Positions 1 through 64,000 of a stretch of DNA of 64,000 nt are shown in pieces; the stretch's first letter is position 1, and each line of letters opens with the position of its first letter. The position numbers and the translations under genes were made by a program. This stretch comes from Tubulanus polymorphus (lineage: Eukaryota > Animalia > Nemertea), in assembly GCF_964204645.1 (NCBI RefSeq), contig NC_134034.1, positions 5,182,914 through 5,246,913 of the forward strand, written 5' to 3'. The notes under the pieces are model-generated. The model searched no databases and was not told the origin of the DNA. It was given only the letters and a program-made list of their open reading frames with translations.

Positions 1-1880
1 GCTGCGAGGACTAAATTTGCAGGGCACGGCCTCTGAATGCCATCTCCCTGGAAGAAGAAAATTAGAAAAACATTATATACAATGGTGATTGGGCGAAAAA
101 AAGGCTTTAAGAACGTAGATTATACCTCTTCTGCTTGTAGAACTGGTACGCTTTTTCAATTTCAGTTTCGTCGCGGTCTTCTTCGTTTTCCTTATTCTGT
201 TTGTTAGGTGAATTATCCTAATTGTATTAAACATTTTAACTTTTGAGAATTTAGAATTATTTAGGGGCAAACATATCAATATCACGAACTAACCTCATCG
301 ATGGGTATAGCATTGGCAATAAATGCCTCTTCAGGTAGTGATAAACAATTGTAGGGGTAAAGGCCTGTTGCACGAAACCCACTCACAATATTACTTGGAG
401 TAACAGAAGCAACCCATGCTTTGTTAAATAATCCAAAAAAATTTGCATGGCCGTCAATTACTCCAGGGTTATTTGACATAAGATCGGCACAGATCGTGTT
501 CCATGATATTTGAGTGGTCCGTACACAGATCTAGATATGAAATGAAAAAATTTAAAAAGGTCAATCCATTATTTATCATTGAATTCAAAATAGTATATTA
601 CATTTACTAATATTTATTGAATATTAGAACCGACCTGTCTAATGGTTGCATATACTTGCTCGAATGAGCGGGCATTTCCACAAGTATAACGCCATTCTCT
701 CTTGCATTCTCGATCAATTCCACAAAATTGTGGGAATTGTGACCATCGACAACTAGTATGTGTGGTCTTTCTTCACCAAGATTGCTAAGAAAAACTTCTC
801 GAAACCATAATTCCGCTATACCCTAGATGATATTTAGGTATGTGAATTTAGGTCTATTTAGAAAAGTTGATTGATATTTCATCAATACTGATAGGTCTAT
901 TTTTATTTGCCATAGGACATACCTGTTTCGTCCATCCAGTTTCTGAGACGCTTATTTTGCTTTGCCTGGGTGCATTTTGCAAATCATAGCCCATTAAGGA
1001 TGCTCTCGTTTTTCCTTTGCAGATAAAATGCGGTGGCAGGTGTTGCCCAGCCGCATTAACGCATCCGATAATTGTTATCATTTCTTTATTTCCACTTGTG
1101 CGGGTTGGAATGGTTTTCGATCCTTTCCTGTTCATTTCAATGTAAGTACATGTATAGGTTTTATTATTTAATAGCCTAGAAGTAGCAACTTCGAAAGGTC
1201 ATCGCAGGTATAAGATGTATTTAAACTTATTAGAAATTAATTCAATTATACAACGTTTGTACGAATCAAGTTTTTCTTTCATTTACATAATTCTTTCGAT
1301 GTCAACTATCTGGTATATGGAATTATTACCTGGCGACAACGAGTGGAGGACGAAAATCGAGTTGGATTCCAGTTTCATCCATATTCCATATTCTCCATGG
1401 TTCATCATGTAGATTGTTATCATCAAGAACAGTTTTGTATACCGCATAGAATTTTGCAAGTTTTTCAGGTGAAATGGCCTTGACTCTGAACTGTTATGTA
1501 GCATCTGGTTTACGGAGCGACAATTCAGGATGCCTCTTTTTCATGCCCTGCCACCAGCAATCGCTGGGCATTCCACCAGCGAACGGTGTCCCACTTTTAA
1601 TTGCAAGGTTTGTGGCGTAACGCAAAAAATTCGATTTGTTGAAACCTATTCCCATTGCAGCTCTATTGCAAGCATAATCGACCAATTCTTTTTCCAGATC
1701 CTTATTCAGGTAAGTTTTTCGACCTGCTGTACTGAATGGCTCCGTTCTTTTATGAACAACATCTTGAATCGTTGATCGTGGGACACCATACATTTTGCTG
1801 GCTGTTCGTATTGCCATTCCATTCCGGATGGCATCCAACGCATTTTGCTTCTGTGCGGCGGTGTATCGCACATAACTCAT
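1..1880 (-). pseudogene. Intron-containing pogo-family (DD35D) transposase, inactivated; continues beyond window start
   Basis: HTH_psq plus CENP-B HTH (YGVPRSTI..., WWQGMKKRHPELSLRKP). In-frame TAA at 1494-1496, then WNMDETG, VDGHNSH and QPLD|RSVYGPLK, with 35 aa between D2 and D3. Frame-restoring GT-AG introns at 1128-1329, 823-922, 531-634 and 48-293. One frameshift near 510. Confidence 0.9.
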
Positions 1881-2138
1881 ATTTGATAATTCTGTAAAAT
1901 CGAAAACTATTCATTATTGGTTATAATAAAGGCTTAAGAAATATACCTTATTTTGTTATTATGTTTATAATAAAGGCTTAAGAAATATTTAAAAATATTT
2001 TGTTATCTTTATGGGTTTCTATAAGAAGGAAGTCGTTTTTATTATTAGGCCTAGCTTTTATCTTGTTAAAAAATTTATTTAGATATTGATTGGATTAACT
2101 TGATTTTAGTTAAGTATTGAAATATGCTCAAGCCTAAC

Positions 2139-2223
2139 TGAAATTTCATTATGAAATTTTCATAGGTGAAATTTCATTATGAAGTTTTCCTAGGTGAAAT
2201 TTCATCATTGATGTTTTCCTAGG
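2139..2223. repeat. Tandem repeat, about 28 bp x3
   Basis: TGAAATTTCATTATGAA(A/G)TTTTC(A/C)TAGG repeated three times, the third copy degenerate. Confidence 0.8.
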
Positions 2224-2342
2224 ATAAAAAATGCCTGTCTAGAAAAGCTGTTTCAGCTAGTGATTTTCAATGTATGCTACACTATGCCTGACACGAACCG
2301 TCTGCACACTGACATAGATCGATCTGGTTCACTCGCTAAAAA

Positions 2343-3572
2343 CACAGGGGCTCGTATCAGAGTTGTAGGTAATGTAAAAACGATAATCTGTTAATCCAAT
2401 GTATATAGTATATATAAAATAACAAGGGGGCTAACGACGCTCACAAACTACTCAACTTCAGTCGCATACTTTTTCGTTATTTTTCATCCGATTTTGATAA
2501 TCCAGGCATGATATGAAAGCTAATACCTTCCTGCTTCTAACGAAACTAATCCCGTTAATTTCCGATGAATAGTTCGTGAATTATATGTCTTTGAACGCGA
2601 AATTAGGGCCGAAATCGCCTGGACCGAAAATGCTATGACGCCGGTTTTTGCCGATTTCGAAATTTGAAACGTTGAGTTCGACACGAAATCCTTCACCGAT
2701 TTTGATGATCGAGAGCTTCAAATGCGCAAAACATTCTATACTTTCTGGATATTGCGGTTGTTTCGTTAATCCATACGATCTTCCAGCTATGCAAACGCGA
2801 ATTTTCCGATTTTACGTCAATTCACGCACTCGACACGCGATCTCAAAATGGCGACCTTGAACTTGAACTAGCAACAGGTCCGCAGTGAATTTTATTTCGT
2901 AACAATTCAATCAAATAATGTTTTATCTGATTTAAGCTAGAATAAACACGATCAGGTTATAATAGATTCTGAATTTCACGTAAATATACACAGAAAATAA
3001 ATTGGAAATAAAATTCATTTCGGTTCTGCATTGCGCTAAGCATTGTGGGAGATGACAATCGCCATTTTTAGATCGCGCATGGAGTTCGTGAATTGACGTA
3101 AAATCGGAAAATTCGCGTTTTCAAAGCTGGAAGATCGCATGGATTAACGAATCAACCGCAATATTTAGGAAATATAGAGTGTTCTGCGCATTTGAAGTCC
3201 TCGATCATCAAAATCGGTGAAGGATTTCGTGTCGAACTCAACGTTTTAAATTTCGAAATCGACAAAAACCGGCGTCATAGCATTTTCGGTCCAGGCGATT
3301 TCGGCCCTAATTTCGCGTCCAAAGACATATAATTCACGAACTATTCATCGGAAATTAACGGGATTAGTTTCGTTAGAAGCAGGAAGGTATTAGCTTTCAT
3401 ATCATGCCTAGATTATCAAAATCGGATGAAAAATAACGAAAAAGTAAGCGACTGAAGTTGAGTAGTTTGTGAGCGTCGTTAGCCCCTTCTTGTTATTTTA
3501 TATATACTATATACATTGGATTAACAGATTATTGTTTTTACATTACCTAAAACTCTGATACGAGCCCCTGTG
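2343..3572. mobile_element. Foldback MITE with about 510-bp inverted arms (P-element-like ends)
   Basis: CACAGGGGCTCGTATCAGAG ... CTCTGATACGAGCCCCTGTG. Arms about 2343-2855 and 3059-3572 are near-identical inverted copies around a ~200-bp spacer. Flanks GCTAAAAA / GCTAAAAG match 7 of 8 bp. Confidence 0.85.
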
Positions 3573-4163
3573 GCTAAAAGTGGATTAATAAGTGATTTTA
3601 GGATTAGAAAACACTTTTTCAGGATTATGTGTGTTCACATTGAGGAATATATATCGATTAGATTAAACAGGTAAGTGTGAAATTGTATTTCTCTCCAACA
3701 TCGGCCCGGCCGAAATTGTAGTGAAATACTTCGTCAGTCGGTTCCGCGGGGGCCGAAATTGAAGTGAACAGTATGATCTTTGAAAACAACGGTATTTTTT
3801 AAATATGAAATTTTAACTAAAAATGCCGTTGTTTTTTTAAAGAATAGTTGCCCCCAATGCTATTAAGAGTGCTTAAAACATCAGTGAGCATGAGTACACT
3901 TTATTGATCGAGTAGATTTGGCTTACATTCTAATGATGTTTGTAGGTTAAATTTCCCGGAATCGCTGCAGACAGCTCAAGTGTTGATGACGTCATCAATA
4001 TCTCTCGGCGAATCAAAAAGCGCGATTTGGTGATTTCTAAACACTGCCACCTAACATTCCGGCTAGGCATTATCATTCATTGACTTACGTGATTTAGTAT
4101 ATAGCTCAATTAATTTGACGGCCGAAATTGAAGTAAAGGCCGAAATTAGAGTGAATTACCCTA

Positions 4164-5428
4164 TCCTCCTTTGTAAATACCCCGGCAAAGTAGGTGTTAA
4201 ACACCTCGACTTTTTCGTGGTTGGTTGCTGTTTTCTTAGTTGTACCGTTGATACTATACTCTTGGTCCGGGATATTACTTCTGGTGACTGTCTTCGATCT
4301 ACAGTATTTCAAGAAAGCCTTAGGATTTTTCTTTGCTTCTTTTGCAATGTTCTTCTCAAATTGCTTCATCGCTTTTCTGGTTTCCCTACGTGCAGCGTTA
4401 CTTGCTTGGGTATAGGTGTCATAATCTTCTTGTCTATGATGTCAGAGGTACTTGCTCCAGGCCTTGCGCTTATTTCTTATTTTACTCATTGTGTTGCGGT
4501 TCATCCACAGTGGAGACCGTGTGTTTTTTTGCCCAGCATTTTTGCTTGATGGTACAAACAAGTTTTCTGCTTCGATGATAGAGGATTTAATCTTTAACCA
4601 ACATTGTTCTACATCAAGTTCCTCCAAGTCGTTCACTGGTAAATCCTGTGTCAATTTCTCACTTATCTTTACAAAGTCACCTCGGTTATAATTCTTCCTA
4701 GTGCATCTATCTATTTTCAGCTTTTTCGGAGTCGAATTTAGGTTGAATCTCAGGCAAAGATGGTCACTTTTTCCTAATGGCGGGAGATATTGGGTGTTTT
4801 CAACCTCGTCGGATGAAAAAGTAAATACCAGGTCCAGTATATTCTTCTGTTGGTTAATTCTATGTCTAGTTGGCTGTAAGATGTTTTGTGTTGAAAAGGC
4901 ATCTTGACAGCTTTCTAAGAATTTTGAGGCTTCGTGGTTTACGGACCGTACTGCCGTTGACATGTTGTCCCAATTAATTTCCGGAAAATTGAAGTCCCCA
5001 CCGAGAAGGAGTTGGTACTCTCTCATATTTCCTAATCTCTTAATTGTATTGTGTAGCGCCTCATTGTTTTGATAATTGCTACTGGGACTTCCATACATGC
5101 ATCCCACTAACAGGGGCCTTTGAGATTTGTCCATTTCTATTTCAACCCAGATGGCTTCCTGGAATCCCACTCCTTCCAGCAGTTTTGAGTTAGGCTCAGT
5201 AGATTTTAGACATTTTTCACGTAAAGATCAATGCCTCTAACTCCCGGGTTTTCTACATTTGAGTATATGTCATAGTTCTCACTACCTTCGATCGAATATC
5301 ATGTTGTTATCGCACGGTTGGAAGCGTGTCGATTTTGGATTGTCTTCGGTGATGCACAGTAGGTCAGGTCTCTCCTTTTTTACTAATAGACTTAACTCCA
5401 ACTTTTTGTTCATCAGGCAGTCTGCTAA
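4164..5428 (-). pseudogene. CR1-group LINE ORF2 fragment (APE endonuclease and linker)
   Basis: PDLLCITE, LLVGCMY, GGDFNFPEINW, ILDLVFT, PPLGKSDH, NPKAFLKY and FNTYFAGVFTKE motifs, with frameshifts and stops. Confidence 0.88.
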
Positions 5429-6505
5429 AGATGTCCTGGAGGCTCCGACTTCCCTCCTCGGTCCCGGACCGAGTCCTCGGGGTATACGCGGGTTTCGTCG
5501 TCATCGTCATCGTCATGTACGAAAAGGAGGCTTGATAAGGCCTATAGCTGTAGCGGAAAACGGGGGCAAGGCGGTGCTGCCCTCTCTCTTCGAATATGGC
5601 GGTCGTTCTTCTGCTCGTCCCATAAATTCGTCGATATAATCGGCAACCATCTAATTTGTCAGGATGTCTAAACAGGTAAAAATCTTATCTTCTAAGCCCG
5701 CTACGGAGTTCGCTCACGTCGAATGATTTCTGGTAGTGAAATCAAAAAGGGAAATAACTAATATTTCGCCGCAAGGGATGATCCTCATGAGAAACCGAGA
5801 GAGATAAATATATAAAAATAGCCACGATATGAAAATTCTAATCTAGTGTATACAGATCGTGCACACCGAGCACGAATAACCTATTTTTCGGTATACGCTT
5901 ATTCTCTGCAACATGTCTCTTACATGCCCGCAAGGCCCTCAGTATATAAATCGGGTTGCCCACCCCGAATTATACCTGGATCTACCCTGGCCTACATTCG
6001 ATCGGTCTTTAGAATAATCTCGTAATCTTAAAACGGCCTGATACGAAAAGAATTGTTCCTCAGTCCTTGTTAGATTCTGACAATCACCAATAGAATAGTC
6101 TAAAGCTGCATATGAAATACTGTATGAAATTATTATTTAACGGTTTAGAATACTCTAATAATAGAGTACACCATATTTATATACATTATTTACAAATTTA
6201 CATTATTCCTAATAAAATATCGCTCTTTCAAAATCTAATTCGTTTCTTTTTAGTAGCTAGTGTTAAACCGTCTAAATATCCTGTCTTTAAAAATAAAGAC
6301 AAACGTACGACTGAGGTACGACGATACGTCTTTTACTACCGCGTATAACTAAGGGACTAAGATATTAATAAATATATCAGCAGAGCAAGCTGTCGATCAC
6401 GATTATCGTAAAAACGATAAAAGGAGACGGCTATATCTAACTGAATAGATATTATCGTAGAATTGATTACCGCGAACCAACTACGTGAATGGTCGGTCAG
6501 CCCGG

Positions 6506-7652
6506 CGGTGTTGTCATATCGCGGAAAGACGGAATCGCGGAATTTTCCAAAAACGCGGAATTTCTTCATTTTTACTATAAATAGTGAACGGGTTTTCCCA
6601 CGGGGATACCCACTGTCAGACAGGGCACCGGACCCAGCTTTTCAACACTGGGAATTAGTATTTGATAATTTATTATATCGCTAGTCGACAACTTAACGAT
6701 ACTGTTCCAAATAATGGAGAACCTAGGCAATACGTGCTTTGCGAATTCAGTGATACAGAGTATCGCTGCATTAACTGAATGAATACAAATCGATGGTACG
6801 TAAACGTAGGATTTGTGACACCATGGGTCATTCTCAAGGACTCACTTCCGAGTTAAGATTTGACTCTGGTCTCTGGATTTAAAACATTGGAAATGAATTG
6901 ATTCTAAGTGACTTAGAGTTAACTCACAACTGTGGAACTGTATCGATGTCAGACGAAAATAAATAGACATTATGTATATTTCATTCTGGTTTAGGATTGT
7001 TCATGCGTGTTGTGTGTCTACATTGTTGTTATAAGCGAAGAATGTGGTTTATCTTTTAGAATTAAATTATATGAAAGATTATAAAATGGTTTCGTTTTTT
7101 TAACGTTTACTTTGTGACTGCTATAACATATATGTTCCTATGCTGATTATTTGGATCAAAAGAATCTTATTCGTACCGGTACTGGACGACCGTAAAATTA
7201 TAATGATTTCAAAGGAATTGGAACCGGTACTTGTTTGGTCGTAGGATTTCGTGTTTGCAACCATCTACAACTACAGTCCGACACCGCGAACGTGCTCAAT
7301 ATTTATCTGATAATATTCGTTTCTGAAGTTCTCAAAAAGTCGATGAACTTCGATAGCCGAAGTTTGCCTAGTAGAAATAGACATTAGGTGCCTGGTCTCT
7401 TTCACCTCACTTGATTCTGACTTCTTCTACAGGTGGCAGCCAGTCAACGGTATCGTAATATAATGATTCCATATAAAATTGCCTGCAAATAATGGGATTC
7501 GAACCTTAGTCGTTGCATCGATCGGTCCGGTGCCCTGTCCGACAGTGGGTATCCCCGTGGGAAAACCCGTTTACTATTTAAAGTAAAAATGAAGAAATTC
7601 CGCGTTTTTGGAAAATTCCGCGATTCCGTCTTTCCGCGATATGACAACACCG
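6506..7652 (+). mobile_element. Mutator-type non-autonomous element, copy 1
   Basis: TIRs of about 125 bp (CGGTGTTGTCATATCGCGGAAAGACGG...). 9-bp TSD TCAGCCCGG at 6497-6505 and 7653-7661. A second, inverted copy lies at 53470-54585. Confidence 0.9.
6714..6795 (+). pseudogene. Ubiquitin-specific protease (peptidase C19) Cys-box exon fragment inside the MULE
   Basis: Translates MENLGNTCFANSVIQSIAALTE*IQID followed by G|GTACGT, a possible splice donor. Matches the USP Cys box NLGNTC(Y/F)xNSxxQ. Confidence 0.7.
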
Positions 7653-7814
7653 TCAGCCCGGCAAAAGACCGGAGCTGACCGACAAACCAACTAATGCTGG
7701 CTCAACTCCAGAACAGGTAAAAGTAGATCTGCGGGTTGGTTCCAACATTTTCACTGAGAAAAGTATTAATACGCGCAGATCGATAGAAAGAGTCACGTGA
7801 AGTAATTTTCAGAA

Positions 7815-8060
7815 GTCGGCAATCGGCAATCGGCAATCAGAAACCTGATAGTCGACCATTTCTCGGGTCGGCAGTCGGCAATCAGAAACTTGATTGTCGA
7901 CCATTTCTCGGGTCGGCAATCGGCAATCAGAAACTTGATTGTCGACCATTTCTCTGGTCGGCAATCGGCAATCAGAAACTATTATCACTAAAGTTCAATA
8001 GTTAAACAGGAAGATTGCCGACCCGAGAAATGGTCGACAATCGGCAACTTTAGTGATAAT
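7815..8060. repeat. Tandem array of about 45 bp (~3.5 units) plus inverted copies
   Basis: GTCGGCAATCGGCAATCAGAAACTTGATTGTCGACCATTTCTCGG units at 7815-7980. Inverted 30-mer at about 8013-8042. ATTATCACTAAAGTT / AACTTTAGTGATAAT inverted pair at 7981-7995 and 8046-8060. Confidence 0.85.
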
Positions 8061-8520
8061 TGTTGTTCATTTCTCTGAATGCAAATTCCTCACTGAACAA
8101 ATTGATGCGTAATAAAGGTAGATAAACCGATTATTAACAAAATTACGCACCAAAACGTCGCACGGAGAGCAGGTGTGAAAGACTTTTAGGCCTAGGCCTA
8201 GGTATTTTCAAAAAAATTCAAAATGGTGGAAATTATTTGTTTTGTAGCGTTTCTCTCCTGGGTAGCGTATCTTTTTTTATGCATATAATAAATGAAATAG
8301 GCAATATAATCGGGTGATACGAAAATATTGGGGGAAGTAATTTCTCCTCGGGGAAGAAAATATTAATTCTTATCTAAATTATAATCAGATAAAATATTCA
8401 GTCTTCTCATTCCATGATCAGGGCTCAGCGTCCTCGTAGGCGACTACCTGGCCAGGATTTCGCTCGAGTCCGAACCTTGTTCTCCCAACATCTACCGTTC
8501 TCTCCGTATGACTTTGTCAT

Positions 8521-8591
8521 GACTACCCCCGGATAAAGGCCGTCAGTCGATAAAAAGATTGAGGGTTCGAATCCTCGATTGGTGGTCTCCA
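8521..8591 (+). pseudogene. Degenerate tRNA-Arg-like sequence ending in CCA
   Basis: GACTACC / GGTGGTC forms a 7-bp acceptor stem, followed by T-CCA. GGATAA..GGC.GTC and AAGATTGAGGGTTCGAATCC resemble eukaryotic tRNA-Arg(TCG). D arm and anticodon arm are disrupted. Confidence 0.4.
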
Positions 8592-9156
8592 TCTAACTAC
8601 TGCCGATACGTCCCTGATCGAACTGGTCCTCTCATTGAGACGAATAATAATAATTGGCAGTAAGACAGAAAATAGCGGTGGAACTCCTCTCCTCGTTCAG
8701 AAAAGACGAAAACACAAGACTTATAAAATATAATATTTTATATAAAATTAGTAAGCATATCAAGAGCTGACGAACTTTTGGATTTAATAGGTCTCTCAAG
8801 TTGACAAAATTTACATCTAACTTTGGGCGCGTCTCGGAAATGTCTCGCGTGGGGAACGTCAAATCGTAAGTCACATTGTTCGGGCGTACGGTGAGAGAGA
8901 TTCGGGAAATTATAGCGACGATCTCAAATCATCATTCGGTCGCGATTAAAATGTAGACATATATACAATTGAAGTGAAATCGCCCGACCGACAGCGAATC
9001 AATACTGTCGTCGTTGAAAATGATGTGACGGTCGATACGCCCGGCAAATAGAATTACATATGTACAAAAATCGGCTCGACTAAACTAAAAAGAATTGATC
9101 ATGACTGTCCATCGCAGTGACGCTCTCGGTCGGTTGGTTTCGGTAGGAGACCGGAA

Positions 9157-9220
9157 AAATCAAACTCGGTCGAAACCAAACTGGGCCAGAATCAAACTAA
9201 GCCGAAATCAAACTTGGCCA
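9157..9220. repeat. 16-bp degenerate tandem repeat x4
   Basis: AAATCAAACTCGGTCG / AAACCAAACTGGGCCA / GAATCAAACTAAGCCG / AAATCAAACTTGGCCA, with a further isolated copy at about 9713-9728. Confidence 0.7.
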
Positions 9221-10340
9221 GACGATCGAAAAATATGTCTCTTCCTTCGGGTTGGACAAGATGACCATAGGCCTATCCTACCCGAAGGCAGGATAGGAAG
9301 GCGTCTCTTATCGCTTACATCTTTATAATTCGATTACGAGGTAGCTGGTTATAGGTTATCAATGCTCCGTGAGATCTATAAGCGATTCGATAAGTGATTC
9401 GAAGATCAGAATGACCGTCACCTTTTATAGAAATCCGGGGCGCTCATTGGCGCGTAGTGATATCACTACGCGCGAATTAGGCCAAGAGCGTGCGCTAAAT
9501 AGAACGCGAATAGAATAATTAAACAGGAAGATTAATACTCCCAGAGATAAAATATAATGAATACACGCGCTAAAAATACCAAAAGAATAAATTCGAAAGG
9601 ATGAAGGCGGAATTTGAAAATCAAATCCGAGTTTGATATCCGTGCGTAAGAATATCGAGCCGCCTAGCGGTGCGACAAGGCTCAACTCGTCGAGCGAGGA
9701 ACCGATGAAAACAAATCAAACTCGGTCAGCTGAGGCAATTCTAGGCATGTTCGGCGGCAATTGTCGGCCTGTCGTCAAATTTTTAAAATTTAGTAGAAAA
9801 CCTGTGAAAAATCCTTCAAATCATAAATCTGATGTTATAACAATATAAAACATTAGGTATTTCATATTAGAACACTATTCAATCAGGCAAGGGCTAGGCC
9901 ACATTTTTTTCATGGTTTACGGTTCCCTAAAAAATTTCCATTTGAAAATTTTGGAATTTTTTCCAATAATATTTTATTTATTACAACTTATGTCCGGCTT
10001 AGGTGGTCTGATACAATTTTATCTTTGTTTTGATTTGAGGCAATCGCCTTCGCCTGAAAAATGAAAATCTATCGCATGCTTGAAAAAGATACTTTCCTAA
10101 TTTAGGAAAGTATCTTTGTTAAGATGTCGAAAAATGTTGATATTTTTCTCTAATATCTTTATTTCAGGAGCAGAAGAGGCCAGAGAAAATGGGCCAAGAA
10201 AAGGGGGCACTTCGTCCACAAAGGCCATTCAGTAACAGTACCGTGACTGTTTTGGTTTCATTTTCATGTTTTGAAATTTAAGTATTTACAATAGATACAA
10301 TTCTGTTAATATATACTAGTGATTGATCGTTAGAACGAGC

Positions 10341-13149
10341 CTATTCAAAATTACAGAAGAAGCACTGCCAGTCCAGTTCATCCACATCCTCCTCTGTCAG
10401 ACCCGTGAAGTCAATGTCCACGCATTTGCGGTGAAACCACCTCTCACAATCACACCCAACCCACATTCTAGGTCGATTGAAACATGTGGCATGGCCACGC
10501 AAAGCACATATATCTGGATTTAGTGCATTATCATCTCCACTATCACTGTCACTGGCAACAACAATGTAGGTTTACTTCTAGGCCTGTGTAATATTTGCTT
10601 TTTAGCTGCTCTACACTCCTTTTCTTGCTTTGCAGTCAAGCGTATTTTCTTGCGCTGCTCTTTCGCAAGCTGTTCTTTCTCGCGGGCAGCCTGTTTATCT
10701 TCTAAGTACTTAATGAATTATTGGCCTGATACAGCTTTAGGAATATCATTATTTGAATTTGGCTTTACAATGGGACCTGACGTGGAAGTGGAAGCACTTG
10801 GTGTGGGATATTTCAGAACAGTTTTAAATGCTGGTGACACATATGTTTGATAACTGCGTTTACCGCTCGGTAAGTATGTACTAGAATTACTAAGGCCTGG
10901 GGTAGGTTCAAAAGAAGTGGAAAACGAGATGGACGCGGAGGGACTGACTGATTGAGATAGGCTTGGTTGTATAATTTATGTACTACTATCAGATAGGTAC
11001 AGTGTTGGATATCGATGAACTGGTCGATCTAGACGGTGTAGGCCTACATGTTTTAGTTGTTTCAGTGGGCTTTGGTTTTGTTATACATGTAGATGTAACA
11101 GCCGAGGGTGTGTCATAGGCAGTTTGATGTAGGGATTTCCAGGTATGGTAAAGATCACCACCCTCTACGTTATACCCTCTTCCAAACGCTTCCGATAAAG
11201 TAAGACTATTATATTTAACATACCCCCTGCTTTCAGTGCGTTCAATGCTAGCAAGCTCGGATTATGATTAGATGTACTGTTGGGAACTGATGAAGTAGCT
11301 TTATGGAAAACTTTACCGGGTGCAAGTTTACTGTAATCAACAGCGTCTTGATCAAATTGACAGAGACCACAAGCCCGGAAACCATTGATAGCAGTATTTG
11401 TTGAAGTTGTTACACTGTTCCATGCTGTACTAAAAACACGTGAAAATGTTTTCTTGATAACATTTTGGCCAATTTCAATCTGGAAAGCCCGGACAGCAGC
11501 CCGCCATTGTTTTTTTTTTCAATGGTCCATAAAGAGCTACATCGCATGGTTGTACCAAGTGGCTGGAGTGTGCAGGGAGACAATACAATATGATACCATT
11601 ATCCCGACAATATTTGGCTACCTCCAAACCGATATGTTTGCTATGGCCATCTACAAATAAAGTAACTGGCTTGTTTATCTTGTTTTGTGTAATGTATGTA
11701 TCGAAGTGGTTAGCGATATACTCATAGCAAACTTCCGTGTCAATCTACCCATTACCAGATCGACCAAATCAACTCCCATCTGGAGCACCTTCCAGTGGGT
11801 TATAATTAAACCGTACACCTGGGAAAATTATCATGGGTGGCAGGTACAGCCCCGAAGCACTAATATTTCCCGTGACCGTTATCTGGGTTTTCTGGCCTGA
11901 TGCGATCGAATATAGGCCTACATGCTTTGCCCCGGTTTGGGCTAGAATTCTACCGGATTGAATACATTAAGGGAAGCCATTTTCGTCGGCATTCCAAACG
12001 CGCTCCGGATTTTTTAAAATATCAATTCCCTGGGGAATTGTATTTTGAACAAAGAGATTCAAGTCTGAAAACCACATTTTAATTTTCTCCAGTGTAACTA
12101 CTGCTCGCTCTTTGCCAATATTTTCGGACACTCTCCGACAAGTCGCGGTGACGACGTTTTAAAGAGCGCTCACCAATCTTTACCAGGCCGGTTGTTTTTA
12201 AATGGGCTAGGCCGATGATCCCTATCAATGATGGTCTTGACGATATCAAATAACTCGCTTTTCGTTCGTCCGTAACCGATCGTTGCCATTTCTTTTAGCC
12301 ATTGAACTAAATGCTCTTCTTCCGCAGTTGTGAGAACAGTAGACGGCCCTGGCCAAACTACAGGTAAACGCTCTGAAATCAATATCAGAAAAAAAACTTG
12401 TGGAACTACGTTTGCCTCATCCAAGAATTTGTCTTTTGAAAGATGTAGGCCTAAATAATGTTAATAAAGTTACTGTGATACATAAAAGTCAATACCTTAT
12501 GAAATATAAACATTGGAGATATTTTGTAATATTAGATTTTAACGTGCGTTATTTGTAATTTTACTCATTTTTTGTTTAAAGCTGCTGTATAGTCGATCAT
12601 GACAAAATATAACATATTCAGTGTGATTAAGGTAAGGTGATGAGTGCTTGAACAAAAACCTCGAAAATGCGATAAAACCAAGAAACCTTAATAGAATAGT
12701 AAACTGGAATTTCAAACACAGAAATGTCGCTAATTCTTGAATATGAGAATTTATTTTTTCAAAACAACAATTCACGTAATTAAAACAACAATTCACGTAA
12801 TTAATGAAACAACGAAATAGAAAATCAATTTGGTGAAGTAAGAATGATTTCCATGAAGGAAGATAATCCTAAGACAGATAGGAAATCCAAAGGTAAGTTT
12901 AGATTTATAAATTGTTAAACTTAGGAAGTAATTTTGCTTGACCAAATGATTACACAAATACGTAGTTCTCAGCTTCATATTTTACCATTAACTCTATCCC
13001 AAAGTGTAGCCCGCGGGATTCCATACTGTTCTTTGGTTTGGTTGTATTAAATCTTTTTTTTGCGGATCAAGATCGACGCATTTTTGCAGAGTCTCTGTCG
13101 GATAATTCTTTGTTGGGCCTCTCTTTTTCTTCAAATTTACACGCAACAT
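10341..13149 (-). pseudogene. pogo-family (DD35D) transposase with C-terminal PHD finger, decayed
   Basis: Exon 1 MLRVNLKKKRG...QYGIPRATLWDRVNGK (psq HTH). CENP-B HTH at 12170-12370. VWNADENG, FVDGHSKH and QPCDVALYGPLK (DD35D). C-terminal WVGCDCERWFHRKC...WQCFFC PHD with stop at 10341-10343. Several stops and frameshifts. Confidence 0.9.
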
Positions 13150-14898
13150 CTTCACGAAAAAGCAAATAAAATGCTATTGTATTTCCTTGTTATTGTAAGG
13201 CCTATCTATAGGTCTACCAGCGAGAGAGTGTCCAAAAATACATTATACGCCACCTATGCTTGCTAAATAATCTTATTTTTTTACGACAAAACTGTTTACA
13301 AACTTGTTATAATAAGATATTTAGAATGTAAAAGTTATAATATGGCCCCTCGTTAAGTGGCCGAGATCTCACGCACAGCTGTCATTCCATGAGTCAAATC
13401 TAGGCCACGCCCCCAGCCACTAGCAGACAATTCTGACCGCCGAGTACATATGTTTATCGTGTAAATAACCACCAATCAAACCATTTTAAAGCCCTAAACT
13501 CATATTTAAATGACCTACAAGGTGTCCTCATTCATTTTGTGATGTATGTTTTTTTATCCACCATCACAATATGGCGGATTTTAAAGAAAAGAACTGAAAA
13601 TCTTACCTTTGATTCCAATACGCAATTTTGAATATGGCGGGGGACAATCCAACATTCAACTAAGATCCATTTCTAAAATGCAAACTACAACATGAAACGA
13701 CGAAAAAAATATTAAAACTTCTCGAGCAGGCCGAGATTTGACCGTGACTGAGATTACCCTCCGAGATTTTCTTATTATAAACATAAACCTGTGATTTGGA
13801 TATGACTGCCAGTGATATGTGAATTGCTCTTTCAAAAGGAGGTCAAGAATATACGTATGGGAACAAATATACCAACCAACAGTCACATGACATTGTCTTA
13901 GTATGATAAGGTATGTTGTCATGGTAACATGAATATATTGTAACCATGACAACATACAGTTTCCAAGGGTATATTTCCCTAGCAACCACACCTGGAATTG
14001 TGCAAAAAATCCGGTTTTGACGGGTACTTTTGGAAATAACGTTTACAAATGAGTATCAGAACTTTATAAGCAGTTGCTAGGACTTAAATACATTGTTTCC
14101 TTCACAACTCACTGTAACCAAGGATGTGTTTCCCTAGCAACCGCACCTGAAATTGCGCAAAAATGCTTTTTTGTGGAAACTTAATAAATGAGCGCATGAA
14201 TGTTAAATCCAGTTACTCAAGAGAAACGATATTGTAACCTTGGCAACAATGTGTAACTAAGGATGTGTTTCACTAGCAACTTCAGCTAAATCAGTGTAAA
14301 AATTGTTGTTTAGGTGAGAAAAACATTTCTCGATGAGTATGGGAATTTTACATAGACAGTTACCAGAACTAAAAGAAAATTCAAATGCAGAATGGTTATA
14401 AAAGATAAAAGAAATCTTAATTAATGAAAAACTGGAAACATAAAATAACATCAACTTCAATGTGAATAGTCTCTCACCTGACCATATATTATCCAAATTA
14501 ATCCAAAAGTTATCCAATAAATGTTTCACATAATAAGTCATATGAAGGTTGAATGTACGAATTTTGAAGGGCGAAATAATCATTAATTGGGACTTAGAAA
14601 AAGTTCACGCACAATTTTAACGTCATAAGATGCGCGAATAATTTTGCAAAACGGAAAAACGAACACGAAATCCAGACTGCAGCAATCGATAAGGTAAACA
14701 TCTGGGGCTGGTTGCTCAAAGGTTGTTTAAGTCTTAAACAGTCGTTAAATTGCTAAACGAGTCGTTAAAAATTAAACAGTCGTTATTTCCGGTTGCTCAA
14801 AGATTTAACGGTCGGTTAAATCACTTGAACGACCGTTATAGTTAAACGGTCCAAGGTAGGTTGTTTATCTCACCTAACGACTCGTTAAATCAACAAAA

Positions 14899-16500
14899 AT
14901 GGCCGACGACATAGGTTGCTTTCTTCCAAATTTTCAAAATGAAAGACATTTTAGACATAATTTCGAGCAATATGGGGAATTCACTGATGATCAATTGCGG
15001 CAAAGATTCAGATTTGGTCGGCATGGTCTGGAATTCATCAAAAACCTAGTCGGAGACGATATGAACAGGGCAACTCACCGTAATCATTCAATTAGTGTTT
15101 CAAACCAGATTCTGATAGGACTCCGATTTCTCGCCTGCGGTTCATTCTTGGAAGTGGTTGGTGATGGTTTTGGTGTGCATAAGAGTACAGTTTCACGTAT
15201 TGTACAGCGGTTCGTAAATAGTATTTGCGAACACGCCGATGAATTCATTAAATGGCCGGCAGTCGACGATTTGAATGACCTGAAGAGAGGCTTTTATGAT
15301 CTGGCCGGATTTCCGAACGTTGTTGGTGCCGTCGACTGTACGCACATTCGCATTCAGGCTCCAACAGAAAATGAGCCAGCTTTCGTCAACAGAAAGAGCT
15401 TTCATAGCATCAATGTTCAGGCAATATGTGATCACAAAGGTAAAATATTATTCCCAGTTAATGTTTTGTTTCTCCCGTAATTTATATATTTCCGGGTACT
15501 TGCGACTAGATGCAGCAAGCGACAGTTTTATCTCAGTCTTAGCATTACAGTAGAAGGCGCTACTATACAGTCCCTAATCTTCCCGCTTCAATACTGGTTC
15601 GAATCCCAAGATAGGTCTACCATCATGAAGCATACCCTACTTATGTTTGTGTCAAACTTAACCCTCAGTCATTATACGTAAAAAATGTCTATTAGTAGGC
15701 CAATTGATCACGCTGTTTTTCTTCTTTCCAGCAAGATTTACCAACATCATTGCAAAATGGCCTGGATCGACTCATGATAGTCATATATTCCGATCATCTC
15801 CAATCAGCTGGTATGAATGTCTCCGTCTCACTTGAACTATGTGTTCGCCCTCCCTTGTTTCTGTAATTTATGAACTATAAAAATAACCTTTTCACAGAGA
15901 TCAATTCTTGCATATTCTAAAGTGTTACGTTATTGGTAAAACCAGAAGGAAAATAATTTTCCCATGAGTCGAAATATAAGAAAAAGTCCATTTGACTGAG
16001 AATTGCTATCAATCATTGGAATCTTTTCTTATTGAAGCTTAGAACCATTCACCATCTATAACTCACAACTTGATTTAGGGATGACTGATTTTTTCTTTCC
16101 TAGATATTTGGAAGCACATCCAGAATATGATGGCATCATTTTAGGAGATAGTGGATATGCGTGCCGGAGGTTTCTGCTTACTCCGTTTTTACATCCGCAC
16201 TCAAGGGCAGAGAGAAGGTACAACGGCTCTCATAAAAGTACCAGAAGCATCATAGAAAGGGCTTTTGGAATCTTTAAACGCCGATTCCACATTCTACACG
16301 GAGAAATAAGAATGATACCCGGACGTGTCTGTAAGATCGTTTTGTGCTGTGCCATACTACACAACATAGCTATACAGTTGAATGAACCAGAGCCCGCAGA
16401 TGTCGTCGACGAAATGGAGTTTGGTGACGTCTTTGCACCACCAAATGTTGATGGCGTGGCATTCATAGCCAGATTTGCGACCAGGCATTTCAATGACTAA
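14899..16500 (+). CDS. Harbinger (HARBI1-like) DDE transposase, 3 exons (14899-15439, 15732-15810, 16104-16500); probably inactivated by a junction stop
   Basis: [32 protein letters not shown] and IERAFG (35 aa between D2 and E). GT-AG introns. The exon 2/3 junction creates TG|A. Confidence 0.88.
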
Positions 16501-16607
16501 AATCAATCTAATCATGGGAACAATTTTTAATAAAATTGAAAAAAACATTAAATCATACGTTGTATTGGATAATTATAAACATGAAACGGAATCTTTAAAT
16601 CATTCTT

Positions 16608-19600
16608 CTAATTTCCTAATTTCAAGATTTTCAATTTTTGTTTTTTGAGTTCTGCCACTTCTTTCTGGACAACCAGCAACTCGCACTGAAGCTGCAATCG
16701 GTCATCAGTGGTAAACTTCCTCCGTTTTGGCAGTTTTGCTACTACTGACTCCGGCAGCGTAGGTGTCAGCTTCTCTTGCTCCTCTATAACTTTCGGCTCT
16801 GGTTCCGAATTGCTGTCTATCAGCGATTGTAATTCATAAGCATCTGAAAATGAGAAATCAACCCAATGAGTAAGATGAGGTAATAAAAAGCTGATTGACA
16901 TAGAATTGAATTGGACCGAGCCAAATTCCAAATCCGTAACCGCAATTTAGGTACACCCTCCACTAGTAGTTTTAGGTTCTTCTTGAACTTTGCTGTACAT
17001 GACTGTCATGTTGCCTAAGTTAACAGTTAATATGTCAAAGTCGAAACTTGGTGAAGCGCACAGCCAGAGTTTTATTTATTGATTTAAATAGAGGCGAGTT
17101 CCCTTTTCGGCAACTTATATAGAATTCTACGTTGCAAAAAAATCACCCAACATATGATAGACTCGAGCGAATTAAGGGACCCGTGATTAAAAAAGAAAAA
17201 AAATCATTTTCTGCGAAAAACAACGTGGGAGTTTGGGAATTTTGATTACATATTGAGAGCCTATTGTTTTATCGATTACACGAGAATAAATTTTTCTGTA
17301 GTTAAAAAACGTAAGATTTCTACATTAAATCTCATGGCTTCAATAGTTTTACATGTATATGTTTTACACTAAAGATTTGTTCCCAAGTATTACAACGGGT
17401 TGCATGGGTACGGAATTAATGGAACAACGGTATATTAAATACGGATTATAGCGAATTTTACTCGAAACGGGAAAGGGGATAACGTTTGAAAAACGGGAGT
17501 AAAAACACATGAAGATACGATATGTTAAAAACGTGCGACATTTTACTCCCAGGGATTGGCAAAATTTTGAGTTAATTATTCAGTACTTGTGTGGAGCGGG
17601 ACGGTCATTTTGTAACACGCGGACCGCGCGCGCGCGTTATTCTCCGGGACTCGACCCTTAGTGATGCTGTGAAACCGACATTCGACCCGTTGCTAAGGGA
17701 CTGTGCTTTTTGTGGGATTCGAATCCAGTCTTCCAATCGGTTTCTACGGAGAAATACGAACTAAAAATACTATTTTTTGACAATATTTTGTGAATATTCT
17801 TTGTAAATATTCTGAAAATTACACAAAATCATTTTGTTATCCTTAATTCACGTATTTAAACTACCCGCGCGACGCGGCCCGCAAGTTTCGACGAAAGTCC
17901 GTCCGTGACCGTCATTTTCGTCGCCGCGATTTAGCCAATGCCCATGTGTCCCGGATGTAAACTACACTTTTTGAGAAGGACGGTATGGGTCTGACTATTT
18001 CAGATGGCTGGGAGTCACCTTCATTTCGCTCAACGAATTATACATTTAGACTTCACCTACGATGTAACGTAGCCCAATACACTGGGTTCGAATCCCGTAA
18101 ATCGTTCCACGAACTCGGTCCTTCAGCGCAATTCGTTCAAACAAAATTCCCATTTTTTGTCTGAATGAAATTCAAATTAATGACCAATAGAAACTTATTT
18201 CCAATCAGGAGATCGGCTATCCAAAAGGAAATTCCTTAAAAAGTCCTCCCAAATTACATCAACTTGAAGAAAAATATAAACTAAAACCATAAACATATAT
18301 GTACCATACAAACTTTTTTATTTCACAAATTTCTAAATTTGAATAAACACCACATTGTTCTGATATAAATCACACACACTTAAAATTTGAATATACATGT
18401 ACATAGTTCTGATTGACTTAAAAAAATTGGATTACAACACGGCCTTACAGCATTTTAATAGTGCATACGGTGCAGATGATGTTAGGTGACATTGAGTACA
18501 ATATGGTGAATATTACATGTCATTGATATAAAAATATGGTGATTGTCAAACATTTCTCTACAACGATCGGGTTACTAAGATATGAAAAATTATTATGTGT
18601 AAAAAGTTAAAAAGCCAACCAAAATGGCCAAATTAGCTCACCTGTTGCACCTATACCCCCACCAAAAATATGTTTTGGTATTAAGTCCATTCAAGTCAAG
18701 CATTTATAAAATTAAAAATATAACCAGAAAATTATAGTTTAAGTAGGCTAGGCCAAGCAAAACTGGCAGCTTGTCAAAGCGGCATCATAGGGGGGGGGGG
18801 GGGCGATGAAGCATCTGCCCCCCATAATTTTGGTTACGACCAAATTTTTGTAATGATCACCATTAGGCTATATATTGTGATTTCGCTGAAATGAAATGAA
18901 GTGGTTTGCCCCAATAATATCTGTAATTCCGGTGACGCGCGCCTGCATTAGCCTGTATTAGCCTATAGGCATACGATCATATCGAAAAACAGTACAGTAA
19001 GGCTTATTCGTACTGGTGTATATATGCTGTTTGCGAGGCCATATGTCAACACGACAAGTGTTTTCTTAACACAACACTCATCAGCTTATAAGTTATTATA
19101 CTGTACTATAGGCCTATATAGATAGAACAGAAAACTATTAACAAGACTAGAGTCAGAGAAACAAAGATAAACATACCACCACTATATTCAGAGAACTTAT
19201 CCTTCCACCAGACGCACCACTTAGTTCTTGACTTCAATTCGGGTTCATTGATGAGTGCTGAAACCGCCATAAAATCATGACAATCATGACAAGAATAAGA
19301 CGGATCGGAAGATGAAGTTGAATCGTCCGCCATTTTAGGTACGTAGGTAAAGTCTAAATGTATAATTTGCAGACCGAAATGAAGGTGACTCCCAGCCATC
19401 TGAAATAGTCAGACCCGGACGGTATGGAGAAATATAGAAAATTTGAATTTGCCTCATACGCGCGATTAACTTAAGGAGCTTCAAGCTCGCGCCTTCGGCG
19501 CTCGCTGTGCGCTTATAATGGCCGGAATCTAGCATTGATTTTCATATCAGACATTGAGAAAGTATGTAAAGGTAAGCATTTAAATAATCAGTAAGTCCAG

Positions 19601-20249
19601 AGGGCTTTAATTAGCTCTTATAGGCCTATGTGCGAACTAAATCACAGTCACTAGAAGCCGGTCTGAAGGTCGTTGGCTAGAAACCAAAACAAAAGCAGAC
19701 GATTGAAAATATGTTACCAAATTAGACCCAAAAATCATTAAAAGCCCTTTTAATAGTATTTGAATAAAATGATACACGATAGAGTAACTCACCAATAGTT
19801 GTTAAATCGCTCAAAAAGGTAGTTTCCACACCACCTTCTATTCCAAAAAAGGATGGATTCCCTCGCTCTTCTTGGATGGCAATAATCTCGTTGATAACTG
19901 GTGCTGGCTGAGTAGGTACAGGTCCTCCTCCAGTTTTTCGGCTCTCCCGCTGATAGCCTCCTACTGTGGCCTTGGCAGTTACACAAAGCTGCCGCCACTT
20001 TTCCTTTACAGCAGCAGGTGTCCTCTCACAAATTCCAAGAGAACTCACCGACTTACTTATCTCCACCCACTTATCATGTTTTTTCCGATTTGTAACACTG
20101 TTAGTGAAGCTGCTGGTCAATAAATCGTAGTTTTCTCTCACTAGGCTAGTTAACAGATCGATTTCTTTTACACTGAAGTTAGTTTTTCTTTTATTTCTAA
20201 TGTTTTGTTGAGCAGGTTTAACTGACACAGATTCCATGTTTGCAGCCAT
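16608..20249 (-). CDS. Harbinger Myb/SANT-like DNA-binding protein, exons 19793-20249 and 16608-16843
   Basis: RKTNFSVKEIDLL...KWVEIS...RTPAAVKEKWRQL...KTGGGP. Phase-1 donor (G|GTGAG) and acceptor (TTTCAG|AT) join to a coiled-coil C-terminal exon. Confidence 0.85.
17987..19416 (-). mobile_element. Mutator-type deletion derivative inside the Harbinger Myb intron
   Basis: TIRs of about 75 bp (GGGTCTGACTATTTCAGATGGCTGGGAGTCACC...). 9-bp TSD GGACGGTAT at 17978-17986 and 19417-19425. A residual ORF start (MADDSTSS...) reads inward from the right TIR. Confidence 0.88.
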
Positions 20250-21442
20250 TTTGATTTTGAAAATGAGGCTAAACACTGTTTAGGACTTAACTACTAGTTA
20301 AAAAAAAGATAACGACTCGTTAGTTAACCAAAGGCTTAAACAGTCTTTGAGCAACCGATCTAAACAGTCGTTAAACGAGTGTTTAAGTAACAACTCGTTA
20401 GGGATTTTAACCAGTCGTTAGTCTTAACGACTGGTTAAAATTAAACAACCTTTGAGCAACCGGCCCCTGCAATTTAAGCAAATCCGTTGATATATAGTCA
20501 CTGATTATTTCGTCGATAGTCATATAATATTCCTGGTCATCGGTTTCATACTTCAGTTTAAATTAATTGTCAATCGGATCAAGAATTTCTCCTTCAAATT
20601 GCCGACGCATGTTTTCTTCAGTCCAGAAGTGTCGTATCGAAATCCCAACGAGAACATATGGATCTTTCATTATTTCGTGAATGTCTTTTTATTTAGATGA
20701 GACATCTGTATTCAAAAGTTCGATGAGGTAGGATTTTATTTTATCAAATGATGCCTTAGACACAAGAACTTTGTTGTTTGTCGTGACGTTGAGTCTAGCA
20801 ATTTTTGATTTTTATTCCTGTCTGTGGAACAAATTCAGTGAAAAAACAAGCAAAAAAATGTTTTCACCTCCGCCGAATGAGAATCCTGGATTGAATGATG
20901 AAAAAATTGAAAAACGCGAGGTTCTTTTTTGATCACAGTGTGCAGAATTTTCCAAGAATCATTTGTTTGGAAATATGTATATTGCCCTATCAACAGTTCC
21001 CTCTTCCTTCAAAAAGTGATTATATCTCACTGAGGGAATTTTTTTTATTTGATATTTTAATGTGTAATTTTTAGGTGTACCCCGTAAACCAAACTATTAA
21101 CCCATTAGCACTCAAGCCGACAGTATCCGCCCGACACTTTTTTCGTATGCTGTCATACCACGTGCCGAGCTTTTTTTGAGGGCAGGTTACATTTTCCCTG
21201 CTATATCTTCTGAACTTGAAATACGTATGAACACTGTCATTCCACATTCTGGGATTTGGAGTGAATCACTCCAATTTATTTCACACCGATTTCGAGAATT
21301 ATTATATTAAACCAAACAAAAATAGCAACTCTTTATATCCATATGGCTGTTTTTTGAAAATTTATTATGCACAAAAAACCACATCATTTCTAATACTTTT
21401 ACTAAAATTCCATACTCTAACACTTGATGAAACAAACTCCAG

Positions 21443-23643
21443 AGCCCGGTTTTATTGACTGGTATTATCTTTAACTCAGGGGCTAACTTAATTCAATAAT
21501 TGTCTGAAAGAAGCAAAAAAAATATACTATATTCGAAAGTTCGAGGAATCGGCAAATGATCATAAGCAAACTTGGAAAACTATTAACTCTTGTGTGAATA
21601 AACAAAATACCAAAAATGAATATCCTGAGAAATTCAAAGATGTAGACGGGTTCTTAACAAATAATCAAGAAATCGCTGAACGATTTAATAATTTTTTTTA
21701 TAAATGTTGGTCCATGCTTGGCCAATGAAATACCTTTCACGGAAACAAAATTTGATTCTTTTTTAACCAACAGAATTTTCGAGAGTGCATTTTTAGTTCC
21801 AGTAACTACGAAAGAAATCGAAATGATTGTGAAGAACTTCAAATCCAAACATAGCTGCGGAATTGATGATATTAGTCAGAAAATCGTCAAAAACGTAATT
21901 GAAATTATATCAACTCCTCTAATGCATATTTTCAACTGTAGCTTTAACTCCGGAAAAATACCGGAGAGTATGAAAATGTCTGTTATCATCCCTATACATA
22001 AAAAGGATGATAAAGAACTATTCAACAATTATAGGCCCATATCTATACTACCCTGTATTTAAAAAATCCTGGAAAAAATAATGTACAACCGTATCAATGG
22101 TTTTCTACATCGACACAAAGTGTTAAGTGATTCTCAATTTGGTTTTCGCCGAAACCATTCAACGGCAATGGCATTAACTTTTATAACTAATAAGATTATC
22201 GAAACGCTAGTTAGAGGAGAAACAACAGTTGGTATATTTCTAGATTTATCTAAAGCGTTTGATACGATTGACCACAAAATTATGTTATCCAAACTAGAAC
22301 ATTATGGCATTAGAGGAAGTGCTCTATTAAGGTTTCAAAACTACTTAACTAATAGGCAGCAGTCTGTAAAATATAAAGATTGTATTTCTACCCCAAGAAC
22401 TATAAGCTGTGGAATACCATAGGGCTCTATACTAGGACCCTTAGTATTCATTCTTTACATAAATGATTGTACAAATGCTTCAGAAATTTTTAGATTTATC
22501 ATGTTCGCGGATGATACCAACACTTTTGCTAGTCATAGTAACCCTGATATCCTTGAAAATATTGTGAATCAAGAATTAGGAAAGCTATTCATCTGGTTCT
22601 GTGCAAACAAATTATCACTTAATCTATTAAAAACACATTATCTTATATTCAGCAGAGCTAGAAAAAAACCTGACTTACATGTTTCTTTAAATGGTAACAT
22701 CTTAAAAAAACTGCCTTACTCCAAATTTCTAGGTGTATATATTGACGAGGATCTCAATTGGAAACCACATATCCAGCAAACTTCTCAAAAAATCTCGAAA
22801 CATGTTGGTATCATCCGCAGACTGGCAACATACTTGCCCACGAAGATTCTTATTGAACTATACTATACTATGATTTATCCACATATATACTGTTGTAATA
22901 TTGTGTGGGGAAACCACCACACTAACTTAAATAGGATTGTTCTTCAAAAAAAGGTAATCAGAACTATAATTAAAACCCACTACTTAGCACATACTAGCCA
23001 TTATTTAAAGATTTAAATATTCTAAAAGCAGATGACGTTAACAAATTACAAGTTGCCCAATTTATGTACATGTATGTATCAAACCTTTTACCAGATGTAT
23101 TCAATGGCTTCTTCGAGTTAAACAGAAATCGCAGAACCCGCCACACAAACTATTTTTTACTACCCTTATGCCGAAATAACTTTAGCCGAAATTTCCTTAG
23201 TTACAATGGCCCAAAACTTTGGAATGAAATGAGTAATATTTTCAAATCATCACCTTCCCTAGAGATCTTTAAGTCAGCTTATAAGAAATTCATAATTAGT
23301 AATTATTAATCATTATTAAGAAAAAAACCCCAATGAATTAATCAAACAATGTAACTGTACCTATATCATCTTACTATTATATACCTATTTTTGTATGCCT
23401 GTAGCAGTAGAAAATCATGTGTGAATGCGAAAGTATGAATGTGTGGGTGAGAGTGAAGTGTGTATTTGGGTACCTGTTGCTACAAGTGAAAACTTTTAAC
23501 AGGTTCACCCTGCTAATATATGTTAAAAAAAATTATGTAATTTATATTTAATTCATGTTTATTAGCAAAATAAAGAATGAATATAATTAATTTTCAATTG
23601 AGTTAACCCCCGGGTTAAAGTTGATAGTCTATAAAACCGGGCC
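21443..23643. mobile_element. Small palindromic Harbinger-type MITE interrupted by a LINE
   Basis: CAG|AGCCCGGTTTTATTGACT...TTTAACTCAGGGGCTAAC on the left and GTTAACCCCCGGGTTAAA...AGTCTATAAAACCGGGCC|CAG on the right; 3-bp CAG TSD. Confidence 0.75.
21490..23580 (+). pseudogene. 5'-truncated LINE (CR1/L2/Crack group) reverse transcriptase with 3' UTR
   Basis: NYRPISIL, QFGFR, FLDLSKAFDT, GIP*GSILGP, FADDT and KFLGVYID, with in-frame stops at 22060-22062 and 22420-22422. 3' UTR stem-loop GGGTACCTGTT...AACAGGTTCACCC (about 23468-23510) and AATAAA near 23570. Confidence 0.92.
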
Positions 23644-24078
23644 CAGAGGTTAAAATTATCAAAATCCAATACTGTTATCTATTTAAGTAACTATAATACT
23701 GAGAACATTTTGACTGATAATCCTGTAAACAGGAGGGGTACTTACGTCTAAAGAACATATTAAACAATTTCGGAATTAAACACTATAATTTCAAAAAGCG
23801 AAAATAAAACTGGAGGCCAAAGTACCTCCAGCCAATACTGTTTTTCATTTGAAGAATACTGGGAGCAGTTTCAACTATAATGCTGTAAACACATTACGAT
23901 TTCAAAAAGGAAACATGAACATTCATTTTTACATAATAACAATAACATAGAAATTGAATATTTTCAATATGGCTTATTTCTAAGCAAATCATTTACCTGG
24001 ACAACTATTTTCTATGAATATTCAATTGGCCAACTATATGATTCCTGTGGTACCCGTGAATCATACAAGAGCAGCGAC

Positions 24079-27000
24079 TTACTCTTGGAAGGTTATGGCT
24101 GAATAAGTCATTCGACGAGAGTTAACTTGCGCAAGAATGTCTACTACTCTTCCGGGTCAATTTGTGTTTAACTGATATGAATCAATGCAAGTGCAGACAG
24201 CCGATCATGACCCATATTAGCTCGCATGTAGTTTGAAAGTCTCCTAATGACGCTAAAACTACGTTCGCATCCACAAGAAGACACAGGAATAGTACAGAGA
24301 ATCCGCAGAAGTTGGTGAATATTTGGATACAGAGCTTTTTCACAGCATTTCAAAGCCTATAAGTGTTAGGTAAGTCTTCCAATTTGTAACTACTGAATTT
24401 ATGTTTCCAGGCCTTAAACTCTCGTTGCATTAACTCTGGAGCTAGCAGGTCATCTTTATACTTCTCTACAGATAGTGATATGCCATCATAGTTGACGTTG
24501 TTTTTGACTAATACTTCTAGTACAATTTGCAACGCAGAAATTGCTATTTCTGTATTTCTACTGAACTGACTGTCCAGCTCACAGCAGATATGATCGACAA
24601 ACGGTATTGCCAGGTTGCGGCGATAATACTCTTCTGGCGTACCTGCAGGAGCATTTGCTCTATGTTGTTGTCTGCCTGCAACTCTTGGTAATTTTGCTTC
24701 TGAACTAACAGCTTTTGCCATTCTAATAGACTGCTGCATAGTCTGTGCAAACTGGTCATCCAATTTGTTCCTGATTTCGGCATATGTGGCACGGATTTCC
24801 GTCATCATATTATATGCCGCAACAATGTCAACAGCTCGAGATTGCAGGAGCACAGTTACAGACTCTAAGTGAGATAGAAATTGGTTACAGTAACGAATGT
24901 TACGATGAATTCGAAATCGATGATGGAATGAAGATATGATGTAGCATTCTTTTTTGTGATTCATTGTCCCACTGACCTGGCACTAAATCATTTGAGTAAC
25001 CTTCTTTCTTGTGCAGGTTGAGACCAATTATTTCCAAAGATGTCACAATGTATGTGAATGCCTGGTAGAAGTGGCGGTAACTGCTATGCCTTTCAGTCCA
25101 CCTTGTTTTGCATAGTGATAACAGAGGCAATCGGTTCGAGTAAGCATGTTCACAGTCTACTGATATAACATTTTTCAGCAGCTCGTGACGTTTCGGGCTG
25201 TTATTGAAAAACAGGAAAACTGCTTGCAGCTTGTCAATCATGTTTCGTACCCCAGCTATCTTTGATGAGTGTACTATAACCAAGTTTAAACAATGATTAT
25301 TACAGTGCACATAGTCCGCATTCGGTGCCTGTTGTTTGATCTGTGCCTGTACTCCGTGAAGATCACTGGACATAGCTACAGCCCCGTCATATGCTTGACC
25401 TCGCAGATTGTTGAAATCGAGTCCAATTTCATCCAAAAATCTCAATATCGTCTGTGCTATGTACAAACCTGCTGTTCTTAGTAACGGCAAGAAACCCAGG
25501 AATTCTTCACGCACACTACAACTTGAGTCGACAAATCTCACACAAAGTGAAAGTTCTTCTCTGTTGTGGCTGCTCACTTCGTCTGCCATTATTGCAAACA
25601 CCCCAGTATTGATTTCAGCTACCAGTTTAATGATAATGTTCTTTCCACTAATATCAATAATCTCATTTTGAATCTTTGATGATGTGTACTGGGTATTTTT
25701 TCTCTCTGGAGCTTGTAAATGATTTTTCAGATGTGCGTTGTTTTCCGATAAAAGTTTCATCAAAGCCAAAAAGTTACCAGGATTTGCATTACAGTTGACC
25801 CGTTGGGAGAGTGTCTCATTTCGGAAACCCCGCAAGGCAATACACTGTTTAGCACAGTACAAAACGGCTCTGACAATGAATCCAATAATAAATCGATTTT
25901 TCCTCAGAAGTTCTGCCCGCTTTTCATCAAACTGAGCTGCTATTGTAACGGATTTTCCATTCCACAGATAAAATTGATTGCCTTGACAGTGGCATCTTTA
26001 TGCCCTCCACGTGCATCATGTTTTAGAAATTCATCAGAGCATTTTGTCCATTTAATAAATGGCTTGGTCACCAGTACCCCTCTCATTTTGAAGTTTGGAG
26101 CAAAAAGAGCACAGTTTATGCAGAAAACACCATGAACAATGTTACCATAAACAAGCCACTCATATTTGCGAAGCCATCCAAGACTGAATGCTCTGTTGCA
26201 GCCATTCATGAGAACAGTTGGAAATCTGTAATTCTCAGTTGGCTTAAAATGATTAGCCAACAGGGCATACTTCGCACCATCAGACAGTTGAGAAAGTGCA
26301 TTTGTAATTTCGTCAACCGACTTTGTGGCATCGATGAACTTCCCTATATCACCTGTAAAGAGTAAAGATAAAGAACTGTTGGGCTAGTAGCAATTCAAAG
26401 ATTTAGTGCCCATACCCATTAGGGTGCCCTTTGGGTAAAAAATTAAAAGAATTACTACCTAATTATTACCTAATTAATTTGGTATTGATAAGATTAAATT
26501 TTTGCTGAAATTTTACCAGTCACAGCAAAGCTTAAAGATGCCACATGCAATAATTAATGTTCTCTAGATATTTACATTGTACCTGGATTTCTGTTTCGCC
26601 AAAAGTTGATTCTTTGTCACCCTGAATCATTAAGTCAGGGGTGGGTTGTCGGTTTCTCTGATTTTACACCATCTCTGACGGGTTCCTTCATCTAATTCTG
26701 GAATGATCTCATCTATCAAGCCAGTGTTGTTTTTAACATAAGATATAATATCAGCATCTGAAATTGAAGAAAGATAATATTTATACATTGAGTGTTCAAT
26801 AATACGTTACTATATAATTTTTCCAATGTATTTAGGGTCGTTTCAGAAGGAAACTATAATAATCTAGGGCCATCCATTCTTCCTATAACCCACAAAAATG
26901 ACATTTTGTTTATCAGAATCGTGTGATATTTACAGATAATAGGTTACGCAATAAAAATCGACCAATTCGTATTCAGAATAGCAAGAAAACGTGGTTAGGC

Positions 27001-27865
27001 GTACTAACCTGAAAAACCTGCTGTTGAAACATTCTGTTCTGGTTGTTGAAGATCGAAAATAGCGTTGAGATCAATGTTTGTCTGCTGTGTTGGTGCAATA
27101 GTAGGATCAGCAACATCAGATGATTGTGGTTGATTATCAGAAGACGATCCTTTACTGTAATTTTGAATAAACGAGAATTATTTAAAAAAATCCAAGAAGC
27201 TGACTCCTAATTTTTTATGACAATAATGGGCTTCTGGTTTAGTATTTGCTTGACTTGTGTGCATCTAGTTGAATAAGAAAGGCACAGTTTACCAATGACG
27301 TGTAAAATATTTGGTAGAAATGGCTAGCATTAAAACGGATCTTTTCCGGGCCAAAAGTGGCATGAAAAGCCAAAACAAAATGTCACCTCTGGGTCAGGAA
27401 TCACTCACAAGGGCCAAGTCATCATCATATTGCGCATATCAAGCACACACGAAAAAGAGCACATCCGGGTCAGATTCCAGTATCTTATGAAACATGTTCA
27501 CAGAAAAAAGGGCATCTATTTAAAAAATTCGGGCAATTTTACCATGTTTCAGATATTCACCACAATGATCCATCTCACATCAAATATTATCTTGTCTCAT
27601 TTAAAAATGGACATTTTTGACAACAAATAACAATACAAGGACATTATAATGACTTAACGCCTAAAACAATTTAGACCGCCGATGATCGCGGACACGTGGC
27701 GTTTGATAAAAAACACACAGACTATCACTAGCAATTGAAGTTAGTGTATAAAAAAGCGTCTTTTTTGCAAACTTACCTAAAATATTTGCTGATCTTTTCA
27801 CATTTGGCTGCTTCTTCGACTTGTTCTCTTGCTTTACGCTTAATCAAGCGACCTTTAGTCGGCAT
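24079..27865 (-). pseudogene. TTF-zinc-finger/DUF4371 hAT transposase (PRKRIR/ZMYM1-like), 4 exons, disrupted
   Basis: Exons 27777-27865, 27009-27154, 26583-26757 and 24079-26352. WLVY..VFCINCALF, IALRG, GNFLAL, MADE, QAYDG, HCxxHCLNL, TRW and dimerisation motif CERSFS...RLSALALIHI. Stops and a frameshift. Confidence 0.9.
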
Positions 27866-29928
27866 TTTTATCTTAAAATGTTCTTAAACGCAGCTAAACA
27901 TAATTCCGATTGAGCTAACAATCGGCGACACTCATTCTGTACCGCGGAACTGCTGCGGAACGACATCAGGACTGTGGAGCGGACAGGAAACGGCGGGTGT
28001 ATTGTACGGAACTTGTACGGAGGTTTTGCGAAGCAGCGCCGGGTCTGTTCTACCAGGTACCCGGTTCGTTGTACCTTTGAGTAATCATTTGAAATGACTA
28101 CTCCAATGTTGTACGGAGGTTTTGCGAAGGGCACTTTCTAAAAAAGGGGGGTTCGTTCGAACCCTGGAACCCCCCTCGGCACATGCATGGCTGTACGAAA
28201 ACGGTTATAGTGGGATTCTAACCCAATAGCTTATGATAAACTACACACCTAAGTCCTCGAAATACCAAACAGAAATGAACGTTCTCCTATTTCAATTTCG
28301 CGAGTATTTCGAGTTTGAATATGACAAATCTGAGCGCTCACTTAAATCCATGTAAGTTTGGGTGAATTTCCGGGGGGGGGGGGGAGGACAAAACGACACG
28401 ATTTTGGTGGCCTACCTCATCAAATCATACATCATATGAAAGCTATTTACTACAAAATAAAACTAACTTGTAGCGCATGGAAATAAACAGCTAATGAGCT
28501 ATTCAGTATCGTGATGAACTTAGATTCTACCTGGAAGGAGGAGTAATTGACACTACATAGTGCAATTCCTGAGTGATAACGGGTTTAAAAAGGCCCTTGC
28601 AAAATTAGTTACGTTCCATTACGTCTCTGGAATTTATTCCTGTTTAATCAAGATACATTATCTTCGTATTGTCTTCTCTCGCTCTTTTAATTCTTGTCAG
28701 ATATTTTCGTCTTTGTATAAAGATATCTCTTCGGCCATTGCTGAATCAATGACATGATATAAGAATGGTTATTGCTTGGATTACGGATTTGATGTTGAAA
28801 TTTTCAGAGACAGGCAAAAAAGTATATCTTCCGTATTCCTTCCACATCTGGAGCAAACATTCAGTTTTTGTTTAGACGTAACCTGAATTATACTTTAAAA
28901 AGCTTCATATCAAGGGTATGTCGTAGGACTCTTGATGCCCATGAATTATCATCCCATAATAACAATGAATCCAATTATGCATGAACGTTAGCATGACTGA
29001 TTACTAATCCAAATACTTTAAACATGGCATTAGAAAAAAAAACAATTACACAAAGCGTCAAGTACTTACAGCATCTTGCAAACAAGTTACGGCTTTGACT
29101 GCAAATGACAAGAAAGCTTGATTTGAAACGTACACTTGCACACTGTGGTTTAAATATATTCCCACCAGCTGCAAGAATCCGAAAAGGAAATAAAGACCGT
29201 AGTGACCAGTTCATTCCACGAATAATAGCTGGAAGAAAGTAATCGAAATAAATAGTCATATACATGGGTGCAAACCAGTCCCTAGCTGACTACTTAGGCT
29301 TCCCCCTGGCTTTACACGCTATATTAAGGGCCTATATCTATTCTTGGCGTATCCCCCAAAAAGCTAGGCATCTAGTAGGTAGCCAACTATGATCATTCTT
29401 TCGCCGAGTACTCATTTGCTACCATATGTACTCTATCATAGCACCACCCAGTGGAAAGGTGGCCTTAACTGCAGTTAGACCAAGAAATCATGTCTAACAT
29501 TCCCTGGTTAATGGATTCTCACCTTTCAAATTACATGAACTCTGCTGTCGTTGTCATCGATCCGAGTCGTCAAGTGAACGCGGAAGTAAAATTCCATATG
29601 AAAACCCCTTGAGCCAGAAATCGTCAGGAAATGTAGCCAACGTAATTTTACCAACGTAAATTGATTTACGAATTGAATTAATCACATGACTCATTTTAGG
29701 GATTATAGTTCATTAAAGTTCTAAAACTCGCCAAAAATTTGCGATGAATCTAAGCCGAAATTATTTCAACCATCCGCCATGTTGTTTCATTAATAAGACA
29801 CTTGTTGCGCACGGGCTGTGTATTGTTCGCAGTAAATGTCGGATCCGGACTAATTGTAAGTCTGTATCCTTGATTTACGGTTGAGTTTGACGCTCGAGGT
29901 CATCCGGTAATTTGTAGGCTTTTGTAGG

Positions 29929-30544
29929 CATACATGTGACCTGAAGGGATTTATTGCTTGGGATTCCATCACTTATTAATTTATGATAATATTGATAATA
30001 GTGCTTTATTGGTGATCTAAAACTTTACAGTATGTATTCAAATAGTTCAATAAAACATGTCTTTTATCGGATTAACAGAGATATATTCTTATCTCTTTTT
30101 AATGTCAACTCATCAGCGATCATAAGATTGAGTTCTTTATAGAACATATCAAGATCTTTAATGATTTGATATTATCAAAATGCTTCACGAATGCATGGTG
30201 AAATCAATTAGCATTTTTTGAGTTCAAGTGGTTTAATTCAGTTTCAAAGCTGGATCACATCAAAAACATTGTATAAGTACATATACACATAAGTGCCATA
30301 AGCCAACGGGTACGATTAGTTCATGCAACTCCCAACGGAACTATCAAAGCGTCAAACAATTAAGGTACACCAGTAGTTTTTACGTGGTAGCCCTTGTGGA
30401 TCCACATATCTCGTCGCGCTCCTTCAAAATAGTCTATGTTATAAACTGATAAGAGTTATTTTGGTGAAATCTTTGTGCGCTTCCCAGTGCGACATTTAAA
30501 CCAGCAAGGCAGAAACCCGTCGTTGCTGCTTTGCAGCTATATTT
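29929..30544 (+). repeat. Dispersed ~615-bp repeat, copy A; 3' end resembles a non-autonomous Helentron (HINE/DINE-like)
   Basis: Diverged inverted copy at 49713-50329. Both copies end at AACCC(G)...GCTGCTTTGCAGC-TATATTT (short hairpin followed by Ts). The repeat is directly seen; the family call is tentative. Confidence 0.65.
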
Positions 30545-31142
30545 TCAATTGTTGAAAATTGAACTAAAAGCGAAAATATCCGAACCGAATTACACCAATA
30601 AAAGGTCTACATTACTTACATACATATAAGACAAGATACGACAAGATACGATTAACTAGTCACATTTTAAAGGTATACCACTTAAATTACCACAGTTCAA
30701 TAATTACATAAAGTACGCGCAATTTAATTTTTATAATCTTACAGGGATCCAGAGTTTAACTTTTCGCGGATGATACTACAAAATAGACAATGAACTTCTG
30801 CGGCAGAAGTGGACTCAATGGCGATAACGCTGTCGAACATCTCATGTCTGTGAATTATCTTCTGTCGAGGATCGGGCAACCTGGCTGTTGACTCAAGTGG
30901 GATGAGTTTGCATTGTGATTAAGTCTTCTTTACAGGTTCGCCTGTTGGTGTAATTTATGTAACGGGTGGTACATGTACAATGTTCTTAGATTTCGGAGTT
31001 TCTGTCCGTAGGAAAATTCTTCGGCTCATCGAAAAATGAGAGTTTCGTTAATTCTTCGGTTGACGGAAGATCTGCCATTTATTACATCTACAGGTGTGTG
31101 TTTTTCTATCTTAACAGCCTTGGGAGAAGTGGAGTTCGCATC

Positions 31143-34100
31143 TTAAGTAAATTTCTGTTTTACGCTTTTTATCTTTTCCGTTGCTTTTATTAGCCCACGA
31201 GGACGATCATTTTCATTGTCTTCCACGTGGAGGAATGTTTCATTTCGATATGATGTACTATGATGTACTAGCAAATCGCTATCATCCATTACTCTCTCAC
31301 ATAATAAGCATGCGAACACTAAGACTCTGTTTTCTTTATTCATCTCTTCAGCTCGTCTTTGACAAATATGCAAATGACGTCTTTTGTTCATTTCTTCGCT
31401 GAAAATGTTTTGGCAGGTGTGGCACCTCCAGCCATCCCCTTTTCGCGGTGTCGTGTAAATGGGTCGTCTGGGCTTCACTACGCTTTGAAGTCATGTTCCC
31501 ACACTACCTTTGTAATAAAATTCCCAACTTTTTCCCAAATATTTCCCAAATCAATTCTCATTATTCCCAAATGCAAACGTCAGCAGATAATAGGCGGAAT
31601 ACTTATCATTTTGCATTCGGAGTTATGCAGAGAGAGCTAGATCCTCAGTGTGCTATTCGCCAAAACAGGATTTCCTTCATGACTTGGGCAAGTCCTTTTT
31701 GTTACCTTCGTTGGAGGAAATAGTTAGTATAGAGGTAGGTCGGACAATATTTTGAAGAAACTTCCAAGACAATGAACTCAAAAACAGCCTAGCGGAATTC
31801 TTATCAATCATATACTTGACTGAGAGTAGATTTATAATTATCATTTTATTACACAAAATACAAAAGCAAACCAAAATGAATTAATTTTTTCTCATTCTAG
31901 CTCATGTATAGGTTATGCTGCACAGTACTTGAAGCCAGCCAATCGGAGAACATCAGGAATTACTTGCCTAGTTTAAAGCCGTTTAAGCTCCTTACTTTTA
32001 GATTCAAGATCAAGTTCAGCATTCTCAAATTCAACTGTCTTCTCCTTTACTTTCTGCCTAAGTGCATTTCCCTTGGAAAGATGGGTCATAGACTGTAAGT
32101 GTTCAGCTTGTTTTAGCGCCTTGTCAGCATCTTCATTCAAAGCACTGACAACAGTTTCAATTTTCCTGACCTTTTTGCGCATACAATCAACTTCACTTTG
32201 CAACATTTTACGTTTCTGTAACTTCGCTTCGTCTTTCTCTTTTTTCCTATTCGATTCAAGATAGCTTCGATACTGTTGTGACCCAGAGACAGCAGCTTTA
32301 ATCATCATATTTGTTAGAGTTATTTTCTCAATACCTCCAACTGATGCAATATAATCCTTTACAACTCTAAGGGCCACTAAGTTGTGCTCAGACAAATTTG
32401 TATCTACAACCTCTTTGTTTATGGAAAAGCCCCTTTCCACAGCTGCTTGACCGTGGGACAAAAGTAATAGCACTCTTATAACTGGCCACTGTTTCTTAAA
32501 CTCCCTATGCCCATCATCATACAGCACCTGATAGAAGAGCTCATCATGACGATCAGTTTCCCGACTGAATTTAACAACCAGGTCAAGACGTTTTGCCTTT
32601 TCCAGAAACAACCTGAATTCATCTGCAATATCATCACACTGGCGAGGATCAACTAGTTTAACAGAATGCAGCTCTTGCAGCACTTTCTTAAATTTTTCAA
32701 AACATGCTGCTCTGTCCTTTACCATTTTTTCTGGCTGTAAACAAGTGAGGTAGCGCACTAAACTGTACTTCAGTGGGCATTTAACCATCAACTTCTCAAG
32801 GAAAGAAGAGCACATGGCCCGGCACTTATGCTTAAAATCTGCTACACGCAACTCACTTTATTTGGCAAATTCAACAACTGCTCTTGTGCCAAAAACCCAA
32901 TGTAAACATTTTTAACATGAGTCATTACAATCCACCATATCTAAACATCTCCAAATCTCAGCAGTCGATACATCAGATTTCTGTACTAGAACTGAACGTG
33001 GAGACGAAGTGGTAATAATTGGCGCGTGACTAACTGCTGTTGTGGTTTGCTTGGTGAAAAAACCAGTTATATTTTGACCGGTTTTGTTTTTATCTCTGTG
33101 AATTTTAAAATATTGTATATGTTTTTTTTTCCTTCTGAATGTGACTTTAGTGCCTGGCGACCCATCGATGCGATGCTAAACGTAGTCTTACAAAGTTTAC
33201 ATTTAGCAACACATTGGTCGTGAATCCTCTTCTAACCAGTCCTTGAAATCATCGGTTGTTATCCATGTCGGCTGAAACTTGCAAGGCATTTTCGCTGGAA
33301 TTAGAAAAAAATATAAACCGATGTTGAGCAAATGTATGAGAATGCAAACCACTGGATACAGTCTGCACTCTACCAAAATTGCAGAGAACCCATGTGATAG
33401 ATACATGGGGAACACCGTAACAAATCTAATTAAAACTAACCACGTTACCTTGAAAAGGCAACATGATTAATTATAACTAGTTTGAAAGAGTTCACAGACT
33501 GATCCTAAAGGCCAACTGCTAGCTGTGCCCAAAAATGGGCCTAGGGCTAGTCTGACTGATGGCCACGTGGAACAGTGAAAAGATTTAGCCGCCTGTTATC
33601 CATTTTGAAATTACTACCTAAAATATATAATTTATGAAAGTTAAACTATTTTGAAAACAACTAGGTCTACAACCATAATTTAATTGAGAAGAAAGGCAGC
33701 TGAGGCACAAATTTGCAAGAACTATTTCAACGGGTTTTCAAAAACGCGATTTACATAGTTAAGTTTCGATATCACTTATGAAAATAAAATGACAATTATG
33801 GGCCACCGTACTTTGCCGTTAATTCAATATTTTACCGCCAAACCATCAACACGTGTTGTTTGTGTAAAGCACCTCCACTGAATATTTAGGTAGAACAAAT
33901 ATATAATATCCCTTGAAATATTGGGTTTCAGCAATGCCTAGGTCTAACTAGCTGGTTTCAAATAAGCTGGGCCCTGCCTAATTTCCGAGGCCACACAATA
34001 CATGTATTATTTATAGTTACAGAGGGAACTAGAAGAAATATTTACTGGTGACATTTTTGGTGCAATGTTACACTGATGATGTCGAAAAAATATTATCAGT

Positions 34101-34771
34101 AACAAAAAAATATATAACTGAAAATAAATCGTAGGCCAGAAATAAATTGTCTTACTGGAATAATCATACACATGTTAATACGGACCCAGCGTGTAAGCTT
34201 ATATCAATTATTGTGTGATGAAGACGTAGTATCACTTCACACACACAAAAAATCAATACTGTGCCATTCATTCATCATTACACCTGCTGTACTGGGATTG
34301 TTTTCACACAAGCACGACGGCGCTTCTTATCAACAAACACATTTTTGAAAATGCCTACCAGTGGAGACAAGTGCTTGATTGTAACCTCAATCTTTCATCA
34401 TAATATTGCTACTAGAATGTAAATAAATTTGATCATCTATTTTGAATAAGAAGATTGTATTTACCTGTAACTTGACGCCGACGAACAGACACGCAGAATT
34501 ATGGGTTAAGACGATAACAGGCAGTGTAAACAAAAGCACGTGGAACATCGTTAGTTCACGCCGCAAAACATATACTCGCGAAAATACTAACCCGGCTGGA
34601 ATCAGTCTCTGGGAATCGTAGAATTACTTTTCATTTTTAAAGGACTGGCCATTTTTCCCAACTTTTTCCCGATTTCGTGGGATTTTTTAAATTCCCCAAT
34701 TATTTCCCAACCGGGAAATCTAATTTTAAAATTCCCGGTAGTGTGGGAACCATGTGAAGTGAGCACTTCAT
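31143..34771 (-). pseudogene. Zinc-finger ORF downstream of Gypsy pol, split by the hATx insertion
   Basis: Removing 31492-34760 joins ATG(34771) AAG TGC TCA CTT CAA AGC GTA GTG in frame to ORF 31143-31478, which contains CHTC-x12-H-x3-C and CLLC-x11-HH. Confidence 0.6.
31492..34754 (-). mobile_element. hATx-like transposon, internal deletion derivative
   Basis: TIR CATG(G)TTCCCACACTACC. 6-bp TSD TGAAGT at 31486-31491 and 34755-34760. N-terminal zinc finger from ATG 33289 (KCKLCKTTFSIASMGRQALKSHSEGKK) and C-terminal LSHGQAAVERGFSINK (31973-32851); the catalytic core is missing. Confidence 0.88.
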
Positions 34772-34821
34772 TGTCTGAAAGATATGAAACAAAAAGGCTT
34801 CGTCTTAGTTTAAGAACACAT

Positions 34822-37420
34822 CTAAGAAGTGCAGTAACAAAAGAACTCTGGTGACTTAATACGTCTTCCGGATCTTGTATGGTTGGAATTATCTACTGGT
34901 TTGTCTACCGGGTATCTGTACATTGCCCTAGATAGATTTTCAGTATACGGTGTACATGTGGTTTGATGAATATCTAGTAACCTACACAGTTCTTTCAACA
35001 AGCGAAATTGAAAATTTCGTCCTTGATCAGTGTGTAAATATTCTTGGAGAACCAAACCGTGAAATGAATTCGTCTACTAGCTTCTTCGCCAATGTATCGG
35101 CTTCCCTGTCAGAGCAAATGCTTCGACCCGTAGTCGCTTACAACAAATAACCATCATTTATCTCTGGTAAAAAGCCTAAAATAGCAAGAGCAATTCGTTC
35201 AAACGTTTCGCCTACGTTGTATTATATTATACATAACGTCTGTGCAGAAGTAGCAGTTGCATGAACTTGTCTTAAGACTTCTTTTCGGTACTCAGAAGAT
35301 TAGAATAAATGTCAAAAGAAATGGAAGCGGCCTCAAAACGAAAGAGATCGCCGGATTTTTCGACCGTTGTGAGAGATGTTCCAGTCGATCTTATGACTAG
35401 ACATCACGATATCCTTTTTGCAAAACACAGTAATGATATCACAAGCCAGAGAAAAAATGGGCATTGAAGAAATGTGTAACACAAAAGCTTGCATCCTACG
35501 AAGCTGCAGTGCGCCGAGAACAGGGGAAGACAGAGGATGCTTGAATTCCGCCAGAGCCAAAATGGTGAGTGAGGAATATGAGATGAAGATAGAACCAGTG
35601 TTAACCAGGGAAACTGTGCCAGGTAATTTAAGCGTCTACTATTCATTCACTTTAAGCAAAGATAATTGATGACACTATTAGGTTGGCCTAAACACGGATA
35701 AGCCTCTAACCATGGTTAGGCAAACAGGGTTTTCCTAAGCCCGCCCCAAGTAATAGTTGAAATATTTCACAAAAGCTACAACTGCCAATAACTCTCTTCG
35801 AGTAACACAGTACTTTCTGTTTTTGATGAACAGCGACTCCCACAAAGCAATTATCCTCTCTATTCCATCTTGTATTTGGCTAACCTACGTCACCTATTGT
35901 TAAGGCCGAAGCATCTCTGTCTTATACAAAAGGGAGGTCCAGATCGGGAAATGCTAATAAAGACGCATTTATAAGCATCTTCTTAAGAATTTGAAACGCG
36001 TCTTCGCATTCAGTCGACCAGGTAAAAGGTTTTCCTTTCTCAGTTAGTCCATGCGAAGGTTTAGCAACGCTTGCAAAACCTTCACAAAATGAACGATAGT
36101 AAGAAGCCAATTCTAAGAAGGATCTAATTTTGGTAACGTTTTTGGGAGTCGGCCAATTCTTAGCCGCTCTACTTCTATCGTCGCTACAGATAATTCCTTT
36201 GGAAGAAATGGTGTGTCCCAGGAAACGAACTAATGTTTAAAAAAATCGCATTTCTTGGGTTTGAGTTTCAACCCAGCCATCCTTATACGATCAAAAACTA
36301 TCCGAAGATCCTGTACCATTGACGCAAAACTATTAGCACGGACTAAAACATCTAATTAGGCAAACGTTAATTCAGGAAATAAACCGCTGAAGATTTTTAC
36401 CATTAATCTCTGAAATGTAGCTCCACTATTCTTTAACCCCATCGGCATTTTTCGAAATTGAAAGAGTCCCTTGCCTCCTACTACAAAAGCCGTTTTCTCT
36501 TTCGAGTCTTCGTGCACCCTCACTTGCCAGAAGCCCGAAACTAAGTTCATCGTACTGAAATGTTTTACGCTCAATGATATATAGTATCGTCGATCCTCGG
36601 AAGTGGATAACTGTCTGCTCTGGTTACTTCGTTAACTTCTCTGTAATCGAGACATAGCCGGATAGTATTATCGGATTTCCTGACTACAACAATACTACTG
36701 CACTGAGGACTTTCAGATTTCTAAATGACTTTTGCTTCTCGTCAATTAATTTGTTAACTTCTGTTGGTGTTGCTATTGGTAATATCCTAAACCGTTGTTT
36801 GATAGGTGGCACCTGTCCAACTTCAATGTAATGAGTAACCCCCTCTCGCTTCGCCAAGATCGAGATTGGTTCTCGCAAAAATATCTGAATATTCGGTCAG
36901 TAAGCTTTTTACTACAAATGACTCAGATTCATCGAGTTCTGCGCAACTAAGATTATATAAGTCTTCTAAAAATTCTGGTATGTCTTCCTTCGATTTCGAG
37001 GTATTTTCATTCTCCTTTGAGTGATAACCGCTTTTATTTCATTCAATGCCCCTAATGGAGTTTCACTATACACTACCCTTGGTTTGTCACTTAGATTCGT
37101 CGCTCTAATAGCGTAGGACTTCTTGTTCAAATCTACTAATTCTTTAGCAACGGAAAGATCTGTGCCAAGTTTCCAACTATTTGACGTTTCTAAAATGGCT
37201 CACTTGCCATCAGGTCGAATCGAGTTGATATGCGAGGTAATTATCACCTCCGACATGGCGGGAATAACATCTTTCTTCAAGCTTCTGACTTCTGACTTAG
37301 GTTAGTTCATCTTTCGTTTATCATCTGACCTTGGTATATCTGGCAGTTATAAGGGTTAAAAGTCAATCCCTTATATGGTGTCGTCTGATATATCGGCTAT
37401 TAGGACATCCCATTTAATAG
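34822..37420 (-). pseudogene. Ty3/Gypsy pol remnant (protease tail, RT, RNase H, integrase)
   Basis: [51 protein letters not shown] and HTDQGRNF. Heavily frameshifted with internal deletions; LTRs not identified. Confidence 0.88.
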
Positions 37421-40116
37421 ATTCTTCAAACAAGCCTCAAAATCATTGGAAATATAATATGATGAATTTGATAATGTAACAAGTACAACAGTAGGTTTGC
37501 TAATTTAATTTGAAGTTGTTTGTGACAATATCTGTTACGCCTTTTTCCATTTTGGTATTATTAATTTGCCCAGATTGGCCACACTTTTTATGACGACCAA
37601 ATAGTTTCCATCCGAAATGAAATTTAAAATTTCAGTTATAAGATGTTTTGTACAAAAATGATAAAGCTAATATTTGTTCTGTTTTCTTTTCTAATCGCAG
37701 TGCCCAATTATATTTTCCTCCGAGCAAGTTATGTTGAAAGTTTTTCCGTCGGTCGTTGGTGCTTCTTCTTTCTAAGATTATTGAAATTAGAAGAAACAAT
37801 ATATTACGCGTGTTCTTTGAGTTTACTTTTGATAGTAGATATTGTGTGTATTCATATGAGGGAGATACTCAGTGATGAATACATCTTGTGAAATGAAATT
37901 CTTTTTAAGCCAATGCTCTTTTTTCTTGTTTGAAGTTCTATACGCATTTGAACTACCGTTATGACCTAAACTATATTTCAAAGCCATCATCCTTTTCTTA
38001 TAATTTGCTTTTATCTGTGTTTGTATTGAAATGATTAGAATTCAATCAGGGAAGTGTTGAAAAGGTTTGCACTCCCCTGATTCAAAGGTATACACTTCCC
38101 TGATTCAACTTAGCTTCTTCGAATTTATACATACCTTGCTTCTGTATCTCTTTTGTTCTTTTGGTACGATTCTATTTCTCTATTGATGGTATTTCGACTT
38201 ATTTGTGTACCCATTTTATTTAATTCTTCCTCTATCAGCAAAGTAGAATTTCATTCTCTGCAGCTGTAACAGTGACAATAATGATTCTAAGTAATTTGCA
38301 CGAGCAGTCTCATAACAGTGTACCATTTTCGTGGCTTTCATCATGTTTTGTTCCATATTACTCTTAACTTTAACTAAATCCTAGGGAAAATACTTTTCCC
38401 TTTTACTTTTCCATCTAGTAGAATTAGGATTTAAGATTAAGATCGTAATTTAACTATTTACTCTAGATAGTTTCCATTCCGCCGTCATTGTTGTACCCTT
38501 TCTTTTTGTCAGCATTGATTCTCCTACAAATACGAATAGTTTATTAAGTTACCGAATTTTATATATTTTTCATAACTTAACTCGAATACATGTTATTCAG
38601 TTGATACCTTTGTTTATCAGGCTCTATTCTACAAGAAAGAGAAAGCAATTTAAGAATCACTAGTTAGAAATTATTTAATACCGTACTCATAAAGCACGGC
38701 TAGAGGTAATGGTATACCTTGGTCGGTTAGTGTTAGATCTGTCAATGACATATTTTGCCTTGAAAATGATAGCCTCCACTGAAAATTGAATGTTTGGATC
38801 TCTTATTTCTTATCTTTATTATGTTTTGTTAGGTAATGCCTTTGTTTTATTTTTACAGAAACAAACATACCTGTAATTGCAATGCGTCAAATTTGTCTGA
38901 GCAGAAGAGATTGCTTGCAGGTGTCAGCACCTTCCAGCATAAATATTTTTCAAAGAAGTCAAACGTTCAATTATTACTTTTTATGATCAAAAAATTGTTT
39001 TTAATTCATTGTTATATTGTATGTTGTTATAAATTACAAAATCTAATTAGATTCAGATCAAATGTAGTAAAGCGATCTTGATGTAGGTGACAGAGTGGTA
39101 CATGAAAAACACAACACAGCAGCATACGGTCAGTTACTACCACATTCAACCACATTCGTTCACCTAAAACCTAAAAGGTAATTATTAAATATGATGTTTC
39201 ACGATAATGCCCATGGATTTAAAATATCAGTTTAGCACCAGCTGGCAGGATGACGTGATCCCGTACACACATACCTACCCATTGCATTTTACAAACTTCA
39301 ATATTTTCGATATGTAGGTATATCGGGCCTGACCCTCAATGACCTCAAATTTCCTCGCCTTCTGTTATCAATTTCTTCCTATGTTTTCGTTTGGTGGTTT
39401 TCTTCAGCGCTGCCATGTACAAAATTTCACGGGGCATGTTTACTTAACAAAAAATAAAGAAAATATGATAAAAAAATAAAGATAAAATAATTCATTATTT
39501 CATTCTATTATTAATATTATTTTTATTTGTTTCTATTATTTCAATTGGATAGAATATCAGTTTTTGTTTGTTTTTTTTCGAAGTTATTGCTGAAACTACA
39601 CGAATTATTAGACACTTTGATATGTAATCAGTCAGGACTATTTTGTAACTTTTGGTAAATATTTTTTTAAATTTGTTTGTACTCGTCGAAATATTGTATC
39701 AAAGCTTCTAACTCTTGATGTCTAGGAAGAATAATTTCAGAATTTCCATACAGATTCGAATATATGTTCCCAAGACAATGATTTCTGTAGGTAATGGACG
39801 TGGTCATTGGCTGGTCATCAACATGCTGGAAGTCCTGTTGAGTACCTATGAGAAAAAGTTTTCATTTCAAAGGGGATCATTTCTTTAATACTTATTTTTG
39901 CGATTATGATTTCATATCATTTGGATGCTTACATTGGGTAGCAGTGAATGAAGTGCGTCCAGTAGGTGGTCCATATTTAGCAAATGCCTTGCCGAGTTAT
40001 ATATGAGTAGTATTCAGCAAATACCTTGCCGAGTTATATATGAGTAGTACCTGAAATGAATGTCATTGTCATTCCATGTCCATAACGAAGAAATATTGAA
40101 AACCGGTAGCTCTTAC

Positions 40117-40371
40117 CATATGTTTTTTCATCAGACTTTTTCTACATTTCGCTTAGCGGTATTCAGTTGTTCAAGTTAATGTATGCACGATTCCGAAGAA
40201 AACATATGAATAGAATGGGCCGTGCCAAACTTTCTTATCGTGTCAATGACGTGGTGATGAAGGTGACAGTGAAGGGTGAGAAGTGTTGCAGGATAGAATT
40301 TGTGTCAACCAAAATTTAAGAAATCTATGTGGACGGTTCTTGCCATTCCTCATTCGTATTAGAATTGTAGA
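40117..40371 (-). pseudogene. EnSpm/CACTA(Mirage)-like transposase C-terminal exon fragment
   Basis: FYPATLLTLHCHLHHHVIDTIRKFGTAHSIHMFSSES resembles the CMC-EnSpm motif Y..T...H.L.H.....FGP....MF.FES. Bounded by AG and GT splice signals. Confidence 0.5.
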
Positions 40372-41734
40372 CTACAAAGATTAACATTTTATATTTTCAA
40401 ACGTTACATTTTGTGCCTACGATTAACACTTACTTCCTACAAGTTTACAGTAGTTGAAGAATTTACTCCTCTGATGCACGCCAAGCATACCCCGCAAGCA
40501 AAAAATTAATGGAGAATTAATGAATTTCACCCTTAAATCAAGATTATAAGTATGAAGGTAATATTTGTTTCTCTTAATTAGAAAGGCTTTTCTATTTATT
40601 TCATTGAATACTTACTTTTATAACCATACTTAATGTAGACGTATGATTTCATGTTGCTACGGATCAAATGGGTTTTTCTCTCTTCTGAATAAACATTCTA
40701 AGGGTGCTTTAATGCATGCTCATCTCTCTTTGATAATTTCTTTTTCATGCACTGATAAGTTACATTCAGCTGGTGGCATATTTTCATCAATAAGCTGAAA
40801 AAAAATAAAAATAATGAAATAAGCAAAAGGTTCATGCGATATGGTTATCTTATAGTCACGTCTCGTTAATGTGGAAGAAATTCCCGATTCCGTGACGTCA
40901 TCGCGTGTGACGTCATTTGCTTATTATTCAAAATGGCCGCCGCCACGAATTTGAAGCAAAGACCGTTTTTTCCCGATTAAAACATCTATTTTGGTTATCA
41001 TCGATGCTTCTGCAGGTAATTATTGATATTTAGCAAACGTAATACTAATTTCTCGTCGAATTCAGATATTTAGATCAGCTGTCTGTGTTTAAGTCGTCGA
41101 AAAATGCCGGAAATTAAAAAAAAAATTCGCGGATTTGAAAGATGCACCCAAGTTAGATCATCTCAATTTTCATGACCGTAATCGATTAACATCGTCTAAA
41201 TTCGCATTTTCACAGGGCATCAAATGCTTCGTTTTATTATCTCGTGCTATTTTCTGGTGATTTATTGCATGTTTAGATCATTTTCTTGAAATATGGCCTA
41301 GGCTATAGAGGTGCTTCCTGATTCAGTCTACACATGCCTAGGCCTAATCTTTTTTTGGCATAACTACACTGTTGAAATGTATTTCATCCTATGAAGAATA
41401 GAAACTATCATTCCTCAGAATATGGCACCGGTTTATTTGCTGTAATCCATCGTTGCTTGTGATCCTTGATGAAATAAGCCCATGATAGGCTATGATGCGA
41501 ATCCTTTAAATTTTTCAGGGAGAAGCTACAGATTCCTCGAAAGATGATGTTGATGAGTAACAGTAACAACGATGAGATTGATTGAATTAGTATGATAAAT
41601 AAAATAGGATAAACATTTATTTTGTCAATAATAAGAAGTCATCATATTATTATCAATAACAAATAAATCAACATTTTCTCATGTAAATCAACAATATTAA
41701 GATATTCTTTTATAATTCAATCACAGTTTAGTAA

Positions 41735-41870
41735 TTACAATATTTACACTTGTGTTGACTTAACACAGTCTTATTCCTGTGTAATAATTTACAATATTTA
41801 CACTTGTGTTGACTATACACAGTCTTATTCCTGTGTAATTATTTACAATATTTACACTTGTGTTGACTAT
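41735..41870. repeat. 54-bp tandem repeat, about 2.5 copies
   Basis: TTACAATATTTACACTTGTGTTGAC...CACAGTCTTATTCCTGTGTAAT units start at 41735, 41789 and 41843. Confidence 0.85.
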
Positions 41871-44462
41871 TTATAATATTTACAAAAGTAAGGTATCGGT
41901 TCCATGCAAAATACATTGCCAAACATTAATTTTGTTATCTGTAGGTAAATGGAAAGAGTGATGGAAATAAAAGAAAAGTTTGTTTGGCAGACGCAAGCCT
42001 GGACTTGAAATGTTTGCTGTTGTTGCTGAAACAGCACTTTTTCGTATTTTTGAGCATTTCAAGGAAGAAAGGTTTGTAGGTAAATATCAACGTTTTAACT
42101 AATAGTCTTGATATTTGATTGCTGTTTACACGGTCATTTAAGACACATGTTGAATTAGGATTTCTGTGAGATGGATAAGTAAATGATGAGTTAAATTATG
42201 TTGCATAGGGTTTAGATTTTAGATAAAGACCTTAATGTATCATTTCATTGTCATACGCTGTGGACTGAGTGATAACACTTGGCAATGTATTTCCATCACC
42301 ATCACTTAAAATGCAGCAGATTTTGTCACCAAAATACCATATACATTTTTTTTCAATTTGATATTTACTATGATTAATAATTTGAATTCACATGATTTTC
42401 ATTTGATTGATATAATTACAGTTTGCATGATTGTCTTTTGATCGAAAAATAATTTCAGTATGCATGATTGTTTGTTGTTTTATTCACATTCATTTTTTAT
42501 TTCAGATAAGATGCATCATGTTTCGGATCGAATTTACTGCAACTTTCCCGTTTGAGCTGATTAGCAAGAAAAACTCCGAAAGTGTTGAGAATTGAATATA
42601 AGTGCCGCTCGCTTCGTTGTGTTTCGAAATCTGCAGAAGGAAATCACATCTGCATTTACGGAATTATGCTTGCCTTCGAGAACCTGCTCAGAAAAGATAC
42701 CAATGGATTTCCACCTTCGGAGGAATGGAGGAACCTCGAAGACAAGCACGTGGATTTTTGGAGTGATGGTTTGATTGGGAAAGTGTGCAGGAAACTTTTC
42801 ACCGAATTCATGACACAACTTGCACATGTGTTCTATTTCGAAAATCTTGCTGCATTTAAAAAGTGATGGATCTTGCTGAATGTGGCATAAAGATCATACA
42901 AATGATCGTAATCATTTGTTTGATCTTTTACCACAGACAGCAGCTTTTTAGGGGCGTCCACTTTGTCATTGATGAGGAACATCCGTCGAATATGATTCCC
43001 AACAAAACACAGAATGGTATGCCTGTCTCTGAACATGGAGATCATCTTCAAGCACTCGGTTAAGTGCCGTCTCGCAGGGGCCCATCAGTGATTTCACTTG
43101 TGTGAAAACGCTGGTGAGTTCCTGTCGAGAGGAAGAAAGACGGGCTTGAAGTGATCTCACACGCTCAGATTGCATCGCCACCTTTGTTGAATTGTTGGAA
43201 ATCATCTTCTCCGGCGATAGTCCCTCATCAATGCATTGCGCACAGACGTAGTCGACTGTCACATCCGGTACATTCTCAATGTAACCAGCACATTGATAAT
43301 GTAGCCATTTGTGACAACGGTCGCATACGATCCAATCAATCACCCTTGTATGGTTATCTGCGTTGAGAACGCAGATCACTGCATCGCAAGGGTCATTGAT
43401 GGGTTTATGGTGTCGCAAATTTTCAGGTGTTTTCTAAGTGATTCTAATTGAAACATTTCGCTCTTCACCTCATCATCTAAAGAAGCTACTTGTGCACTGA
43501 GCGTCTGCCACTTAGCGAACAGCTCGGGATCTCTAGTAGATAATGAATTTTGATCGAGCTCAGCACATAAATTTTCAAGTAGCTGGAATAATGTTAATCG
43601 AATGCCTAAAGATAAATGAAGGGGGCGGTACTAATTGGTTGAGATTATCGATGGGGAAGAGCATTGAATTGGATATACTGATTTTTCCTCTGTTGGAGGA
43701 GGTGTCAGTTCCGGAAATGTGGCTGTCAAAGTCTGCCTGATAGGTCGAAACGGTTCTTTGCTCTAACTGACACTCAGGGTTATCCAAAGTACCTCCAACA
43801 AGCATTGGTGTATGGGGAGATCCATCCCTTCGCCTGAGATTTGCGAGTTTAACGACAAACCACAAACAAGGGAATGCGTCCGAAGCTCCAATATGGCCCA
43901 TAGCATTGCACAACCAGCAGTAATCTCCGATAATGAACTTACTTATGTTGAAAATATGCTGCTTGCCCTCTTTGTCCTGAATTTGAATTGAATTTAGTTC
44001 GAAATATTGCTCAGAATATTGGCTGAAAATGGTCCGAATGTTTTCCGAGGAGTCGTAGGCTTCAAAGAAGGCGAGCAGTACCGTTTGGCCAATGCTATTG
44101 GGTGTACTAGAGTTGACGACCGAAAACGCCAGTTTAGTAATCGTACCCCTCTTGTCTGCACCAAACTTTATCCAGATCGAATCATTGTGTTCTGGATGAA
44201 ATTTCAGTTGGTCGGTCTGATAAAGTCTGGTACAGACTGCTTTGATTATAGATCGTAAGCAGGGTACACGAGCGTAAACTACCCCTGTCTTCTTCGATTT
44301 CGCTGAAACCAGCATTGGTATACTACCAACCTCTAGATTTAGGCTGCTCAATACGGCAGATTTATATTTTCGCATCGAGATCTGGCTAGGTAGTATATCT
44401 AAGCCATGCGATATCAAAAAACTTTTCATTTTGTCAATTCTGGTTTCAGGAATTCGAAGAAG

Positions 44463-46979
44463 TGTAACAACTAGGATTTTCAGTGCACTCGGGAACTAGC
44501 TCGTCAAAATAAATCCAAAGTCATCAATTCCATCTTGATAAAATATCTTTTGTTCAAATGTTTGGTCGGCTTCCGACCGACCGCAACAACTGCTCAGTAC
44601 AAACTGCCAACTAAAAGTGTGTGTTGTGTGCCTCATTCTGTTTCAACTGACTCTTATATCTATATATATATATATATATTCCTGCATAGTAACAAAAACT
44701 TAGGTATGAAAAACAAAGGTGACAGACAGTGAGTAGACAATTTGAGCAACAACATGCCATAAACAAAGACAGAAAGAACATATGACTAATTACTTTACAA
44801 ACACGACTAACAAATACATTTCTAAACAAAACAACAAGTTGCTATACTCCACTATACTTTCTCTGCGACTTTTGCATATACGCTAAAGTCGAGAAACTAC
44901 TACAGGGTTAAATCATGTAAAAAAAACTAGGAAAAAATACAATAGTATCCAACCATACTTGTTGACCAAGCGCAACAACGTTACAAAATTAAAAAAAAAA
45001 TCATATCTCTAACGTAACAATACTTGTTGACTATAAAGCCCAACAACGTTACAAAATCATTAAAAAACCGTATCTCGAACGTAACAATACTTGTTGACTA
45101 TAAAGCCCAACAACGTTACAAAATCATTAAAAAAACGTATCTCGAACGTAACAATACTTGTTGACTATAAAGCGCTACAACGTTACAAAATCATTAAAAA
45201 AACGTATCTAGAACGTAACAATACTTGTTGACTATAAAGCCCAACAACGTTACAAAATCATTAAAAAAACGTATCTCGAACGTAACACTACTTGTTGACT
45301 ATAAAGCGCAACAACGTTACGAAATCATTAAAAAACGTATCTCGAACGTAACAATACTTGTTGACTATAAAGCGCAACAACGTTACAAAATCATTAAAAC
45401 CTAATTACTCGGAATCTCATCTTATCTAGAAAACATGTACTACATAATATATGACAAATTACACAATGAACATAAAAAAACAATTACACAATCAACAAAA
45501 ACCACAATACTAGACATAAGTGCTCAAATTGTTTAAGAGATCTAAGGTATATATAATATGAAGAAAAAAAACAGACGGAGGGGTACGTGGTATTTCACAA
45601 TACATGTGAAACAAGGCATTTGACATTGAAATATTGACTAATCTGCTTGCACATTTGCCATCTCAATATCACTTTAGAGATGGTCGCGAGCGTATACAAA
45701 AGTTTAATAAGCATCAAATCAATGACGACACTATTCCTTTTATTCCTAAAAGTTATGTCTTTTTAATCGATCGCAAATGGAACACAAATTTTGGATTTTC
45801 GCATCGAGAATAGAAATATCGGCTGCGGTTTCCTCAGCAGAATACACATTATCTACTAAGATGCACTGATCAGTGACATGGTTAGGGATTTTTTCGAAAT
45901 TGAGATCCAGCTCAATCGCGCTAAAAACTGGGTAACTCACGAATTCAAGTAGCTTTGATGTGTCTAGTCGCTCCGGGTGTAAAATATCCACAAACAAATG
46001 CTCATCATCCCAGTCTAAGATGCCAACGTCGATTGGTGAACTAACTATCATTGGGCACTGATTCTCGCCCAGATTCATGCATATAACTTCTCTGATAATT
46101 CGGAGGTTTTTCCAATTTGTTTACGCTGATTGAACATTGTAAGCCTCGGCAGATCTCGAATTTTCTTCGCGGACTTTTGACGAGTTCGCTTCTCAGGATT
46201 CTAACAAAATCGGGCAAATTGTCCGATGATATAACAACGGTTGCAGCATGCGTCCTGTGCGTGACAACATGTCCGGCTCCAACAGTTGAGTCCACGATTC
46301 TTGCAAAGTACAGCCATTACTTATCCAAAACTAGGCACAAGATTGTTAACCTGCAGTGCCTGTCAGATCTTGCCCACGGGTTCTCCACCAATTATAACAA
46401 CTAGGATTTTCAGTGCACTCGGGAACTAGCTCGTCAAAATAAATCCAAAGTCATCAATTCCATCTTGATAAAATATCTTTTATTCAAATGTTTGGTCGGC
46501 TTCCGACCGACCGCAACAACTGCTCAGTACAAACTGCCAACTAAAAGTGTGTGTTGTGTGCCTCATTCTGTTTCAACTGACTCTTATATCTATATATATA
46601 TATATTCCTGCATAGTAACAAAAACTTAGGTATGAAAAACAAAGGTGACAGACAGTGAGTAGACAATTTGAGCAACAACATGCCATAAACAAAGACAGAA
46701 AGAACATATGACTAATTACTTTACAAATACGACTAACAAATACATTTCTAAACAAAACAACAAGTTGCTATACATTCTGTTTCAACTGACTCTTATATCT
46801 ATATATATATATTCCTGCATAGTAACAAAAACTTAGGTATGAAAAACAAAGGTGACAGACAGTGAGTAGACAATTTGAGCAACAACATGCCATAAACAAA
46901 GACAGAAAGAACATATGACTAATTACTTAACAAACACGACTAACAAATACATTTCTAAACAAAACAACAAGTTGCTATA
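44463..46979 (-). mobile_element. Non-autonomous LTR retroelement (TRIM/LARD-like), recent insertion
   Basis: Near-identical LTRs at 44463-44846 and 46393-46772, plus a partial tandem copy at 46773-46979. PBS TGGTGGAGAA (tRNA-Ala-like) at 46381-46390. Purine-rich tract AGAGAAAGTATAGTGGAG next to the 3' LTR. TSD GAAG (or GAAGAAG). No gag/pol motifs. Confidence 0.85.
44955..45399. repeat. 67-bp tandem array (about 6.5 units) inside the LTR element
   Basis: AACGTAACAATACTTGTTGACTATAAAGCCCAACAACGTTACAAAATCATTAAAAAACGTATCTCG-type units start at 45011, 45078, 45145, 45212, 45279 and 45345. Confidence 0.92.
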
Positions 46980-47477
46980 GAAGAAGATGCATCTGCAAGG
47001 CGTCTGATGGAGAGAGCTTGCTCATTGGGCCAATTTTGGCCGAATCGAGGGCCCCTCTGGTTAGGTCTGGATTCTGCTTGACGAAAGTCGCAAGAGTTGC
47101 AACAAACTCGTCAGAGCAGAATCCAGAGTCCACACGTGTGGACGTACTAACCAGAAAGGTCCTCAATCGATTAGCTCTCTCGACCAGAGACCTTCTAGAT
47201 GCATGCAAGGATGGCTTGCTTGGAACCGATACCTGAAAATAACACAATGATTTTGTTGAATTAAGTTTTCTTGCATAGATACATGTTTCATCCCTGCAAG
47301 TCACTTCCAGCAAGTCTTTTCGCAATTGGTTTTCCAAAGTTTGTTTTTCTTGAATTAGGGCCTTGATTTTTGCCTGCTGGCTTTGAATTTGGATGGATTG
47401 ATTATGTATAATAATTGGGTGATCAATTAACTGGACTTGCAGGGATGAAACATGGGATAATGGATTATAATACTCAG

Positions 47478-47700
47478 ATTCGATGAAATTTGCTGATTGG
47501 TGATTCGTTGATGCGATGAAATTAGCTGATTGTTGATTCGTTGATCCGATGAAATTATAATTTGCTGATTGGTGATTCGTTGATCCGATTAAATTTGCTG
47601 ATTGGTGATTCGTTGATCCGATGAAATTATAATTTGCTGATTGGTGATTCGTTGATTCGATGAAATTATAATTTGCTGATTGGTGATTGGATGATTTATC
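47478..47700 (-). repeat. Coding minisatellite (30/36-bp units; STNHQSAN[YN]FI)
   Basis: About 6-7 in-frame repeats in the N-terminal region of the RAG1-like ORF. Confidence 0.85.
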
Positions 47701-49712
47701 GTAATTAACTAATTGGCGATTGGATGATTCGTTGTTATTAGCGGATGAATCTGAAATAAGAAAAGAAAAATTTAGCAAGATCTAATTATCTGATTAAATT
47801 AGTCCGGATTTAAACCCTCCAGATAAGAACGGATCAGTTAGGGTGGGCCCTTCTTCACCCGTCAAGGGATTCGAACCCACTACGCTAAAGCTGTTCTCCG
47901 AACCCCTTGACCTCACGAGTCGTTGGAGTCGTTACTAGCCGACCAGAATCCGGTCATACCAATCACAGCGCTTGTAACAACCGACATTAGGCTTCTATTG
48001 GATTTCCCGTTAAATGGACCAATCAGCGAACGTTTTACCGAACAAGGAAGTATTTCGCAAATCGATGTCTGACGTCATGAGCAACAGTGCCAGTAATGAA
48101 ATCACGCTTCGTGGGGCCAGGGGGCTGGTGGAAGCGAGTTCGGGAGTGATACCGGACCTCTGGCAAGCGAGGATGGGGTGGGCCTAAATATATATTATTA
48201 AGACAATGTCACCAAGCGCAAGGTGCGAGGTGATTTTCCAGCGCCTGGTACTGGCGGGGTCTGGGTTCTTATTTGGGGTGATTTTCTGCATTTCAGTAAA
48301 GTAAAGAATTCATGTGAAATTCCCTTTCCCTGCTTCTTATACAGTTAAACAAAGATGTAATATTTCATTTTAAACGAAAGTATGTATTATGTAAAATTAT
48401 GTAAGATTTTTTTCAGTAATGTAGGAGGGGGGCAGGCTTACTGGCCCACCTCCCTAGATCTGCAAAATAACTTACTGAAATTAATTTGTTTTTCATGATT
48501 GGTGATTGATTGATTAGTTTCTTCGATTTTTGTTTTCGAACATTGTTTAGATTCTACAAAAAAAAGAATTCATGTGCATATCAAGATACCTATATATTTT
48601 TGGAATAAAGATAAAGATTTGTAAATGAATAATGTTGTTTTTTAATCTTATATTACCATTTTTGGCTTTTTTGTGGCTGCTGCAGCCCTGGCCTGTTCTT
48701 TTCTTTTCCTCGAAACTCTGAGTCTTATCATATAAGGCCTATTTATTATTTGACTTCTGAAAAAAAAAACATGAAAAAATTATAAGATTGAGCTGAGCAA
48801 AAAGGTCGGAAAAAGGCGTTGTTTCGTTAGATTTCCTATACAGAAGAATAACTGCGGAGTTTCAGGTGTTCCGTGACAATTCATAGGCCACGATACTCTT
48901 AAATCCTAATGGAAAACGTTCAGAATGAAAGCCAATGTTGTGCCCTAGAAAAACAGCTGTTTTACGTTGTTATTTCACCATTTCGTTTCGAGGGGTGGAA
49001 GGTTGGTTTGCGGAAATCAAATGAAATTTTCTCGCCGCGGTTTTCACGGCAAAAGCTTGTTAAATGCACATTTTCGAGTTATTACGATATAAATGTCATA
49101 TAATTGGAAGTTGATTTTAATAATTAGTTAATTAACAGTAGATTCCGCTACTCTTTACACCCCCTGCATAAATTATAGAATAGACTCGTCCAGCTACGCA
49201 CGGCCTCGGTGCGCGGCCCGCGCTGGAACCGGCAAATTTCACGCATTCAAACAACTAGATCTCGGTCAATTCTTAATCAATTTTAATAAATGAACCTTCT
49301 ATATACTCCTTATAAGTAGTTTTAAAAAGTTACGTTGTGTAATAAAAAGAGCTTTCTTACTTTCCAAAATACGGTGGGAAACCACCCCTGAATCGATAGC
49401 CGAATTCGCGTTATAGCGTCTGCTGCCGATCTGACAGCTACGTCATCAAAATATCGCGTCATCAAAACGTAACTTTGTAGGCGGGGTTAAACTCTAACCA
49501 ACAACTAATCATTGAACGCCGTAGATAAAATAGAATTTGAATGACAGTTCTTGGCGTTTGACCTTTTTTTATAGGAAAATGCGAAGGGGAGACATTTTGA
49601 CCGTTACGCGCCGAGGTAACTAGGGACAACGCATTTCCGCTTATTATTGTATTCTTTCCAGCGAAATCGTTGCATTAACGAGACGTGTAGTATTGCCCTA
49701 TATAAAAAAAAT

Positions 49713-50329
49713 AAATATAGCTGCAAAGCAGCGACAACGGGTCTCTGCCTTGCTGGTTTAAATGTTGCTCTGGGAAGCGCACAAAGATTTCACCAATTTA
49801 TAACATGTGGCTATTTTGAAGGAGCGCGACACATATCCGGGATATATGGATCCACAAGGGCTACCACGTAAAAAAGTACTGATGTACCTTAATTGTCTGG
49901 TGCTTTCATAGTTCCGTTGGGAGTTGCATGGACTAATCGCTCTCATTGGCATATGGCACTTATGTATATATGTACTTATACCATGTTTTTGATGTATCCA
50001 GCTTTGAAACTGAATCAATCTACTTGTACTCAATAAATGCTAATTGATTTCAGCATGCAGTCGTGAAGCATTTTGACAATATCACATCATTGAAGATCTT
50101 GATTTGTTCTATCAAGAACTCAATCTTATTCTGATGAGTTGACATTGAACAGAGATAGAAATACATCTCTAGTCTGTTAATTCGATAAAAGACATCTGTT
50201 TTATTGAAATATTTGAAAACATACATATGTAAAGTTGTAGATTGCCAATAAAGCACTTATTTTCAATATTATAATAAATTAATTACTGATGGAATCCCAA
50301 GCGACGAATCCCTTCAGGTCACATGTATG
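49713..50329 (-). repeat. Dispersed ~615-bp repeat, copy B (inverted relative to 29929-30544)
   Basis: Colinear reverse-complement similarity to copy A, including the terminal GCTGCAAAGCAGC hairpin. Confidence 0.75.
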
Positions 50330-50974
50330 TAAAATGTCAGATCACCCGTTATTGCTGCGTTACAGCTTTATTTTATATTTGATTTTTGGAAGGTCCCTGA
50401 TGCAGTCAGTTTGTCTAAGCATCGAAGCAATGCAGTCTAACTAGTTTACGTCTCAGTTGCAGCGTGGTAGCGCGGACATTATATTGCTCACTTAAATCAC
50501 TTACACAGGCCGATGTTTTTCAGTGTGTAATCTCCATCGTACTCAGCATTACAGGGACGATGAGGAATTGAATTTAAGGTACCCGAGCCCTCAACATCAT
50601 TCGAGCAAAAGACCTTAACTGACTTCTCAGAATTTAATTATGAGTCTACTAGTAGGTTTTTCTAAATTGCTGAATGCTTTTTGCTCTTTGAAAATTAGTC
50701 AAATAAATTTTCATTCTATTGAAAGAAATTCTACTGAACACAGATTTTGAAATGTATGATGTGTTTTTTGATTTATCCAGGTGAAATAATTACAGCAAAA
50801 TCAACTGACGACCAACAAAGTGAAGTTTTCATTTATCTTCGGATAATTTGTCTACCCCCCATGATACAAGCATTTTGGCTACACCTTTTGAAACCTCAAC
50901 GCTTCATCTACTCGCGCCAATTAGTCAGCCTCAGTCGATTTTCATGCCATCTTACCTCTCTCCACCTCTGTATG

Positions 50975-50978
<4 letters not shown>

Positions 50979-51022
<44 letters not shown>

Positions 51023-51090
51023 ATATATATACGTACGTACGTACGTACGTACGTACGTACATACATACATACATACATACATACATACAT
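50979..51090. repeat. Compound microsatellite (AT)n(ACGT)n(ATAC)n
   Basis: Directly visible in the sequence. Confidence 0.97.
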
Positions 51091-52842
51091 GGGTGGGTGA
51101 CAGTAAACTGATACGTCAATTCCATAGGCCTTAGTCAGCAGTGTACGTACCTGTTGAACCAAACTCTCCAAGTTTTCACGAGAATTTATAAGCCACATAG
51201 GCTTTTCCTGCTGCTATAAACATCCCTGAAAAATTTGGTCCAGAGCAAGAAAATTCTGGGACAAAATTTCGCAGCAGGAAATTGTTGCCTGGATTATCTT
51301 TGTATTCTTCTTTGAAAAACATTGTAATAAATTGAAGAGGACACACGGATCCACTTAATTTCTATTATCTACAAGTTCTTTTCGCTTTCAGACACAGTAA
51401 CTCACTTAATTCGGATGACATATTGCGCCTGCCCGAATCAAGTACAATCTGAATGATGAATAATAGTTAGCTTACATGGCTCCAGGTTAAATGAACCAAA
51501 TTTTCATCCAAATTAAGCGAAAAAACCCAAATTAAGTGAGTTTTACCGTAATCACATGAAGGATTTTATCGGCGTCCTTCTCTGTAGATTTCATAAACAA
51601 ATAGCGATAGCTGGGGGAAAACGTTATTTCACCCGTATGCTTGCGTGTTCGAATCCCAATTTTCGTGGAAATGTCTTAGAATTTTCCAAAGTCCAGCGCA
51701 TTCTCGCATGCGCATTGCATTAATTTGTGGATGGTTTCAACTTTACACAAATTGCTCCGATTTCTCTGTCTGCGTCCGCCATCTTGGCACACGAACAATC
51801 TTGCACAATCTATAGGCCTTGCGCATGCGCGCTAGACAAAAATTGCAAAACGAGGCTAAAAGCCGGCGACTCGCCGTAGATAGTCGGAGCGTTCCGTCAA
51901 GTGCCGGAGATCAACCGAAATTTTGAGTCAGATCCCCGAAAAAAAAGCGTGAAGTCCGTGATTTATCGGTAATTTGCCGTTTATTGTCGGAATTTGCCGC
52001 TAAAAAAACGGGAATCTCCGAACTCTTTTTAACAGTGTGGCATTGGGATTACTTGCGCTTTCAAAATGCCTGGAGGAACAGGCGTTATAATATTTTTTCG
52101 AATGTATTCCCTCAAGCGACTGACAAACGGTTTCAACATTACTCTCGGCATGATGATTATATAGTCTCGTATAGTTGCAACTGTGAATACACTTATACGC
52201 CAGTAACGGTTTCCTACTGAGCTGCCGAAATAGTATACATTTAACTATTTCCCCGTTTAGATATTAATTTGAAAATGCTGGCTCTCGATAATTGAAATTT
52301 AGGATATAAAATAAGAAAGTTGATGAAAGATGATTAAGATCGATGATGCTGAGGCGATTTTGGACACTCAAATTTGTTGTCACGAACACTAGGTGACTGC
52401 ATGGCCCTTACCCATCAATATAAAAAGATCGATTAGTATATGGTGGAAGCTAAAAAAAAGTGGATCAGAAAAGGTTTCGGTGACCTGGGGCTTGCTGAGA
52501 CCTCAAAATGTGTATACATACATTTTCGTGACCCTTAAGTTGACCCCCAACCAAAATATTTGTCCAATGATTGCCTATCCAAACGTGTGGAAGACCATGT
52601 TGTGCGAATCGATCCTCGTATAGTACACGCTAACTTTCCAATTAACGTTGACACCCACCATTCGAAATCGTGGTTTGTTACTACGATTTTGATTATTTGG
52701 TGATCAAAATGTCCCGTGGTCTCCTCTATGATACGCAGACGTGTCATAGGATATACTCATTCTGAGTTTATGTAAGGGGTCGAATATCTGTTTATGTGAG
52801 GAAAATGAACAGAATGAAAATCTGCATTTTTCATTCCTCATA

Positions 52843-55755
52843 TAGTCGAGTGGGGAAAAGTGGAACAGCTAACTAGATATTCAAATATGGTGGCAACACC
52901 GCATGAGATATTATGGCGAGTTTTGCTGAGGACGATGCTATATCATATTCTTAAACTTTGAAATGCAACAAGGTCACACATCTGGTATACCCTAGCAACC
53001 AGGTCCCCCTGGAGTAGAGTACCGCAATTGTCCCACTTTACCCCACTGGGGGGGGGGGGGGGGAATGTGGGACAGGTCTATAAATTCATAAATTGGTTAA
53101 ACTGCTTTTATTTTGACAGAAAATAATTGACTTGACAAAATCATACCAAGGTTTTAGGTTTGAAAAGAGAATTCCATATTACATAATCAAAATAGTGCCT
53201 TTAAATTGTAAGATTACACATTTATAACTACTTAGCACACTCTTCACAGATGAAATCATACATAGATTTACCAAAAACCCCAAGATGGGGTGGAAGCCTT
53301 ATACCCTTATAAATAACAGTAGGTGGGACAAAGTCCCCAGCTGCATTGCAGCAAATCATTATTGTTATCAGTATGCCTCTTTCACCTGAAGTTATTTGGT
53401 TAGAATCCTTCTTACCCTTCTTACCTACAATTTATTTTACCCCCGGTACAAGACTTTAACCAGACTCGTCGGTGTTGTCATATCGCGGAAAGACGGAATC
53501 GCGGAATTTTCCAAAAACGCGGAATTTCTTCATTTTTACTTTAAATAGAAAACGGGTTTTCCCACGGGGATACCCACTGTCGGACAGGGCACCGGACCGA
53601 TTGATGCAACGAGTTAGGTTCGAGTCCCATTATTTGCAGGCAATTTTATATGGAATTATTATATTACGATACCGTTGACTGGCTGCCACCTGTAGAAGAA
53701 GTCAGAATCAAGTGGGGTGAAAGAGACCAGGCACCTAATGTCTATTTCTACTGGGCAAACTTCGGTTATCGAAGTTCATCGACTTTTTGAGAACTTCAGA
53801 AACGAATATTATCAGATAAATATTGAGCACGTTCGCAGTGTCGGACCGTAGTTGTAGATGGTTGCAAACATGAAATCCTACGACCAAACAAGTACCGGTT
53901 CAAATTCCTTCGTCAAATTCGTCCAGTACCGGTACCAATAAGATTCTTTTGATCCAAATAATCAGCATAGGAACATATATGTTATAGCAGTCACAAAGAA
54001 AACATTTAAAAAAACGAAACCATTTTATAATCTTTCATATCATTTAATTCTAAAAGATAAACCACATTCGCTTATAACAACAATGTAGACACACAACACG
54101 CATGAACAATCCTAAGCCAGAATGAAATATACATAATGTCTATTTATTTTCGTCTGACATCGATCCAGTTCCACAGTTGTGAGTTAACTCTGAGTTACTT
54201 AGAATCAATTCATTTCCAATGTTTTAAATCCAGAGACCAGAGTCAAATCTTGGAGAATGACCCATGGTGTCATCACAAATCCTACGTTTACGTACCATTG
54301 ATTTGTATTCCTTCAGTTAATGCAGTGATACTCTGTATCACTGAATTCGCAAAGCACGTATTGCCTAGGTTCTACATTATTTGGAACAGTATCGTTAAGT
54401 TGTTGACTGGCGATATAATAAATTATCAAATACTAATTCCCGGTGTTGAAAACCTGGGTCCGATGCCCTGTCCGACAGTGGGTATCCCCGTGGAAAAACC
54501 CGTTTACTATTTATAGTTAAAATGAAGAAATTCCGCGTTTTTGGAAAATTCCGCGATTCCGTCTTTCCGCGATATGACAACACCGCCAGACTCGTCTATG
54601 TTATATACCGTGCTTGGATTCCCAAAAACCTTAGCTTGAGCATAAACAGTGTCCAGAAGCTTAAAGAACTGTTCTACAAGGGGCTTATTCATGTATTGCC
54701 CTTGCAATTGACAAACCCTGAGGTTTGCGAATCGTTACATCAGGATTTCGTTTCTTGAATCCAGTCCACCAATCATCTGTCGCTTTTTCACCACGAAACA
54801 TATTTTCGATTCCAAATCTGTTCATGAATTGAATTGAATGTTAAATCTAGAACATCTTGTTTGGTTAGAGGAAAAACCCAGTCCTCGAACTCAAATATAT
54901 ACTTCACTAAATCATTCTCTCGTTGTATTGTCAATAATCCATCTCTTCCAAGTTTTTTAGATCCAGCTACTTTCTTCACATTTCCTGTTGCATGACGCTG
55001 CAATGTAGAACGCGGGACCTTGAACATGTCTGCAGCCTCCCTGTATGACATATGCCCATCTTTACAACTGACAATGGCCATTTTCATATCATCTTCATCC
55101 CAGTTAACTAGGCATCTTTGCTGTAATTAAATTCGAATTTAATTAGAAATATGGTAATGGGGGAAAGTGGGACACCTAGAAATATCCATCAAATAATTTA
55201 TTTCTATTAATAACCTATTTCAAAAATATACGATTCATTAACTGATTCATGTTGGAAACTTTGTTTTGCTTTAAACATTGAATGCGGATAAGAAGCATTT
55301 GCTGACAAGTTTTTTTCAATTAAACAATGTACGCCCCATATTTGAGCATTGGCCCTCACAGGGCACCATACATATGCAACCCATGCTGTAGAAGAGCCAT
55401 GCATAGATAATCAGTACTAGAGTGCTGTTGCATACAGTTGACATGTATTACAATGCTTATAAAGCACATTTTAAATTTAAAATCATTGTAAGGTACGTGT
55501 AATATTTTTCTAAAGATGTTATACTTACTATAGGTACAATTTCCAGGGTCCTAAAATGAGGCTCTGTGGTGCAAATCGACTGAAATGATTTTTTCGTGTA
55601 CAGCAAAAAGTTTTCAACTTGTAACACGTCTACGGTGATGCACAAGTACATTCTGTGTGTTAGTTATACTAACTGCTTCAAGATGTCAGCACCAGCTAGT
55701 CTCAAAGTGAACCTGTCCCACATTCCCCCGTGTCCCACTTTCCCCCACCCTACTA
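52843..55755 (-). mobile_element. pogo-type transposon, deletion derivative
   Basis: TA|TAGTCGAGTGGGGAAAAGTGGAACA ... TGTCCCACTTTCCCCCACCCTACTA|TA. psq HTH (MSYREAADMFKVPRSTLQR) and VYNIDESG motif; the remainder of the DDE domain is absent. Confidence 0.85.
53470..54585 (-). mobile_element. Mutator-type non-autonomous element, copy 2 (USP Cys-box fragment at 54296-54377, minus)
   Basis: Same TIRs and interior as 6506-7652, inverted. 10-bp TSD CCAGACTCGT at 53460-53469 and 54586-54595. Confidence 0.9.
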
Positions 55756-56479
55756 TATAATAGATTACTGGTAAAATGTAATATCATCTGAGATATTATC
55801 AATTCTTCTTACAGAATACCGATTGAATATATTTTAAGAATAATTCTACCATTACTCTGAAGCAGGATGCAGGGCGCATGTTTTGTAGGGCCACGTGCAT
55901 TTTACTTATTTGATTTTGCGTAAGAAGTAAATTCATCTAATTTAGATTATGCTTTCTTTAATTTAGGAGAATTCTATCATTACTCTTGGGTAGGATGCGA
56001 GAAAAACATCGTGAAGTGTCGACAAGCAACACACCTTATACCAAACTTACCATTCTTTATGAAAATTAGTTACATTTTACAAGAATTCCGACTTAGTCGA
56101 TGAGCATAACCACCCTGCAGTCTCATCAGCAGATAATATAACACTCAACTACGAACACTGATACTTTGGGATCTCTCATACATCTGCACTAAAGCCTCAA
56201 AATAGCCAGGAAGGAGAGTCAGTATGTACTGCCACCAAAATAAACACAACCAATTGCAATACGTGTGTACTATAGATAAACAAAGTAATAGTAAACATCG
56301 CGACGTGCTTGTTCAATCCAGCCAAAAGTTGAAGTATTTACATTTGATTTAAGATAAGATAATCCGTAAGCTAATCCATAAAATAGAATCATTTTGAAAG
56401 CTATTCACTTAGGTGCGTTGCTAGGCTCTCCTCATTTTCACTACATGCTTCCGTTTCACTATCGTCTCCTCCATTTGAT

Positions 56480-57140
56480 ACATCCATCTCATTCTGAATT
56501 ACTCGATTCTGAACATTCGGCATCAGCACCTATATGATATTCCTCTCTATTTGTAAGTCAAATAATTTATGTATATCCCAAAATTCGTTTGCCACCTTCA
56601 CAACATGATTTACAAGCTTTTTCCCAATCCCTAGCTGTAACCTTTCAAAACCTTCATCGCACAATGGTAATAGGTTTTTCATTTTAAAAGTAACATTGTG
56701 ACTTGCAACATAGCCTTTAATTCGCGGTCAAATCAATTCTATGGGATTAACATTACGGTGGTATGGAGGGAGTCTCAAGATTGCATGTCCATGTTCTGCG
56801 GCGATGGGTATCAATTTTAAATTTTGGAAATGGTGGAAGATTTTTTTTGAATGATTGTCCAAAGCTCGGCACGAAGATCTTTTTCATTGAAGATATTTCC
56901 TATTTCTTTAACCACCCGACCATCTATTATTTGGGTGATTTTTTGTTGGTGCCTTCTTTATCCAAACAACACTGTGGACCTGGTAACGACAATGAATCGC
57001 CGGTCGACGAGAGTCCACCAGCCACTGATATCTGCGTTATTAAAGAATTGGGCAGAATGGTGGAAGTTTTTCAGTGAACCATTTCTCGGAAGTTTTTAGC
57101 ATGCATTTCATTTCTGGTCACCACCTGTCTTCAACTTCGA
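56480..57140 (-). pseudogene. Tc1/mariner (Sailor/DD82E-like) transposase C-terminal fragment
   Basis: EMHAKNF..WFTEKL, WL...FNEKDLRAELW and KID.IAAEHGHAILRLPPYHRNVNPIELI..IKGYVASHNVTFK, with many frameshifts. The second Asp region is disrupted, so the family spacing cannot be counted. Confidence 0.7.
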
Positions 57141-57328
57141 TAGGCCTTTGGTCATAAGGATTACTTTGGATATTTCTTGATTATCTCTTGGGAGGCCTCC
57201 ATTCTCCTTCCAGAAGCATGCTCTGCTTACTTCCTCTTTTTTGGGGGGCAGCACCGTCTGGTACTATCTTAAAATTACTTTGCTTCTTAACTTAAAAACT
57301 AACTAACTTAGAGCTACGGGAACATACT

Positions 57329-59694
57329 CGGTTCCTGAACTTCGCTGAAAAAGCTGAAACACTGAAAAGCTGAAACGCTGAAATAAAAACGCTGAAATTT
57401 CAGGGAATTTCCGAAAAACGCCGAAATTTCAGGGAATTCCCGAAAAACGCATAAATCGTGCTAGGTACCGACAATACACGTTTTGAAATGTTTTCCGGGC
57501 CGATGTCCGCTGACGAGTCCTGAACCGTGTTTTATGCTCTACCTTCGGTTACAGAGACATGCCTTAAGGTCGTCGTCATGATCGACTTGATCGATTGCGG
57601 ATTGCGTGGATTGTTAGATGTGTTTTTTTGCCATAGTTTTATGTGCATATACCGGTACGATCTAACAATGAAGTTATCACTTCATTTGAATAAATTCTTA
57701 ATCACAGTAATATTAATTCACAATATTTTTTCTTATGTTTGGTGATTTCTTGCAACTTATCATTGCCAAGACTCATACAGGTTGTAGCTGAATGAAAGTA
57801 CAGTTAGGCTGAACCTGATAACCCAAATTAAGTGCTAGCATGGAACTAATGATTATTTTGATTCTATTTTCGGTGTCATTGAAATTCGTTAATAAAGGTT
57901 CAACCGTCATAGTATACTGTGCTTAGCATTGCTACAATTGGGTGCCATATTTCTACAAGGAGGAAGGAATCTTTAAGTGTCTTTGTTCCCGGGTAGGGTA
58001 CGGGGTAAAACCTGGTTTACTTTCTCTTTCGACTTGCCGGAGACTACTATCTGCAATGTATTGCATGCTTTGATGTGTCTGGCCTATAGGAGTCGAACGA
58101 TATTTTTTCCCATACACAGGCTTGGCTTTAGTGTAGATGAAGGCTAGGCACTGCACATTGTGGATTGACTGGAACTCTTAACTCACAAAATTAAACGAGT
58201 CAACAAGAAAGATCCAATAATTGGACATTTGTCTAACTATATTATTTGACAGCTTGAAATAATACATAACACATTCTGCAAGAGTATACAAAGGAAATCA
58301 GTTCTTACATTATATCAGAATCAATAGTTCGCTTAACTCTGGCTAGAATTCTGGTTTCATTGCTTCATATTCTAATGAAATCCACTAGTATACCTTAGAA
58401 TATCGCTTAGCTTAAGACTAAAAATTTGGTACCAGGAAACAGGGAAGAAAAGTGGGTGTACTGTACATCCGCAATTGACTTATTTCTCTCTGGTTGAATC
58501 AAGTTATTATTGAAATAGCATTCGAATAGCCATTTTATTTTTAAAAATTGTGTCGTTCAGCTATCCTGCTGCAAATTTCGCAGTCGAAGTTTACTGGTGC
58601 CATCTGATTTCTCAGTATCTCAAAAAATTTGCACATTCTAAGCCTGAATCTAAAAATAGAAAAAGGTGCATTTTAGTTGGATATAAAAGAATAGTGGCTA
58701 ATACACCCTGGACTATATAGCCCATGGGGTGGGCCTAGTTTGAAAGCACTGAGGTCCGAGAGAACAGCACTTAATAACAGTAAATAAATACTGAAATTAA
58801 ACTTACAAAACACCCAGTACTTGAGATGATGTACTTGACAAGAAGTGTCACCAGCTAAGCAAATCAACTTTGTCTATGACTCCTCCTTTTATAGATTCAG
58901 TAGTAGTCTAAAAATAAGAATCGGTACATTTTTCTAACAGTTGGTATGTCATTTCTTCAAAAAAACTAATTATTATCACGCCACAGCAAATAAATTATTC
59001 ACAGTTGTTGAATGGTTAGCCCGATTTAGATTAATTGGTTGACGCTAACCAGTATGACCCATACGTAGGGGCCTACTGCATGCCATTGGCGTCAATCCAT
59101 TCCATTCCATTCCACAGTGAATTAAAAAGAAATTTAGTTAGATCCCTTTTGTCCAAAAGCTGCATCATTTATATAACTAGCTGTCAAATTTAATTTACCT
59201 CCTTCAGAGAATACCATAGTGACATAGTCCGTCGCCCATCAACGTGTTGACAAAAGAAAAGTTGCTCCATGTTTTATACATGAACGTTCAAATAAGATAT
59301 TTTGCGTCTTGCAGGGAATATTGAGCATAGTGTTTAAGTTGGCTTGCACGGTTTGTGAATGGGTTTTCCTCATTATGCTGCCTGTATGCATTAAAAATCC
59401 GGATTTCAAGCGAATTAATTTGTCCAACAAGTGGCCCTCTAGAAGTATACTCCACACATACTGTCCATGCATGTCTCTGTAACCGAAGGTAGAGACTAAA
59501 ACACGGTTCAGGACTCGGCAGCGGACACCGGCCCGGAAAATATTTCAAAACGTGTATTGTTGGTACCTAGCACGATTTCAGCGTTTCTCGGGAATTCCCT
59601 GAAATTTCGGCGTTTTTCGGAAATTCCCTGAAATTTCAGCGTTTTTATTTCAGCGTTTCAGTGATTCAGCTTTTTCAGCGAAGTTCAGGAACCG
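57329..59694. mobile_element. Mutator-type non-autonomous element with ~230-bp TIRs
   Basis: CGGTTCCTGAACTTCGCTGAAAAAGCTG ... CAGCGAAGTTCAGGAACCG, with repeated GCTGAAA motifs in the TIRs. 10-bp TSD GGAACATACT at 57319-57328 and 59695-59704. Confidence 0.92.
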
Positions 59695-59890
59695 GGAACA
59701 TACTCCCCTCTGGAAATTTACAGAACTTAACATGTTCGCCCTAAATTTTCACTCTAATTTTAATTACAGCATATTAACCTTAATCTTAAAACTATTTATC
59801 TCCCCTCATTCGAGAATCGTCAGGTTATCATATAAATTCATGAACTTAGAAAACATATACATAGTCTATGGTTGTATAATCAATTTAAAT

Positions 59891-62800
59891 TTAGACTCCT
59901 TCAAGAAGCCTGAGACGTTGAACTGATCTCCTAATCAACCCAGACTTAGTTCTTAATGTAACAGATCTAACCAGTCCGTCACGACCTGGATGTACTTCAA
60001 CAATTCTACCCATTGGCCACTCCATCTTCTTCTTACTGTCGTCTGTGATCAACACCACATCTCCAACCTTGGCATTTCCCTGTTCTTCAAACCATTTTGT
60101 TCTTATGTTGAGACCTGCAACATATTCTTTATGCCACCGGTTCCAAAAAAGTTTCGAAAGTTTCTGTGAAAGCTGCCATCTTTTATCCAAACCCATCTTC
60201 TGTGTGATTGAATCATCATCAGGAATACACTGTAAGTTCCTCCCAACAGTCAAATGACCTGGCGTGATCGGCAGTGGATCTTTGTGATCAGACGAAACGC
60301 TTAGAAGTGGTCTCGAGTTCACTTGAGCTTCAATAATAGTGAGAACTGTCTGAAGTTCTGATACAGATAATCTTGCTTTTCCCAAAACTCTTCGTAGAGG
60401 CACTTTGACGTTCTTTACGAGGCGCTCATAAAAACCGCCAACCCACAGAGATCTCGGAGGAATGAATTTCCATTTTATTCCCTCATGGTGACTATCACGA
60501 ATTTTCTTCTTGTTCCGTGGACTGTACAGTATAGTAAGGACTTCAGATGCCTTCTTGAAGGTCTTCGCATTATCAGAGTAAATTGTATTTGCCTTTCCTC
60601 TCCGATTCATCATCCGTCTTACAGCGGCTAGAAAATCATTGGTATTCAGACTTTCTACCAACTCTAGATGACATGCTCTGGTAGCCATGCAAGTAAATAA
60701 TGCAATATACGTCTTGATGTCCTTATTTCTTGACTTCTTGGCATAGAGTGGACCAGCAAAATCTACACCAACACAGCTGAAGGGCAATGAGACTTTAACT
60801 CTTTCAGCAGGTTAGCGACCCATCTTTTGCTTCATTGGTTCAGGCTCTCGACATTCACATTTGTATAGAATGCGACTAACTTCTTTTCTACCACGCAGTA
60901 TCCAGTACTTGGTACGTAAACTTGCTCGAGTCTGCTCAACACCAGTATGACTATCACGTCGATGATGTCGGATAACAAGTTTTTCAACCAGTTCATTCTT
61001 ACATGGCAACACTATCGGATGAATAGTTTCTTCTGGCAACAAAGCTTCCTGGATACGACCACCGACTCTAATTAAACCATCTTCATCTAGGAATGGATCT
61101 AGCTGTTTGAGTCTACTGGATCTCGGTAACTGACGACCTTCCTGTAGAGCCTTAATTTCACCTGGAAATTCTTTGCTTTTAACCCATTTAAGCCAGAACT
61201 TTTCTTCTTGTTTCCATAAGTCCAACTTACATTCTTCACTGGATACAGCCGATTTCTGTTTGCTAAACAATGATCTAGCACGTGACATAGCTCGTATGAA
61301 TCTGAAGTGTGAACTGAACAACTTTGTATAATACAACAATGGATCTTCTTCATCACAAGAGCCTTCAATCTTCTTATCCTGTGACGTTGAGCTAGTTTTC
61401 TTTTCATTCCTCTGAATACTGTCTGACTCATCATCTTGAATCTTTGAATCATTAACACCAGCAATTTGTAGAACTGGTACTGGAAATGATTTTGACTTCT
61501 TCTTCAAAGCTGTTTCAACAGCTGTCTGAGTAGTTATGTTGTCCTGCAATGGCCAATTATCTTTAGACTTCCTCAAGAATTCAGGACCATACCACCACTT
61601 CTCAGATTTAATAAGTTCGGAGGCACTGCATCCTCTTGAGCATAAGTCAGCTGGATTTTCAACACCAGGAACATGCTTCCAATTTGATGGAGGTACAATT
61701 CCATGTATTTCAGATACTCGCCGACCAACAAATGCTTGCCAGGTTACCCTGGTTTGCGTAGCCATTCTAGAACAACTTTAGAGTCTGTCCAACGGTAAAC
61801 ATCTTCAAAGTTTAACTTCAATTGAGATTTTATGTAGTCCACCAATCTGGCATTAATAAGTGCAGCCATGAGCTCTAACTCTGGAATGCTACGTCTTGAT
61901 TTTAACGGTGATACTCTAGTCTTTGAGCATATCAATTCACAGTGTCGATTACCAGTTGACCGATCTTCTATAACCAAATATACACACGCACCATAGGCTG
62001 CTTCATAGGCGTCTCCAAACCCCATCAGAGTATATACAGGATCAGTCACATCTTCTGGAATCAAACACCGTTTAAGTCTTATTTCTTCTAATAATGGGAG
62101 GTCGTTCACCCATTTTGACCACGGTACTTGTAATTCTTCACTGAGTGGATCATCCCAACCAGGAACTTGAACCCATGACTTCTGAAATATCATCTTACCA
62201 CGTACAGTAAATGGTGACAAAAAAACCTGTTGGATCAAACAGTCGATTTAACGTACTCAAAACAGTGCGACGTGTGTCAATACCATTTTCAACATTAACA
62301 TTACTAATACCAAACATCAAAACATCATCTTAACTCACCATCATCACTTAACTCCCAGTGCCTTGGTAACCGCTCCATTATCAGTTATTTCCATGTGGTA
62401 TGAAGCAAGATCTTCTTCTTTCATCCCTTTGAGACATTCTGGTTTGTTGGATATAAACTTTCTTAAAGGAAACCCTCCTTCAGTCATCATAGCCTTCATG
62501 TCTGAAGCCAGTGAAGCAGTGTCGTTAACAGAATCTGCTCCGGAGATTACATCATCAACAAAAATATTTTCCTTTATTTCAGAACATGCCTTGGGGTAAC
62601 GATCTTTGCAACTTTCAACATGATCCATCACAGTTTTAATACTTGAAAAGGCGACGACTTAATACCAAATACCACACGTGTCATTCTATAGATTTTCGGT
62701 GGTTCATCCGTCTTCAAATCTCTCCATAGAAAACGTAGACTATCTCTGTCTCTTTCATTAATCCCGATTTGATGGAACATTTTTTCAATGTCAGCAATTA

Positions 62801-63357
62801 ACGCAACCTTGTGTTGGCGAAATCGTATAAGAATTGCTAGTATGTCCGGCTGGAGTGCTGGACCAGGAATCAGAGTGTCATTAATGGAAATTCCTTCAGG
62901 ACCCTTCGACGCACCATCATTCACTATTCTGGTTTTAGTTGTAGTACTGCTTTTCTTGAGAACAGGATGGTGAGGAAGATACCATACAGTACGTCCATCA
63001 GTTGGTTCCTCATCTTCGATAACTAATTCTGCTCTTCCAGAAAGAATCAGGTCATCAATTTGCTCTTTGTACTGTGATGCTAACTCTGGATCCCCTTTTA
63101 ATCTTCTTTCAATTCCATACAGACGATTCTCAGCAATTACTCGATTAGACTTTAACTTGCGATCTTTCCAATCAGGATGTTTGAGTAAACCAGTCTCGTA
63201 TCTACCATCTTTAAAAACAGTTTTTTCTTCATGTTGCTTTAAAGCATCAGTCTCCAAAATAGTAAACTTGGAACTTATTCCACGCGGTAATATACCAATA
63301 CGTTCCAGCTCCCAATGCTTGACCGCTATCTCAGTCGGATCTGTTATATCTACTCTT
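59891..63357 (-). pseudogene. BEL/Pao LTR retrotransposon pol (RT, RNase H, integrase), 5'-truncated and frameshifted
   Basis: WELERIGI, YLPHHPV, PGPAL, ADIEKMF, FVDD, FGDA..AYG, SIPELEL, WTDS, NPADLCSRG, GVDFAGP, SDNAKTF, FYERLV and VHPGRDGLVR. PPT GAGGGGAG at about 59703-59710 on the minus strand. Confidence 0.95.
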
Positions 63358-63360
63358 CTA

Positions 63361-63569
63361 TGGAACGCGATTCATGCAATAAACATGACCATTGTTACGA
63401 CGTAGGATAATTGCTGCGCCGTAGTATATTTGCGTCGGTGTATATTTTCTCCGACGTAGGATAATTGCTGCACCGTAGTATATTTGCGACGTGTCTACTT
63501 TTCATCGCATCTATTTCGCTGCGACGTGGGTAGTTTGTAACGACGTAGCTTATTTACGTGAAGGTTCCA
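63361..63569. repeat. Small repeat-rich MITE-like segment
   Basis: TA|TGGAAC ... GTTCCA|TA ends; internal duplicated CGACGTAGGATAATTGCTGC(G/A)CCGTAGTATATTTGCG units. Confidence 0.45.
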
Positions 63570-64000
63570 TAGTTCACCGTATGGTGGCGCCACGGTATTA
63601 TATATTCAATAAAGTTAGAATTTAATTGAATCATATCGCTCTTTTCGACGCAACACTCAGGGATTCCCCATGGTCCATTCCCCATTGCTTGTTGAGCAAA
63701 TGGCATCAGACCACAATTAGGTACCTAAAATGAAAAAGAGGTCCTCCATAAATGTTGCCATAATTCTGCAAATGGGATAGGTAACGAATTTCGGTTATAT
63801 GTATGAAATCCATTGGTCCTGAGAGACAGATTGATGATGAAATAAGGGATTCCCTGGACTTTTCTTGCTTGGAGTAAGGGTACCAAACCCGGTGGGGCAT
63901 TCCCTTCTATATTCGGTCCAGATGTACTGGCATACCTGTACTGGGATACCCCTCCTTTCTAAAGGTTTGATTATTTCAAAAGTTAGGTTGGGTACATGGG

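Follow-up and report, generated by a model that had tools for sequence, protein, structure and literature searches.

A Dead Transposon of the Nemertean Tubulanus polymorphus, Very Likely of the Chapaev Group, with a PHD Finger inside Its RAG1/Transib-Type Transposase

Introduction

In studies of how V(D)J recombination arose, it is still unsettled how RAG acquired chromatin reading, whether by way of the PHD finger of RAG2, of allosteric activation by H3K4me3, or of both. The locus described here, from the nemertean Tubulanus polymorphus, raises a related question: does a transposase of the RAG1 fold carry a PHD finger within its own catalytic chain, as an earlier note made from the sequence alone had proposed, and what would such a finger do? 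A sister lineage of the RAG1 fold with a PHD finger fused at a defined structural position is a directly testable point of comparison, on which it can be asked whether histone tethering is useful to a RAG1-fold transposase, and whether it acts on target choice or on catalysis.

We analysed the locus within a window of 64,000 bp, to which all positions below refer. Positions 40857–49687 very likely correspond to a dead, formerly mobile cut-and-paste DNA transposon of the Chapaev group (CMC/CMCT), encoding a PHD-bearing transposase of RAG1/Transib architecture. The copy in the window is itself an ordinary dead transposon.

Results

Extent and Termini of the Element

Homology to at least five other genomic copies ends exactly at positions 40857 and 49687, which delimit an element of 8,831 bp on the minus strand, or about 6 kb without its two nested insertions. 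The extent given before (42561–48731) was thus too small, as copy homology, terminal inverted repeats (TIRs) and target site duplication (TSD) all agree on the wider limits. The TIRs are perfect, 15 bp long and start with CAC (CACGTCTCGTTAATG); the left one (40857–40871, plus strand) marks the 3' end when the element is read in the direction of the gene, and the right one (49673–49687, minus strand) matches it perfectly and ends in GTG on the plus strand. The element is flanked by the 4-bp TSD TAGT (40853–40856 and 49688–49691). Other copies of the same family showed their own 4-bp TSDs (TGGC, GGTC, and GGTA), and the duplication was of 4 bp in all seven insertions examined from the family of the window and a sister family. 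The CAC ends that had been expected from copy alignment were found, together with TIRs and a TSD. One internally deleted derivative of the element was also found among the genomic copies. The family moved by cut-and-paste, with a transposase that recognised the 15-bp CAC-ended TIRs and produced the 4-bp target duplications.

Pieces of the Transposase Gene

The minus strand carries the pieces of a single transposase, as had been read before, with every motif of that reading present at its coordinates. All the pieces described here lie on this strand. The N-terminal open piece (46978–47778) starts directly after a splice-acceptor-like ttatttcag and includes a repeat of low complexity (STNHQSANYNF), a coiled coil of short length, and two further segments. 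One of these is conserved and shows the pattern S..A...TL..R......IS (KPSLHASRRSLVERANRLR, 47161–47217), and the other, LSPSDALQMHLLL (46978–47016), corresponds to the first helix of a region similar to the RAG1 DDBD. Core piece 1 (43623–44459), detected by Pfam DUF1280 and by tblastn against an intact paralogue, includes RIPETRIDKM (44427–44456) and comprises DDBD/PreR-like helices and an RNase H-like fold, with D1 (FGADKRG, 44145–44165), D2 (GDYCWLC, 43908–43928), and, in damaged form, the C(2)C zinc motif (PCLWF, 43857–43871). After the first frameshift, core piece 2 (43403–43621) presents LHLSLG (43604–43621), the counterpart of an LHIxLG motif that is invariant in the family, and the ascending helix of a stalk. 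The PHD finger comes after the second frameshift and is followed by the descending stalk helix (43011–43232; helix 69–111 of the modelled piece), with RQAYHS (43011–43028) at its end. The third frameshift precedes a piece (42836–43006) with FVGNH (42992–43006) and the helices of a ZnH2-like region, and the fourth precedes the last piece (42561–42827), which contains the H(3)H motif, the catalytic-E motif, and the stop codon. This last region aligned to RAG1L and RAG1 in profile comparisons, and it includes the segment beginning with ITPKIH (42729–42767) and the catalytic-E motif SEQVLE (42675–42692). Relative to the intact paralogue, the frameshifts map near 43622, 43400, 43010–43020, and 42830, in agreement with the four counted earlier.

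The window copy keeps the D, D, E residues, and the full D, D, E plus C(2)C plus H(3)H set is present in the family alignment. The two zinc ligands that had been described as altered lie in the RAG1-type C(2)C/H(3)H site, where PCLWC has become PCLWF and the second His is replaced by Glu (ITPKIHVLVFEVP), whereas the eight PHD ligands are all intact. Wherever the H(3)H motif was found in copies of the same family, its second His reads E, K, or G, and none of the copies of this family is intact. The family may owe most of its spread to the enzyme of another family, on which it would have been a passenger. The copy in the window was later broken by an LTR element, a SINE, the four frameshifts, and substitutions.

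Family and Fold of the Transposase

The Chapaev group is already known, and Yuan and Wessler reportedly included it in the CMC superfamily in 2011. It has also been assigned to a "CMCT" clade (PMC12730594) and, by Kapitonov and Koonin in 2015, to the Transib superfamily (PMC4411706). Pfam DUF1280 (PF06918), which corresponds to the Chapaev transposase (PMC3985635), matched the window piece 43575–44429 with an E value of 2.2e-18 and 67 bits (cut-off 25), and was also matched by 27 of the 34 relatives from the PHD-bearing clade described below. CAC...GTG ends and a TSD of 3–4 bp are hallmarks of Chapaev elements (PMC4079192). The element shares with them DUF1280, the 5'-CAC...GTG-3' ends, the 4-bp TSD, and a single transposase gene; its family also has the DDE triad and, between D2 and E, the C(2)C and H(3)H motifs, both of which are altered in the window copy. 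In contrast, the Chapaev elements described so far have an N-terminal Chapa zinc domain, with or without a RING, and the PHD-bearing clade showed no match to it and has instead a PHD finger at the tip of a stalk within the core. The Chapa domain (PF12560, similar to the RAG1 NZD) was not detected at E ≤ 0.01 in 10 full-length proteins and 34 proteins of the PHD clade, and was recorded for PHD-less homologues only.

Searches of the family profile against PDB sequences recovered RAG1L (E 1.2e-8) and RAG1 (E about 3e-7), and phmmer with the intact paralogue gave no match among PDB sequences. The full fold was modelled with AF2 on an intact paralogue from the same genome, 34–37% identical to the pieces of the window (pLDDT 91.6, pTM 0.80). 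The top 49 Foldseek matches of this model were all RAG1, BbRAGL, or HzTransib (E 7.6e-16 to 9.5e-6), with the next one at E 0.16. In VIA-align, model residues 11–641 superposed on RAG1 460–1006 over 451 residues (Z 27.6, rmsd 3.8 Å), HzTransib gave a Z of 26.3, and the next unrelated match a Z of 11. The proposed RAG1/Transib/Chapaev fold was thus borne out by the DUF1280 match, the profile matches, and the superposition of the paralogue model on RAG1, BbRAGL, and HzTransib. The transposase that the gene once encoded combined DDBD-like helices, an RNase H fold bearing the D, D, and E residues, and a zinc site of the C(2)C...H(3)H type.

The likeness to RAG1, RAG1L (ProtoRAG), and Transib (PDB 4wwx, 5zdz, 6b40, 6pqx) covers the overall core fold, beginning at the DDBD and ending with the C-terminal domain (Z 25.6–27.6). 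The motifs D, D, C(2)C, LH, GN, H(3)H, and E occur in equivalent order, and the CAC ends are shared as well. However, sequence identity is only 12–16%, and the TSD is of 4 bp instead of the 5 bp canonical for Transib and RAG. No RAG2-like partner gene was found for the transposase, and a long coiled-coil stalk with the PHD finger is inserted at a position where RAG1 has a short helical hairpin. Regarding the N-terminal segments, both of which had been likened to RAG1, the LSPSDALQMHLLL segment held, as model residues 10–12 correspond in structure to RAG1 459–461, at the start of the DDBD. The resemblance of KPSLH...RANRLR to the nonamer-binding domain of RAG1 was not supported by sequence; the profile of this conserved segment gave chance-level matches against PDB and no RAG1.

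A PHD Finger at the Tip of a Stalk

The PHD finger (43233–43388, minus strand) runs from CDAVIC (43371–43388) to CAQC (43233–43244), with the pattern C-x4-C...C-x2-C-x4-H-x2-C...C-x2-C and all eight ligands in place (C11, C16, C32, C35, H40, C43, C59, and C62 of piece 42966–43418). It scored 25.4 bits against Pfam PHD (PF00628; cut-off 24, E 1.4e-5), so that the claim of a complete C4HC3 finger, in which a Trp stands two residues ahead of the zinc-binding His, could be confirmed. So could its location in the interval from D2 to E, where a helix of about 43 residues adjoins it on either side. These helices form an antiparallel coiled-coil hairpin that emerges from the helical region between the LHIxLG and FVGNH motifs and bears the PHD finger, of about 55 residues, at its tip. 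All the Chapaev transposases sampled have a hairpin at this position.

The nearest PHD fingers by sequence were those of BPTF, KDM5, and PHF13, with RAG2 absent among the matches listed, and the structural neighbours of the window PHD model were nearly all H3K4me2/3 readers. The 62-aa PHD piece alone matched the PHD finger of BPTF (NURF; PDB 2f6j, 2fui) at E 1e-6, in a gapless alignment of 36 residues within which the zinc ligands are identical. Two of the four positions of the BPTF methyl-lysine cage, 23 and 32, could be aligned and both are aromatic in the window PHD, with a Trp at the position of BPTF Tyr23. In contrast, the positions of Tyr10 and Tyr17 are not alignable, the first knuckle is C-x4-C instead of C-x-C, and the finger is part of a transposase and not of a chromatin remodeller.

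The PHD Finger Marks a Clade of Animal Transposases

The finger is not private to the window copy, since 33 of 76 sampled sequences have it, all of them on one side of a single branch. A single change separates these from the 43 PHD-less sequences in a quick LG+G4 tree, from which the columns of the stalk and of the PHD finger were excluded and for which the five pieces of the window were joined by X at each break; the tree is unrooted, so that gain and loss read alike, and the split has an SH-aLRT support of 73%. The length of the segment between the flanking anchors follows the same division, with 194–236 aa and 8–15 Cys in 28 representatives matching a strict PHD pattern, versus about 92–168 aa and 0–5 Cys in the rest, save two PHD-bearing sequences missed by the pattern. 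Among 34 relatives, the eight PHD ligands are invariant or at least 90% conserved, with the consensus W..C..C..W.H..C. The presence of a PHD finger on the hairpin tip marks one deep clade of animal transposases. Versions of the Trp type are present in echinoderms, Antedon and Amphiura among them, and a second search for named homologues of the PHD clade gave no further taxa. Our literature search found no published description of a PHD finger in the core of a Chapaev transposase, the design that distinguishes this clade within an already known group; families of this design may already be deposited in Repbase or Dfam.

Intact Relatives in the Same Genome

The genome of T. polymorphus contains sister families that are intact, with copies 100% identical. 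One intact sister element of 5,905 bp contains one long ORF of 865 codons, with other frames open for no more than 153 codons. No RAG2-like kelch partner was found in it, and the element of the window shows no comparable second ORF. The sister family has its own TIR (CACGACCGTAGGCG) and TSDs (ATGC, AATT, and CAAT). Pro-Tyr/Phe-His takes the place of Trp-x-His in all five intact families that were checked here, which are the closest intact ones in the genome; thus, methyl-lysine reading is not a conserved function of the whole clade.

In one RNA run, contigs covered the ORF of the intact sister family, together with one spliced contig. The latter has three introns, whose GT..AG borders lie antisense to the transposase, and exons that, translated singly, have stops in all frames. 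These contigs show transcription of the sister element, but not sense transcription of its gene.

Discussion

Possible Role of the PHD Finger

Trp-bearing versions of the finger, such as that of the window's family, quite possibly bind the methylated H3 tail (H3K4me2/3), judging from sequence likeness to known readers, and we put this at slightly below an even chance. Binding to the H3 tail would tether the transposase to active chromatin, or activate it there, and a single chain would do what the PHD finger of RAG2 does for RAG1. Going by motif equivalence with RAG1, the base of the stalk would lie immediately N-terminal to the site that corresponds to RAG1 residue 848. This residue acts on target DNA (PMC10629977), and the closeness of the stalk base to it would mean that the histone reader faces target DNA, provided that the motif equivalence holds. 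The PHD arm adjoining that side would be about 60 Å long, as estimated from helices of about 43 residues. With more reserve, we suggest that a deep, multi-phylum clade of RAG1-fold transposases might read histone marks in cis, its integration being steered to, or activated by, H3K4-methylated chromatin.

The C-terminal PHD finger of RAG2 and RAG2L, which reads H3K4me3/H3K4me2 and acts in trans on RAG1, resembles the finger described here in its Trp for methyl-lysine binding, its association with a DDE enzyme of the RAG1 fold, and the way in which it is proposed to target the enzyme to chromatin and activate it. However, the present finger is located within the catalytic chain, on a stalk, and no kelch propeller accompanies it. 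The resemblance is an analogy, and not a sign of shared ancestry of the arrangement.

An alternative that we regard as unlikely, but as deserving of attention, is that the finger is a zinc module that binds DNA or the transposon ends and, from its stalk, helps to find or pair the ends of the element. In the piggyBac transposase, a C-terminal cysteine-rich cross-brace domain binds the terminal repeats, and zinc modules for end recognition are common among transposases. The intact families without the cage Trp keep all the zinc ligands and the stalk, which points to a function independent of the cage, and there is a second conserved motif, CxC...CxxC, in the C-terminal part of the protein. Against such a module, W..C and W.H, which cover the two cage positions that can be aligned, are retained in the window PHD and in most of the clade, and H3K4me readers make up nearly all of the closest matches in sequence and structure, with none described as a DNA-binding PHD-like domain among the matches listed.

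A zinc module at the tip of a coiled coil could also be a hook for oligomerisation, joining subunits or synaptic complexes in the manner of Rad50 without any reading of histones. We consider this improbable. The stalk (model residues 318–466) does align with the Rad50 coiled-coil zinc hook (Z 10.8), and in both cases the module caps an antiparallel coiled coil; however, a Z of about 11 is the generic level of coiled coils in the same list (Tc toxins, dynein, BAR domains), and the tip is a full two-zinc PHD finger with a clear PHD-family signal and not a CxxC hook.

That the region is a host pseudogene, left by a domesticated RAG1-like or PHD protein, with an incidental mobile-element look, as the NCBI annotation of related loci solely as "uncharacterized protein" might suggest, is so improbable as to be refuted by the perfect TIRs and TSD, the dispersed copies with different TSDs, the internally deleted derivative, and the identical copies of the sister families.

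As for annotation, many "uncharacterized" animal proteins with PHD and DUF1280 domains are transposases. If reading in cis is true, the clade would represent an independent, single-chain answer to a problem for which the RAG lineage came to use RAG2, and a natural experiment on the evolution of chromatin targeting, including a sub-lineage in which the methyl-lysine cage would have been re-tuned or abandoned. The presence of intact, recently active copies in the same genome, together with the Trp-type versions of echinoderms, makes experiments feasible.

Nested Insertions

The LTR insertion reported earlier is real. A non-autonomous LTR element (44463–46978) splits the transposase between MHLLL and RIPETR; its 385-bp LTRs are direct repeats of 99% identity, it is bordered by the 5-bp TSD AGAAG, and the empty site was seen in a paralogous copy. 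Its interior consists in part of 67-bp tandem repeats and has no Pfam-recognisable ORF, and full and solo-LTR copies exist elsewhere in the genome.

The second insertion, absent from the earlier note, is a SINE-like sequence of 326 bp (47850–48175, minus strand) with a B-box-like GGTTCGAATCC and a 9-bp TSD (GGGTGGGCC). ARAGORN detected no tRNA gene in 40000–50500, and the SINE is tRNA-like solely in its B box. The corresponding empty site was present in copy C8, and the SINE has more than 30 genomic copies, with identities of 93–96%.

The Window Element Is a Dead Chapaev Transposon

In a BLAST search with the window, several independent genomic copies lost homology exactly at positions 40857 and 49687. 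A perfect 15-bp terminal inverted repeat (TIR), CACGTCTCGTTAATG, was found at both points, and the target site duplication (TSD) TAGT flanked the element on both sides, the corresponding flanks of other copies being TGGC, GGTC, and GGTA. The element is a bona fide transposon that extends from 40857 to 49687 according to the ends of the copy alignment, so the 42561-48731 proposed in the earlier note was too short, while the CAC- ends predicted there were indeed obtained, together with a 4-bp TSD. CAC...GTG termini and 3-4-bp TSDs are hallmarks of Chapaev (PMC4079192).

On the minus strand, a single protein is spread over five open pieces (42561-47778), and all the motifs quoted previously were located on this strand at confirmed coordinates. 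The gene is broken at ...MHLLL / RIPETR... by a 2,516-bp insertion (44463-46978), and alignment of the pieces with an intact paralogue placed frame shifts near 43622, 43400, 43010-43020, and 42830, in agreement with the roughly four suspected. The RAG1-type zinc site of the catalytic domain is also damaged, with PCLWC changed to PCLWF and the second His of H(3)H to Glu, a position at which all same-family copies with a recognised motif carry E, K, or G. The two altered zinc ligands of the earlier note are real and belong to this RAG1-type site; the PHD (43233-43388) retains eight of its eight ligands. The window copy is a real but dead Chapaev element. Within its N-terminal coding piece, 33/39-bp tandem repeats (47454-47741) encode STNHQSANYNFIG-like units, the number of which varies among copies (compare locus L005).

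Copies of the window family are 85-96% identical to one another, none has an intact frame, and the family is extinct in the host genome. An internally deleted, non-autonomous copy (L026, G000:C6:17262208-17266191; TSD GGTA) joins 40859-42709 straight to 49410-49689. Another copy contains a tandem array (G000:C8:6783000-6798000; loci L002, L006-L009, L023, L027-L032, L035, and L039) in which a unit of about 2.18 kb occurs at least four times; the unit takes in the 3' half of the transposase together with the 3' subterminal region. Next to the left TIR, on its inner side, the window shows two CRE-like TGACGTCA octamers followed by AAAATGGCCGCCGCC on the plus strand (40885-40950) and, farther inward, three 54-bp tandem repeats (41735-41896); all of these may serve as subterminal repeats for regulation or for transposase binding.

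The Transposase Core Has a RAG1/Transib Fold

A PDB search with a single sequence gave no match. A profile of 16 family members retrieved amphioxus RAG1L (E 1.2e-8) and vertebrate RAG1 (about 3e-7), in alignments covering FVGNH, H(3)H, and the catalytic E, with the C(2)C motif aligned weakly. Structure was analysed on the core of L011, an intact same-genome paralogue 34-37% identical to the window pieces, modelled with AlphaFold2 (674 residues, 75-sequence alignment; pLDDT 91.6, pTM 0.80). Foldseek against the PDB returned 49 significant matches with this model, all of them RAG1, BbRAGL, or HzTransib (best E 7.6e-16, 3.9e-12, and 1.2e-8, respectively), the 50th match having an E of 0.16. VIA-align superimposed model residues 11-641 on mouse RAG1 460-1006 (Z 27.6, rmsd 3.8 A, 451 residues) and scored HzTransib at Z 26.3 and BbRAGL at Z 25.6; below these, at about Z 11, came generic coiled coils covering only model residues 318-466. 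The RAG1/Transib fold assigned in the earlier note is therefore supported, as judged on a paralogue. As to the N-terminal likeness to RAG1 suggested there, a profile search did not recover similarity to the nonamer-binding domain. In the alignment of the paralogue model, the following LSPSDALQMHLLL... segment corresponds structurally to the first helix of the RAG1 dimerisation and DNA-binding domain.

The piece carrying D1 and D2 matched DUF1280 of Pfam (E 2.2e-18), and its homologues, which include amphioxus, echinoderm, and sponge proteins, in several cases combine DUF1280 with PF12560 (RAG1 importin-binding, the Chapa region). A RefSeq protein of Tubulanus polymorphus, most likely the host species, is identical to a portion of the ORF of an intact paralogue from this assembly. 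DUF1280 has been described as the Chapaev transposase and grouped with RAG1 (Majorek et al. 2014, PMC3985635), and our fold assignment agrees with the placement of Chapaev with Transib by Kapitonov and Koonin (PMC4411706) and with the CMCT grouping (PMC12730594).

Beyond the catalytic E region, a conserved C-terminal RKC-x-CGGF...C-x2-C motif that looks like a zinc ribbon was present in ORFs of five Tubulanus loci (L011, L019, L054, L055, and L056) and in two database proteins (P0002 and P0003, the latter from Amphiura). In the L011 model, the motif folds into a small beta hairpin at 652-666, and the BbRAGL alignment reaches residue 670; the region may be the counterpart of the BbRAGL C-terminal tail.

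A PHD Finger at the Tip of a Stalk

Between LHIxLG and FVGNH in the L011 model, two helices (322-365 and 424-465) form an antiparallel coiled-coil hairpin, and the zinc module that joins them at the tip (366-423) has the size of a PHD. Among 73 database representatives possessing both anchor motifs, anchor-to-anchor length was bimodal: 194-236 residues with 8-15 Cys in the 28 that matched a strict PHD pattern, and about 92-168 residues with 0-5 Cys in the remainder, except for two PHD-bearing sequences missed by the pattern (161 and 236 residues, 9 and 12 Cys). This bimodality argues that Chapaev transposases in general have the stalk and that the PHD was added at its tip.

On an unrooted maximum-likelihood tree of core columns, with stalk and PHD columns removed, a single change divides 33 PHD-bearing from 43 PHD-less sequences (SH-aLRT 73, or 99 when one long-branch PHD-less sequence is admitted to the PHD side), and the window copy groups with Tubulanus families (support 98). 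The PHD is thus not a private insertion of the window copy. Named PHD-bearing members are from a nemertean and the echinoderms Holothuria, Amphiura, and Antedon; the Chapa domain was found in none of them, and UniRef labels one 'Zinc finger PHD-type domain-containing protein'. In the papers covered by the literature search, which dealt with Chapaev, the evolution of RAG, and the N-terminal zinc domain of RAG1, Chapa and RING domains are discussed but no PHD in Chapaev.

Putative Histone Reading by the PHD

The window PHD scores above the Pfam gathering threshold, and the bare 62-residue query aligned without gaps to the BPTF PHD (E 1e-6), with Trp at BPTF positions 23 and 32, which are two of the four cage residues in the BPTF-H3K4me3 structure. 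The other best sequence or structure matches were KDM5B, KDM5A, PHF13, DIDO1, TAF3, Alfin-like, PHF2, PHF8, and Pygo; nearly all the best matches have been solved as H3K4me2/3 readers. The Trp before the His, kept in the window PHD and in the clade consensus (W..C..C..W.H..C), corresponds to RAG2 W453, which is required for methyl-lysine binding (PMC10629977). On the basis of this correspondence, putative chromatin reading in cis by the transposase is plausible.

This role does not generalise to the whole clade. The window family has a Trp-type, canonical-cage PHD, whereas the five intact families checked in the Tubulanus genome have Tyr/Phe..C and Pro-Tyr/Phe-His instead of the Trp residues, with zinc ligands and stalk all kept; intact Tubulanus loci with this PHD are L011, L019, L054, L056, L057, and L058. 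By their sequences, these families are a sub-lineage in which the cage is changed or lost, i.e., a re-tuned or cage-less PHD subtype. By analogy with the cysteine-rich domain of piggyBac, the PHD may instead be a DNA- or end-binding module. It may also act, on its stalk, as a zinc 'hook' for oligomerisation; the likeness of the stalk to the Rad50 hook does not exceed that of generic coiled coils.

Nested Insertions

The insertion that interrupts the transposase gene at 44463-46978 is a non-autonomous LTR element, with 385-bp direct repeats 99% identical and the 5-bp target duplication AGAAG, and the uninterrupted site was seen in a paralogous copy on contig 6. It contains six 67-bp internal tandem repeats (44919-45402), its right LTR is partly duplicated (46794-46980), and its ORFs gave no Pfam match and no recognisable gag or pol. 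Full-length and solo-LTR copies occur elsewhere in the genome, several of them on contig 11 near 1.015-1.062 Mb.

In addition, the 5' part of the Chapaev element contains a SINE-like repeat of 326 bp at 47850-48175. The repeat has a 9-bp TSD (GGGTGGGCC), a B-box-like GGTTCGAATCC, and more than 30 genomic copies (93-96% identity). It is common to the window and contig-6 Chapaev copies and, since the host-element TSDs of these differ, the SINE-carrying version was itself mobilised, the SINE riding along later.

An Intact Sister Family and Its Antisense RNA

The 5,905-bp element of a sister Chapaev family (L050:1090-6994, at G000:C3:4083089-4088993, and also L051 and L053) has 100% identical copies, a 14-bp CAC-ended TIR (CACGACCGTAGGCG), and 4-bp TSDs (ATGC, AATT, and CAAT), and from these sequences the family looks active now or very recently. 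The intact element holds one long ORF only (865 codons), and no RAG2-like partner was found in it. The long ORFs of this family and the window family both start directly behind splice-acceptor-like sequence.

Perfect-match contigs over the sister-family ORF were obtained from one public run for this organism, along with a contig with three introns that are not present in DNA runs, which indicates that the run contains RNA. This spliced transcript runs antisense to the sister transposase gene at its 3' end (L050:5300-6703, minus strand), and its introns (5611-5744, 5825-6135, and 6244-6559), seen in the RNA-containing run only, have GT..AG ends on the strand that does not encode the transposase. 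Translated one by one, its exons have stops in all frames and are non-coding; the antisense RNA may be regulatory or a piRNA precursor.
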